A stretch of DNA of 64,000 nucleotides from Perna viridis (lineage: Eukaryota), in the NCBI GenBank assembly GCA_037379345.1, contig CM074517.1, forward strand, positions 15,376,001 to 15,440,000, read 5' to 3'. Made by a program: the position numbers and the translations under genes. Shown here piece by piece: positions 1 through 64,000 of this stretch. The notes beneath the pieces were generated by a model that made no database searches, was not told the origin of the DNA, and saw only the letters and a list, made by a program, of their open reading frames with translations. Positions within the stretch are counted from its first letter, which is position 1. Every line of letters begins with the position of its first letter.

Positions 1-25
1 ACATAACTACCTTTATTCTTAATGG

Positions 26-26
<1 letters not shown>

Positions 27-62
<36 letters not shown>

Positions 63-93
63 TATTACATCATTATTATTATTATTATCATTA
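27..93. repeat. (ATT)n microsatellite
   Basis: Run of att triplets with a few atc/cat variants. Confidence 0.95.
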
Positions 94-1929
94 TGGCTTT
101 ATTGCCATTATTCTTGATGTATTATTTGACTATAAACTTGTCCTTAGTATAGTTAATATATACGTACATTTATAATGTAAACCACTTTGCCAATCTTTAA
201 AGTACAAATAACTTATAGAAATTGTAATCGTTATTTTTAGCACATTCCTCCATATTATCAGGTAATTACGTTAATGTTATGGCTAACAAAGTTAAAAGGC
301 TACAAAGATACAGAAAAAATACCCCCTATCTTATAGTAACTCTTGAAATGTATTTTAGAGTCTGGCACAGTGTATATTTCAAACTAAGATTTGAGTTCGG
401 CGTTCAGAGAATACAATTTGTCAAACTGACGGCATTCACATTATCTTCAGATGTTTATGCAAGCTTAAAATCACCATCTACTTAGAAAAAAACATACTTT
501 AAAGATTACTATGTAACGTTATACTTCATAAATGACATATTTCCAGATTGAAAAAGAGTGCCTGCAACAGCGTGGTTCCATCTTTGATACAGGCTGTAGA
601 CTAGCATGATATCAAAACTAACGTTACGGGCACTAGCCGTGAAACGAGTTAAAGAAATACCAGCTTAGCAGATATCGCTGAGAATTTGGAATGTTTTTTC
701 TGTATACTTTTTAGAGTTTTGATTGTAACAAAAAGCATCAAGCAAAAACAAACTGAATCCATCTGAGTCTAGTAATGGCTTTACCATATAACATTTATCT
801 GAGGCAAAGACTTCGTTTTCTTTGATAATTTGGATTTTGTTTAGGGTAAAACCCTGTGACTATCTTTCCAGTATCGAAACTTAAATCTTTTAAATAAATG
901 AGAATTCCATTTGTTGTACATAATTATGATTGTTTTGATTTATGTTATAGAAACTGTTTTGGACAAATGTTTTCAGGTCCAACAAATATGTAAATACCTA
1001 ATGTTTCATTCCCAAAACGCATAAGCATTAGTTCTCTAGTTTCTACAAAAAACGAAATTTCAGATACAGAATGGTATTGCTTTTAGACATGTCTATTCAA
1101 TACGAAGCTTTGCCATCTTATTCTAAATTTGGTTATGAGAATTTGAGTTGACATTTCAACTTATTACAATCATATTTGTTTTTAAAGATCCGAACAGAGA
1201 CAACTTTCTTTGGTACCACTCATGCATAGAAAATGAAATTTTCGTCTCTCTTTGAATAAGCCCATGTTATGACACTTCTGGAACTTCCTGTAGATAAATT
1301 AATGAGGCACTGTACCGACACTCCGGTGTCAAATTCTTAGACAATGTCAAGATCAAAACGTCATAAATCTAGCTCATATGCCAATCTTACAAGACGAGAA
1401 TTTATGAAAACCGTAGAGAATTGATGAAATTCAGAAATTATACACGGCTTCGGTTATGATGTCACAAACTATTGTTCAGGACTGTCTTGTGTCTATAATA
1501 GCGAAGAACCACATTTTCCAAAAAGTGTCAAACATGATTTACGACTCTGTAACGATATTTCATCTAGACGAAAGAACCATCATTTTTAAAACCACACTGA
1601 AGGACCCATTGTCCATGAGAAAGCCTCTATAGTTCGTAAGTATTTATTGATTCAATTGAGACTTCAATTTTAGCATACATTACTAAATTTGTTTTATACC
1701 CAATTGGTTGATCATTTTGGTTCTTCACGTTTGGTCTTTGTTTGGCGTTAGTATGAAACCATCTACTGAAGAGAGTATCCGTAAATACATCTTCAACTAA
1801 GAAGTAGGCATTCCGACGGTACACATGACGGAAAAGTCTTGAGCAAAGTACCGTTTGGAACACCAAAATGATATCATGCGAAGATCAAATTGTACCACAA
1901 AAAGAAACTAAAATTTAGACACAGAGAAC

Positions 1930-2012
1930 GAAAAGCGCGGACCCGACTATACTTAGATAAACCAAGGTGCTCTTGAAGGGTGGGCAGTTCCGACTTTTTG
2001 CGCGACACTCGC
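1930..2012 (-). mobile_element. Diverged short copy of the Penelope-like 3' structured repeat
   Basis: The minus strand reads gcgagtgtcg...ggaactgcccacccttcaagagcaccttgg...gggtccgcgc. This resembles the core gcgggtg...gcttaccctaccggtgcacctgg at 30594-30645. Confidence 0.4.
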
Positions 2013-5000
2013 GATACTGCGAAATGTCGAATACTCGGCGTGACCTTAAGCTCTATATCTGAATTTACTTACTTTTCTCGTATATTATTATTAAAAAACT
2101 TACAATGCATGAATATGCACATATACCTAACTAAATGTAAGATTAGATGGTGAAATAAGAAGATAATTGACATGATGCTTACGTAGATGTATTATGAATC
2201 TATGTCATCTAATTATCAGTAGGTATTTTAGCCTACTTTTAAACCATCCTGTAGCCCGTTTTTGTTTTTTTGTGTTGATCCTAGCGTTTGATAGTCTTAA
2301 ATACCTATCTCTTGAACCTAATTCTTTTTTACATCCTTTACGTGCCTGTTGTCGAATCAAATTCAAAGCAATGTTGGTTTTAATTTACAGCAACCACAAT
2401 AAGTGTTGTGCTTACATCAAAGGATAGCGTCTAACCGCACCAGGGATGGGTTCTTCATAGCCATTTTACTAAAGTGCATAACGCTTTAGCATACATGTTG
2501 CAGTATGGCTTTTTCATTGAAAATTTCGATCGACATTGGAAAAATCCACCAATTTTGGTAATTGCTAGCGCTAATTTATATTTAATCACATTTTGTGCCG
2601 TTGTTTTGTCGTTCGACAAGAAAACGGTTTTATTGTTGCGAGTTTTGTTCTTCCTGAATGTCGACGTTTTGTCTTTTATCTCTTGAACAAAAGATAAAGT
2701 CACAAAGAAAATATGCAAATTAGACAGTAATACCTGTTAGCACCTTACAAAGGATGAAATTGATCGTAAGAGAGCCGAACGCTATGATCTAATTTAGACG
2801 TTTATGATATTGGTAATTTCCTCCTTTCAACCCACTGAACAAAAGTAATCGCACACGTATACCAATCTTTTGCATAAATCTCTTCGCATTTGACGGTTCA
2901 AAAACATAACTAAAATATTTTATTTGTAGATTCTTGTTTCCTTTGATACATCTTGGACCGTAGCTTTATATTTTTATGTAATATGTATATGGGTTTCATT
3001 TTATCATTTCAACAAAACCACTGATTCAACAGTCAAGGGAGGGGACATGTGGATGAAAGACAAATTTAGCGAAAATTGAACACATGCGAAGATTTCTAAA
3101 TATAGTTTGAGATGTGATAGTTATTGTCATTTTATTCGGGATTTTGTAAATTGGTTCAATGGTCAGTAAGTTACCGAAAATCTATTTAGACGATAGCGAA
3201 TTGATGGTCAGCTTTCAGTCTATAAACATAGCAAAGACCAAGTAACCTAGGTAATTGATGGTCAGCTTTCAGTCCTAACCTGACTGCATCAGGTCGAGCT
3301 TTGAATTAAAACAATTAAGATAGTGAATTGTTTTATTCAATGCTTTCCAAGGTGAAACTTCTTTTTATGTTGCTAAACGCATGCGTGGGTGAATCAAATA
3401 GGTAAATAATGAAACAAATGATATTTTAAACAAAGCAAATATCACTGAATTATTTAGAATCTATGCTTTTCAACATGCTAAACAAGCAGATAGCTCCGAT
3501 CTAATGGTGATTCATTGTTAAAATATCGATAAAAGATAAATTAACAAAAAAAAACAAAAAAACAAAAAAACAATGACATCTTCAACTATCACCTTAATCA
3601 GAAGGTCATCAATGAGCTGCATGGGAGAACATATAGCGGACTATTAAAGGCTGACACGACGGCGAACTCAGATGAATGAATGTCTCGATCTTGCGTTGTG
3701 ATATTCCATTTACTTTCCTGTTTTCACTGTTTAAGATTGTATCCGTTTCGTTTGAAAAATTGTGTTCATGATAAGAATTGATTCCCTTTGCTGTTTCATT
3801 TGAATAAACTCAGAAAGCATTGGCGTGTCTCTTTAAATTGGCGCGAGTGTTTACATGAGCATGCTTGGATACCATTGACTTGAAACTAGAGAAAGTCATT
3901 CATACATATCTTTAAACATGAAGGATCTGTCGTTGTACATGAATGTCTGAATATATTGTTATGCTGGAATTGTATTTACATTGAGTAATAAGAAACTGTT
4001 TGATAATAAGAGGGCATTGGAGCGAAGTGAGCCCACAATTTTTGACATTCTTTAGGCATACTTTTTCAAGAAAATTTTAGATTTGTTCCTCTAACGTTAT
4101 TATTAATCCTGTTATCTATTTTGTCTTATCTCCTTAACAACCGCTGCTATAAGTTAAAAATAATCCCAATTATACCATATTGTGCATTAAAATAAGTTTA
4201 ATAACTTTGGTATAGTGTAGCTTGGTGCACCTTTGCATTGCAGTGTTTATAATTAATTGTCTAAAATTTGTTTTATAAAAGTAGAAGGTCTGGATGAATG
4301 TCAGTATGTCACTATATATAAACCATAGATTTGAAATTCCCTGGTGGCTATAATCTAGACATTACATCGAATATGCAAGAGCACAGAAAACAACCCCCCC
4401 TTTTTCTGTCCCAGACTGATAATGTTTTTCTCTTCCACAAATCGCTTTTTTTCTTACATTGATAGAGAGGTCTACCAGTCTCCATTCGTATCTGTAATTT
4501 GATTAAATGTTGGTGTAATTTAGCAGATTAAATTTTTGCATGAACGATTTCTTTCATTGAAACATGCTATTGTGAATTCCTCCAGGTCCCATATTAGATA
4601 CATAGTGTGTTGATTTTGGAGAAATATAGCTTTTAGATAGTTTACATTGTGAGTGTCGACCGGACTATAAACTTGTCTTCAGCCACGAATGAATTAAATC
4701 TGAAACATTCTAGTGTAGTTTGATATGGCGATTTTAATTGTTCTCTAATTCTTCTGATTTACTTATTAAATAAAGTTTCCATAAAACACGGTCGACAGGT
4801 ATAGAACGATGTAGTAAAATGAAGCCATTTCCATGCGGGGATTTCTACTTTCCCTGGGATTCGTGCAGTTTACGTATAATCAGTGCTGATACTCTTCTGT
4901 ACTCTATTTAGACTTAACAAACACCATTACTTTTGATAAGTCACACCAGAAAGCTCGTGCATTATATAACACAGGATGATTTGACTTTGGTGTGCAAAGT

Positions 5001-6684
5001 GTTCATGCACCTTTGCTTTTCCTTCCGGATGGGGCTATATAGAGGCAGTAAGTGGTAATAGGCTGTAATATGACTTATAGGGAGGGATGGGATAGAACTG
5101 TCTAGGGAAAAGTTGTTAGGCATTAAAATGAAGTTGAACATATATGATGCAATGGATGCAAAATAAAGATCATGGTTAAGTCAAAATTTGTCCATTTATT
5201 GTGTAATTGAGTACAAACATGAAAATACAGAATCTATATGAATTTTGATGAAAATGCTCCTTTGATCTTCATTATTTTTTACTTATTTTCTCATTCGCCA
5301 ATGTATATTTCATGAATTTATTGTTACTTGTGAGAATTCTAAAGAGCCGCGCACAATATTGATGCAGAATGACAATCATTATGTTTGCCTATAGGAATTT
5401 TTTGTATAGAATGAAGACTGTGGTTGGTTTCGGATGGTCGATGAACCGTTTAGTACGTTTACTTAGTATTTTATCTATAATTTTGTTAAAGTACAATTTT
5501 AGATCATGAATAACAATTTCCAATACTAATCTTGTTATAAAGTATTGAACTAACTAGTGTAACTGCAGCTTAATGCTGTTTCACGATTATTTATATTTTC
5601 TATAACAACATGTACATGTAGTCCCAAAATGGTATTGAATTGTATTTGAGTATATTAAGTGATCAAAAAATGATTGTAGTACATGTACATGTACATTTAT
5701 ATAATTCATATATGTTTGTATAGATGTATATGTGTGTGTGTTTATGTTTATGACTAAAACACGTTTTGTTCTTAATCTAACAGTACATTCAGCAGGAGCC
5801 ATGTGTATGACATCTAGCTTATGCCTGTTTTTTTTTATTTTCTTTGAAGCAGGACTCCGTATTCTACAGTCAGTGGTTTTAATTTGCTAAAACTCAGTAA
5901 TTATAATGACGCATTGAACAATTATTTTTTATTCTTTAGGCTTTACCAAAGAAAATAGACGTTATATTAATTACTTTCAAAATTTCCAACATTTGGAGCG
6001 TTATTTCACTTTTTTGTCTTTTCATTTATTCAAATAATGCAGACTTCAAAAGAAAATTTTATTTTAGTACTTTATAGTAAAATCTGCGATTTTAATGCAA
6101 AAGTCGAATTTCATTTAGAATAGGACTTTTAGTCATAAAGGAAAAACTTTTAAATATTCCTTTGATCGGTGAAACAAGCTTTCGCCTGTCAACGGGGTTT
6201 ACCTTATCTTTCCTAACTCATCATTTAAAATTCTAAACTTATTTTCTAAAATTTAAATGAATTTCTATGTCGAAAGGTTTTAAACTCAAAACGGCTAAGT
6301 TTAATCGAAATCCAATTTTCTAATTTTAAAGAAACAAATCAAAGTTATCTAACAGTATCCTGTTATTATAGAAAGCGGTCGATTTTGATGTGGAAATTTG
6401 ATTTAAATACTGGGCTCCGTTTTGGTCCAAGTAGTCTATGTTTACGTGGTCCGTTATATAATCTGGACTTACGCCCTAAAAGACACTTGAAAAGGTATGA
6501 ATGAAATAGTTCAGGTCGTTTGTCAGAGCTAAGATAATTTATGTGAAAAATATGAGAGGGTCAACAATTGATCGGAATTTTATTGCTTTAAATTTAAACA
6601 ACAATACACCGACACTCTGTTTCTAGTATGTTTTTATTTCTATTTTTCAGATCATCAATTTCAACAGAGTAGAAAGCTGACAAT

Positions 6685-6712
6685 TGATTGGTCAGATTAG
6701 ATGTCACATGAC
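6685..6712 (+). promoter_or_regulatory. Hox3 CCAAT-box (reverse) plus E-box module
   Basis: TGATTGG (6685-6691) followed by GTCACATGAC (6703-6712). The same module lies ahead of Hox2. It sits just downstream of a strong polypyrimidine acceptor (tttttatttctatttttcag, ending 6650). Confidence 0.7.
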
Positions 6713-6797
6713 TCATCAAACAGATGATCGTAGAAATGATTTGTGGTATCATAACATGTCGGTTAGAGGCAATGCAATAAATTTTTCAAACACCGAG

Positions 6798-7224
6798 ATG
6801 CACAAAACTGCTTATTATAATCCTTCGCAAAATTTTCCTCATTATTTTCCTGGGGAAAATGGATATGGATATGAACCACCATTTGGACATACAGCTCCTT
6901 CCCCGACCGGTGGGGAATACTATCCACCCGGATCATGTGCAATTCAGAATGACTTTGTCACAGGAGGATCGGATTATAAAACCCCACAGTGCAATGAGGA
7001 ATATGGAAATTATTACTACCAAAATCAAAATATTCCACCCGGAAATTCGCTAACGAACCATTCCTCTTCAAAGAGTAGTAAAATATTTCCATGGATGACT
7101 GAAAGTCGACAAAATTCTAAGCAAAAGCAGAACCACCAGCAACAAGCGTCACAACAGCAGCCGACACCTTCACAACCCGCTCAAACCCAGCAGACGACTA
7201 CTTCGAACTCGCAGACAATGTCAG
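6798..7224 (+). CDS. Hox3: Hox3 coding exon 1 (N-terminus and hexapeptide)
   Basis: Starts MHKTAYY, matching the Hox3-type MQKxxYY N-terminus. Contains KIFPWMTESRQNSKQK, the Hox3 hexapeptide context. Ends at the phase-1 donor G|GTAAGT (7224/7225). In-frame upstream ATGs at 6708 and 6756 could extend the N-terminus. Confidence 0.92.
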
Positions 7225-9013
7225 GTAAGTGTTTTATTTGATTACGGTGATAAATGACCCATCAAACATAAAAAAAGATCCGCGTCAAATTTGTAATGAT
7301 GTGTGCAGTTTCGAATAAAACACTCACCAATTTACGTTTATTTGTTAAAAGACATAAAGCAGTGCTAATCAATCGAGGGATCATTAATTTACGATGCTTG
7401 TGGGATTTAAAGTAGGGTGATTTTTGCCTGCTTTTATGACTTCATGATGGGATAATTAAATGTTATCCCTTTTTCTAATTTACGAAAGGTGAGACTATAA
7501 TTTAATAAGCAATAAGAATGTCTAAAGACTTTTTACATTCTAGTTTGCACTTTTAAGAGATAAATGTTTTGATTTGTTGAAGCAAAAGGTACAAAACCTA
7601 AACATATATTTACACGTTGTTTAGTTTTTTTTCATGTTTTGTTTTTACAAATACGTACAACACACATTTCTATTTGTTTTAAATTCACAAATATTGCGAT
7701 GACCATTTCATCTTTTTTCTTCGAATTTTCTGATTATTGTTTCATTTTAAAATACAGTAAGTGTTTTTTTTAAGATGAAAAATAATTATAATAATGTCCT
7801 TGTAATTATAGGAATAAATTCTTTAAAATGCAAGATTTTTTCCGTTCGGTTTTAATATAAAAAATTGAATTTTTTTAAAATTACCGACGCAGGTTTTGCA
7901 TACTACATGTTTTGATAATTATTATTACCGGTTGATAACTACGATTGACTTACAAAATGTTAAAAAAAATGCGTTTGAAAATTTGAATGATGTGCTCCAT
8001 ATTTTCCTCAATATAAAAGAAATTGAGTGTGAATAATCTACTATCTTGTTATTAAGAAAACGTTCTAATTTTGACAACCATGAAGTTTTTACATTAAATA
8101 ATATATATTTATTACATGTTATAATTGATCAGAAGTTTTGCAATGTATTTCTACTCAATCAGACATTATACATTTAACTAAAAATACATTTCTGTTTTTT
8201 AAATTCGCGATGGCTTCTGATTTAAAAAGCAGTTTCTATGCAACAAACATAAAAATTGAATAATTTAGATTTTTTTATCAGTTTTAACAGTTAGAATTAA
8301 TTTTCTGAATATTCGATATTTTTTTTAATGTTTAATTATTCAATTTAAAAAAAAATATTCAGTTGGTAATATTGTCTTGTCTAAAAAACCTTCTTTACAC
8401 TTGTTGCAAATTCAGTTACGTCGCTTTGAATGAATAGCATTCTTCGTTTTCTATCTATTTAACATCTGTGAATACATCAAAAGAGGAGTAAACATTTCTC
8501 TCCGATAATAATCTAAAGAAAACTTGTATGATTTTTTTTTCATTTTAATAATTTTTCCATAATATCAAATTCCTAAGAAATTAGCTTTTTGAAGTAATCG
8601 GTTAGTTTTTCTACTGCTAATATTATGAAGTTTATAATTCTAATGATTCGTGAAGTGTGATACATTTTCAAACGATCTGAGATATAGAAATATTATTTGT
8701 ATATTGTTTTTTTTTAATTGACACCTGATATTTATTCTGTTGTCATGACTATAAATACCATTGGAATGAATATAATTTTAACTGATTTTAAACATATTTT
8801 TATGAGCAAAGTAATCGGTAGAAATAACTATGATTTAATTTGACAAAAATCACGTGAACAAAAGCTAAAAGCACACATCCACTGAGAAACATTGAAAAAA
8901 ATTATTTATTTGAATAACGCAATTAAGCAAATATAGATATGTACGAACATATAAAAAATAATGTAGTTTTCTTTTTGCTTTCTTAAACACATTTTTGTTA
9001 TTTCTTTTCACAG
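7225..9013 (+). other. Hox3: Hox3 intron between hexapeptide and homeobox (1789 bp)
   Basis: GTAAGT...tttcttttcacag. Joining G+AA gives Glu and restores the frame into PTKRARTAY. Confidence 0.92.
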
Positions 9014-9774
9014 AACCAACAAAACGTGCTAGAACAGCGTATACAAGCGCACAACTTGTGGAACTGGAAAAAGAATTTCATTTCAATCGTTACTTGTGCC
9101 GTCCACGTAGAATAGAAATGGCTGCCTTACTGAATTTAACAGAGAGACAGATTAAAATTTGGTTTCAAAATCGAAGGATGAAATTTAAGAAGGAACAAAG
9201 ACATAAAGGGTCAGATAAGGGAGGAAAGGACGGAAATATGTCCGGATCTGAGAGTGATAGCCAAGGATCTATGGGTCCGGATGGGTTGGGCAGTGATTGT
9301 GGTGGAAAAATGACACCGGACAGCATAACGCACAGCTCAGGACCGCAAATGACGAGCTTGACTGGCACTCAACAGCGACCTAACGAGAGGTCACCACAAG
9401 GACCTAGTCCTCAGATGACCGTAGATCACAGTGTCATGAGAGGCCATTTTAATGATAATGGTCATCCATATCAACAGTATGGTCAATCTCATTCACCGGG
9501 GATGAAGCCATCGATGTCGCCTGGAATTAATTCGAATTCATCTATGACGGCCTCACATCCGCCACAAATGTACATGACAATGGGGTCACAACATCCAAAT
9601 CACGGAGGAGGGTACAATGGTCATTATATGAACAATGGACAATTATACCCTGACATGCAGGGGATGGAAGATCCTTACGGGCAGATGTATTCGTCTCAGG
9701 TTCCGTGTTCTAACAATGTAAACGCCTATTCTCAGGGACAGTATGAATATGTACCAAAATTAACTCATCTTTAG
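9014..9774 (+). CDS. Hox3: Hox3 coding exon 2 (homeodomain and C-terminus)
   Basis: [57 protein letters not shown] is a paralogy-group-3 homeodomain. The protein ends in the conserved Hox3 C-terminal PKLTHL, with stop TAG at 9772-9774. Confidence 0.97.
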
Positions 9775-12700
9775 ATCATTTCTATATACGTATTTATTAC
9801 CCAGAATCGAGAGAGAATATGGTTATTTACGGGTAATGTGTGTTAAAACATTTTGACTCATTTCTGTCTTTACTTATGGAATCGTTCTTAACTTTCACCA
9901 CACTGCGCACAAAGACGCTTTAGCAGCCTGAAGTCCATGAATGGTTAGATAACGTGGTGCAAATGTGTATTATGTGGTTAGAGTTGTCGCTTCGCAATAA
10001 TGGCTGTATAAGATAGCAGGGGTTATTGTCAAGGCATGTTTAGATATGTATCCTAGAGCCTGAGACTAAAGCGTCGGAACTTCTTGTCCCGGAATCAGAT
10101 AACGCGTGCAATAATAGCACTGAAAACGTATACAATATTTCACAAACGTATCTCAAAATTTAAAATCGAGTAAATTGGTTTTGTCTTCCCATAAGTATTG
10201 TTAACAGTTACAGCACAACTGATACGCATTTTATCACAACCATCTGGGCAATTTGAAGTTAAAATATAAGCTTATTTTTCTATTTCGATACAAAAAAAAT
10301 CTCGTTTGGGGTCCGCAAAATTGCTTAAGTGCCTTAACTAATTTGTTGTCTGTCTAGAGGTTTTTACATCATTATTCAATAACATATTGAAGGAAAATCA
10401 CATTAAATATCACATAATATGCTTGAAAAAAAAATCGAACTCGTAGAAAATTGCCGCTAACAAATGTAATTAAAATTATACAGACAAACATTGATAAAAT
10501 AGTTGTTTTTTTATTTATTTTGTTCAACCATAATTCTCAAAGACTATTGTTTACACAATCTTGAAAATTTGCACAATAGCACGCATCTTGACTTTCCTTG
10601 CTTCTCATCTATTCTCTATTTAATCGGCATCCTTTGCTAATTGTAGTAATATTGACTGGAACCAATTATAATGCTTAGCTATATAATCTGGGAATTGGTT
10701 GACAACGATACTTCTAATAATCCGTCTCAAAAATATACATTTGTAAACGAATGGGAATCAAGTTTGACATTCACTGCGGGATACGTCAAATTCACTGTGG
10801 GATATGTCAATTTCAGGGTGATTATTGTGATTGCTAGGTAATCGATTTCTACATTGTTTTTGATTGAGAGACTGTTTTCAGAATACTCAGCATGACAAAA
10901 CACGTAAAGCTAATTGAAATCATCAACGCAAACCAAATTATATTCACATTTTAAATGAGATTATAGGTGATACGTACTTTAAGTGAAAAATGTAAATATT
11001 ACATTTCACTTTTAATGTTCGAATTATTATTTCATAAAGCTTTTTTTATTAATGGATAGAAATCACAGCATGTTTTTTTATCTTTAGATCGATTCGGTTC
11101 CCTTTGACTGTGAATTGTAACAAATGTTTTCTAATCGACCTTTATGTACTAGTAGGGATTTATGTTAAAATATATATCACTGCATTTTGCAATCAGCGTA
11201 GGAAATTTTGACACCATTAATAATAATGTCAGTTTTAGCCGATTATGATTGAGACATTGAAGATGAAATCAGCGACGAAGGTGTCTCTCTTGCCGCAGGA
11301 TGTTGTAAAATCCATTTATTTGGCCAAAATAATCTGATACGCTAATGGCCCGTGACTTGGCGCGTGGAACTGGCCATTCTGTGGACACTTGTATACCCAA
11401 GAGTGGTCATTAGGCCTTAATATATCCGTAAGGATTTTAATTCCCCATTAAGAAAAATATACATCTGTTCAAAATTTTGAAATATTTATTTCGGTCACAG
11501 ATGAGTTTCTTTGAACGATGGACCGGCATTACGTGAGGCAACTCTATATTCGATTCTTTTTGCATTCTGGCCGTGAACTGTTCCACATTAATTATGTCAT
11601 TTTTCAATTCTTCAAAGGAATCAAAGCTGTTTCACAACAGGAACAAATAAATTTCAAAACTGAACTTGTGATAATCTTTATAATTTCAAAAATACTAAAA
11701 TTGTCTTAGGCTTTATCTGTATTAAACTTTTTTGCAGTGTACAATTGATGTGATATTTTTTTTCAGTCAAATCACTTTACCAGACCCATGTATAAACTGC
11801 AAAACCGTGAAAACCCTTTTTTTTATTCATTTTTAGTATTCTGTTCATGTTACATTTAACATGTTTATCATAACGTTTTTTTTTCAAAGTATACTTAAGT
11901 TGAAATTTCTGAAGTATTTTCGACAAAATGGCATCTTATTGTTTTGCAGTATAGCATTGAATCTGTCCAGTTAATCAGTACGCTTCTAATTATATAACAC
12001 GATATCTGTTTCATGAAAAAAATACCATTTTGATTCGTGATCTCTTTGTTTGACCCGGAACCAATTCTTAACCAAGCAGAACAAAGGTTAGAGGTCAACC
12101 ATCTACACTGGGTGCAATGTCTGATTACACATCTGATACATGCTATTTTAACAATTGTTTTGATTTTTAATTCATTTGTATAAGTAGAAGTTACTTTACC
12201 TTGTCTCTGGTGCAAAATAATGAGTATCAGGCAATCATTGAAATAGCAGATTCAAATTTCACAATAGTCTTAAGACTTCGGTTTCATTTTTTTACTCCAA
12301 TTATCATGAGAAGAAATAGCAGTTATATTTCAAAGGTCATCGACTCTTTTGTTTCTTTTTCTTGTTTTAAGAACAATGTTTTTTTTTGTTGTTAGAGATA
12401 TTTGAATGGTGTGAACATTTTGGTTTGACTGTTAAAGTTTTCCTGTTGAAGAAATGGCATACAGGGTAGGTTTAGAATTGAGAGTAAAAATGCATTAACT
12501 AAATATATTGATTTTTTTTTATTGTATAATTGTTAAGCATTTGTTATATGAATGTGAGACTTTCTTTTGCAAATTTGAGATGTGAAATATCCCAATATTT
12601 TACAATTAGACGAACTTGCTTAAAGTTCAGTTGTGTTTGTTCTCATATGTTCATGACCAGAATAAATGCTGAAACAAAACTGATTTATGACTTTTTCAAT

Positions 12701-12850
12701 CTAACAATATCTATTGTACGTCTATCACCTACGAATAAGAGTTCAGTACTTACTGCTGAAACACAACAAGTATTTTATCCCATGTATATAATCTTGTAAC
12801 TCTTTTCTATTTGGTTTATAATCTAAAAATAAATATTCCGATGATTTGAT
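9775..12850 (+). other. Hox3: Putative long Hox3 3' UTR with alternative poly(A) signals
   Basis: T-rich, apparently TE-free stretch after the stop codon. AATAAA occurs at 11646, 12661 and 12828. The end point is inferred. Confidence 0.45.
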
Positions 12851-14690
12851 TCAATCTGACTATCTTATTTTTTCCTTTACAATATAATTTCAATTGGTCC
12901 AGTTTGTAATATTAAAAATAAATCAATGACATATATTAATAGACGGTATTTAATGCGAAATAAAGTTAAAGCTTGGAAGTTCTTATTTTCAGTCTGACAG
13001 GAAGTCACGTCTTTCGGAGCTTCCCATAAAAAGCTCGGTATTTTTCGTATCTTCGTCATTGAAAAGCGTTTTTTTATAATATGGTATTAAAATCATTTTG
13101 ATTTTTTTTCCGTTTCCTACATGTTATGAGAGTAGGTCTTTCTGGCTTTAGCCAGAAAATTCAAAGTACGAACACTAATTAGCGACAAGATATGTCAAGA
13201 AGCGTCAAGAAGTGAGATGTCTAGAAAAAGCGGCAAGAGGAGGAGGAAGTGACAAGACTATTTATAAATATATCTATATATTCAATTTCGTCCTCTTAAA
13301 TGTTGCACTTGCGTCATTTTACTCGTATATATAAATGCAAAATAAATACAAATATTCAGAAGATGTTTCAGCCACATGACAAATTAATCTTATGTTATCA
13401 TAATACATGTAGTTATTTCTCCTGATTTCCTAGCATATTTAATTTTCTTTAACCCATTTAATGTATTTTTCATTGAACATACGGATTTTTGGTCTATTCG
13501 TTTTCTCCTTTCATTTTTTACGAATACACGTTTTGCACATTTATCTTGTTTAAAGCGTTTTTTTTTATCAGTCGATAAAGAAACAGTACTTACATATTTT
13601 CAGTGAAACTTCTCTAAAATTATTCCTGACACACGAAGTTTGTACTTTTATGAAAAAATCAACTATAGCTCGTGTAACAATGATTCACAGACGTCTTAAA
13701 AAAACTCATAGTTTTGTTTATACATTTTACCGAATTCTTGTCCTAAAATTTGCATTAAAAAGATATCAAAATCTCCATTAAGATTTTATCATAATTTTTT
13801 CAATGATTAACAGCAGGAAATACGTTTCTTCTTCATATTCCACAATTTTAAGAAATATAATCGTTAAATTATTAGAGAGGGTAATATGTACTTTTACCGA
13901 ATGATTTCTTTATCAATGAAAATAATATATTAAGTTGTGTTAAATCCGTCATGTTGTTCAATATCAGTTGTTCTTTTGAAAGGAGGAGATAACCCTCATT
14001 TATTTTGACCCAATGAATTAATGTAAGGCTTTGTTTGTGGTTTTTATCATAATTTTCACTGAACAAAATTAACAGGTTATTTAAAAAAAAAACGTTTTGA
14101 TATGAAACAGCATGGACAATCAAAACCTAAACATTAAACAATTCAATATTTTTCTATGATGTACGAGTATTTTTTTGTGAAAATGAAAGATAAGGTGTTA
14201 ATGTTTTATTACAAGACAGGGGTATATAAAAATACAAAACTTATACTAACAGTCAAAACAGAAAAGAAGACTATATAACATAAGTGTCAATTTCATTTTG
14301 AATTTATTTTCTTGGCCAACTGGAAGATACTGAACTACTTTAGCCATAACGTTATTCATATATCTGAGCAAAATTCAGTGAAAGTTATACGCGTGAAACG
14401 CGCAAAGGATTCAATAATTCATATTTACAGATTAAAAACAACGACCAAGAAAACATAATAAGGTATTCAATGTTTTGGTGCAAAGTAATATGATTTGTGT
14501 GCAAACATGATACTTTTGCGCGAAGGGAACGACCGTGTGTCCATAGTTCAATTTAAAAAATGAAGTCTAATTGACAACTATATATATATGTGTGTGTGTG
14601 TGTAAATGGATACACTGCGAAATTAGACCAATTCTGTATACAATATGTAAAAAGGATCAAACATTCTACTTAAAAAAAACTATCTAAATA

Positions 14691-15145
14691 TAGTATGAGT
14701 CATCAAGGGAACCAAGATTCTAGCAAAAATCAAAAGAACGTAATCCAGGGACAAAGACCAGACATGGAAAACATACAAACACAACAAAGAACCGAATATA
14801 ACCAAAATAATTCATACAAAGTAACAAACGTAAATGACCAACTCGAACTCCATTTAAAACTGGGAGCATGGACCAGGTGTACCGGTAGGGTGAGCCTTCT
14901 TTGCTATTCTAGAAACACCCGCCGATTTGCTTATAAGAAGTGATTTTCAGGGTAGACAAAAGAGGGAAGGAAAACTATGACACGTTGAACATACAAGTTT
15001 TCATGGTACAGATGGATACACCGTAACGATCTACGAGTTCATGATGACGACCATAACACTTATGTAGTGATGACTTCAATCTTTTACTAAATAAGCCTGT
15101 TCCAGAAGCCTAATTGTAAGAAGCCTAGCGCGATGCAAAAAAAAA
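14691..15145 (-). mobile_element. Degenerate inverted copy of the Penelope-like retroelement 3' end
   Basis: Reverse complement of about 30375-30829. For example tgggagcatggaccaggtgtaccggtaggg matches ccctaccggtgcacctggtccatgctccca, and catgatgacgaccataa matches ttatggtcgtcatcatg. Confidence 0.85.
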
Positions 15146-18100
15146 TAAAACACTTTCTAATGTCATATTTTTTTCTCGATATTTTATATATGATATTAGG
15201 CTAAATTGTGTAGTTTTGTACATATATGTAATAGTTATTTGTTCAATTTTCCACCCATAAGTAGCACATCAATATCAAACTACACGGTACTAGTAGTATA
15301 CTACTTTTAGGATTGCTGCTGTCGATTTTGACCGACATTCGTGGCAGATGATAACCAGTTAATAGGAAGATGAAGCGACTACCTTCCATATGGTTCTCTT
15401 CGAACTTTTATCCAGCAAATGCATATTTGAAAAAAGTACATTCCGATGTTTTCCAATTTCATACCGGAAACATTATGTAAAATATTTCAGCGTGACATTC
15501 AAAAGGTTCCACAAACTATTTATTCTCAGTAATTGATATTTTCTGGCTTGATTTCCACTACCGAGAAAAGAAAACATGGACACAACCAGAATATATTGAA
15601 CTCATACTGTTTTATGTTGAAGGGCTTGATTTAATGTTAGAATTATATAATGAAAAGTACTCGTTGGTTTTCTACACTTTCAAAAGACTTTAACATTGCC
15701 TTTGAGGTTTGTTGAGGTAGAAAATGTGATGAAATTGATTTTTACTTTACTGGACATTCAAGGTCGAGAGCATATGCCCGGTTAAAACGAAGGTAAGAAT
15801 GATTTTTCGTTTAATTTTTAGAAGTTATGAACAATTGAGTAGAGCATCCGGTTGAAAAATAACTATTACAGAAGTATGATAACAGTTGTTGAGTTTCAAA
15901 GCTTACTAGCGCCGATAATGGGCAAATCGACAAAACACAAATACATTTAGGAAATTAACTCATTTAAAGAGATCGAAACGGTTCCAAAATGAATAAAACA
16001 GCATAAATGTCCTTCTGTCTGTCCAAATTTTAATTTCACCTAATGGGATATCGATCCAATAGTATATGGTACAAAAGAGTATGGTGTCGTACAACAAGCA
16101 TAAATGTACATTACATAAAAAAATCGTGCGATTACATGCGCAACATTCACACGATATCATATTGTTTGCAACGAAATCGTTTGTTCTTTCTTGCACTTCA
16201 TGTAACTTTTTTCAATCCGTTGTAGGACAATATTTCTGTACTTAAATGTGAGTACCTTTTCAACGCCGCTTCTAAATTAATTTTGACTGTCGACGACAAA
16301 ATGCTAACTACACTCGACGTCACATACAGCACATTTTCGAATTGAAGTTCTACTTTTTAAACCGTCGGGACTTACCACTAGAGTGGTCTCTCTTTTATTA
16401 AATATGAAGATAGTTCGCATATATGCATGAGGTGTTAGTACCAACGAGTCGCTTATTGGCTGAAATCGTGCGTAACACATCCTTACGGGAAAATCCCATA
16501 CTAATATCCGCCATGTTGGTTTCTACGGGACAATCCGGTAACAATCGTCTGCTTGATCAACTTCTCGGTATTGTACGTTGTTCGCGTAAAAAAAATCCGA
16601 GATATCCGAACTAACACCGAAATGCATTCTGGGTTCTTCGGTTTTTTCCACAAACCATTTAAACGTAAACAATATCTCCTAGCAACCCGATCACTGTAAA
16701 CATGGCCGACCTTTGATAGTGTAAATATTGGGACCGAGAATTAAAATCTCACCGACATTTAACGATTCAATGTTTAGGGAGAAGCCGTTTGGCTAAACGA
16801 ATGAGCTAGTCATTTAAGACAATTTAAACGACGGTAGGTGTCAATAAAGTCGTAAAAAATATTTTCATTCAAATTTTAACAGTATCTTATTTATGTGATG
16901 CCGGGTATACAGTGTGTTTTACTACGAGTAAAGAAAACAGACGTTGTCGTTGACACCGACCACGGTGTATGACATCACGGTAGTACCAGGTTAAGAGTGG
17001 GTTCTTGATGAACAGTTGACTACCAAATGCCTTCGGAATTGAATTTCCGGACATTTATTCTTAATTAAGAAGCTTTAATTTTTCGATTGTAGAAATACGC
17101 TATATTAAGGTAACGGTGAAAACTCTAAAATGTCACAAAAGTTGAATAATTCAGGTGACTTTAGAATAAAATCAAAGACTGAAGTCTTCAAAGTCGTCAA
17201 TCGTCAAATAATTCAATACCACTGATTTTGGCTTGCTTTCATCCGAAACGGCACGAATATGATATGCTCTAAAATCGGATGACTTCTGCTAGAATCTTGA
17301 CCGTGATGAACCGAATGTTTTTCAATCAAAACAACTGGTTACCAGGAAGTGCGGGTAATGTTTTCGTTCCACAAGTTTCTCTCAAATTTTTAGCGACCGA
17401 TCATTTCATCTTTTAATGTAAACTTCCCGTTCTCATACAAGCAGAAAATTCACGTAGAACACATGTGTATGCTATTGAAGAAGAGCATTTTGATCTCGTA
17501 TGAAGCTAGAACTATGAAGCTGTGACGGTAAACACGGCATCGACCAACAGCATAATGTGGAGTAGTAATATATAATTATGCAAATCATGTGCGAATGTAA
17601 AGTACTGAAGTTACGAGTGCAAGAAGTCGCTAACAATACTGGCGACTTAAAAAGCATAAAATTCTATTCCTTACACCCAGCCTTTAGGTTTAGACCGATT
17701 TTCATGTTGTTGGTCTCTGACGTTGTCTTTGTCATTGATTTTTGAACAGTTACCTACTCTCTTATTGCTGTAAATGTTTGTCATATATGTGTGCTTCCAA
17801 TGATTAACTTAGTCTAAATTGACCTGCTTCGGTCCACAAATGATCATGAAATACGATATACAAGATGCCAAAACTTTCTTTTCAATTTGAATTGCTTTAT
17901 ATTCGACAATGCATTGAGTCTTGTTTTTTTATCAGCCTTACTCCATTTTTTTAGGGACAGAAAAAAAACCTAATTTTATTTGAATAAAATGTATTTATCT
18001 GTGTGTGCAAGTACTATTCGAGCAAAATTTTCCTAATTTTGGGTGTTACCACGTTTACTCTGACAAAGTACTATCACATTTCCATTTTTGAGTTTTATGG

Positions 18101-19656
18101 TGTATTACTGAGGATTACAATGACCTTTACGCCACAGTTTTGACCTATATCATATTCATTTAAAATATTTTGACATATAAAAATAAGTAAAAGTACACAG
18201 TATCACCATTGACATCAAGAGTTAAAAAGTATATCGAATTTCAGTTGATGGAAATACTATATTTTTATCTAAATGAATAAGCAAATTTTACTGATATGAA
18301 TATATGATTGCAGAGAGCGTAATTGAAGTTCCGCAATAGTACTAAGGGGTTCATCTACGTAAATTCTTCGTCACGCTGGGACAGGAAAGATAACAAGTTA
18401 CAGATCGTCAAAAATTCAAATTGGGTAGAGTTCTTCAACGGAAATCATTTGGAATATCCAGCTATCTTAGTTATATCTGAAAAATTATAAATCTTTATAA
18501 ACTAAAAAGACTAGCTGCTGTCAAACTTTCAGACAGTCTATTAAAACAGCGATTTTATCACGAAATGGATCGGGTGTCATTAAAAGCCAAAGAAATTTGA
18601 TTGACAGGCCGGGTAAAAATGTACATTATTCACGCTGCTTCATTCAAAGTATCAGTAGAAAAAAACTTAGCAACCTGTAGAAAATTGATGTATAATATTT
18701 CGTATTCAGCATAATATTTTCGAATTATAAAATTTGATTGGCATCAATTCAACGAAAGGCGCCAAATTCAACAGGTCGTCTGATGTAAACATAAAATTTC
18801 TGCAGATAGCGAGTCACAATTCTTTCCCTTTTCAACACGTCTTCTTTCACACAGCAAAATACACAATGTATCGTTTGCAACCTTTTTTCAAATATATTAT
18901 CACTATTTGTTTCCAAACGTTTACAACCGTTCATGTAACATTATCCTCTGTAGCTGTCAGTGAAATGTTGTCCGTGAGCTAACACATCCCAACTGTTTAT
19001 TGTCGGGGACAGAAAACCACTGTTTTTATTGTCAACCATTGAGTTGTCCCGTCACATGGACACACTCACGGTGTTAACGTCTTGGCGACACAATTGCTGT
19101 AAAAGTCAATCAGTTTCAGGTTAGTCAAACTAGTACCGTTAATTAAGTAAAATATAAATTTTAAAAAAAATATGCGCGAGCAAACGGCCCAAACACATAA
19201 TAGACCAAAAAAAAGCCTTCATAAGAGATCGAGACAAAATCAAATTTAGCACTGAACCAAGGTGATAAGTTTTTATCAGAACCCCAGATCATACTGACAC
19301 AACTGTCGTAAATAAGTGCGTCTTCATGACAGCAGAGATATAAGGATTTCATGTTTGATTTAAGCCGTTTTCCATCATTTTAATGGCTAGATTCGTTACC
19401 ATAGTAACACGTCCCATAAAACAAAAGAACCTTATTTGGTTGAACACCTGCATGTGAAATGAGTGGACTAACGGCGGCCCATGTAACTTTTATCAGATGC
19501 TTACAGAATCCTTTTTAATCATCACTTTTCAGTAAATGTAATCATTTGTTTTTACTATAGTAAAATCTATACATAATTGTTTTAATTATACTTAAGCTAA
19601 TAAATAAATTTGCTGTAGTTGAGGTTCTGTTGTATAACTGATCAACGATGTTAAAG

Positions 19657-19866
19657 AAAAAACGTTGGAACTGGGTGTGGCATGGAAGAATAGGGCCAAC
19701 AGCAGCACTAAAAATTGTTATGAGATGGGCACCAGCAGGAAAAAGAAACAGAGGTCGACCTACAAAATCTCGACGGCAGTCTGTAGAAGAAGAAATTAAA
19801 ATGTGCGGTCGAACATTAGGTTAGATTCATAATTAGGCAGCCGACACAAAGAGATGGCGACTCTGA
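19657..19866 (+). mobile_element. RTE-clade LINE ORF C-terminal remnant
   Basis: Translates KKRWNWVWH...KIVMRWAPAGKRNRGRPTKSRRQSVEEEIKMCGRTLG*IHN*AADTKRWR. This fits the RTE signature RWxWxGH...WxPxGKRxRGRP...W...A.DR..WR, interrupted by stops. Confidence 0.75.
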
Positions 19867-21018
19867 ATGAAGACATTACAATATTTACTTCCCCAGTACG
19901 CAGATGATTAGGTATTTTAAGTGGGTATAGATATAGCAAAGCCCATTTCCTCTGAAAATGAAAATGGCATGAGGCTTCAGGAGCGGATTTAAAGAATTTG
20001 GAATGGGGACACTCAACGCTATTATTAGTCCAATTTTGCCAAACTTTGGCACAAAAGATGGGACCACTATGGGATCCGTCTCTGAGCTCTTGATGCTAAC
20101 AAGTTGATACATGTCGTAATAATCATTATTTGACATAAGATCCAATTATTATTGTCAGTCTATGCTTTCTCTTATTTTTGTTTTTTTTTATCTGATAAGA
20201 AGCAGTATGATAATCTGTAAAATATTTTAATAAATCGACCATTAAAGTGCTTGACAAACTGATGGAATTAGCCGTTTTACATCCAGTTAGTATTTTTTTT
20301 AAATATTTGTAAGCAGCTGTGCAATGAAATTTGATAAATCGTTTCATAAATTATTCGCAATGAAACTTTTTTTATTATTGTTATTATTATATTAAACATC
20401 GAACCACAGATAAACAGAAAAATGTGTAATGTACTTTTGCAAAAACAAATAAAACATCTAAAAAATATTATATGGGCACAGGCTGTAATCTATTATTTAT
20501 TTGACATCAAATATCATTCAGTGAAAAATAAAACCTGCTGTCGTACGACATCAAAGGTATAATGTACCAACACGAGATACAAAAAAGGACTAAAATCAAT
20601 TCATTAAGGTATTAAGTTGAATTAAGATTTAAAAGTTAGAGTTATCTTTCTTTTTCCGGTTTAAAATGTAATTAACACTAATTAGTTGGTCAAACAAGCG
20701 ATGAATATTTCGAATTGACGATGTTTTAAGTGAAATGTCTACTGACAAGCTCAAGGTCTTGGTAGGTAAAATCATGTATAAACACACACACATATGTAAC
20801 AAATGCAAAATTCAACTTTCCCTCAAGATATCCAGATTTTTACAAGGGTCTGAATTTTTCGATGAATTTATGAAGTTATGCTACCGGTATGGAATTTTTT
20901 GCATGTTAGTGATTTGTGAGTTATTGAAAGTGGCATGTACATGGAATGTTTTTTTATATAAATCAAAATACAATGTTTCTTTGATGTTATTATTCTTTCA
21001 ATATCTAAAATAAACCAT

Positions 21019-21174
21019 ACAGAAATATTCAACCCATTTGCTTATGCTGAAATCACTGAATTGAATCCCAGATGTGTGTGCCATTTTTATAATCTCCATT
21101 GCCTTCACTTGAATGGTTACTCTCTGAACCTCAGCGCTCTTAAGTTCAAAAGATTCAAACACTTGTTTGTACAC
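21019..21174 (-). mobile_element. pogo/Tigger-type transposase HTH (CENP-B/Tc5-like) remnant
   Basis: The minus strand reads VYKQVFESFELKSAEVQRVTIQVKAMEIIKMAHTSGIQFSDFSISKWVEYFC, resembling the IQxKAxEIA...FxASxGW..F motif. Confidence 0.45.
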
Positions 21175-24100
21175 TTACAGGTGCATTTTTTGTCATGAAG
21201 ACTGTAAACTGCAATGAATAAGGATTCACGTATGAACTTTCCCACTATCGCAAAGCAGGGTCCTTCGTTTGAACGTTATTGAAATAAACTCGTTATTAAA
21301 CACACAAAGGTATCTACCAGTAAAATAAACTCAATTATATAAATTGACGTTAAAATACAAAAATCAACTAATCAATAGAATCAGACGTAACACATGGAAA
21401 TAGCGTGTTTTCTGTCTGAATATAATGCCAAAAACTGTATTAAAAAACTCTTTGTTGTCAGGACTGTAATAACAACATTGAGAAGAGCAATTGAAGTGGC
21501 CGGTAAAATATCTTGTTCATCTCTACAAAATGGTATTATTGCATGCCTATCTTTATTCTACAACTGATAGAATCGTATGGTAAACCACAGGGACTTTCGT
21601 ACAGAGAACTAAAACACTGCAGAATTCTTAGAACGATTCCGACTAACGGACAGTTATCAGTATCCAGATTTTGTCGTAATATTCATTTGTTTTGAAGTAA
21701 ATAACATCAATATCATCCAATGAAATTCACTTCAAACAAAAATCCTTAAATTGGTATGTATAAGACACTACAAGGGATGTGAACATCGACATTTTCTTTC
21801 TATATTATACATAGCGTAACAAATTGTTACATTCGATATTTTCTTTATGAAACAAAACCAACTAACATATATTTATTGCACATAACGATCTAAATGAGTG
21901 ATTACCAGTAATAGGTCTTTGTCTCTATTTTCTTAGTCATATATTATGCGGAGTAACACGTTCTTTTCAATACATCATGATTAGATTCAAACGGGAAAAC
22001 GTTTGGAAAAATGAATGTGTATTTAAAAAAAAACTGAAGGCATTATTTCAAAATCTTCTGCAGCTACCGGAGTTGGAAGCTTTTGAAGAGTTTCGAAACG
22101 CTCCGATACCAAGTAGGCCAGAGCGTCAACAGAGCAGCTCAGCTGCTAGTAGGACAAACTCTGACCGGGTTCTCCGGTCAGATATCCCGAAGGCTGGGCT
22201 TTTTCACCAACATCATTTGGAAGACAGCCAATGCCGGTAACCCCTTTCTCATAGTGGAAGTTTAGACCACCTTCCGTGTGAGACCCCACTTTAATATTCC
22301 TTAGACGTAGTTTATACCTTTGACATTAGCAAGCTGGGATTTTGTTTTGTGTTTTTGTGTTTCGTTTCTAAACGTTGGTTGTTGCTTCTGTTTCGTTTTA
22401 TTAATATTGCGTTGGTCCTGTGACTATCGATTTTTAAACAATTACTTTTAGTTTCACTTCATCTAAAAATCTTTAGCATGATTTGGTTACCATTGCAAGA
22501 CATTAATGCAGAAAGGATCGCAAGCTATTTAATGCCAAAATGATGACGGTATTACAAAATATCTAGACAGGATAACTAAATTAACAATGAAGCATTTCTA
22601 AGAGATTCGAATAAATTGATGTACTGATATTTTTAGAAAAAATCACGAATTTGTTTTTCACTCCACATGAATGATATATATTTTTGAAAGTGCAGTTAAA
22701 CGATCGTGTCAGTTATTTATTTTGGAGTTCATTGAATTATAATTATCGAGGTGCATGTAGCTGATACTTGCAAATAAATAAATTGTGATATTATACAAGA
22801 TATAGAATATTTTACTTAAAAGAGTTTAATTTGAAAAAAATGGGAGTTTTTAATATGTCTTCACACAATCCCTGGGTGTGAAGGGTCTAAGAAATCTGGG
22901 AATCCCTTTATAGATACCCTGGGCTTAAAGGAGAGTTTACTGTATTGCAGGACTTGTAAATAAATTGTATATGAATCTTTAAAAAAATTGTATATATATA
23001 TATATGTTATTAGTGATATTCTACAACGCAGTTGACTGAATCAATTGCTTTTATTTTGCATTTCAAAAAATAGGTTATTTTTCAAATAAATAGAATTCTA
23101 GTGTAAAATGACAAAATAAATCCAGTAATGTTATGTATATTTTTTTCCTACCATCATGTATATTTACCACAGTTGATGTACATAAAAATCGTTTGATATT
23201 CATTTTTGTAACACTTTTAGACTTGTCTCCCTTTGAGTATTAATCCAATTTAACAAACACAATGTTGGCGAAACTTAAACAGCTTGTTACGATCCAGACG
23301 CTTCTGGAATCCCAGAGGTACTCGTTCCAATCTAAACCTGAAGTGCAAAAACTTACAAGTAGCCAGAGTTAATACTGCATGGTTGGAAAACGCAGGTCTT
23401 GGTCTATTTTACTGATGACTGATACCAGTGGCAAACGTAATTTGTAGAGAGGAGTAACTGCCCAACTCATGACTCATGATATTTTGTCAAATAGGACCAG
23501 GCTATACAAGAGAGTGCAAAGTAGCAACAAAATATGACTGAATGCGTTAAAAGTAAGACAAGTTATCATGTTTAAACAGAAATGATGCTACTGTAAAAAA
23601 AACTTCTTAAGAGTTCTTTCTACATTTTTTTGGTTTTAGGGGCATTTCGAATAGATTTTTTCCCCCACGTCATGAGCAAATGTATTTTTTTTCTCCTTTT
23701 TAATTCAACAGTTCGTATAAAATATAAGAATAAAAATCAACAGGAACTTGTCAGATGTCAATACCTTCTTCAAGAGGGGACATAAGCAACCTGAACATAC
23801 TTTAAGGCAAACTTTGTTTGACGCGTTGCGCTACTTGCTGCAAGAGTTCTATGTACTCACTTTTAACATATTTTTGTTGTGTTTTTTCTGTACTTTGTGG
23901 TTTTTGTTTATTGTGTCTGACCTTTTAATTTCTTCCTGTTACTTCCGATTTTTCAATATTAACTTATTGTGTTTCATGTTGCGAAGGGGTACTGATAAAA
24001 AGGACATTTTTAAATTGTTGTCCTGGATACATATTGCTTGCACTGGTTTGATATATCTAAAGGATGGTTTTAGATAGAATTACTTTACAATGATTGGCTT

Positions 24101-27100
24101 TGCTGTATCACTAGCGAAACTCGATAGCCATTTCCATGACTAGTGATGACCTAATGTCATGTTTGTGAATATTTTGGCAAAGAGAAAGTTTGATAAATAC
24201 TATCAAGTGATCTTTGCTCATGTTCTAGCTAATGTTCACAACATTGCAGACAAATGGAAAACATTTAACGGAATGATCAACAAAGACGAAACGAATGACT
24301 TTGTTTTAGAGATTAACTTCTTTAAAATTCTCTAGATATTTCTGACATGTTCATAACAGCTATTTCCTTGCAAGAACAATCAAACGACTTTATAATCCCT
24401 GTTTATCCCGGATTGTTTTACGTCTCCGAAAGACAATCGAGATATCGGGACAAAGTAAGAACCAAAGCGGAACAGGAAGTGATATTGATAAGTCTATAGT
24501 TAATTGAAAAACAGTATGAAACGTAAGCAACATAGCATTCAGTTAAGTCGGCCTTATTGGTAAACCAGACACGATAGCCTTACATAATGGTCTATACAAT
24601 AGTACATCGACTATCAAAGGGAAAATTCCCTTACATTGTTAATCAAATAACAGACTTCATACAACAAAAATCACTGTTTAATAGAAAACACATGGATATA
24701 TTTTTGCAAGTTGCAGTTTTTCTGTGTATGTTTTTCCAATGCATTCTTACTCGAAAAGATCAATGCTCTTCGCGATTTCTCTTGTACTTTGTATGCTTAA
24801 CCTCTGTTATGTATTTGGTAAACTTAAAACAAAATAGAAGTGCAGTAACTTTACATGTACAGGGCCTCTCGGTACAAAGTTGAAGTTAAAAAAGTGACGG
24901 AATTTTAAACCTATAAAAAATTATTAATAACGATCCTAGGAACTATTGTACTAAACTTTACATTTTTAAAGGATGTCGATTTACATGTACTACTTGTATT
25001 GCAGAAAATGAAACACAAGTTTTCGACCATGGGTTTGACACATTTACAGTCTTTCATAGTCTTGTTGAGGTTTTAACAAACATTTCAAAGACGTAGTGAA
25101 CTGTACAATTATTATTGCATGTTTATAACACATATAATTAATTTTGTAGCTGCATCTCTAGATTAAACTTTGGTTGCAGTTTTTAAACCATGTTCGAGAA
25201 TATCTACAACCAGCAGTGTTTAATATGTTGTACGAATTCATATTTTACCTGTCAATTCGGATTTGTTTATTTTTATAATTCGAAAAAAAAAATATCTATG
25301 GAACTATCAAAGATAAATCCCAAATACTATTTTTGTGTTTAAGGAAAGATACAAATATGACAAATACACACACACACATGTATTCAAAAGACACGAACTA
25401 TCATGAAATATGCCGATAAAATAACCTTAAAGACGTATTTTTACTAAATACAGAGAAAATGTGTCAAATACTTCAGTAGGAAAAAATTCATTTTTAAACA
25501 CCCAAACGAGTCGTCACGTCGTGCATGTCCGGTATTTTGCTATGAACATTTTGAAGGCATTTCCACCTGAATATGCAAAATAATATATCAGATTTAACTT
25601 AACATTTAACCTGGGTTTCATAAAAAATCTCAAGTTGAGAATTTCATCAAATCCTGAAGTTTTTCCTCAAATCTTCAATTTTATGTTATTGGATAGGTTT
25701 GTTGAAATTTGATTTGAGGAAAAGTCAATTTGAGATTTTATATTGATCTGAACTTTTTTTTCGAATACATTGAAGCGTCTACAAATAACATAATTACCTA
25801 GTTTAAACATTACATGATTCGTAACTTGCGTATAGATATATAAGTTAAGAATCGTTTTTTTTTAATCAAAATTTTGTTTGCCACCAAACATCTTTAATGA
25901 GTACAATTAATATGTAATTCAAAAATGACCACGTCATCGTTCCATAGAATCTCAAAATGACAGGAGATGCACTCTTCTAAATTCAAGATTGTAAAGTTAT
26001 GGATATGAAACAATTGTAGTTATATAAAGACATCAATAGTTGAAACGCAAGTCACCATAGGTCCTTTTGATACAAATAAGGCTCAAAGTATTTCAAATCA
26101 ATTTTTATTGAGATAAAATTGTATGTAAAGAAATTAAATATTGTAAAGTCATCTGAATATAGGAGGTTTCTTTTTCAACCCTCATCCGTCTTGTCGTTTT
26201 ATTACCAGTTTAAAGGTGTTTTTGTACCAATATTTATGACTTATTCATAACTGTTACAATTTTGAACATAAATGCATGAAAGTGAATTGAATATTTAAAT
26301 GGCTTAAAAGCCATGTATTTCCAGCTTGCTTCTGAATTTAACGTTTAATAAGATTCGTCATGTATCTGGATCTGTCATGCTGGGGATCTATTGAATTCTT
26401 ACAGGTGTCTCTGAAACATCATAAATTAACAGATTCTAATCTCAACTCATGTGTGAAAACATTGCTTTTTGAACACTATTACTTCCGTTTAGGAGTTTTT
26501 ATGCTTGAAAGGATTGTAAGTTGAAGACCAAAAAGACTTTGTAAAAGGGAATTTTCATATTCAAATGAAACCCTTATAATATTTTGCAGCATATTTATCA
26601 CATAGACAGGTATAAAATTTGTCTTTAATCTGTTGAATCTTTTGATAGAACCATCTTTTAACAACCAATGAATGTTTTCATGCCGACTTAAGCTTAATTC
26701 AGTCACCACACTCGATTTGAATTCTACGACTACGGTTGCTTATGATGGTTTTAGCAGATAGAATAAAAACAAGTCAGGTATCGGATGTTTAAGAATGAAA
26801 CAGTGTGTTCTTCTTTGTAAGTTGTGCAAAACAAGACAATATTTAACTCATATATATATCTATATTTACTTGTCCTTTGATTCGGCAGTTCACAATTCAA
26901 GTCCTTCAAATAAAATCTACGTGTTATTCGCATTTTGGTATTGACTGTACGATTAATATAAATATCCAGACCAGCAAGTCTACAAACGAACAAAGGAATA
27001 CTTACATCTAATCATATTAATACATACATGTACAAGTGCCTGACACATGAACTTTATGTTACATACATGTTTATAATATGCATTTTGTTCAAGTTGTCAG

Positions 27101-28329
27101 GCCTACATGTTTATTAATTATATAAAATGTTATTGAATTGATGTTATATGCATTTGTAGCACTCGGAACAACTCAGCCTTTCTCATTACACAGAAGGAAA
27201 ACCTCGTATGCACTCCTCTTTTCGCGCCAAATTTCTCTAAAGAGTAACTGCTTCGGTCCATGTATCACAAACGTTCCGGTAAAAGATTTTTTTTCTTTTG
27301 GTATCCAAGGTTATATTTTATTTAGTGTAGAAGAAATGACCTCTTTATAGTATGAACAGGTTTTTTTACTTGTAAAATTAGAATTAGTGCATGTCCGCAC
27401 ATCATGTTACTGATTGTTTTTATCAACATGTCAATGGTTATACATTCAAAATACTAAATCATTATCATTCCGTTTTGAAACACAACTGCATGATGGACAA
27501 AAACAATAGAAACAGCTTATACATGTAAAATGGCATAGATGAGGAAAACCGATGATAGAAATTCTTTGAGAATCTTATTTGCATTTATTTTAAAGCATTT
27601 TTACCTTTATTGAAAGAACACCCGTACCACAATGCTTTAACGTTCCTTCTATCTATAGGAATGTCATCCCCCGTTGGGATTTTTATTCGAAATATTAATC
27701 TTATGTATTTTTTAAAAAACGAAATAATGAACAACCGACTCTTTCTTAAATCTCTGCATTCTTATTGGCATTGTGCTCGAACTATCAAGCCGATTTCCAT
27801 TTAACTATCCGATTTCAAATTTTAAATATCAAAGTCACTATACATGCACATGTATGGCATTTAATGTGTTCATTTCAAGACCCCACGTGGAAAATGTTTT
27901 ATCTCCGCTGGGCACGGGGGAAATCAGACAGCATATCGATTGATATTTTATGACATGCGATTGGCTTTCCATTCATGCACGTTTCAAAAGAATATTCACT
28001 TTTAGTTATACATTACAGGAAAACATTTCCCTGAAACCTCATATCCTCATACATAACTGGAATTTTTAATGTGCTGGTATCATCTCGAGAATACTTTGTG
28101 ACGCACCGTCAAAAAATATTCTTATAATGTTCCAGAGAGACATATATGTTTAAGCTTGATGAAAACCAATACGGCGAAACCGCGTCAAAATGATAGAACA
28201 GTATTCCATGTACCCAACCCGCTGGAGTAAAAAGGGATTAAATATCATCTAACACTATATCTGCTGATTTTTTTTTTACTTATCCGAGCGATTCATTTTT
28301 GAAACGTTCGGTATAAATTCTATGAAAAT

Positions 28330-28570
28330 CCGTTTGGATATGGAGGTGTGATGTCTTACAAAAGATGGGATCTAATTTTTTAAGAGAGATAACTATCACA
28401 ACATTAACCAGTCAACCTTGATGTCCAAACTTGTCTGGTAGATGCATAGAAGCAACCATTGGCATAAATTTGGTACATATTCGTTGCGAAATATAAGCTT
28501 GTAAGCTCTCACAAAGTGTCACTGACAAGTATTGCTAAATCCCTATGTCGCGTTGCGACGGGGACAAAAA
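28330..28570 (-). mobile_element. Helentron-associated non-autonomous element (HINE/pearl-like), reverse orientation
   Basis: Terminal hairpin tccctatgtcgcgttgcgacgggga followed by caaaaa (TTTTTGTCCCC start on the minus strand), typical of this repeat class. The left boundary is uncertain. Confidence 0.45.
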
Positions 28571-30305
28571 TATAGGACATAAAACTGCCCATTTATTAGG
28601 AAAGCAAGTTTTGATTTCGTTTTCTTATACAATTGGTGACATTGAATTAAGTTTACGTTTTATTAAATACGTGGTCGATTTAAGCTAAGCGCGTTCAATA
28701 TTAGTTCACATTCAGGTAAAGCAGCAATACCGAAGTGGCAATGAAAAGATGGATTCGAAAGAGTGTAAAATCAAAGTCAAACACATAAACTGACTAGAAC
28801 AAACAACAAGAAAGACAAAAAATATACAATGACACGAGCAGAACCAACTCCACCAAAATGGGTCTGTAAGTTGCCCTTTTGCTGAATATTTTGTCAGAAT
28901 ATGATTGCTTTTGTCGTTACCATACGGACATTTTACCCATATTTCAATTTACCCATATTTCTATTTGTTTTGTTTTGTTTTGTTTTGTTTTTTTTGTTTT
29001 TATTTTATTTTTTTCAAGGTACTATGAATTTTTCAATAAGGCGGTTAAAATCTGCTTGAAAGGTTAAGATCTCCTGGAAAGAATAGGAAAGAACTTCTGA
29101 GCATGATATTAAAACACAGTTGTTAAAAGACCAATCCTATCCAACAACCGCATTTTCAATGCAAAGTGACAACTTGTAATCTTGGTTCAAAAGGTGCTAT
29201 AATTTGAATACTTTGAGGTGTTAAAGTTTTAAACAACAACAATAGCTTTTTGACTTGCATTTTGTTTACTGATTCTCAATGAAAATGGATCCATTCATTT
29301 GTATTCATGTCAACAAATTATTTCAATTTTGGCCATTCCGGCCATTGAATGAACAGGTCACCCATGACAACGAGGATCAATGTTAAATACATGCTTGTAT
29401 GATAGATGTCAAACCTCAAGTATTCCATCGACCAACAAACGTTCAATTCACCGGAAGAACATTTTATGGGTCTATTCATGCTGTCTTGCTGTTTATTAAA
29501 TAAAGATATTCCCACATTTAAAGTGGCTATTTAACGGTTTAAGTCATGCTATCACTTGTACAAGACAGAAATGTTTTAATACTGCGGAGAACTCATGTGT
29601 TTAATATTGTGCGTAGTTCCCAAGTTTATCAAAAATAATTTAACTTGATTTGAAATATATAAGCCTTCTGATTGGTCGGTTCTCTTTGAGCAACTTAGGT
29701 TATTTTGTATAAACTTATTTGGTACAATGACATCATTGATGTCTGCCGTCTGTGATTCCAAACTAAATAACTTTTTGTTTCGAAATCATATCTTTATTTA
29801 GACTTGAATCTATTAAAAAACAATTTAGAATTAATTTTAATTCTTGACCAAATGTTGCTGACATAACCATCTTTAAGACAATTTATGCTTCTTCAAAACC
29901 AGTTAAGGGTTCATGGAACGTAGATTACCCCAAAGTTGGTTAAACCGCATTTGAAATCAATCCCTGAATATCTGAAACAATTCAAAAATTAAATATTTCA
30001 TTTCATCAGAACACGTGCATTTATAAGCATTTTGTTTTTTATTTTATCTGCAAGTTATTCTGAGATACTTTTGATAACTTTTTATTTTTTTAAATTTAGC
30101 GGTCAACGGACGTGTTTGTGTTTTCAATACATACAAGTGGATTTTTAGTTTTTGTACTCTTAAATGTTTTCAATTCATTCCTCAATTTTTCATACCTTGC
30201 ATTGTCCAGTAACCCAAACTCTAACCATTTTGCATACAAATCAAATGAGACCTCGGAGTCTATTGGAGAAATAAAGTCTTAATTAGTATAAATAGTATTA
30301 ACAGG

Positions 30306-30829
30306 CTCCTGCGTATGTAGTGTTCATATCACAACTCATACGTTATGCCAGGGCTTGCCGAAACTACGCAGACTTTTTGTATCGCGCTAGAACTCTAACA
30401 AATAGGCTTCTGGAACAGGGTTATGTTGCTACAAGATTGAAGTCATCACTACAGAAGTTTTATGGTCGTCATCATGAACTCGTGGATCGTTATGGTGTAT
30501 CCATCAGCTCCATGAGAACTGATTTATTCAACGGTTCAGAGTTTTCCTTTCCTCGTTTGTCTACCCCGGACTTGACTTTTTATGAGCAACTCGGCGGGTG
30601 TTTCTAGAAAAGCAGAGGACGCTTACCCTACCGGTGCACCTGGTCCATGCTCCCAGATTTTAGTGGAATCCGAGTTGCTCATTTACTTTTGTTACTTTGT
30701 ATGTATGATTTTAGTTACTTTATGTTCTTTGTTGTGTATGTCTGTTTTCCATGTCTGGTCTTTGTCCCTGGATTACATTCTTTTGATTTCCGCTATAACC
30801 TTGGTTCCCTTGATTACTCCTTCACACTA
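30306..30829 (+). mobile_element. 5'-truncated Penelope-like retroelement (RT C-terminus plus 3' tail)
   Basis: Encodes PAYVVFISQLIRYARACRNYADFLYRARTLTNRLLEQGYVATRLKSSLQKFYGRHHELVDRY, typical of the C-terminal region of Penelope-like RTs (Naiad-type clade inferred). A structured segment and a T-rich tail follow. A second copy lies at 14691-15145. Confidence 0.8.
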
Positions 30830-32194
30830 ATGGTACAAATATATCATTTTTCAATAATTTCCGGTTTTACATTCATTTATACGAGGAAATTCTAGAAAAG
30901 AAGAGAACGCATCCACCATCGGTTCACCTAACCTAAGTTACCATCTATTAAGAATCTAATATACCTAAGAAGTGCAGAATTATTCAATGTTTTCTCGAAA
31001 ATGTCATAAAAATCATAGTTGCTCAATAAGTAACAATTTTCTGTGTATGTTACAAATCTTTTTATGTATGTTTTTGGCACAGATTTCCACATTGCGCTCA
31101 TTACCGTTAGTGCTTATATGACCTTACCTTATTTTGACAATATACCATACAAAAATGATTGAAATCGAAATTGAAATTTCGTGTCATGAGTTATTTCCTG
31201 AATGAAATGTAGAAAATTATAAGTAAAAAAAAGAACAAAGTTTAGTGCGTCGGCTGTCTTTTTTAAAGATATACTTGTGACCAGTCATAATGAACTTCCA
31301 AATTAATATTTGTTTTAAAATTCACCATGTTATTGACAACATTAACAAAAATTCCCTTTTCCCTTATTATAAACTGAGTAGAAGATGAGAGAAGCTAGCG
31401 CGAACGAAACTGCACAAATGTCAATCATAGTCAATTTACCTTAAAATCGAAAACATCCACACCTGTCTGTAGCTGGCACGACCTATGACCTTACCAACAT
31501 TTCCCTTGTGGAAAAATACCTTTCACTTGCAAGAAAGAAAACAGAACTTTTAATGAAAATTTAAGCATTTTCATCACAAGTACTACGAAATTGATTATGA
31601 CTTCACCAACATCCTTTCATTTGGTTTTCAATTTGTACCGTCTATCTGAATTATACGTATGGACAAGAAAATGCATATTTCCAATTCAAATGCCAATACC
31701 AATAGTTTTCTTGTTTTGTGTAGACACTTTATAGCAGTTTCAAATGAAATCTCTCATTACATTAATCTAAAGTAATAACTAAAATATCCCTACCTTAACA
31801 GCCGTTCAAATTGTTCCTAGTTTTAGCAGAATGCTAGATAATGCTAGACTTTAAATTGTTTTTATTGAAAATTAGGAAAAGTCAGCATAGAAATATGGGC
31901 GTCCCCAGAAATACAAGAAATATTCTACCGAAAAAGAATTTACATTAGGAAAATGAAATATGGGTACAGACTGCGACGTTATTGGTCTTTGAAAGCTGAC
32001 GTTTATGGTAAGTCGTGAAGGTATTCCTTCCCGACGAAATTTTTACATTTAAACTTTAAAATCAACATCTTTACTTAAATTCGTGTCGTTTTAGTCATTC
32101 AAATCCGTACTAACGATTTCATTTTTTATCTACTTGGCATGAATAATCTGTCGTAAATGCATTGCACACAGTCAGTTTTTGTAAGTTTAGTAAC

Positions 32195-32266
32195 GAACAC
32201 CGAAGGGATTTGAACCCTTGACCTCCAGCCAGAGACTGGCGCTCTAACAAACTGAGCTACAGTGTT
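32195..32266 (-). pseudogene. tRNA-like sequence (tRNA pseudogene or tRNA-derived element) with 5-nt anticodon loop
   Basis: Minus strand: AACACTG TA GCTC AGTTTGTTA GAGC G CCAGT CTCTG GCTGG AGGTC AAGGG TTCAAAT CCCTT CGGTGTT C. All four stems pair and the B box GGTTCAAATCC is intact, but no anticodon can be assigned. Confidence 0.75.
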
Positions 32267-35200
32267 TTCACCAAAATAAAATAACAGGTAAAGGGAAAGG
32301 GAAAATGAGGAGATCGTTCTTGTGTGCTGATTAATATATATATAAAGTCTAAAGGATTGTACAACGATACCGATAAAGATGTTAATACACTATAATAAAA
32401 TATATAATGAGCAAAATTTTCAGTCAACAAATGACCTTCTTCAGTGCCTTAGATAAACTATTTATTTTTCACAATATGCTAAGCAGAACGAAAAAGTAAT
32501 CGATGCTCAGAAAAGTGGTGACTAGATTTTTCAGTAGAAAAATTGTAAGTACAGACTTTTACTTTCGACAATTAACCATTCCTGATCATAATAATCATCA
32601 TAAGGTTTTTTTTTCATTTTATTTTTTTTTTCAATTATTTAAAAAGCTTAGTATGAAAAATGTAGAAATTTATAAATGTCGAGAGTAATATTTATAATTT
32701 ACGATGTAACTCACTGGTGATAGTGACTATAGTCCACTAAATGTAGTATGACATGTTGTGTAGAAACATCTAACCTTTCAGTTTGACCTTCATTACTGAC
32801 TGATGAAGAAATGTAAGTAAGACCGAGTCATCTGCGATACAATTACTCTGGCCAAACAAATACATTTCTGAATCAATGGTGCAGCAAAGATTTCAGACTT
32901 TAGCCATATGATACAAACATGATTGTCCCGTCTTGTATTGTTTACAATCACAGACCAAACTTTAGACAGTGTCCATCTGATATAGGCATTAGTAGACAAG
33001 TTATTGTTTACCAAGCAGAATCTACGCTCGGGTTAATTTCCACGTTATTTACATTTCTGTCAAAACAATCCTGCAAAGTGAGCCTTGTCAATCACTCCAG
33101 TAGTGTATAAGTGGTCAGTTCTGTCGAGTGATTTTCCCCCGGTATCTCTTTGAAGTTCCGAGTTAAGTCACATCTCCACCGAGCACGTAATCATACACGA
33201 TTTAAGACCGCTTCGAAGTTCAAAATATTCGACCATTTCGAAGTATTTTAGGATTGTTCCTTAGCAATTCTGTGGTGTAAACCGGTTTGTCTTGGTAGCT
33301 GAAAAATTAACGCCATCATTGTCAGATATACATTGTTATTTAATTGACGTGGTAGTAGGTTATTTTTAATGCCTGGTTTCAAATCCGTTGTGTCAAGATG
33401 GGCATTTTAACATTTTTATTGAAAGTGTAATTATAAGTGTTCATGGTTTATAATTTATTATAATAATACATTTGAAGAACGTTTTCTGTAAAAAAAATAA
33501 CATGAGGAAGGTGAAACCTTAAACGCTAAAAAAAAAAACAAACAAACAAACAACAAACAAAAAACATATGAATTCTAACACCTAAGTCATTTCAAATGTT
33601 TTTGTCAGCCCTGTTATTGGATTAACCTCCAAAGTGGTAAAATTTGTTATTATATACGGTTTTTATTGTCATTGTCTGAAAATGTGTATGGGCCAAAATG
33701 TCCAGCTTTTGTTAGGAACTGTGGGTTGACATGGTCCCAACCATCTTTGGGTCGAATTGTCCGGTATAATTGATGAGCTGAATACGTCATTTTCGTAAAA
33801 ATTCGGGTACCTTGAAAAAAAGCTAAGATTCAATTTTTGTTTAATCATCGAAGCTAGCTAATGTTTCTTAGACTGGTGTGATTCTAAATTGCATTTACCA
33901 ACTATACGAAAAAGAAGCTGACGTGATGCTATTTTTAACCTCCCGATTTTACATGCACCAACCGGATACTGATGTTTTTGTCTGGCCATAAAAAGTACTT
34001 ATGGGAGGAAATCACAATTTTGATAATACAACCATTGTATCAATGAAAACTGAGAGAAAAAACAAAATCTATTTTGAAGTATTGAGAATGCATACTCGTC
34101 TAAATAAACAGAATACAACTTAAAATAATATACAACAACGGCTAAACTTGTTCTAATAAAAATTCATAACTACAACCAAGTCTCCAACAAAGACTTATGA
34201 AAACAAACCATTAGAATGGTGGCCCTACTATTTAGTCCATTTGAAAAAGGTGACAGTCCTATCTCAAACTTCATTATTTATTATTATTAGTAGTAGTACC
34301 GGTCCAAAAATGTACCTAAAGTGTAATAAAAGCGTATTTTACTGCACAAGCATGCATGACACGGCTGCACCCTTTGAATTTTTTTTAGAAGCACCACGAG
34401 TTTCGTTAATCTTAGTCAGTTTAAAATATCCAGAGACACTTGATTCATACACAATATCATTATAGCAACAAGATTTCAAAAATCGTACAAATAAAAATGC
34501 TTTAACGTACATGCTTATCTTCCCTGAATGTTTCGTAATTCAGTTTTTGTCATAAGTACCTAACCGATTTCATAACTTTAAGTTCATGTAATGGCGGATT
34601 TTCAACAATTTTAGATACATGTAAACAGTTTCTTCTTTAGATTTTAAAAAACTTTCGGCCTTTTCCTGAACCAGAAAGATTCGATGCTTTTACGCCTTTA
34701 CAAAAAGTTTCCATAAAGCCTAACTGAACATCTTCTAATGTAAATAAAAGTCTACTTAGGTGATTTAAAATAATAAATAATGAAGAGCTCGGCACCTGAA
34801 ATAAATCACTGTGTATATGATACATATTGAATAACAGACGAATGTAACAGATTTTTTGCTGACTTTCCGTGCGAGATGACGTGAAGCCAAAAGACACGAT
34901 ACATCTGGTGTTCGTTCTGTAGAACATGGAAACCGAGGCTGCACGCGATGTTTACAGGAAGTTTCAGGATGCAAGTGAAACCGAATACGATTTTGGGATC
35001 GATTACAAAAACTTTAATACTCAATGTTGGGATCCGTATTCAACTTGTAGCGATTCATCTGATATGACAACATTTATTGATTTTTTATTGTATTTACGGA
35101 CCATGATAACTTTAAAAAAAAAGGTCTACATGCAGTAAGACAAGTTCAGTTCCTGGCCGTAACGTGAAGATATCCATAGTTTTATAGATCTGACATTAAA

Positions 35201-36752
35201 ATCGTGTATAGAGAGTTAAATGTCAGTGGTCACGGTAATAGTCGGTTATACCATATCTTTCTTTTTGTTCTTCAATGACAGTTGCTATATGTCTTGTGGA
35301 ACGCAAGCATGCTTCCGAACTGATGTGTTTATTTCCCATAACTCGCTGTAAAATATTGTCGACTACAGCATTAATGCCTCGCAGGTATTGTGTGCTATTT
35401 AATGGGGTGTGCTTTTGGGAACATCCTATAGATACGGGAGGAACCTCATAGAATTAAGATTAACCAGTCTTGTAAAGATTATGGAAGTACAGTATTGTTG
35501 TGTACCACGTGTTCTAACTACAGGGATGCTTAATTCCCATTGGAAATCCTGGCAAAGGTTTTATTTTGGTTTTTACATTATTCGATCTACACGGCAGGGA
35601 AAATTTAGATAAAAAAAAATAATGATTTACTTCGTCTATTCCTTTTCAATTCGCATGTTTTCTGCATTGTCCCGAAAATCCAAAAGAAAAAAAAAATGCG
35701 CCGAACATACTTGTATCTAAAGATGGCCAGTTGTTCAGGAGTCAACTAATTTTTTTCTAAGTACATACAATGAATGACAGGACCACATACACGTACATGT
35801 TTAATTTTCACTTGTCGAACCATAAAAAAAACTACTACATATTGCTGCTCTTTGATTTTTATTGTTCTGCTGCCACGAAATATTGTTTAATTAAATTACA
35901 ATATCAAACTTGCACTTAATAGACAAAAATAGGACTTTCAATGATTTTAATGACGATTAAAAACTAGAAATTTTCAATGTCATAAAAATTAATGTCTCCG
36001 TGTGACTTCTGTCCTGGAATAAAAGGTTAATTTGACGTGTGTTCGTTTAGAACTATTTGAGACACTACCTTACAGTATGATTTTATAACACTTAAATAAT
36101 ACTGAATTGTTTAATGGCCTCCTATTGTAAAAACAGTTGTTTGGTATATATGCCTTATTTTATTTCTTTTTACAGTATTGTTAATATCAGGTTTTTGGGG
36201 GTTGAAAACTTAGCATTTCAATTATATATATATATATATTTGAGTGGACTTTCAATGCATTTTGCTTCACATATGACATTACGTACGTTACTTAACACAA
36301 TAAAATGTATTTCTATTTTTACAGATTTCCTCTGTAGATATTGATAACAAGGAATGTCATTTTTTTCTATAGAACTGTTTTCTTTATAATTGTAAATGTC
36401 CAGATCAACATGAAAATGATTTTCATCTATATTATCTAATATCAAACTGGATCGAAATTAGAATTAAATACAATAATTTGTATACGTGTTATACATGTAC
36501 AAATAACGAGTGCATAAAGGTACCGGTAGAAGACGTTACTGGTCCATTGTTAATGTGGTGTATATTAAAAATTTGAATATGGAAAATTATGCCTTGAATT
36601 AAAACTGCTAAAAGAACTGTTTCCATTTATCATTTGAAGAGAAGACGTCTATAAGATCACTAAAAAGTGAGGGAAACATATGGAGGAATTCACGTAATAA
36701 ATTTTAAAATATATCTTACTAAAGAGGTAAGTCAGACCTTTGTGCTTACATT

Positions 36753-36980
36753 TGGGAAAAAAATAAATAAATAATATGCGTGTTTCCCCATTACATTTTC
36801 CAAAAATAGGGTAGGTTGGATTTTTTTATTTTACTAGTTTTTACCTTTAGTCTATGAGAAAATTTTGACATTAAAAGTGCTTATTGAAAAGTGACCTAAA
36901 AAAATTATAAGGTTAATATTTTTGCTGAAAAATAAATTGAGTAGTGTAATAGGAAATGCACATCTTTTCTCTTTGGCTTT
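36753..36980. mobile_element. MITE (AGGCCAAAA-type TIR family), degenerate
   Basis: Imperfect terminal inverted repeats (aaaataatatgcgtgtttccccattac / gtaataggaaatgcacatcttttctctttggc) and an internal tagggtagg motif shared with the copies at 41340 and 44378. Confidence 0.5.
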
Positions 36981-39459
36981 GTTTAGTCATTTGTAGTAAT
37001 TTAAAATAATAAAATTAAGGTAATAATGAAGCTGTGGGCTCAAGGGGCAAGTTTTATCAAATCCGCAAAAATAGGTTTCATTGGTTGTCAGAAAATAATA
37101 ATTCACTAAATAGACAACAGCCTTCAAATAAATTCAAAACCCATTTTCCCACACATATTAAAACATTTATCAATTTGAAAACTATATAAAACTAATTTGA
37201 TAACCCTTCTGTATAAAATTACTATAATAAATAATCATAACTATGATCTGTAATTTGTAAACAAAACAACTTAACATGTGTTAAATGATGACACGAGAAC
37301 TTTATTACAGATAATAACACACTATTGACAAGCCTGACTTCAAATTATGGCGACCCCAAATCGATCATTTTCTCCTTTAACAAATTTGATCATTCGTCAG
37401 GAGAGTTAGGAAGGCTGTGCTTTGTATAATGCGGACATTGTTCTCGCTTTATCACTGCGATCTCACTTGCAGAATAGAAAGCTTAAGTTACACTTTACAT
37501 GGAATACCCACCTTGTACCCCAATCTGGGTTTCTTAAGATTTTTTTTAAATGTTCTTGCTGTGTAATTCTAGACGAAAGGTCAAATTATTTTGTGTGTGT
37601 ATTCTAGTTTTTATATACGTGTAAAACATTTTGGTTTGAAATTGAAACAAAATGTTAACAGACATTTGTCATCAGGAAATTAAAGACTTATTGCTTTAAG
37701 AAAGTAAAGAGAGAAATTCGTATAGGTTCAATATTATACCGACATCGTAGTTTCTACTTAATTATTAAAAAAATTTGTTATTTTGACCTTTTAGTATTTG
37801 TACATTTTATTTTACTGAACACCCGGTATAAAATATTATAAATATGTTGATAAAAAAAATAATAAAGTTATTTTAACAGCAAAAACTTAAAAAAAATATT
37901 CAAATTAAATAAAATATGACACAGAGTTTGTGTTTAATTTCATATCATTTTTTATATTACATGACATGGAGTGTAACTGAATATCTAAATATTCCGATTT
38001 TATCTGACAATAATTTGTAAGAAAATAAAGTTAACTAGTACGTAATTATATAACTAAATATGTTGCTCCTTGCTGACATTGTAAATTATAAATTTTAAAT
38101 TGATATACAATGGGATAAGAAAAGAGATTACACATTGTGTGTTCACTATCTTCTAATTTAAATGATTCAATATCAAAATTGAATTTCTATATTTTAGGAA
38201 CAGTCAAAGGAAAATTATTTATTATCATAAACAATAATAACTATTTTCTATTTTGAAACGATTTTGGTTTTTCCATGTAAACAAGATAGAATTGAGTTCT
38301 GAAGAAAATTCACACGATGCTTCAATTAATCAGTAAAATTCTAATAACATTAAAAATGCTTAAAAAGAAATAAAAATTAGTCACGCAAACGTGTTTATGT
38401 TCTGACAATTTTTACACAGCGTTTTGTATATTCATATTATTTCCTTTACAAATCCTCGCAAAATCTAATATAATTATAATAGCGGCGATAAGGTACCCCA
38501 GGCTGTTCCCACATAGCCATACATCACGCAATCGTATATTTCAATTTTTGTAACCTGGGAGTCGTAACTGTTACTTCCCATCGCATACTGCGAAAATAAA
38601 CACCCTTTTGTTTGATTTCGCCATTCTTTCAAGCGGCGTCAAATTTTCTGGCCTTTGAAAGTCGGTACTATGAATCTCGGAGGTAGGATCAAACAGACGT
38701 CATACAATCGACCAATTTTGGCCAACAGTACCCATGGGATGAACGAATAAGATTAAAATTTACACCCTTTCCGACAATTTTATTGCTCAATTGCACATCC
38801 TGTGTTCAAATATGAATGATGTCAAAACTTATGAATTATGTTAATATATACTTACATTTTATGTATTAAGTTAACACAAGTTCCTTGAGATTCAGTTTGT
38901 TTATTTGTAGACAGAAAAAAATAGTAACTGTGAATAAATTGTACAAGTCCAAATTTTTTGAGTTGATGTCTCTTTCGGATGATATAATGACAATATTTTC
39001 AACATAAGTTTGATAAAAAATAAACACTTCTTGAAGATAAAATCCAACACAAATTTTGTTACTTTGCCGGTAGCTAGAAACTAAATGAGAATACAGCGAC
39101 GAAAAGTTAACCTTTATCGCCGAGACTGACAGTGAAATCTGATTTTATTACTCCATGAAAAGATTTGAAGATTTGTGGTGATTTGTGAGATGTCAATGGG
39201 CTTTCTGACAGCCCATGAAAAATAACGATATTATAGGCATTAATTACCTCCCGCATAATAATAAAATCATATCCATCGCTGGAACGCTCTTGACCCATTT
39301 CTTTCAAAATGTCCGCCAATACACACATACAGTTTTGTCCTTTGAAAATCAAATTTTTCAACTAATCACAGATATATTGTTCATATTTACTCTATGTAAC
39401 CGTCTATATTTAGAAAATGCAAAGTCTTTCAACCTGTCAGAAATCTCGTATGACATTGT

Positions 39460-39485
39460 TGATTGGTTGTTACGGTCACATGACC
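39460..39485 (+). promoter_or_regulatory. Hox2 CCAAT-box (reverse) plus E-box module
   Basis: TGATTGG (39460-39466), a 10-bp spacer to CACATG, within GGTCACATGACC (39474-39485). It lies about 155 bp upstream of the ATG. Confidence 0.75.
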
Positions 39486-39639
39486 TAAACAGCAGTGGTT
39501 ATCATTCGGTTACGTCCATCTCGTGTATACTTTTTAATGCATAGTTGGTAAAGTGTCACCTGGAAAGAATATAAGTAAAGACATGTGATATTATTACACA
39601 CATTTTTTCAGTGCAAATCTGTTCCTTGACAAATTTCAA

Positions 39640-39934
39640 ATGACGATGGACGAGGGGCGAGAGTCTGGCTTTATCAACAGCCAACCGAGTATAGCAGAAT
39701 TTATGACTTCGGTGCCACTTATCAATGAGAATTTACAAGCACCATCAATCATTGCGAGCGACGGCATGCGATCTTACTGCCAATCTTTCTCTGCCTCACA
39801 GACACCGACCCAGGACATCGGGGGCGACCCTGGGGCAAGGGATAACGGACTAGGACTCAAGTTCCCGGATTATGCTTGGATGAAAGAGAAGAAACCAGTC
39901 CGGAAAGGAGTCACGCCTGACCAGAACGAGCTAG
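39640..39934 (+). CDS. Hox2: Hox2/proboscipedia coding exon 1
   Basis: RESGFINSQPSIAEF is the diagnostic Hox2/pb N-terminal motif. Hexapeptide context is FPDYAWMKEKK. Phase-1 donor G|GTATTG at 39934/39935. Confidence 0.92.
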
Positions 39935-41339
39935 GTATTGCTATTTATTAGAACACTCCCAGTGCTTTTATGCTCAGATAAAAAATGGGATTTTTAGTTG
40001 ACATTTAGTAATTTGAGTCGGTAGAGAAGATGGGCTATTAGATTAAAACTATTTATTTTCCAGACATAAAATTTTGACGGCTCAGCGTGGCACTCTTAAA
40101 CTATAATGAATGTTGTATTTTACCGAATGCAAAGTAACATCTTTATTTTGTCAACAATCAAACTTCAATGTATTTAAATTTTATTATAGTGGTCAGAACT
40201 CAATAGTCTTTTCAGTGAAGATACCCCTGGTACCGTATGATATTTTGAAATGTGTATGGACATTTAATTGAAAAAATCTTTTGTGTGTTGTTCGACATTG
40301 GTAATCAAAAGATGTAAATTATAGGACAGTATTTACTTCCATGGTGGTCAGATGTTATATATACAGTATAGAAATTTGTTTTATACAACATCAACATTTA
40401 TTCTAATATTTGAAATCATTTTCTGTCAATGAAATGATTGTACATTTAACTGTAGAATTATCACCAATATCAAATACTAAAATATTCATATTTACAAAGA
40501 ATATTCCTAGATATAAGCGGTACAGTGCATTCGTTACATTGTTTGTATGATAAAATCATTGAAATATTGAAAATGTTTACAGTGTGATGCTTCAATGATA
40601 AACATCATGTATATATCTAATATCTCAATTTATTCATGTTCAACATGTGCAGATTTGTCAATATTATATTTTCCTTTTTTTTAGTATCTAAATTTGGCTA
40701 AAATGGATTTTATAAAATCTCAATATCTTTTTTAAAAAAAAAACATGTCTTTTTTTATAATTTATAATCACAAAGTTGGATCTGTTCGTTTGGTATTGAA
40801 AAAAAAATGAACAGCCTTTGAATATTTCTGATTACAAGACACTATTTGGCAATGTCTTAATTTATTATTGTGAACATATTTGTAATGTAAAAACTTTTTT
40901 TAATATAGCAGTTTAATTCCAATTTTGGATTTAATGGAGATATTTAAGGATGATTTAAAAAATATATCATAAATACTGGAACACCACCACATACCCTGTG
41001 AAAACAATGAGATATCTTAGTGTTACTGTACATATGTGTACATAAATGTATATGTATGCACGTTACATATGTATATATGCAATTTTACATTTAAAAGCTG
41101 TATAAGAGGATTAATTTGGAGTCTTTAGACCTATTAGATAGTTATTTTGTATTTTGAAATCGATTCAATCCCAGTCAAATCAAGAAGGTAAATAAAAAAA
41201 TTACAAAGCTTTAAAAATGCAGGAAAAAGGGAACAATTTATGAAAGTTTTTTTAAAAGATTTTTATGTACATTGCTTTCATAAATGTGTTGAATAATTTT
41301 TTCCTGTTTTTCCTTAAGCAATTTGATGCATATATTAGG

Positions 41340-41565
41340 TTAGACAAACAAAATAGTCTTGTTTCCAGTTACATATACCAGCAAGGAAAATGTAGAGTAT
41401 GTCAGGTAGGAAATTATTGTATTTTTCAATTTACATTGATTTTATGGGGAAAGAACGTATACTTTAGCATTGCTTTAGTCAAAATGGCCATGAAATATTT
41501 AGGGTAGGTACAAAAAATTAGGGTAAGTATGGTAGCAGGAAACCGACATGTTATTTTTTGCCTTA
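41340..41565. mobile_element. MITE (AGGCCAAAA-type TIR family), degenerate
   Basis: Imperfect TIRs ttagacaaacaaaatagtcttgtttccagttac / gtagcaggaaaccgacatgttattttttgcctta, with internal tagggtagg motifs. Confidence 0.55.
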
Positions 41566-44377
41566 CATCCAAAAGATTAAGGATTGGAGGGTTATTTGCA
41601 TTTAATTTCTATAAAAAAAATATTGCATGAATCGAGCTTTTTTACGTTTGTACAAAAATAATTGAATAATGACCTGTTTCTTTTAAGAGGAAAAGGAGAA
41701 AGAAAACTACTCACATAAACCGCTAAACAATTTAATTTTAATTCTGAAGAGAAGTGCTTTGCTAGTTTTTCTGACTTGGTTCACAAACACATACCTAAAA
41801 TCCCATTTCGTTTCCAATTGTATTTACTTTCTATGTTATGAAAGGTAAAAACAGGAAAGAAATTTTCGTGGAAGTGTTTACATATTTATTTGACGGGACA
41901 TATTTTCAGGCTTTGTTGATTAATTAAACATCATGCAAATCAATGTGAAAGAAAATGAAAAATCAACAAGACGTGAAGATTGAGCCTTTCTGGAATTCTC
42001 ATTTACAACTACAGCTTACACTCCAAACTCAACAAGCAGATTCTCCAAAGTACAGGTTTTCTTGTCACTGCCAAAGGGTTCGCCACTCAAGAAGGAAAAT
42101 AATGACAAGATATTAGAATCAATTTAGACTTGTAACAAGAGTAGAATAGCAGTTGTTTAATCCTTCCTGGCTGGCGGATCTGAGACCTAGTAAATCTTCC
42201 TCCTAGCAATGATTTCAAGATATTTAATATTCAATTTTAGAAGCCAATAAATGCTGGTTTGTGAACCAATTATAAAATAAATTTAACATATTACAAACTT
42301 TAAATGTTTCAAAACATGATTGTTTGACCTGCTGACAATAGAGAGAAATCTCGTTGTATTAAGGCTGGATAAATTTGCACCGTTCAGGCGAAAATGGGAG
42401 ATGCAAATTAATGCGTTGCGTGGCAGTGCGAAATCAGCCATATTTATTTTACTTTGAAATTATTTTTAGTCATGTTCAAATTGTAAAGACTCAATTTCGC
42501 TTTCAAAGGAGGGCAGTTTGTAGCTTAATTTACGCAAAGATTAGGAACCTTAATACTGTACAAATTTACATAGAAAATCTATCTGTATTCCTCTGTAAAG
42601 CGAAAAATCAGAAGATGCAACGTTACTGTGAAATGAGGAAGAAAACATCTAAAATTAAACTGCATTTTGTTCCTGAAATTTACATAAATATGTATTTTGC
42701 AAAACGATATTTAATTCATACAGTAAAATATGAAATTCCATAGATACATTCATCCCCTCCTTCTTTCAAATGTCTGCATCAGTGAAATGTCTTGTTTTAA
42801 ACTTTATTAAAACCAAACTTGACCAAACACGAACCGTGGTCGATGGTAGAAAGATCTTTATAAAGGTATATATACCTTTACCGGACAAACTATATTTGTA
42901 GTTTATCCCGTCTTTCTCGTTTCAAAGAAGCTGCATATGTTATTTGCCATTCTATAACCAGATCCAGACGTTATATTCCCAGTTTACAAACAAATTGTGC
43001 TGGGCTCTCTAAAAAGAAATTAACTAATACATCCATGTCACATACACGATTAAAATAAGCAAATCTTTAGATTTTTGGTAAGTGAACGAGTGAAAATATT
43101 TTATTTTAACCAACCATAGTTAGGGGCAAATTCATTGGTACAATACACCTTTTTGAATACCTCCTTAAGACTATTTTTATCTCGTTAGGTTTTCACTGAC
43201 CTATTTCACGAAGATGTGTTATTTTCAATTAAAAACCCAATGAATTCATAATATGCAATAGAAAAAGGACACAATGAATATATGAAATCCTGTTTATAAT
43301 AACACGGAAGTATATTATCTAGCATTTATCCATCTGTAATAGTAACAATATATCAGTTAAATCATTTTATTTAATCCATACCAAAAGTGAGAGACAGAAA
43401 GGGAAAAAAATCTGTTACTTTCAACGTGTTGTGAAATGAAAAGAGGACGTTTCTTGCTTCACCCCTTCCCTTTGTATTTGTGATGAATTGCCTACTGTGC
43501 ATATAAAATTAATTCTTATTACACAGAAAACTTGTTTATGATCCAATATGTACTGTTTTTATGGGTCTCGCTTGTTTTATTGTCCTGGAAAATTAAATTA
43601 TGCAATATTGTTAACAAATTCGTTGCCATTTCCATAAATTCTGTCATGGATAAAATATAAAAAAAGAGTTCATTTTAATAATTTTAATGTTTTATAAAAA
43701 CAAAACTATTAAGACTAAAAGTAGACCTTAACAAATCTAAGATGTATGTAAATTACCAATTATTAAGTTTCCGCGTGCTTTAACCCCTTCTCCACAATTT
43801 TTCTTTATTGTAATAGTTCCTAAAGTGCATGGCTCTGATTCCAGTTGAACAACTGATATAATGATGGCGAAACCAATACAAATTGAAACGTTATGTTTTT
43901 GCAACGCCATTTCAAAGGGACTTGCTGTACCAATAGAGTCATTCATGTGTTGGTCCTCGCTAACTATGTAAAACTTCAATAAATGGAATTTACAAATTAA
44001 TTGACAAATATAAATGAACCTTGGACAAGTACTTTGAATAATACTACACAATTCAAAACTATGCTAATGTTTTAGATGAAGACGAAACAGCATTGCTTCA
44101 AGAGTTTCTTGTTATATCACCCCTATTACAAAATGAAGGTAAGAGATCTGGAACGGTGCGTTTGACCTTCAAAAATGTATTCTAATATTCTAATGGTTTG
44201 CTTTGGCTATTCCAGCTCTATGTGTCGGTTTCTTCTCTTTGTTTCTCTTGTAAAACTGGTTGAAGAAAAATCATTTCTTTCTCAATTTTTCTTCTAATTG
44301 TACGAAGAAGTTCAAACCATGTGATTGGTCTACACTGTTTATAGAATATAAATTTGTGATTTTTTTACATTGTATTT

Positions 44378-44631
44378 TAGGCCAGAGAAAAGAACTTATC
44401 TGTTTAAGGTTACCATACCTTCGCTATTTTTTCCGCCTACCCTAGCACAATTTATTGGTACTTTGTTTTTAAGAATTGCCCCTAAACTTAAGCTTAAGCA
44501 CTTTTAAATTCAAGAAATTTTCCCGTAAGTGTCTATATAAAATAATAAAGAAAATAAAATGTTCTTATCTACCTATTAATCTATCCAATGTAAGCTTAAA
44601 CAGACACATATTTTTTTTTCTCTTGGCCTTA
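44378..44631. mobile_element. MITE with about 30-35 bp TIRs
   Basis: Left end taggccagagaaaagaacttatctgtttaag. Right end cttaaacagacacatatttttttttctcttggcctta, whose reverse complement matches the left. TA-flanked, with internal cctacccta. Confidence 0.7.
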
Positions 44632-47600
44632 TAGTAAAGACGTGAACTTACCATTCTATGTCTGATATTAGCGTGTCCTGAACAAGTGACGATTTTTTTC
44701 AGGGATTTGTTCTGATATATCCGAAAGAAATTACAATGCTATAATTTTTCCCCTTAACAATAAGAACAATAAGAAACTTAATACTACAAGACAATAAAAG
44801 TTTCAGAATTTTTAACATGAAAATGGAGAACTTATTAACTGGGTACTTATATAATTTTTAACATTTTTTATTTTGTTTTTATTTTTTGTGCTCTTTTGAA
44901 AAAAAAACCCATCTTCTGAACAGTGATAATGATTAAAATTTTGGTGACAAACAACACCAAATGCACGTGTAATAAGGTTTGTGATTCTTCTAGACACACA
45001 CACACATATTGCTTCACAAATTGTAGGTAATATAAAAACAGTTTTTTCTTGTGAAGAAATACCCAGACTCAATTTAGTCAAATTCTATACAAATGTATGG
45101 CAAGTGATTTTGTGTCAGGATTGGAGACAAACAGCACGAGCTTCCATATCAATCCACAAAATTATGATAAAACAAAATAGATTATCGTTAAGCCATACTA
45201 GAACTTTTATTAAGCATCTTTGACCGTGACAAAGGGGAGGAAAAAGCTCAATAACGGCCACAACTCCACTGTTTTAAGGTACATGGTAGAATTTTAAAGG
45301 CTGAATCAAAGTAAACGAAACAATATAAATATTCATATCTTCTCATAAAATTATACGTATTGTTCTGACACGTTTGTAATTCTACTTTTAAATGTGCGGA
45401 CATAAATTGTTTCAACAATTGTTTTATATAGAGTTCTAATACCCTCCTGATATAGTATCACTTAGTATTGACATAGATTCAAGTTCAAATAGTTTGCCAT
45501 TACCGAGTCTATATCCTTAACGCTGAGGTATTACAGACCTTGTAAATGTTCATACACTAGCAATTTCATTAATATTGTCCAAATAACTGCGAAAATATGC
45601 ACCGCTCTTCTACAAGTGAAAATACAGTAAACATACGTTAAGCTTCTTACGAGAATAACTTTTTTGTTTTCTTCGCATGGGAGAGCAACTACAATATGTA
45701 GAAAATCTTACAGAATTTTGATATTACATTGTATATGTAGAAGATTTTAATTTCGTCAAGAATTTTGCCGTCTCATAACAAGCCCGATGTATCCTGTATT
45801 ATTTGGATTGATTTATTTTTGCACGAGTTAAGTTCTCTCTGTATGGCTGATAAAATGAATTGGTATCATACTGTTTTAAATGGAGTTCTTATAAACGGTT
45901 TATTTTGATAGTTTCTTTAGATTTCTTTGATGCCCATATCTACTAATTAGTAACTTGTTGATGGGATTTTGACTTTTTCTCGAAACGCCAATCGCTGTGG
46001 TAAATGGTGTAAGTATTAACAAATCGATAAATGCAGTCGTCCCTCGCTCTGTAATGGAATATGTTGAACTGTGTTTCCTGAGGATCAGCGCATGTTCACG
46101 AAGAAACAAACTCCCCAAAAGGACGTATTCCTTCCACAAATATTTTCGTTATTTGTTACCCGAAACATCAAATTAAGTGCTATTATTTTCATTTTTGAGA
46201 CTTGATACAATATTACGAATAATTATTTTTGGGATGTACTCTAAAAATATCTTCCGTTTTATGCGCTTTTAATGCGGTTTGAAGAAAAGAGGCTGCACGC
46301 TGTTTCTCATGTTGAGCAAAATTCTATGAAATAATTTTATGAAAGAAAGCTCATTACCATGCGTATAACATTCCTACAGTCAAGTGTCCTGTCAATCATC
46401 TGTTCATATCTTGACGTTTCTCAACAAGTAAATGCATAACTGAATGTACTTCAGTCAAGAACGTCCTGTTCTATTTTGTTTACGTATATATTTCTCTGCC
46501 AGTTCGAGCACACCTTTCATTTTGATTTCTGTAAAAAAAGAAAAAAAAACAAGTAATAAACAGTGACAGCTTCAGTCAGAAACGTCTAGCGATTTTTTGC
46601 TCAATTTTTAGTTTCCCACTCTTCACCTGTCATTTTTTTTTTAATCATTTTATTTTTAGTTATACGATAGTTTTCTAATTTTTGTTTGTTTGAAACAGAT
46701 CAGATCTGGGAACGGAAACTGTTTCACTCTTTCTATTTTACTGTTTAAAGTGATAGGAATATACAATGAATGTACTTTCATCTGTCTAAGTCAATTAAAT
46801 TGTATTTAGCTGGAGATTTTTATTTAAGTGGCTTCTATTCTTATTCTTTATATAAAATGAGTTTAAAATTATAATGGAAACTAGGTTTTATAAAATAAGA
46901 CAAAAGCAATCACCCAATCAAGAGGACAAACAGTTCATAATTTTTAAAATACTGTCTTGTAAGCTTGCAACAAATCGCAATTTATCGAACATTTAGTTTC
47001 TGGGCATAATATTAATTTTCGCTTTCGAAATCCAAAAAAACACAGTTTGTATACCTGAAAGTAATGTCCGTAATATATTATCTATCTTCCCGATTTCTCT
47101 AGATTCAAATTCTGCTCCCCAACGTTCAAACATATTGATACCTCAAGATATCTCTTACTTGATGAAGTAGAGACACGTAATGTACTCATTATTCATTATA
47201 AAGACGTAATCATCAACTTGTCCCTTGTAATGTCCGTCAATCAATCGGCCTGCTGCATTTACATCCCATTTCTGATAGAAATAGATGCATTACACCTCCA
47301 GACATCTAGAATAGTGCAAAAATACGTATTTGTTATTGAAACAAATTTTAAATTGTCCCATTTAAGTCCTGAACATCACGAAAACCATTCCATGTGGACA
47401 GATCACCAACCATCTTGATCCAATCGAGGACAAAGGAGAATTTAGCCTCGGATTACAATTCAATTTAATGGCAGGAATATAAAAACCATCTAAATAAAAT
47501 ATTTATGGTATTTTTATGCTTGATACATGAAAATATTATTCGGTACATAAATTTTATGATATATAGCCACGAGGAGCACAAGGTATCCAAACGAATGTAA

Positions 47601-50600
47601 AACAAATTTATTAATGTTGTCAGACAAGTCGTTAAAAGAAACACCCTCAATAATATGGGATTAAACGAGTTTACGACATCATTAACTGAGGAAGGCCCAT
47701 AACTTTGATTTGACAATTAGATTTACTGCTTAGGCACGTGGGGATTCTTCTTATTCAGTTTTAAGAAGACTGGCAAATCTGATTGAAAACGAGCAATTGT
47801 TTTTTCTAAGCGCGGACGTCAATGAAAACACCATTATCATTTGTTATGGCGACAGAGACAATTAAAGTTTATCTTTGCAATTTGTGCTTTGCGTTCAGTT
47901 AAATGAAGACAAGTGAAATGGGCAACTGCAAGGTTTTACTGAATTAATAATAAATTATCTATAAGGTTATTTCATTAGATGGAATCGCAATGTCACATGA
48001 CCTCACTCGTATAACATAATATATTTTATTCTTATGGCGATAGTGTTTAAAGCTTAGTATTTTAGGTTAACATCGAACATACTAGTATCTCCTCATATAT
48101 TGCTTTCGCTTGCTCCTACGTGTTCCAGTGTACGTCTTCTTGGGTTATGAATTAAGATTATTTAATTCATAGCTTTATTTTTACTACTACGGTCGGCTGA
48201 CATTTTTCCCGTTTTTGTCTGTTTGTTACAATATATGCAATATCTACACTTCAGTGTATTGATTCTAATGAGAAAAATCTATCAAATACCCCGAAAAAAA
48301 TGCAACATGCTTTATCTAAGTAGACAATTGAAATTTTTGCAATCGGTTTGCATCAATGAAAATTTAACAAGCTGTGTAGACTTAAAAAACAAATTCTCTG
48401 TGTTCTGATCAAAGCAGATGTATGTTATATAAGATGCACTATTAGTGAAATTTTGAAATATTGTACATTTTGAGGTACATACATCGATTTGTGATGCGAA
48501 ATCTCGCCATGTTAAACGCAGAAATCGATACTGCTTTTTTTGCACAGCACGTGAAAAAGTTGGGACCAGATGGCGAAAATATGAATTTATAATATGCTTT
48601 ACAAAATGATATTTGTTGTCACAAACAAATTCGTAATCTGGCGTTGAACGTGAAATCGGTCGATTGGCTAAACATTCTTTTGTGGTTAATTGTGATTTAT
48701 TTTGTTGAATATATTGAAAGGTTATTAGTCATATCATATTGAAGGGTACGGCTTAATTCCATTTGTATTTATAGTTTTTCCATGTCGATGAATGTAATAG
48801 AAAGTTGGAAAAAAATGTACAAGACTTTAAAATGATTTATGACCGATTTACAATGTACACTGTAGCCTCCTCATATCTAAATTTCTTGAAATGAAAATTA
48901 AAGAAAAACATTTCTACCAGATTTTTACTACAACCCGGAACAAATTTTGAATAAATATAGACTTTACTTTGTGATAAATTGGACCAGTAGAGGCCAACAC
49001 TATTCGGAGGTCAATAACTTTGTAATTTACCAATATACATCAATGGCATATATCTGGATGAAATCTAATTTGAAATACATACAGTACATGTAAACTTAAT
49101 TTGGTACGTTCGAAAAGCATACAATGTACATTGTAAAAACACAATTCAAATGTGGACTGATTCATGCATTTCCCTCAAAGTCATATTTCATAAAAAAAAA
49201 CTTAGCAGCATATCTTCTCAATTAATAGACGTAGTTTCAGTCCGATACAGGTACAGGAAATGTCAATGAGAGCGGAAAGACGATTTAAGGGACAACTTGA
49301 ATCGTCACGTCATCGTTGAAGCTATTCTTAGGGATCCAAATGTCAAACAAACGTAATTTGTTATGTCCAATTTTTATTTATTTACAGCAGTTGTCATAAA
49401 ACACATTTATTAATGAATCGTTTCTGCCTCACAAATTTAACGTCATATCTAAAAGTTACAATGAACATGAATATTCAGATAAGATGCTTTTGCAAAATAG
49501 CCTGTAGTACGATGGTTTTCCTTGCCAATCTACAGAAACATACGACAGACGGTCCGGCAAGTAGCCGAAACAAGCCGAAACAAGTAAAGGTCCTTTCTGC
49601 ATGTTTATTTTTCATTGTGGCTTCGGAAAAAGGCTATTTTGTTTACTTTAAACCGATCAGCCAACTCTAGTTCATATGCTCGCAAACTATGCAATGTTTA
49701 TGTACCTTTTCTGTTGGCATGGTTTCATCAAGACAGCACAATATATTTAACAACCTTAGCGACCAATACGTAAACTTTGTAAGGCTTAACCGTCATGAAT
49801 AATTGGGGCGATTGGTTTATTTAAATAATTTCGCTGACTTAAAATAGCTTTATAATTATAGTTTTAATTGCAATTAATAATAACATTGTCATAAATAACT
49901 TTTACACTCTTCACACTTTGATGTGGTCACAGAAATGCTTCGCTACCAAATTGTCAGTCATGCTGACAGAACGTAAAAAACAAGCCTGTTTAAAATTCAA
50001 TGCGCTATCGTTTTAAAATTTGAGTGACAACTATAGAATTTCATATTTTCGTTTTCTAGATGAAAAGCAAACGTATCCTATTCAAACGGGCCTTCAAAAA
50101 AAAAACTCTCTTATGGTTCGGCCGTCAACAGCTGTCAAATCTTTATAATAATTTATTCTCCTGATGTTTACGATAAAAATCATTTTAATACTAAAATATT
50201 ATGGATCTTTTTCATAGCAAGGTGTCTACTTCTGTGCAAAAATTTTCTTTGATGTTTATGATATGCTGTTTGTTTATACATTGGCTACAGATGGTTCGTA
50301 ATAAAATTATTCGGATCACAGTTACGATAGGGCACAGATTAGAACTATTTTATATGTTTATTTATTATACTTTAAAACTTATATCGTAGATAATATAGAT
50401 ATAAATCATCTCAATTGGAATTCTTAAATTCAACACGAAGAACTTACCGATCTGTCCATAGCTGAATTGTGTAATAGCTTTAAATTTATAATCGTTTGGC
50501 TGTGTAAATATTGAGCTAATGTCGCATCGAGGATAGATTTGAATTACATCTGTTCGTCCGAATTCTGTAAATTTTAGTTCACTTGCTTATCAATTATATA

Positions 50601-51564
50601 ATTGTACATACAGTTACATAATATAAATGTATTTAGACATTTTCACTCTTAATGTAGTTGCGCTTCTTGATTGTGCATTTCTATTTTAGTAATATGACTT
50701 ACCAAAAGATTTTTTGTCTTATTAAGTTGGTTACTTTCCTTTTTGTTTCTTATTTATTGTCCTGTATAACAACTACACGTACAAGTCATAATAAGATATT
50801 TATTCATTTTTTTTGTTTAGATTCAAAAATTTTTCATTTGTTAAAAATCGTAAGCCCACCCACCCGTAATTAGGACAAACAAAATAACCAAGTATGCGTG
50901 TATGTTGCTATTTTGTAGTGTCAATTTCAGCAATAAAATTGCGTGACTATATACCATATATATATCCTCAGAACCTTATTGTTTGAGAGAGGAATTTTGA
51001 TTGGACATTAAGCGTTGATCATGTTAACGTTCTCGCGTTGTAATATTTATAGCGCACGCAAATGGCATGTAGGGTATTGTTAAGCCTTGATCCTAACAGT
51101 GAATAATGAAAACTTATATACAGATCTCACATAGTAACACTGAAACCAAATTTCTATTTTCATTTTCACAGCATTGACTACTTTGTTTACATACATATTG
51201 TAACATTTATTTATTGCTTGAAATTGCAAATTTGCCAATACAAAGTAAAAAAAACCACTAAGTTATAAGTGTGCCAGTGTAATTTCCCATGTTGACTCTG
51301 GTCGGGTACATTTATATTCGTATGCCAAAACGAATTTTTTCAGACTGAAGGAACAAAGTTCTGCTACACAAAGGATGGCATATCAAACCGAATAAAGTTT
51401 TTCATGGACATTCCCATTACTTGACTTTATATTAAACTCTGGCTGTCAATTTGGGTTTCAACTACTCCAAGGCAAATTCACGAAAACCACTATGTATATG
51501 ATCAGACTGCAATTCGAACGGTAGTGTTTATATTTGCACATGTTTTGGTTGTATATAGATCGTC

Positions 51565-51717
51565 TCTTATTTCCAGTTTTCACGTTGGCCATGTCTGTGG
51601 ATTCTGAAGTTTCTGTCTTGTTTCCAGTTTTCACGTTGGCCGTGTCTATGGATTCTGAAGTTTCTGTCTTGTTTCCAGTTTTCACGGTGGCCAAGTCTAT
51701 GGATTCTGAAGTTTCTG
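51565..51717. repeat. 51-bp tandem repeat x3
   Basis: Unit tcttgtttccagttttcacgttggccgtgtctatggattctgaagtttctg with few substitutions; 153 bp = 3 x 51. Confidence 0.95.
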
Positions 51718-51955
51718 ACTCGTCCTTCTCTTTTGATGCTTTGGACTTTTGTGTCGGAATATGAAATTGTAGAGTTCGCTAACTGTTTAGTTTAAATCTA
51801 TATTTAAAGGGGGTGTACTTTTTATTTATGTAAAATTGATACACATAACTTTACAATACACTACTCGTTTAATGTCAGTTGTGTCACTTTGTTATACATG
51901 ACTTTTGTTTATCTAGAAGCTCGATTTTACGTGTTTGCTGTCTTCTCGGTTCGTA

Positions 51956-52270
51956 TTATACCCCTGCAACCCAGATTATAGATTATATAGGAACCACCTT
52001 GTCTGTCTGCCTGTCCGTGCGTCCGTTTGCCTCTCACATTTTAGTACATGCAGCTCTCTCTTAACTTCTTAAGGTATTTTGATGACATTTCAGAAGCTTT
52101 GGTTTCATATGTAAATATGCATGATAGAAAAGAATCATTTTCGGAGTCCAGAGAAAATATTTCATGAAGGTTTTATGTTATTATCCGGCAAGGGCAACTC
52201 TTTCTAAACCATCATAGAAATTTTGATGGAATTTCAAAGAAATTAAGGTTCGACATGATATGTAGATGTG
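51956..52270 (+). mobile_element. Helentron-associated non-autonomous element (HINE/DINE-1/pearl-like)
   Basis: Begins TTATACCCC, then a GTCY-type microsatellite (tgtctgtctgcctgtccgtgcgtccgt), then degenerate core repeats (ctctctcttaac...ttttgatg / ctctttctaaac...ttttgatg). Confidence 0.65.
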
Positions 52271-53867
52271 TATTTTGTTCGTGGACATCAAAGGGAGAAG
52301 ATCTGACTTAAAGGTTAAACATTTAGTTTTTAATCCTTTCATTTGAACGGAATATTTTTTCTGAGCTTTTCTTGTTTTATTTGGCTTTCAATAGACAATA
52401 GATATTCTATAAAACACTCATTAAGCATGTAACAAAATAGTACAACCCTCTAGTTACAGCTGCTTGGAAGTGTAGCAGAAAATATGTTGTACTGCTCTGT
52501 CGTTTTTTTTCATTATATATAGTCTTTATTTTAATGACAATGCACTTCGCTGTTTTATGTCTAGAAATAAGTGACTTGCTGAAGTCCAGATTTCAGCTGT
52601 AATCATGATGAGTCTGTCCCAATGTTAACATTTACCCAACCATAACATTGGAAATTTTAATTTTGAAAATGGGAATTGCATGGTATTTTTTTATATTTTC
52701 ATTCTGCTATCTTTGATTTAACTTTACTGTGTCTCGTGGACTCTTTACATTTTCAAACTTGCGTAGTACAATATGGTTCAACGCAAACTAGAGGACAGAT
52801 TTAGAAGTAGCTTTGCAAATTTAATATGTTGATCAAAATGCGTACATAGTCATTTTAAAACAATTGTTTGACATCTCCATCAAATAGAAACGAAGTTTGA
52901 TATCAAAGTCCTGTCACGAATCTTAAGCTAAAGGTAAAATCACGCAATCAGCGATTCCTTGTGCTTCAAATCATAGAGAAAAATTCATCAGAAGAATCAA
53001 TACTCTGATAAATTGCCGGATCTGGTTGCATTTTAGCTTGTCAAGCAATGTACAAAGCAGCAAAAAAACTCTTATTATGCAATTATTCTTTTCGTACCAC
53101 TAATTTATTGACATCATATTCAGCCCGGGATTGCTTTTTATTCAGTGCGGGATTGAAGTTGGTATTATCCAATCGAGCTTCCATGCCTTTGTACCTTACA
53201 GTTCCATAATTAGCCTAATCAATAGGACATTATCAGAAAGTGTAAATAATATCCAGGTTAATTTAGGATTTCCTTTGAAGGCATTTCACTTGCCTTTCTA
53301 GTATGTCAGACACGAGTGGTGATAGGAGAAAATGTTCATTAGAACAATTACCATTTTTATCTATGATGTCTCCAAAGCCATTCATGATGATATGAAAAAT
53401 CTGAATCCTTTCACGTCGTATTTGTATCAGTATTATAAAAGAAATTGAATGAAATTTTCTTTTAATTCCTCGAATATGCACTTTTATCTAAATTTCTAAA
53501 CACTGAAATCGATTTTCAGGATTGAAGCATTGACGGTGTACTTTATTTGTATTGGTAGCAGATTTTCATATATTAGATTTGATTTTAGTTTCTTATTCAT
53601 AACAATTTTTCATACAGCAACTCACAGAAAGTATTCATTGTTACTTGCTAGATAAAGAAAATAACAATCGCCAAGAAACGAAAAAACTAGAAGACAACCT
53701 CTATAATTTGATTTCAATGAAACCCTTGTTTTCTACATTGACTAAAATATATTATTGTATCAACTCAAATTTAATAAAGTAATCATTCCTATACTTTTAT
53801 TTTAACGTACTGCTCATGCATTATGACATGCCATAACATTATATTTTATCTAAGAAAAAACAAATGC

Positions 53868-54058
53868 TTCACGTGAAATTCACGTGATATCTACGTAATG
53901 TTCATGTGAAATTCAATCAAGATGAATTTCATGTGAAGATTTCACATGAAATTCTCATGAAGGATCCGATTCCACACGAATTTCATGTAAAATTTGCCAC
54001 ACATTTCATTTGTTTAATTCGGTTAAGTTCACGTGAAATGCATGTGAAATCGTGAAAT
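53868..54058. repeat. Array of degenerate palindromic TTCACGTGAA/TTCACATGAA units
   Basis: About ten variants: ttcacgtgaa, ttcacgtgat, ttcatgtgaa x2, ttcacatgaa, ttctcatgaa, ttcatgtaaa, ttcacgtgaa, tgcatgtgaa. Confidence 0.8.
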
Positions 54059-55388
54059 AAAGATCATTTGAAATAATTTTGCCCGTTTGGAATAGTGTGT
54101 TCCACATATATGTAGAAAATTGTCCGATAATATTTTTTGACACAAAATATTTTTTTTCGAAAAACAATATTGTTTATATCATTGTCTGCAACACGTTTTA
54201 GTTAACGTACATTTCAGTCTTCTTAAAAAAAACAATACGAAATCATCTTTATTAGTTTTGAATTGAATCGTCTACCGTTTGTTATGCATGCACTGTTACC
54301 CTCCGAATGCATATTTTTGTTCTACCCCCTCGAGAAATAATAGTACATTCGTGAATAAATGTTAGATAATTAACAGGGAAGACTGTTGTATGAAAGTGAA
54401 AAAAGCGCTTTATTTAAAATGACTCGTTTATAGTATTGATACAAATTAATTATTTTTGATAACTAAACCATCATCCGTTTCTATAATTGTAAATAAATAA
54501 AGTTCAATGACTTCGGAAGATGCCCCGAAGAAAAATGGATCTTGCACACATTTTTTAGATCAATGATATGGCAACCTTTACACTTTCCCAGATTGTATCA
54601 GCTCAAATTTGCATAAAAATATCACATAAACCTTTTAACCCAATTCACTCTACCGTGCTAAACTTCTACATTGATTAAGCTACAACAAAAGTGCTCGAAA
54701 CCTCTTACACCAAACGTTGTTATGTATAATTTCATCAGTTTTCCACCTTATCAATGAATTATTTCTGTCCCGCACGGAATGGAGATATGCCGAATCGCAC
54801 TAAAATCTCCTGATCTCGTGGTGACGAGGGTTACTTTAGTAGAAATCAATTCTTCGGAAAACTGTTTTTGCTGATATCTCGACATTTGTGTATTGCATGT
54901 TTCAAAGAGAGATGTATGCGTAAAGATACAACTTATATTTCAGTGGTACACCATATGTTTTGTTCCATTGGCCCTTTTGGTGTTATATTTCATTTCTTTG
55001 AGTATTACAGACCCTTGCAGTGATAGGAACATTAAAAAAACAAAGATGTTGCTTTTTTTTTACAACACGTTAATGTATGATAAATCCGTGTATATTTACT
55101 GAAAACGAATTTAAATAGAACTTGCAAATGAGAAGTATATGTGTATTATGTTTAATTTCAAAATAGAACATTTGCAAACTTTTAACGTGGAGTAAATTAA
55201 TAATTTAGCAATTAAAATTTACTCGTGTTTTCGTGAAATATCGTGGGGAAAGAAATGTTTCAGCAAAAGACAATTCTGTGACTGCCGTTTTAAGAAATAA
55301 AATGGTTGAGTTGTAGAATGGTGAACCAATAACGGTTTCTAATATGCCTATAGTATGCAAAGCTACATAATTTTTTTTTCATTTTCAG

Positions 55389-57166
55389 ACTTCATGACAC
55401 CTGTTTCCATGGGAACAGGAAACACGTCTGTTGCTACGGGTGGGTCTGGAAACGGAAATGCCGGTGGAACACGACGTCTGCGTACAGCATACACAAACAC
55501 ACAGTTGTTAGAGTTAGAAAAAGAATTTCATTTCAACAAGTATCTTTGTCGACCAAGGCGAATAGAAATAGCAGCATCGTTAGATCTCACGGAAAGGCAG
55601 GTCAAAGTGTGGTTTCAGAATAGGCGAATGAAATACAAGAGGCAGTCACAATCTCAAAGACCTAAGTCAGATTCGGATGATGGTTTTCAATTAGAATGTA
55701 GCCTAGAAAGTCCAGCATCATCAGAAGAAAGTTGTGAAAGAATGGATAATAGCGAAACAAAACACGAAATGAATGGGGAGACTTCAAACATTTTATCAAA
55801 GAAGCAGAATACAAAAACAATTGTGGATGGGCAAACTACTGACACGCCTATTGATGATGAGCAAAGCAGACTTTCTCAAAACAAAAATAACATTCTCGAT
55901 CTAACGAAAATAGATAAAACTGGCATCTCGCATGACATGGCGAAAGAGAACGCTGCTAATGATGTGGAGAAATGCACAGATGTCGTGGATTCACAAGAAA
56001 TTCCTGAATGCAATACCAATCAGGAATTATTACGCTTGGAAAATAAACAAAGTATAGAAAACCAATCGCCTCTACAAACATTTGTTAGTAACGTTAGCCA
56101 GATGAATTCGAAAGCATCATCGGCTGATAGTTTGTCGTTAAACGATGTGCCGTCCGTCCCCGATATACCAGACATCGCAAGTTCGCCCAGAGATAATAAT
56201 AACACTATACAAACCGACTTCAAAACAGAAAAGGTTGAATCTGATCCGGTCTCATTTTTCTCATCTCCCCCGTCTTCATCTTCAACGTCTGCAATTACTG
56301 CCTCAACTAGTCCTACATTATCAACCGGAAGTACCCAAGAATTTACTTCTGGTGATTTTGAAGTTATGAAAGCGGCGTCTGAAATCGTCAGTCCAAAAGT
56401 GAAGTCAAATGAGTATCATAGTAAATATAGACAAAATCCAATGTATTCTGGTCAGAACGGTTACAATTATTCTAATGTAAAAATGTCTAATGGCCAGCAA
56501 AATGATATTTGGCGAAACACTAATGGTCTCTACCATTCTGAATTGTATCAAAACCGATCTCAACCATTTAACTATGGTAGACAAACATCTGACTACCACG
56601 CCGGTCAGTACAGCCCAAGTCAAAATGGTGCTCGGAACTTGAACTCTTGGAATTTTTACAACGCAAATGGTTATAATGGTGATAACTACCAGAATTCGCC
56701 CCAGTTCAGGACATTTTATCAACAGCAGCGAATGGACTTAACAATGGACTCCGATAGTGTTGCTGCTGCCAATTTTTCAAGATACGGTTTTAGCAACTCC
56801 TCAGAGGCAATTAACAACCAATCAACAGACAGGAGATTCAATTCGCCTTATATGGGGAAATCGTCTGTTTATCCCCAGCAGACGACACGAATAGACCAAC
56901 ATCCATCAAATTCCATTTACGGTGGCAATTACATGGACAGTTATTCACCCGGTGTCAATACGGTAATGAACTCATCAGTATGCCACAGACCGCTCGCTAA
57001 CAATACATCCATCCGGAGCATATCTAGCCCGAGTAATAAAGATGGAGAATTAATGCCAGAACAATATAATGGCGGATCTCCCTATAACGAAGTCTCGTCT
57101 TCTGATTTTACAACCATATTTAGTGAGTATTTCAATACCCAGCTCCCGGAGTATCAAGCAATCTGA
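55389..57166 (+). CDS. Hox2: Hox2/proboscipedia coding exon 2 (homeodomain and long C-terminus)
   Basis: [58 protein letters not shown] is a PG2/pb homeodomain. The C-terminal DF...F...PEYQ resembles the protostome pb tail. Stop TGA at 57164-57166. Confidence 0.97.
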
Positions 57167-60125
57167 GCCATAAGATGCCCATTAAAGAGGATCAGATAAT
57201 ATTTACTGTCCGTTGCCAATTGTAAAGGCACAAGAAACTTAATCATAACAGGGCTATATCAGAGTTTTATATCATTGATTGTAACTTTTGTTGTGCTTTT
57301 TATTGGCTGATGGATGTAAACGGGTAAATAAGGGGACAATAAAATGTCTATGGAATTGTGATTTTTGTAGCACAAGATGAGAAAGCAAAGTGCCAGTTAT
57401 TGTTCATTTTTGTATATTTTCTGCTCAGTTTTTGTTACTTTGAACCTTGTTAGTGATGAGTGGGTAAAGAGTTAAGATATTTTTAAAAAAAAATTGTTGT
57501 TAATTTATATCCGAGTCTGTGAAAGTGTTTCAAGAAATATTTCTTTTGAATTATTTATCTTCCTTCATTTCTGGTAACCATAAAATTGCCAGTTGCTTTG
57601 AAATTATCTTTTGGAAAAAAAGAAGAAAAATTGAAAAAAAAAATAATTAAAGAATACTTTCGATAAAGACCTTATAAAGTTTATTTTTCATTAGGCTCAG
57701 TTGGTATTTCCGTGGGGTTGTTGCAACTCTTTCCTGTAAAAATGGTTTAAAACTGTGAGAATTTTACGGGCAGTTGTAGCATTAAGTACCAACCGAATCT
57801 GTTCAGAAAGGATCTATTTGATGAACAAGTTTGATTTGTTTCATATATGAATGGGTTTTGTTATATATTGATTTGATTTGGACAAAAATATAATTGTGTT
57901 GAAGAACTTGATTGAATAATTTCTTTCATATTACTGCATGCTTTTTAAAGAGTACTTGAACAATAAGGAACTAGATTAAAGTATAGTAAATTTTACGAAT
58001 TATTTCGCAAATGGAAAGTTTATGACTTATATGCTTGATGTTATTTAAAAATATGTATTCGTGTTTTTTTTCTGCTATTTTTATTCACTTTATTTTCCGC
58101 ACATACATTACAACTAAATTCCTTCTGTTATAGTTGAAATTGGTAAAATAATTTATGTGTCTGTACATATTCTTCATTTTTTTCTAATTCGCATGAAGTA
58201 CAAACATTAGTATAACTTCAAAATATATTTTCCAGTACTGTTGTTAAACCCGTGTCCATAATTTGATTCATTTTAGGCGGATTTTTGACGGCTACAAGCT
58301 GTTGTAAAACCGAGTGCTGTTATATGTTAAAACATGTATTAAATCCATCATTTTAGCAGCTCTTGATTTTTTTAAGATTGAACGTCATTTATTCTCGTGT
58401 TAACTTTAAAAAAATTTCTTAGGTTTGTAATACTGTTTTTTTTTCACCGGAAAACTATATGCTAGTATGTTCCAATTGTGTTGCCAGCCAGAGATCGCAC
58501 TGAGTTCCATCAGGAATTGTATTTAGTTCTGTCTTTATTTAAATTTGTTAATGCAGATTGAAGTCTTTTATTCGTTTTTTAGGTTGAAAAGTCGCTGCAT
58601 AGATATTCTGGCTTTACAAGTTGTCTTGAAATAAAAAGTTATGATATAAAAAATTGAAAAAAAGGCTATTCATGAGAAAAAAGCAGATTTCCCTTAGTAA
58701 TGTATATTTTTATACCTATTTGTAGAACACGTACTAAACCGAATTAAACATTTTACTAAATTAAATCGCGATTTTTCTTCATCCCATTGCAACTTTTATT
58801 GGCTTCTTTTAGCTCTATTCAAATTTATGTACAAAACGATTGTAATTGTCAATATTTATTTTCAATAAGACTTTATTGCTTTTAAATTTACGGAACTAAT
58901 TGAAAAATGCCATAATTTCTGTTGTTGACCACCCGACTTATACTGTATTGTTTATGTGTGTCAAATTTCTTTTAATTGTTCTGTTTGTTATTTGAAGCAA
59001 CGATTTTTTTCTGAAGTACCAGTCTCTAGTGGTTTACATTAGCCACGCAGTCAGTATCTAATTTCAAAAGGATTTTATATATCACTTTAAGCAAGAACTT
59101 CCCAAAAGAATAGGGGGTTTTGTTCATTCAACAATGCTTGCATGTGACAGTCAGGAGCGATTAGTTAAATTGTAAGTTAAATTTTAATTTCTGACAGGGT
59201 TTTCTTTAGAAAATTGTTGAAGGGCGTGTCGGGGGATAAACGTAAACTTGATAATATGTCATTACGATGTTAGAGTGACACGGAGAAGACACTCTTAATG
59301 TGTCACTTCATAGTAAAGAATCGTATTCGGTCATGGCTTCGAACAATATTACGATGTTTTCCGGTGCACTTGCGCACATGATCAGATGCATTACGAAATA
59401 TTGTTTGAATTTTAAGTTTGCCATTTCAGATTTGGAAGATAAATGACATGGCAGATTTACTGTTTTGTGCGAGTCCAATAGGTGCAAGTGTTAGGATAAT
59501 ATTTCCTCTTTTGAGGTATAAAAATGTTTCCTTTTAGAGCACGAAGAGAATCCAGTATTTGACATCAGTGTATTTTTCAATTTTTGAGTTGTTGTAGATT
59601 ATATTCAAAGTTCAGTAAAACTAGAGCAATTTTGTAGTAAGTATACTGAGTTGATAAAAAATGATAATTTGGAATTCTCTTTTGAATGACTTGTTTTAAA
59701 TTTGAATTAAGGTAAAGTATTAGAAACATTTGGCTTCTAACTGTACGTTGGTGTGATATCTTGGCTATCAAAAAATGTTAGATCTGAGAAATGAAAGGGC
59801 GTATAGTACGTGTCTGGAGAAAACAATAGAGTGGATTGAGTTAGTCAAACCATTATGTACTATTTTAAAAACAAATTCTTTGAAAGTACTAGTTGTAATG
59901 TTTTAGACTTTGCAAGTTGATATTGTGTCTTGTTTTTTTTTTGTCTGTAGATTTGTGGTTGAATCCTTTGTTAAGTATACAGTGGTTTATGTAACTTATC
60001 GGCGAGAACGTGTGAAATTTATGCAAGATTATACATGTTATTTGTGCATGTGAAAAATTATGAAAGTTGTAATTTTGACTTTTATTTTTTGTTTTGGAAT
60101 AAATTAATAATAATTAAATGTAAAT
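57167..60125 (+). other. Hox2: Putative long Hox2 3' UTR
   Basis: Strongly T/G-skewed stretch after the stop codon. AATAAA occurs at 57338, about 58630 and 60098, the last followed by a GT-rich tract. The end point is inferred. Confidence 0.45.
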
Positions 60126-60664
60126 TTTGTTTTCGTTGTCAGATTGGAACATAAAACCTAAAGCACAAGGAAAATTTAGTATGATTTATTTTTGCAATTC
60201 TACAGTATTTGCCACACCAAAAATGTTTCTATTTTTGGGAATAATTTCACGAACAAATAAATCGCTAGATATAAGACAGGCGCCGAAGTTTTAGCAAAAG
60301 TCCTTCTTTGACGTGGTTTAAATAAAAACTATCGGTCTCGAATTCCTGCAAAAATAGCTTTAACCATAAGTAAAATACACGATTATGTTGTAAAATAGTT
60401 CGAGATGGTAGTTTGCTTTTAGACTTTAGTGTTTCCCTTTACTATAAGGTAAAAAAAATATTTGATTTACTTGGTGTTATAATGTTAGACAATGAAATGA
60501 ATATAGATGGTAGTTAAGCCTTTTTAGCGTTAAAAATTAAAGGAATTATGACTACAACATGCGTATGACATTGGTAAATAACTCTAGGAATAGTTGTTAT
60601 TTCGAGTTTAAAACCATACTTTAATGCAAAACTAACTGAACAAATTAGTAAATAGTTATTGCAT

Positions 60665-60816
60665 NNNNNNNNNNNNNNNNNNNNNNNNNNNNNNNNNNNN
60701 NNNNNNNNNNNNNNNNNNNNNNNNNNNNNNNNNNNNNNNNNNNNNNNNNNNNNNNNNNNNNNNNNNNNNNNNNNNNNNNNNNNNNNNNNNNNNNNNNNNN
60801 NNNNNNNNNNNNNNNN
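60665..60816. other. Assembly gap (152 N)
   Basis: Run of N. Confidence 1.
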
Positions 60817-60848
60817 TAAGCAACCATATACTTTTAAACCTTAGGTGT

Positions 60849-60872
60849 CACACACACACACACACACACACA
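60849..60872. repeat. (CA)n microsatellite
   Basis: About 12 CA units. Confidence 0.95.
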
Positions 60873-63800
60873 AAGGGGAAGAGGGACATAATTCTTTGGC
60901 TTTTTAGCAAGAATTTGAGAAAAAAGGCACAATTCGTGAAACATTTAAAACAAAATATAGAATTCACAAAGCACAAAAAAAGTTACCTTGATAATTTATT
61001 AATTTGGTACATTGTATTTTCCATTCATTATGTATGAATATTGGAATTATGATGCCGTCATTACAACAAATGCCATGTCTTTTCAAGGTACATATTGCAA
61101 GCTATACAAAGCGACATAAGCAGGGGTTTATTTGCCAACCGATTGGCTCAGTAGCACAAGCAGGAATGATAACAGTACATGATTGTAAAGATCAGGAATG
61201 GATAAAAAAAATATTGTCTTCGTATATAATTCGGGACAAGGTGGGACAAACAAGTCACTAAAGAGGCTACGATACAAATCGAAGTTTAAGTACATCAGAA
61301 AAAATGTGTATAAGGTGTGACCCATGAAGAAGAAAAAAAACGCAGAAATTTATAGTATTATCCAAGTATTTATACCTCATAACATCTAGAAATAACCGTA
61401 AAAGTGGTTGTAAAGTTTGCCTTTTTAAGGTATTGATAGAAGATATTGATAGGTCATATTTAGTTGGAATGCGCTATTGAAATTTTTCCCGTACTTTTTT
61501 TTTACTTATATAAACATTCAAAAAATATCTACCTCACAGATGCTTCAAGATAAATTTAAATGGACTTTCAGTTGTTTCCTAGATGTATTAAATATATTTG
61601 AGGCAAAAAGACCAAATTGAGAATTATGATGTGCCACCCATTACCTGATTCTTACAAAGAATGGTACTTTAATATCTTATCGTGGTCATGCACTAGTAAA
61701 GTAAAATGGGAATTTCTTATGGACTCTTTAGGCTTAGAAAAATCGTATCATAAAGATCATATGAACTTCCTCAAGCTAAGTTCAAATTTGTACTGGTGGT
61801 TATGTCTTATTACTCTTTCTGGGTTGCTTTTACTTGAATTAAACAACAAAATCTGGAAAATAAGTTACGAGGTGCATTTTTGAACTACAATTGTTTCTAT
61901 TATAGTAGAAATGTATAATTTTGGACCTTTGGTACTATAATCATTGCTTAAACTACCTCACCATCATACAATACTGGTACTTACAGTACTAATATCTTAG
62001 AAACGAAGAAAATTTTACAGAGACTATATAAATCTGGAATTGTAAGTGTATATAAATGTCGTTCAGTTTTGGCCAGTAAATTGTTTTGGCATATATCTAA
62101 ATAAATTTTGACTGAGTGCACTCTACTTTCATATTTCTGGCTTTCTAAGATGTGATCTATTAGTGCAAAGTATAGTTATTTATCTTTCTTTGACTATAAA
62201 ACAAACTATATTATTTGTCTGTTATGTATTCTAACTGGACTCAGAAGTTACCGGATATGCATTCAACCAAGTATCTTTCCACAAAACACTTCAAAAAGTC
62301 TTCGACTTCCTCTCTTTTCAGAACGGATTTTGTTAAAAGAATTAGGCATGATCACATCAAAAGATGTTTTTAAGATTTGTTTACATATGATAAAAACAAC
62401 CTCTTTTACGGATGTGATGCCAAGTTATGTATTGTATACTTTCTCTGTTAAAACGATGTACATTTCCCTCCGTTCATCGGTGATTGACAGGTCTCGAGAG
62501 ATGTTTAGAGATCAACCGCCTCAAAAATATATTGTTTATTTACCGTAAGTTTCAATATCGTATATCTTCTTATGTCTTTGCAATTTACTCCTTAATCTAA
62601 ACAATTTTTTGCTATTTTCCGCCTCTGATTTATGTCAAGATATTTATCACAAGACAAGTTCATATAATTTACATATGTTCGAATGGTATACATGAAAATT
62701 GATAAATTCCAAAACACAAAGCGATATGAAAGAAATGTTTTTTCAACACTCTTCAAGAATATTTGTGACTGTTTTCCTGCCAGATAAGTAGTTAACCATC
62801 TAGTTGCTATTGTACTCATCATGGGTTTAGATCAGACGCTTTTTTCTCTCTCTTTTACAGTTAAGAGGAAAGTTTTGCTCGAAACAAGGAGTATGCATAG
62901 GGTATAGGATCAGATTGCACAAATATGCTCAGAAGAATCTGTGCTCTCTGCTTTTCTGGAAACACAAGAACAGAGTTTCTAAATGTGTCTTGTCAAGTGT
63001 TCTGATCATATCATATTGATCTGCAAGTTCTTGACAAATGATTGGGTACTTTTAGTAAAGTTTGTAAAAATCCCAAAATGTTAATGTCTCGTTTAACTTT
63101 CGACATGCATAAAATATGAGTTCTGAATGTTTCCACTTTACTTAGATTTAAACCATTTTCGCATTCTTCAATGTCTTGCATAACATGAGGTTACAGGAAT
63201 GTGATAAAACACATTGTTGATGAAGGGGACATTTTATGCACGAATATCTCTCTTAATGCATAAAAACAAATTTCCAAATACTGACATAAAACTATGTAAT
63301 CAATAGATCATGTTTAGTTTGACTCTGAAACTTTCTACAAATATCATGACAAACGGGTTGAACCAAGCAAGGTAACGATGAACTCAAAAAAGATAAAAAG
63401 GATAGTTTGAAATAGACTATAAACATCAACACTAAAACATTGCGCATCAAGATTATCATATCAAAATAGATATTGTATACGATTGCAGTTTTATTTAACA
63501 ACTTTCGTTTTCGCTTTCATTATCACGCCAATCAGGGACAGACAGAAAACAGACTTGGTTGCATATATCAATAAGATTTTGAACAAGGTATCCTTTAACG
63601 TTTTTGAATGTAAATGATTACTTAGATAGCACATGTATTGTTTGTGGGATGTCGTCACTGTCGTGGCATTTTGGTCATGATATCTTAGTATCTTTTAGTA
63701 ATTTTAGAGCAGACAATACTTAAAAAAAATGAAAAAGTGGCTTTTTACGGACAGGACCAAAGCGCCATTTGAATTCAGAAATTTTGGTTTTGTATTAGGT

Positions 63801-63928
63801 AGCACTTCAGATAAGAATCATACAAAATGTGATTCATGGTTGGAAAGCCAACATATTTTTATTTTTGATATTTGTTGAAATTAACATGTGTCTTTTCAAA
63901 TATCCTTGTTATTAGGAGATAAATAGGT

Positions 63929-63953
63929 GGGGGTGGGTGTGGGGGTGGGGGGG
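63929..63953 (+). other. G-tract cluster, potential G-quadruplex
   Basis: GGGGG T GGG TGT GGGGG T GGGGGGG. Confidence 0.5.
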
Positions 63954-64000
63954 CTGTTGTATATTCTTTAATCTCAGTTATAATATTCAAATCTGGAAAA

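Follow-up and report, generated by a model that had tools for sequence, protein, structure and literature searches.

A CCAAT box followed closely by an E-box is the motif on which the dispute over vertebrate Hox "IRES" elements hinged, and the presence of both boxes shortly before the Hox3 coding sequence of the mussel Perna viridis raises the question of whether such a cassette acts as promoter DNA, as a translational signal within the mRNA leader, or as both. The window analysed here, by which is meant the whole stretch of 64,000 nt (G000:C7:15376001-15440000; CM074517.1), contains this leader, for which a sequence-only reading had proposed a dual-use element, serving as a proximal promoter for a short mRNA and as a translational control leader in long spliced mRNAs. 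The cassette is real and conserved, and judged from its sequence resembles the CAAT/E-box promoter of vertebrate Hoxa genes, here in a mollusc Hox cluster. The account that we favour, and regard as rather probable when taken as a whole, is that an NF-Y/bHLH proximal promoter precedes Hox3 and five other Hox genes, and that in Hox3 the same stretch is also exonic, with the frame of its E-box ATG kept by selection.

Within 14.88-15.50 Mb of C7, eight homeoboxes lie in tandem, all of them on the + strand, and by their order and homeodomain signatures we take them to be Hox1, 2, 3, 4, 5, Lox5, Antp and a Lox4/Lox2-type gene. Hox3 is the only one named by sequence comparison, its exon 1 being 83% identical to a Mytilus protein of the cluster named Hox-D3-like/HOX_3. 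"The eight Hox genes examined" refers to Hox1 through the Lox4/Lox2-type gene, the posterior Hox genes being left out. The features of the window that concern this analysis are the following:

6626-6650, + strand: AG preceded by a pyrimidine-rich tract, probable 3' splice acceptor serving one or more non-coding exons upstream, based on sequence, contig ends and relatives
6651-7224, + strand: Hox3 first coding exon, long form (contigs reach 6650, 6651, 6695 and 6853)
6678-6680, + strand: in-frame TGA, closing the Hox3 frame upstream of ATT 6687
6685-6691, - strand: CCAAT box (TGATTGG on the + strand), predicted NF-Y site, containing ATT 6687
6701-6727, + strand: out-of-frame uORF MSHDSSNR (TGA 6725-6727), poor context, lineage-restricted
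6703-6712, no strand assigned: E-box GTCACATGAC, predicted to bind bHLH factors of the USF/TFE/MAX type; the spacer to the CCAAT box is 13 bp
6708-6755, + strand: in-frame extension of 16 codons opening with the E-box ATG, which stands in a poor context (CAC ATG A)
6736-6780, + strand: out-of-frame uATG with a 14-codon uORF, at -20 from the MS start, overlapping ATG 6756
6756-6797, + strand: N-terminus conserved among protostome Hox3 proteins (MS..NEINF-type peptide), where translation of long mRNAs probably starts for the most part
6798-6800, + strand: MHK start (MHKTAYY), matching vertebrate MQK; predicted start for any transcript beginning downstream of 6756
7225-9013, + strand: Hox3 intron, 1789 nt, GT..AG, skipped in contigs of all four runs
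9014-9774, + strand: coding part of Hox3 exon 2 (homeodomain, C-terminal end PKLTHL)
39460-39484, + strand: second cassette, before Hox2, its ATG in a different frame that meets a stop after 2 codons

The positions on which the sequence-only reading had built are all correct (acceptor AG at 6649-6650, TGATTGG at 6685-6691, GTCACATGAC at 6703-6712, ATG at 6708), and ATT 6687 and ATG 6708 do lie 21 nt apart and in frame with ATG 6798, adding 30 aa. The leader also contains signals that had gone unmentioned, namely the in-frame ATG 6756, the out-of-frame ATGs 6724, 6736 and 6772, and the in-frame TGA 6678. Its ATGs number seven in total (6701, 6708, 6724, 6736, 6756, 6772 and 6798), three of them in frame, and the uATGs 6736 and 6724 have one common frame. 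Those at 6701, 6708 and 6724 stand in poor contexts, with a pyrimidine at -3 and no G at +4 (ATG 6701 has T at both positions, a suboptimal context); ATG 6736 has G at -3, and ATG 6756 has A at -3 (AAC ATG), the best context of the leader. Overlapping the E-box on its 3' side is TGACTCA (6709-6715), which we take to be an AP-1-like motif. No stable RNA structure was found in the Hox3 leader, which yielded a z-score of -0.02, with 91 of 200 shuffles folding as well; a structured leader of the Hox IRES/TIE type is ruled out on these grounds.

Within the window, the pattern TGATTGG-N8-16-CACRTGAC is matched twice, against a mean of 0.00 and a largest count of 0 in 100 shuffles. The gene following the second match, at 39460-39484, is presumably Hox2, by order and homeodomain signature. 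The pattern ATTGG-N9-14-CACRTG has seven + strand matches in 287,701 bases of cluster DNA, and six of the seven directly precede a Hox start codon. Both boxes are found before six of the eight Hox genes examined, 111-178 nt from the start codon, with the ATT at -146 (Hox1), -178 (Hox2), -111 from MHK (Hox3), -120 (Hox4), -155 (Hox5) and -153 (Lox5). The remaining two genes carry ATTGG without an E-box, at -149 and -156; ATTGG is present before the start codon in all eight, in the range of -111 to -178. The E-box reads CACGTG in three of the six cassette-bearing genes, and in Hox3 its core is the non-canonical CACATG, with USF-type flanks present in GTCACATGAC. The spacer between the boxes measures 13 bp in Hox3, 12 in a clam Hox3 (see below), 10-11 in four paralogues and 14 in one, and the distance from ATT to RTG is 19, 18, 21, 19, 18 and 22 nt in Hox1, 2, 3, 4, 5 and Lox5, respectively. 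Only in Hox3 is the E-box RTG in frame and open to the coding sequence, this being the case in none of the five cassette-bearing paralogues. That most Hox genes in a mollusc are preceded by the cassette, its spacing conserved but not its frame, favours the promoter reading, and on this sequence evidence the cassette is very likely a proximal promoter.

Additional observations concern the surroundings of individual copies. The Hox2 leader (39460-39640) includes a possible 64-nt intron, from GT 39548 to AG 39611, between cassette and start codon. In Hox1 (L055, about 2530-2580 and 2810-2831), upstream of the cassette at -146, a short segment lies between an acceptor-like TTTTCAG and a GTAAGT donor, a possible non-coding micro-exon. 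E-boxes flank the CCAAT box of Lox5 on both sides (-177 and -134; L041, about 3094-3140), and in Hox5 (L040, about 2120-2127) TGACTCA overlaps the E-box on its 5' side, as opposed to the 3' side in Hox3. A candidate, on sequence, for a distal Hox3 promoter lies at L047:1510-1680 (G000:C7:15367510-15367680), some 15 kb before the Hox3 acceptor, where the + strand carries a GTCACGTG E-box together with three ATTGG boxes.

The geometry of the two boxes was also tallied throughout the genome. A stricter form of the cassette pattern yields 80 matches, against 8 for a reversed control, and the spacer is 9-12 in 54 of the 80, peaking at 10-12. These and the following tallies were compiled manually, with some repeat copies among them. 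A flipped E-box gives 59 matches against 9 in the control, 41 of the 59 at a spacer of 9-12; the spacing peak, being kept when the E-box is flipped, is thus independent of the ATG. The ATT-to-RTG distance modulo 3 is flat (31/21/28 of 80, p 0.34). A peak that appears whichever way the E-box faces, without frame bias, is what one expects of a geometry set by bound proteins, and in sequence terms fits the NF-Y/USF distance, which in human is 10-12 bp (PMC4889920, in its accessible part). Matches to the NF-YA family occur at two loci (G000:C3:51317004-51321270 and C8:11893112-11895693). The opposite geometry does not share the spacing peak (a spacer of 9-12 in 25 among the 100 matches listed of 134), but it is enriched as well (134 matches against 16 in the control), which indicates that part of the cassette enrichment reflects word bias or repeats. 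Around the first 30 of the 80 cassettes, no promoter-like excess of GC (p 0.29), CpG (p 0.81) or CCAAT (p 0.41) was detected; E-boxes are in excess there (p 0.016), partly through one E-box-rich locus.

A metagenome scan for related Hox3 DNA matched 75 stretches, of which four were confirmed (L031 to L034). The clam-like L031, nearest to heteroconch Hox3, has both boxes, with a CACGTG E-box and a spacer of 12; its ATT is out of frame, 20 nt from a GTG that is itself in frame and open for 15 codons, in poor context. This locus was retrieved by its hexapeptide and not by its E-box frame, and is the only one free of ascertainment. In the annelid-like L033 (best match 36% to Chaetopterus Hox3) the CCAAT box is kept and the E-box is degenerate; L032, a fish Hox3, has CCAAT on the opposite strand and a frame closed after 16 codons, and L034, a weak match, has neither box. 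The proposed conservation in another lophotrochozoan consequently holds for both boxes in clam and for the CCAAT box alone in the annelid-like locus. The expectation that the ATT-to-ATG spacing would remain a multiple of 3 fails, given the values of 18, 18, 19, 19, 21 and 22 nt in the six paralogues, 20 in clam, and the flat genome-wide distribution. The uORF at 6701, described as overlapping the E-box, is present and out of frame here, and its ATG is absent in L031 and L033. What survives of the dual-use element is a narrower form, in which neither an ATT-ATG frame rule nor the 6701 uORF is conserved and the E-box start keeps its frame in bivalve Hox3; as for its promoter half, serving a short mRNA, the six of eight Hox genes, the NF-Y/USF-type spacing and a mouse Hoxa3 precedent argue well in its favour, by inference from sequence and analysis.

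Whether the cassette is also carried in mRNA was addressed with contigs from four of 24 runs listed, belonging to four studies, whose RNA nature is guessed; such contigs are unable to show a transcription start, and the absence of cover over most of 1-6650 was not counted as evidence. Their 5' ends fall at 6651 (X2, from letter 1 of the record), 6650 (X1, with 5 of 151 letters unplaced), 6695 (X6) and 6853 (X10). Those of three of the four runs, with the same guess as to their nature, cover ATG 6708, and those of two end at the acceptor, at 6650/6651; the coincidence of contig ends from two studies with the predicted acceptor hints only weakly at splicing there, and no splice joint into 6651 was seen in the contigs of the four runs. 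The acceptor tract includes 16 pyrimidines in 20 positions, and the + strand of the window holds nine stronger acceptor-like sites; the site being only moderately distinctive by sequence, its support comes from the RNA-like contigs and from relatives. An acceptor-like tract with AG is present in three of the four related loci, at -101 in L031, at -106 in L033 and before the boxes in L032, and the position in Perna viridis, counted like those of L031 and L033 from the MS start, is -105. The contig ends and the acceptor-like sites in relatives together suggest that the cassette is probably exonic in long mRNAs, and we are fairly confident that some mRNA includes it; the earlier placement of the cassette within a spliced exon finds weak to moderate backing in these ends and sites. 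In Mytilus, Ruditapes, Haliotis, Patella and Lineus, one and the same Hox3 protein is filed under several RefSeq accessions, which is compatible with alternative leaders. A blastn comparison of L031-L034 with the window and 80 kb upstream returned homeobox matches only, and did not locate the upstream exon. Since TGA 6678 closes the frame, no upstream exon can read into the Hox3 coding sequence in Perna viridis, and an upstream coding exon is ruled out both here and in clam, where the in-frame stop is at L031:1586.

An exon-1 alignment of 14 chosen protostome Hox3 proteins (from bivalves, gastropods, an annelid, a nemertean, a brachiopod, a phoronid, a priapulid and an onychophoran) shows the Met at 6756 (M17) and the Met at 6798 (M31) to be invariant in 14 of 14, with the NEINF-type peptide between them; the deeply conserved Hox3 N-terminus can thus be said to begin at 6756. 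An N-terminal peptide of 14-17 residues before MQK/MHK is kept from molluscs to priapulids and onychophorans, and a description of it was not found in the literature searched, in which subscription journals are thinly covered. Upstream of 6756, 7 of 15 bivalve lineages have the E-box codon in the Hox3 frame, with no stop before the MS start, a count subject to ascertainment, in that protein records reveal the extension only when it is in frame, and made over lineages that share ancestry. The extension measures 16 codons in mytilids, 18 in scallops, 15 in Nucula, 16 each in Solemya, P0318 and P0319, and 15 in clam (GTG), and hence 15-18 overall; the annotated proteins of Pinctada, P0002, venerids, P0044, Mactra, Potamilus and P0314 begin further downstream and reveal nothing about the frame. 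In oyster Hox3 (P0032, P0149, P0150, P0320), MTHR stands directly before the NEINF peptide, like the scallop E-box start; it could be an in-frame deletion or an altered MS start, and if it is the E-box ATG, the conserved peptide could be made from that start alone. As background, 8 of 30 genome-wide cassettes are open for 15 codons in any frame, which sets the chance level for being both in frame and open at about 9%; the corresponding binomial figure for 7 of 15 lineages, 1.5e-4, is not relied upon, because the lineages are related and ascertained. That clam has GTG in poor context, a weak start, counts against selection on the frame, and whether the E-box frame is under selection appears to us evenly balanced. 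A further ATG, out of frame, is located at -17 in L031 and L033 and at -20 here (6736), in the +1 frame in all three lophotrochozoan-type DNA loci; its uORF varies in length (14, 2 and 6 codons), and bivalve peptides have N/D-D/E-L at the corresponding position, compatible with that ATG. It is a candidate conserved uAUG, noticed post hoc, and could equally be a DNA-binding site.

These data can be read in other ways, of which the simplest is that the cassette matters as promoter DNA only, and that the open E-box frame is an accident inherited within a slowly changing stretch of 45-54 nt. The conserved extension residues can indeed be read as DNA motifs (the E-box flank, the ATGA at -17/-20, the AAC before the start), clam has GTG, the extension is ascertained through protein records, and among the proteins compared no non-bivalve one begins with such an extension. 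Nevertheless, the extension changes length by whole codons, at three separate places, the DNA between E-box and start is divergent between Perna viridis and clam and yet open in both, and the frame is kept in none of the five paralogues, and we consider this promoter-only reading rather unlikely. Selection on the frame could also be imagined as a way of avoiding a uORF, a motive weakened by the three other out-of-frame ATGs tolerated in the leader.

Should every Hox3 mRNA be spliced from upstream promoters, there would be no local start, the cassette would be an exonic enhancer or a relic, and ATG 6708 would be a regular first start. Gene models of Mytilus (a 419-aa RefSeq protein), scallop, Nucula and Solemya begin at the E-box ATG, as this would have it, although gene prediction picks the earliest in-frame ATG as a matter of routine; contigs extend without a gap from 6651 (X2) or 6695 (X6) across the coding sequence, and the oyster MTHR adjoins the NEINF peptide directly. 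Against this stand the poor context of ATG 6708, the clam GTG and the five paralogues that carry the cassette at promoter distance, and we hold such a scheme to be improbable. The idea that ATT 6687 and ATG 6708 form a paired, frame-locked translation signal regulated by the 6701 uORF is largely refuted outside mytilids and has very little left to commend it. It holds in the Perna viridis genome, and the 7-codon ATT-ATG spacing recurs in a related mytilid read-through (P0033); however, neither L031 nor L033 has the ATT in frame, the distances of 18-22 nt in paralogues and 20 in clam, as well as the flat genome-wide modulo 3 (p 0.34), follow no such rule, L031 and L033 are without a 6701-type ATG, the leader is unstructured (z -0.02), and no group 3 gene figures among the 13 Hox genes with conserved uORFs in the part of PMC8892498 available.

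The favoured account, a proximal promoter that in Hox3 is also exonic, would operate as follows. NF-Y and a USF-type dimer would bind the cassette, and transcription of a short mRNA would begin 40-60 nt further on, at about 6745-6775 if Hoxa9 is a guide; this mRNA would lack the cassette and be translated from 6756, or from 6798 if capped beyond 6756. Longer mRNAs, at which the contigs hint, would have their Hox3 exon begin at 6651 and so contain the cassette in RNA form, with scanning ribosomes mostly leaking past the ATGs at 6701, 6708 and 6724, partly diverted at 6736, and mainly starting at 6756. The E-box ATG could not be lost without harm to the protein-binding site, and by being in frame and stop-free it would turn a would-be inhibitory uORF into a minor Hox3 form, 16 residues longer. 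An E-box start would yield a longer but intact Hox3, which would account for Hox3 alone, of the six cassette-bearing genes, keeping the frame; the ATT and the 6701 uORF may be by-products of the DNA motif. A broader and tentative proposal, possible though on the doubtful side, is that the cassette is the promoter that Hox genes had in the bilaterian ancestor, passed on in every tandem duplication that enlarged the cluster and double-coded in bivalve Hox3, where promoter choice would set the N-terminus: distal promoters would give E-box-codon or NEINF-bearing forms, tuned by the conserved uAUG, and the short mRNA the MHK form. If the promoter reading is true, the cassette would date back to the bilaterian ancestor and offer a common handle on spiralian Hox transcription; the Hox3 case would indicate that one stretch may act as promoter DNA and as a coding-compatible exon, that promoter choice may decide whether the N-terminal peptide conserved in protostome Hox3 is present, and that the 419-aa mussel Hox3 gene models may begin at a minor site.

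Neither the cassette in invertebrate Hox genes nor a paired ATT/ATG Hox start signal was found in the literature searched, with the same thin coverage of subscription journals, and the nearest known systems are vertebrate ones. Vertebrate Hox uORFs (PMC8892498, PMC8172242, each in its accessible part) likewise involve poor-context AUGs in the leader before the main start, among them the described Hoxa3 TIE uORF (PMC8172242); they differ in being conserved, whereas the mussel 6701 uORF is not, the conserved candidate here being ATG 6736. HOXD3 is listed with a conserved poor-context start (PMC8892498, Dataset S1, available portion), and its 16-aa extension before MQK is an analogue of the tandem in-frame starts; a text search of the SI Appendix of the same work, as far as it was accessible, gave no Hox3 rows in its Hox TSS/uORF tables. 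The DECA-CCAAT element (PBX/PREP, NF-Y and Sp2; bioRxiv 10.64898/2026.02.16.706105, in the part available) also pairs a CCAAT box with another motif, some 11 bp away, and was ruled out by eye, there being no GAnnGAC at that position on the CCAAT strand. Closer in design is the NF-Y/E-box (USF, MAX) composite element, as far as the accessible part of PMC4889920 describes it: the genome-wide mussel peak at 10 and 12 bp between ATTGG and CAC would be alike if the distance is counted there between the same points, as would five of seven Hox copies at 10-12 bp (Hox1, 2, 4 and 5 of the mussel itself and clam Hox3), and the differences are that the Hox3 copy, at 13 bp, lies one base beyond the peak and that the mollusc sites are predicted. 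The closest parallel is found in mouse Hoxa3, a5, a7, a9 and a11, whose CAAT box and E-box (USF1/2) promoters were once read as IRESes; according to the accessible part of the same report, mutating the E-box makes the Hoxa3 promoter less active, and some 60 nt separate the Hoxa9 CAAT/E-box from the TSS that follows it (PMC9456764). Judged against that part, the mouse promoters are demonstrated in vertebrates, while the mussel cassette is known from sequence; the mussel Hox3 E-box, CACATG, differs from the mouse Hoxa system, as does the fish Hox3 (L032) with its CCAAT on the opposite strand, and the mussel cassette includes groups 1 and 2, for which mouse HoxA is without such activity. In both animals, the two boxes stand shortly before the Hox coding sequence, are common to several paralogues and overlap annotated long leaders.

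Follow-up and report, generated by a model that had tools for sequence, protein, structure and literature searches.

The window that we analysed, a 64-kb stretch of the Perna viridis genome (G000:C7:15376001-15440000), lies within the Hox cluster, the homeoboxes of which are found at 14.88-15.50 Mb on C7. The gene that begins at 39640 was identified as Hox2/proboscipedia from its first exon, which matches a Mytilus proboscipedia-like protein at 91%, with bivalve and fish Hox2 proteins next; the ATG of the gene is the start common to the bivalve orthologues. RNA contigs and reads join 39934, at the end of this exon, to 55389, where the homeobox exon begins; the coordinates of these and other features are collected in Table 1. 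We noted that one spliced contig (X2) joins 39934 to 44076, not to 55389. The interval 44076-44138, which is bounded by AG and GT and of which the first 30 letters are present in X2, is an in-frame candidate cassette exon of 63 nt (21 codons) that would extend the linker between the hexapeptide and the homeodomain, and it recalls the optional microexons of insect proboscipedia.

Table 1. Features of the Hox2 locus and copies of the reverse-CCAAT/E-box module. Negative positions are counted from the ATG of the gene named; all others are positions in the window.
Feature	Position	Strand	Gap	Basis or remark
Reverse CCAAT box TGATTGGTT of the Hox2 module, predicted to bind NF-Y	39460..39468	+		Sequence, 12-copy flank test
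E-box within the near-palindrome GGTCACATGACC, predicted USF/TFE-type bHLH-ZIP site	39474..39485	+	10 bp off CCAAT box	Sequence
ATG ACC TAA, two-codon frame arising from the E-box word	39480..39488	+		Not conserved; 12-copy comparison
Third uORF, four codons, ATG 39537	39537..39551	+		Sequence
Second E-box, reverse orientation (CATGTGA), containing start-stop ATG TGA 39583-39588	39582..39588	+		Sequence
Zone of observed transcript 5' ends (X1 39480, X22 sense reads ~39507, X2 39550)	39480..39550	+		Contigs and sparse reads, which cannot fix the start
About four opposite-orientation reads in one run (X22), estimated	39144..39469	-		Weak; DNA carry-over an alternative
Hox2/proboscipedia first coding exon	39640..39934	+		Protein matches; splice at 39934 in X1, X2, X21
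Hox2 homeobox exon	55389..57166	+		Loose ends of X1/X21 map to 55389; open frame
Hox1 module	-146	sense	11
Hox2 module	-178	sense	10
Hox3 module	6685..6713	+	13	111 nt before likely conserved ATG 6798
Hox4 module	-120	sense	11
Hox5 module	-155	sense	10
Lox5 module	-153	sense	14
Hox2 module, L154			10	Bivalve-like; nearest named protein Dreissena, 64%
Hox2 module, L155			10	No close named relative
Hox2 module, L161 group	~1.2 kb before first in-frame ATG		13	Insect, 94% to cockroach protein
Hox2 module, L164			10	Arthropod-like, ~53% to beetle proboscipedia
Hox2 module, L165			11	Teleost HoxA2b (hoxa2b), 97%; E-box inverted (CATGTG)
Hox2 module, L171			11	Weakest Hox2 assignment

The leader of Hox2 carries the arrangement TGATTGG-gap-GTCACATG at 39460-39485, and the conserved ATG lies 178 nt further on. 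The initial annotation had described this arrangement as a CCAAT/E-box module with minimal uORFs, and its description of the letters was confirmed throughout: ATT (39462) and ATG (39480) are 18 nt apart, ATG ACC TAA occupies 39480-39488 and ATG TGA 39583-39588, 10 bp separate ATTGG from CACATG, and the Hox3 counterpart has an ATT (6687) and an ATG (6708) spaced by 21 nt. Within the 64-kb window, the pattern GATTGG N5-14 GTCACRTG is found at the Hox2 and Hox3 sites only, where chance gives a mean of 0.01, and two matches were obtained in 0 of 100 shuffles. Two ATGs further upstream, at 39417 and 39450, already open the frame in which the ATT at 39462 sits. Downstream, the 160 nt from 39480 (to 39639) contain three uATGs, with 2.9 predicted by composition, and the one at 39583 has a purine at -3. 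Folding of the Hox2 leader RNA does not exceed chance (z 0.47), as 129 of 200 shuffles fold equally well.

We determined where transcripts begin by mapping RNA on 39101-40000 in 4 of 24 listed runs, which gave a total of 2 contigs and 29 reads; X1 and X2 were taken as RNA by guess, and both are spliced. The longest contig, X1 (depth 46), begins at 39480, inside the E-box, so that the ATG there is its first base, and X2 (depth 5) begins at 39550. About 16 sense reads of X22 run from ~39507 onward (read ends estimated), and all nine reads of X21 lie from 39641 on. The 5' ends at 39480, ~39507 and 39550 thus come from three of the four runs, and they consist of contigs and sparse reads only. None of the sense reads or contigs in the four runs extends upstream of 39480, and none reaches the ATT at 39462. 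Overall, the RNA 5' ends are consistent with transcription starting at the module or shortly after it, and TCATTC at 39502-39507 resembles the initiator consensus. We note that the start of X1 inside the E-box is nearer than a typical proximal element permits; this 5' end falls in a near-palindrome, a place at which an assembly may break off. The few reads of opposite orientation may indicate divergent transcription from the same promoter. A candidate splice acceptor at ~39611 was rejected, as neither a joint nor a loose end was seen there in the four runs. The initial annotation had held that a start always downstream of 39590 would refute the uORF role, and this was not the case: transcript 5' ends lie upstream of 39590, and transcripts cover both the uATG at 39583 and the one at 39537, which that annotation had not noted. 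These two uATGs may therefore be read, but we saw no sign that they are conserved or selected.

We surveyed 864 kb of the cluster, together with two Post genes at 48.6-48.8 Mb on C7, for further copies of the module, defined as ATTGG, 8-16 nt and an E-box. For the remaining Hox and homeobox genes, the ATGs were inferred from open frames, and the names are labels of our own, based on features of the homeodomain and hexapeptide and on gene order. As shown in Table 1, a sense-strand module precedes 6 of the 10 Hox genes (Hox1-5 and Lox5), 111-178 nt ahead of the ATG. In the remaining genes, a sense ATTGG stands without an E-box: at -149 in Lox4, at -156 in Lox2, at -183 in Post2, where it may be intronic, and at -178 in Post1. 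As the control, we fetched 26 non-Hox homeobox loci and left out 7 without a placeable first coding exon; the module was found within 400 nt in 0 of these 19 (Fisher P 4e-4 against 6 of 10 for Hox). As background, the module turned up in 17 of 3455 tiles (250 nt each) from the cluster and, for each promoter, in 4-21 of 3000 shuffles. Further, a sense ATTGG at -100 to -200 occurs in 10/10 Hox genes versus 4/19 controls (P 5e-5; interval chosen post hoc), and at -50 to -250 in 10/10 versus 10/19 (P 0.011).

Several other features were noted during this survey. Just ahead of the Hox3 module, a pyrimidine tract and AG at ~6640-6651 suggest an upstream non-coding Hox3 exon, and an extra strong module with a gap of 15, GTCACGTG, located at G000:C7:15367580, ~15 kb upstream of Hox3, is a candidate promoter for it. 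The ATG in the Hox3 E-box (6708) shares the reading frame of the coding sequence and could lengthen the protein by 30 residues ahead of 6798. The Hox5 leader contains a uORF of 40 codons in good context (G000:C7:15121036-15121158), which ends just ahead of the main ATG and makes a stronger candidate for a uORF than the frames in the Hox2 leader. An Antp-like homeobox between Lox5 and Lox4 (G000:C7:14946148-15044416) was not found in two homeobox searches. Post2 and Post1, on this contig but at a distance of ~33 Mb, face apart, and two engrailed-like genes lie at 47.49-47.52 Mb on C7. In the ParaHox genes, Gsx (L118) has GATTGA ~20 nt before CACGTG at ~ -190 to -160 and Xlox (L141 region) has GTCACATG in reverse at -130, which are possible degenerate relatives of the module; two Cdx-like genes adjoin Gsx and Xlox on opposite strands (G000:C10:22513904 and 22533967).

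To follow Hox2 in other animals, we scanned metagenome contigs by alignment of Hox2 exon 1, which gave at least 19 loci that fall into 13 lineages among the matches listed. The module precedes Hox2 in 6 of these 13 other lineages among the matches listed, on the sense strand every time; an antisense module was seen in 0 of the 19 Hox2 loci listed, and shuffles of the six module-bearing lineages contained it in 1-9 of 300. In the cockroach-like L161 group, five of six loci have it, and the sixth has 81 nt of sequence. It is absent from L156/157 (ant-like), L158, L160 and L169, with 1.0-1.5 kb read, and from L168, L172 and L170, with only 468, 422 and 129 nt of sequence, respectively. Because the cockroach-like copy lies at ~ -1440, the insect negatives at 1.5 kb may reflect truncation. 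The Hox2 module is therefore present in protostome and deuterostome loci (bivalve-like, insect, arthropod-like and teleost, with two unplaced) in the same place and orientation, and all six orthologues have CACGTG or CATGTG where the E-box of this genome sits.

The 6 Hox genes of this genome and Hox2 of the 6 other lineages together provide 12 copies in which the conserved part of the module can be separated from the variable part. The order, strand and position of the CCAAT box and E-box are the same in 12/12, across molluscs, arthropods and fish. When the letters around ATTGG were scored against the NF-Y flank consensus, 42 of 48 positions fitted, whereas 836 background ATTGG sites average 1.83 of 4; the score was reached in 0 of 200000 random draws. 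Similarly, a T precedes the E-box core in 12/12 (background, 32%). The gap is 10 in five copies, 11 in four, 13 in two and 14 in one, and the spacers have no sequence in common. The word that the initial annotation had regarded as a start is ATG in 3 of the 12, all of this genome, which carry CACATG instead of CACGTG, and GTG in 9, including all 6 Hox2 orthologues. The frame of the module relative to the coding sequence and the length of the encoded peptide vary freely. Leader uATGs have no position common to the genes compared, and the Hox1 leader is without any.

The initial annotation had proposed that the lengths of the spacer could distinguish a promoter from a uORF under codon-phase constraint. 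We ran this comparison modulo 3: the distance from ATT to RTG is 0 in seven copies, 1 in five and never 2. We conclude that codon phase is not the constraint, because the phases are mixed, the ATG is not kept and the NF-Y and E-box flanks are. The inverted E-box of the teleost copy likewise suits a dimer bound to DNA rather than a codon. The absence of phase 2 (gap 12) is the sole residue in favour of codon phase, and it is weak in 12 copies. A uORF role of the ATG was thus not upheld (it is present in none of the six orthologous Hox2 copies), and the two minimal uORFs proposed as elements both lie inside E-box words, TCACATG in the forward and CATGTGA in the reverse direction.

The pair is also enriched genome-wide when compared with displaced gaps as the control. 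We counted 1235 loose pairs at gaps 10-14 versus 905 at a spacing 20 nt wider, and 42 strict pairs at gaps 10-14 versus 19 at gaps 30-34. The strict pair peaks at gaps of 10 (14 pairs) and 12 (16 pairs), where the control has 3.8 per gap, and a few of these are duplicated copies. These peaks match the preference of human NF-Y and USF for 10-12 bp. Because the gap enrichment is genome-wide, the pair would be a working promoter grammar of this genome that is not specific to Hox genes. With respect to the factors, the genome has two loci for NF-YA; an incomplete search, in which 15 short or split bHLH matches were examined, gave none recognisable as USF.

Considering these results together, we propose that the module, which lies where the Hox2 transcript has its 5' edge, acts as a proximal promoter element of the NF-Y/USF type, a prediction to which we assign a probability of about three in four. 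It would work as double-stranded DNA, where NF-Y would bind the reverse CCAAT box and a USF-type bHLH-ZIP dimer the E-box about one helical turn off. In mammals, NF-Y and bHLH-ZIP factors spaced by 10-12 bp bind side by side and can enter closed chromatin; if this extends to the mussel, the pair would keep the promoter open and set initiation a few tens of bases downstream, and spatial control would come from enhancers acting upon this common platform. The short frames would then be by-products of the binding site, as TCACATG spells ATG in the forward direction and ATG TGA in reverse.

This proposal agrees with what is described for known systems. First, NF-Y associates with USF1/2 and MAX in human cells with a preference for 10-12 bp (PMC4889920, PMC3730095), and the claim of the initial annotation that the 10-bp gap has NF-Y/USF geometry accords with that description. 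That generic module also has the E-box 5' of the CCAAT box, at 10-12 bp (PMC3730095, PMC4889920), to which the peaks of this genome at gaps 10 and 12 correspond; it was defined by ChIP in human cells, whereas the mussel module is known from its sequence, and gaps of 13-14 in 3 of the 12 copies fall outside the human optimum, which counts against the NF-Y/USF reading. Second, the Hoxa9 promoters of mouse and human are reported to have a conserved CAAT box beside a USF-bound E-box ~60 nt before the transcription start, and mutation of the E-box to lower the activity of Hoxa3/5/7/9/11 promoters (PMC9456764). For HOXB4, which has the promoter elements HXRE-1/HXRE-2, the E-box is reported as essential and USF-bound (PMC2193192); regulators named for this gene include NF-Y and USF, with their cooperation appearing as a cited title (PMC3454409). 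As in the mussel, several vertebrate paralogues thus have a CCAAT box beside a USF-type E-box shortly before the coding start, and there too the element was formerly read as one of the mRNA (PMC9456764, PMC2193192). These accounts concern vertebrates, whereas the copies found here belong to mollusc and arthropod Hox genes, of groups 1-5 and Lox5; the teleost hoxa2b copy has the same order as the mussel module. NF-Y is also described as regulating one C. elegans Hox gene, and the promoter reading of Hoxa9 is still defended (PMC11802806, PMC13060157). Third, 25 regulatory segments conserved across bilaterians contain CCAAT and E-boxes (Frith and Ni 2023, PMC10735318). Like the module, they lie at promoters of developmental genes and have these boxes fixed in position and orientation across phyla, but they can be aligned over longer stretches, whereas the module is made up of two short words separated by a free spacer, and it extends across paralogues. 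In the main text of that paper, 'hox' occurs once, within a reference title, and no Hox gene is named. The element type is known, including from vertebrate Hox promoters; its reach over paralogues and over protostome and deuterostome phyla is, as far as motif matches can tell, newly shown. Our literature search, which covered older footprinting papers poorly, found no description of the module in invertebrate Hox genes.

The initial annotation had further claimed that the module predates the divergence of the Hox paralogues. Its presence before 6 of 10 Hox genes and before Hox2 in 6 of the 13 lineages listed speaks for this claim, and convergence continues to compete with it. We consider that the module was probably inherited from an early Hox gene, and descent of all copies from one ancestral element seems to us slightly better than an even bet. 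The main competitor retains the promoter function but has the module gained or regained independently in each gene and lineage, or turned over in place. The genome-wide enrichment of the pair (1235 versus 905; 42 versus 19), which marks it as a general promoter module, the lack of a common spacer sequence and the absence of the module from four posterior Hox genes and from 7 of the 13 Hox2 lineages listed all favour such gains. However, none of the 19 other homeobox promoters carries the module, and its order, strand and position are identical in 12/12 from molluscs to arthropods to fish, so that we regard independent gain as possible, if doubtful.

A second alternative allows the module to be a promoter element and adds that, in this lineage, the uATGs at 39537 and 39583, or a Hox3 module lying in a spliced leader, dampen translation. 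Both uATGs are carried on transcripts, the one at 39583 with its purine at -3, and the tract and AG ahead of the Hox3 module would allow for the upstream exon; nevertheless, the uATG positions are not conserved among orthologues and the Hox1 leader does without, and we consider this dual use unlikely. Least probable, and for the module as a class largely refuted, is a translational element, with a near-cognate ATT and an ATG in its frame giving a conserved uORF, or an N-terminal extension, by which the translation of Hox genes is tuned: ATT and ATG are in frame in Hox2 and Hox3, the Hox3 ATG shares its frame with the coding sequence, phase 2 is missing and GTG is a possible near-cognate start, but the ATG is kept in 3/12 copies and 0/6 orthologues, five copies are in phase 1, neither the frame to the coding sequence nor the peptide length is common, the ATT at 39462 is upstream of all sense reads and contigs, uATG counts match composition and the conserved flanks fit NF-Y. 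Vertebrate Hox mRNAs are described as having conserved inhibitory uORFs, which resemble the mussel case in that short leaders contain upstream AUGs; those lie downstream of CAGE-mapped starts, with conserved AUGs and 7-21 codons in the three studied closely (PMC8892498), whereas the Hox2 module has an unconserved ATG, located at the edge of the transcript.

Returning to the promoter reading, its furthest extension is that the reverse-CCAAT/E-box pair is the proto-Hox core promoter, surviving to the present: it would have been copied as tandem duplications built up the cluster and would have stayed in place from before protostomes and deuterostomes separated, with the posterior genes of this mussel retaining only the CCAAT half (a sense ATTGG at -111 to -183 is present in 10/10 Hox genes). 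We see this as evenly balanced. If true, a single activation platform of the NF-Y/USF type would be common to the Hox genes of bilaterians, as the regulatory equivalent of their homeobox and hexapeptide. Regulatory DNA common to vertebrates and protostomes is rare, and a Hox signature of this kind would offer a testable handle on the ancestral promoter and on sequential opening of the cluster. The module also bears on the dispute over the Hoxa9 'IRES', where two conserved DNA-binding words, a free spacer and an E-box that can be flipped argue for a promoter over RNA structure or translation. Finally, the motif may serve as a practical marker of where Hox transcription begins in invertebrate genomes that are poorly annotated.
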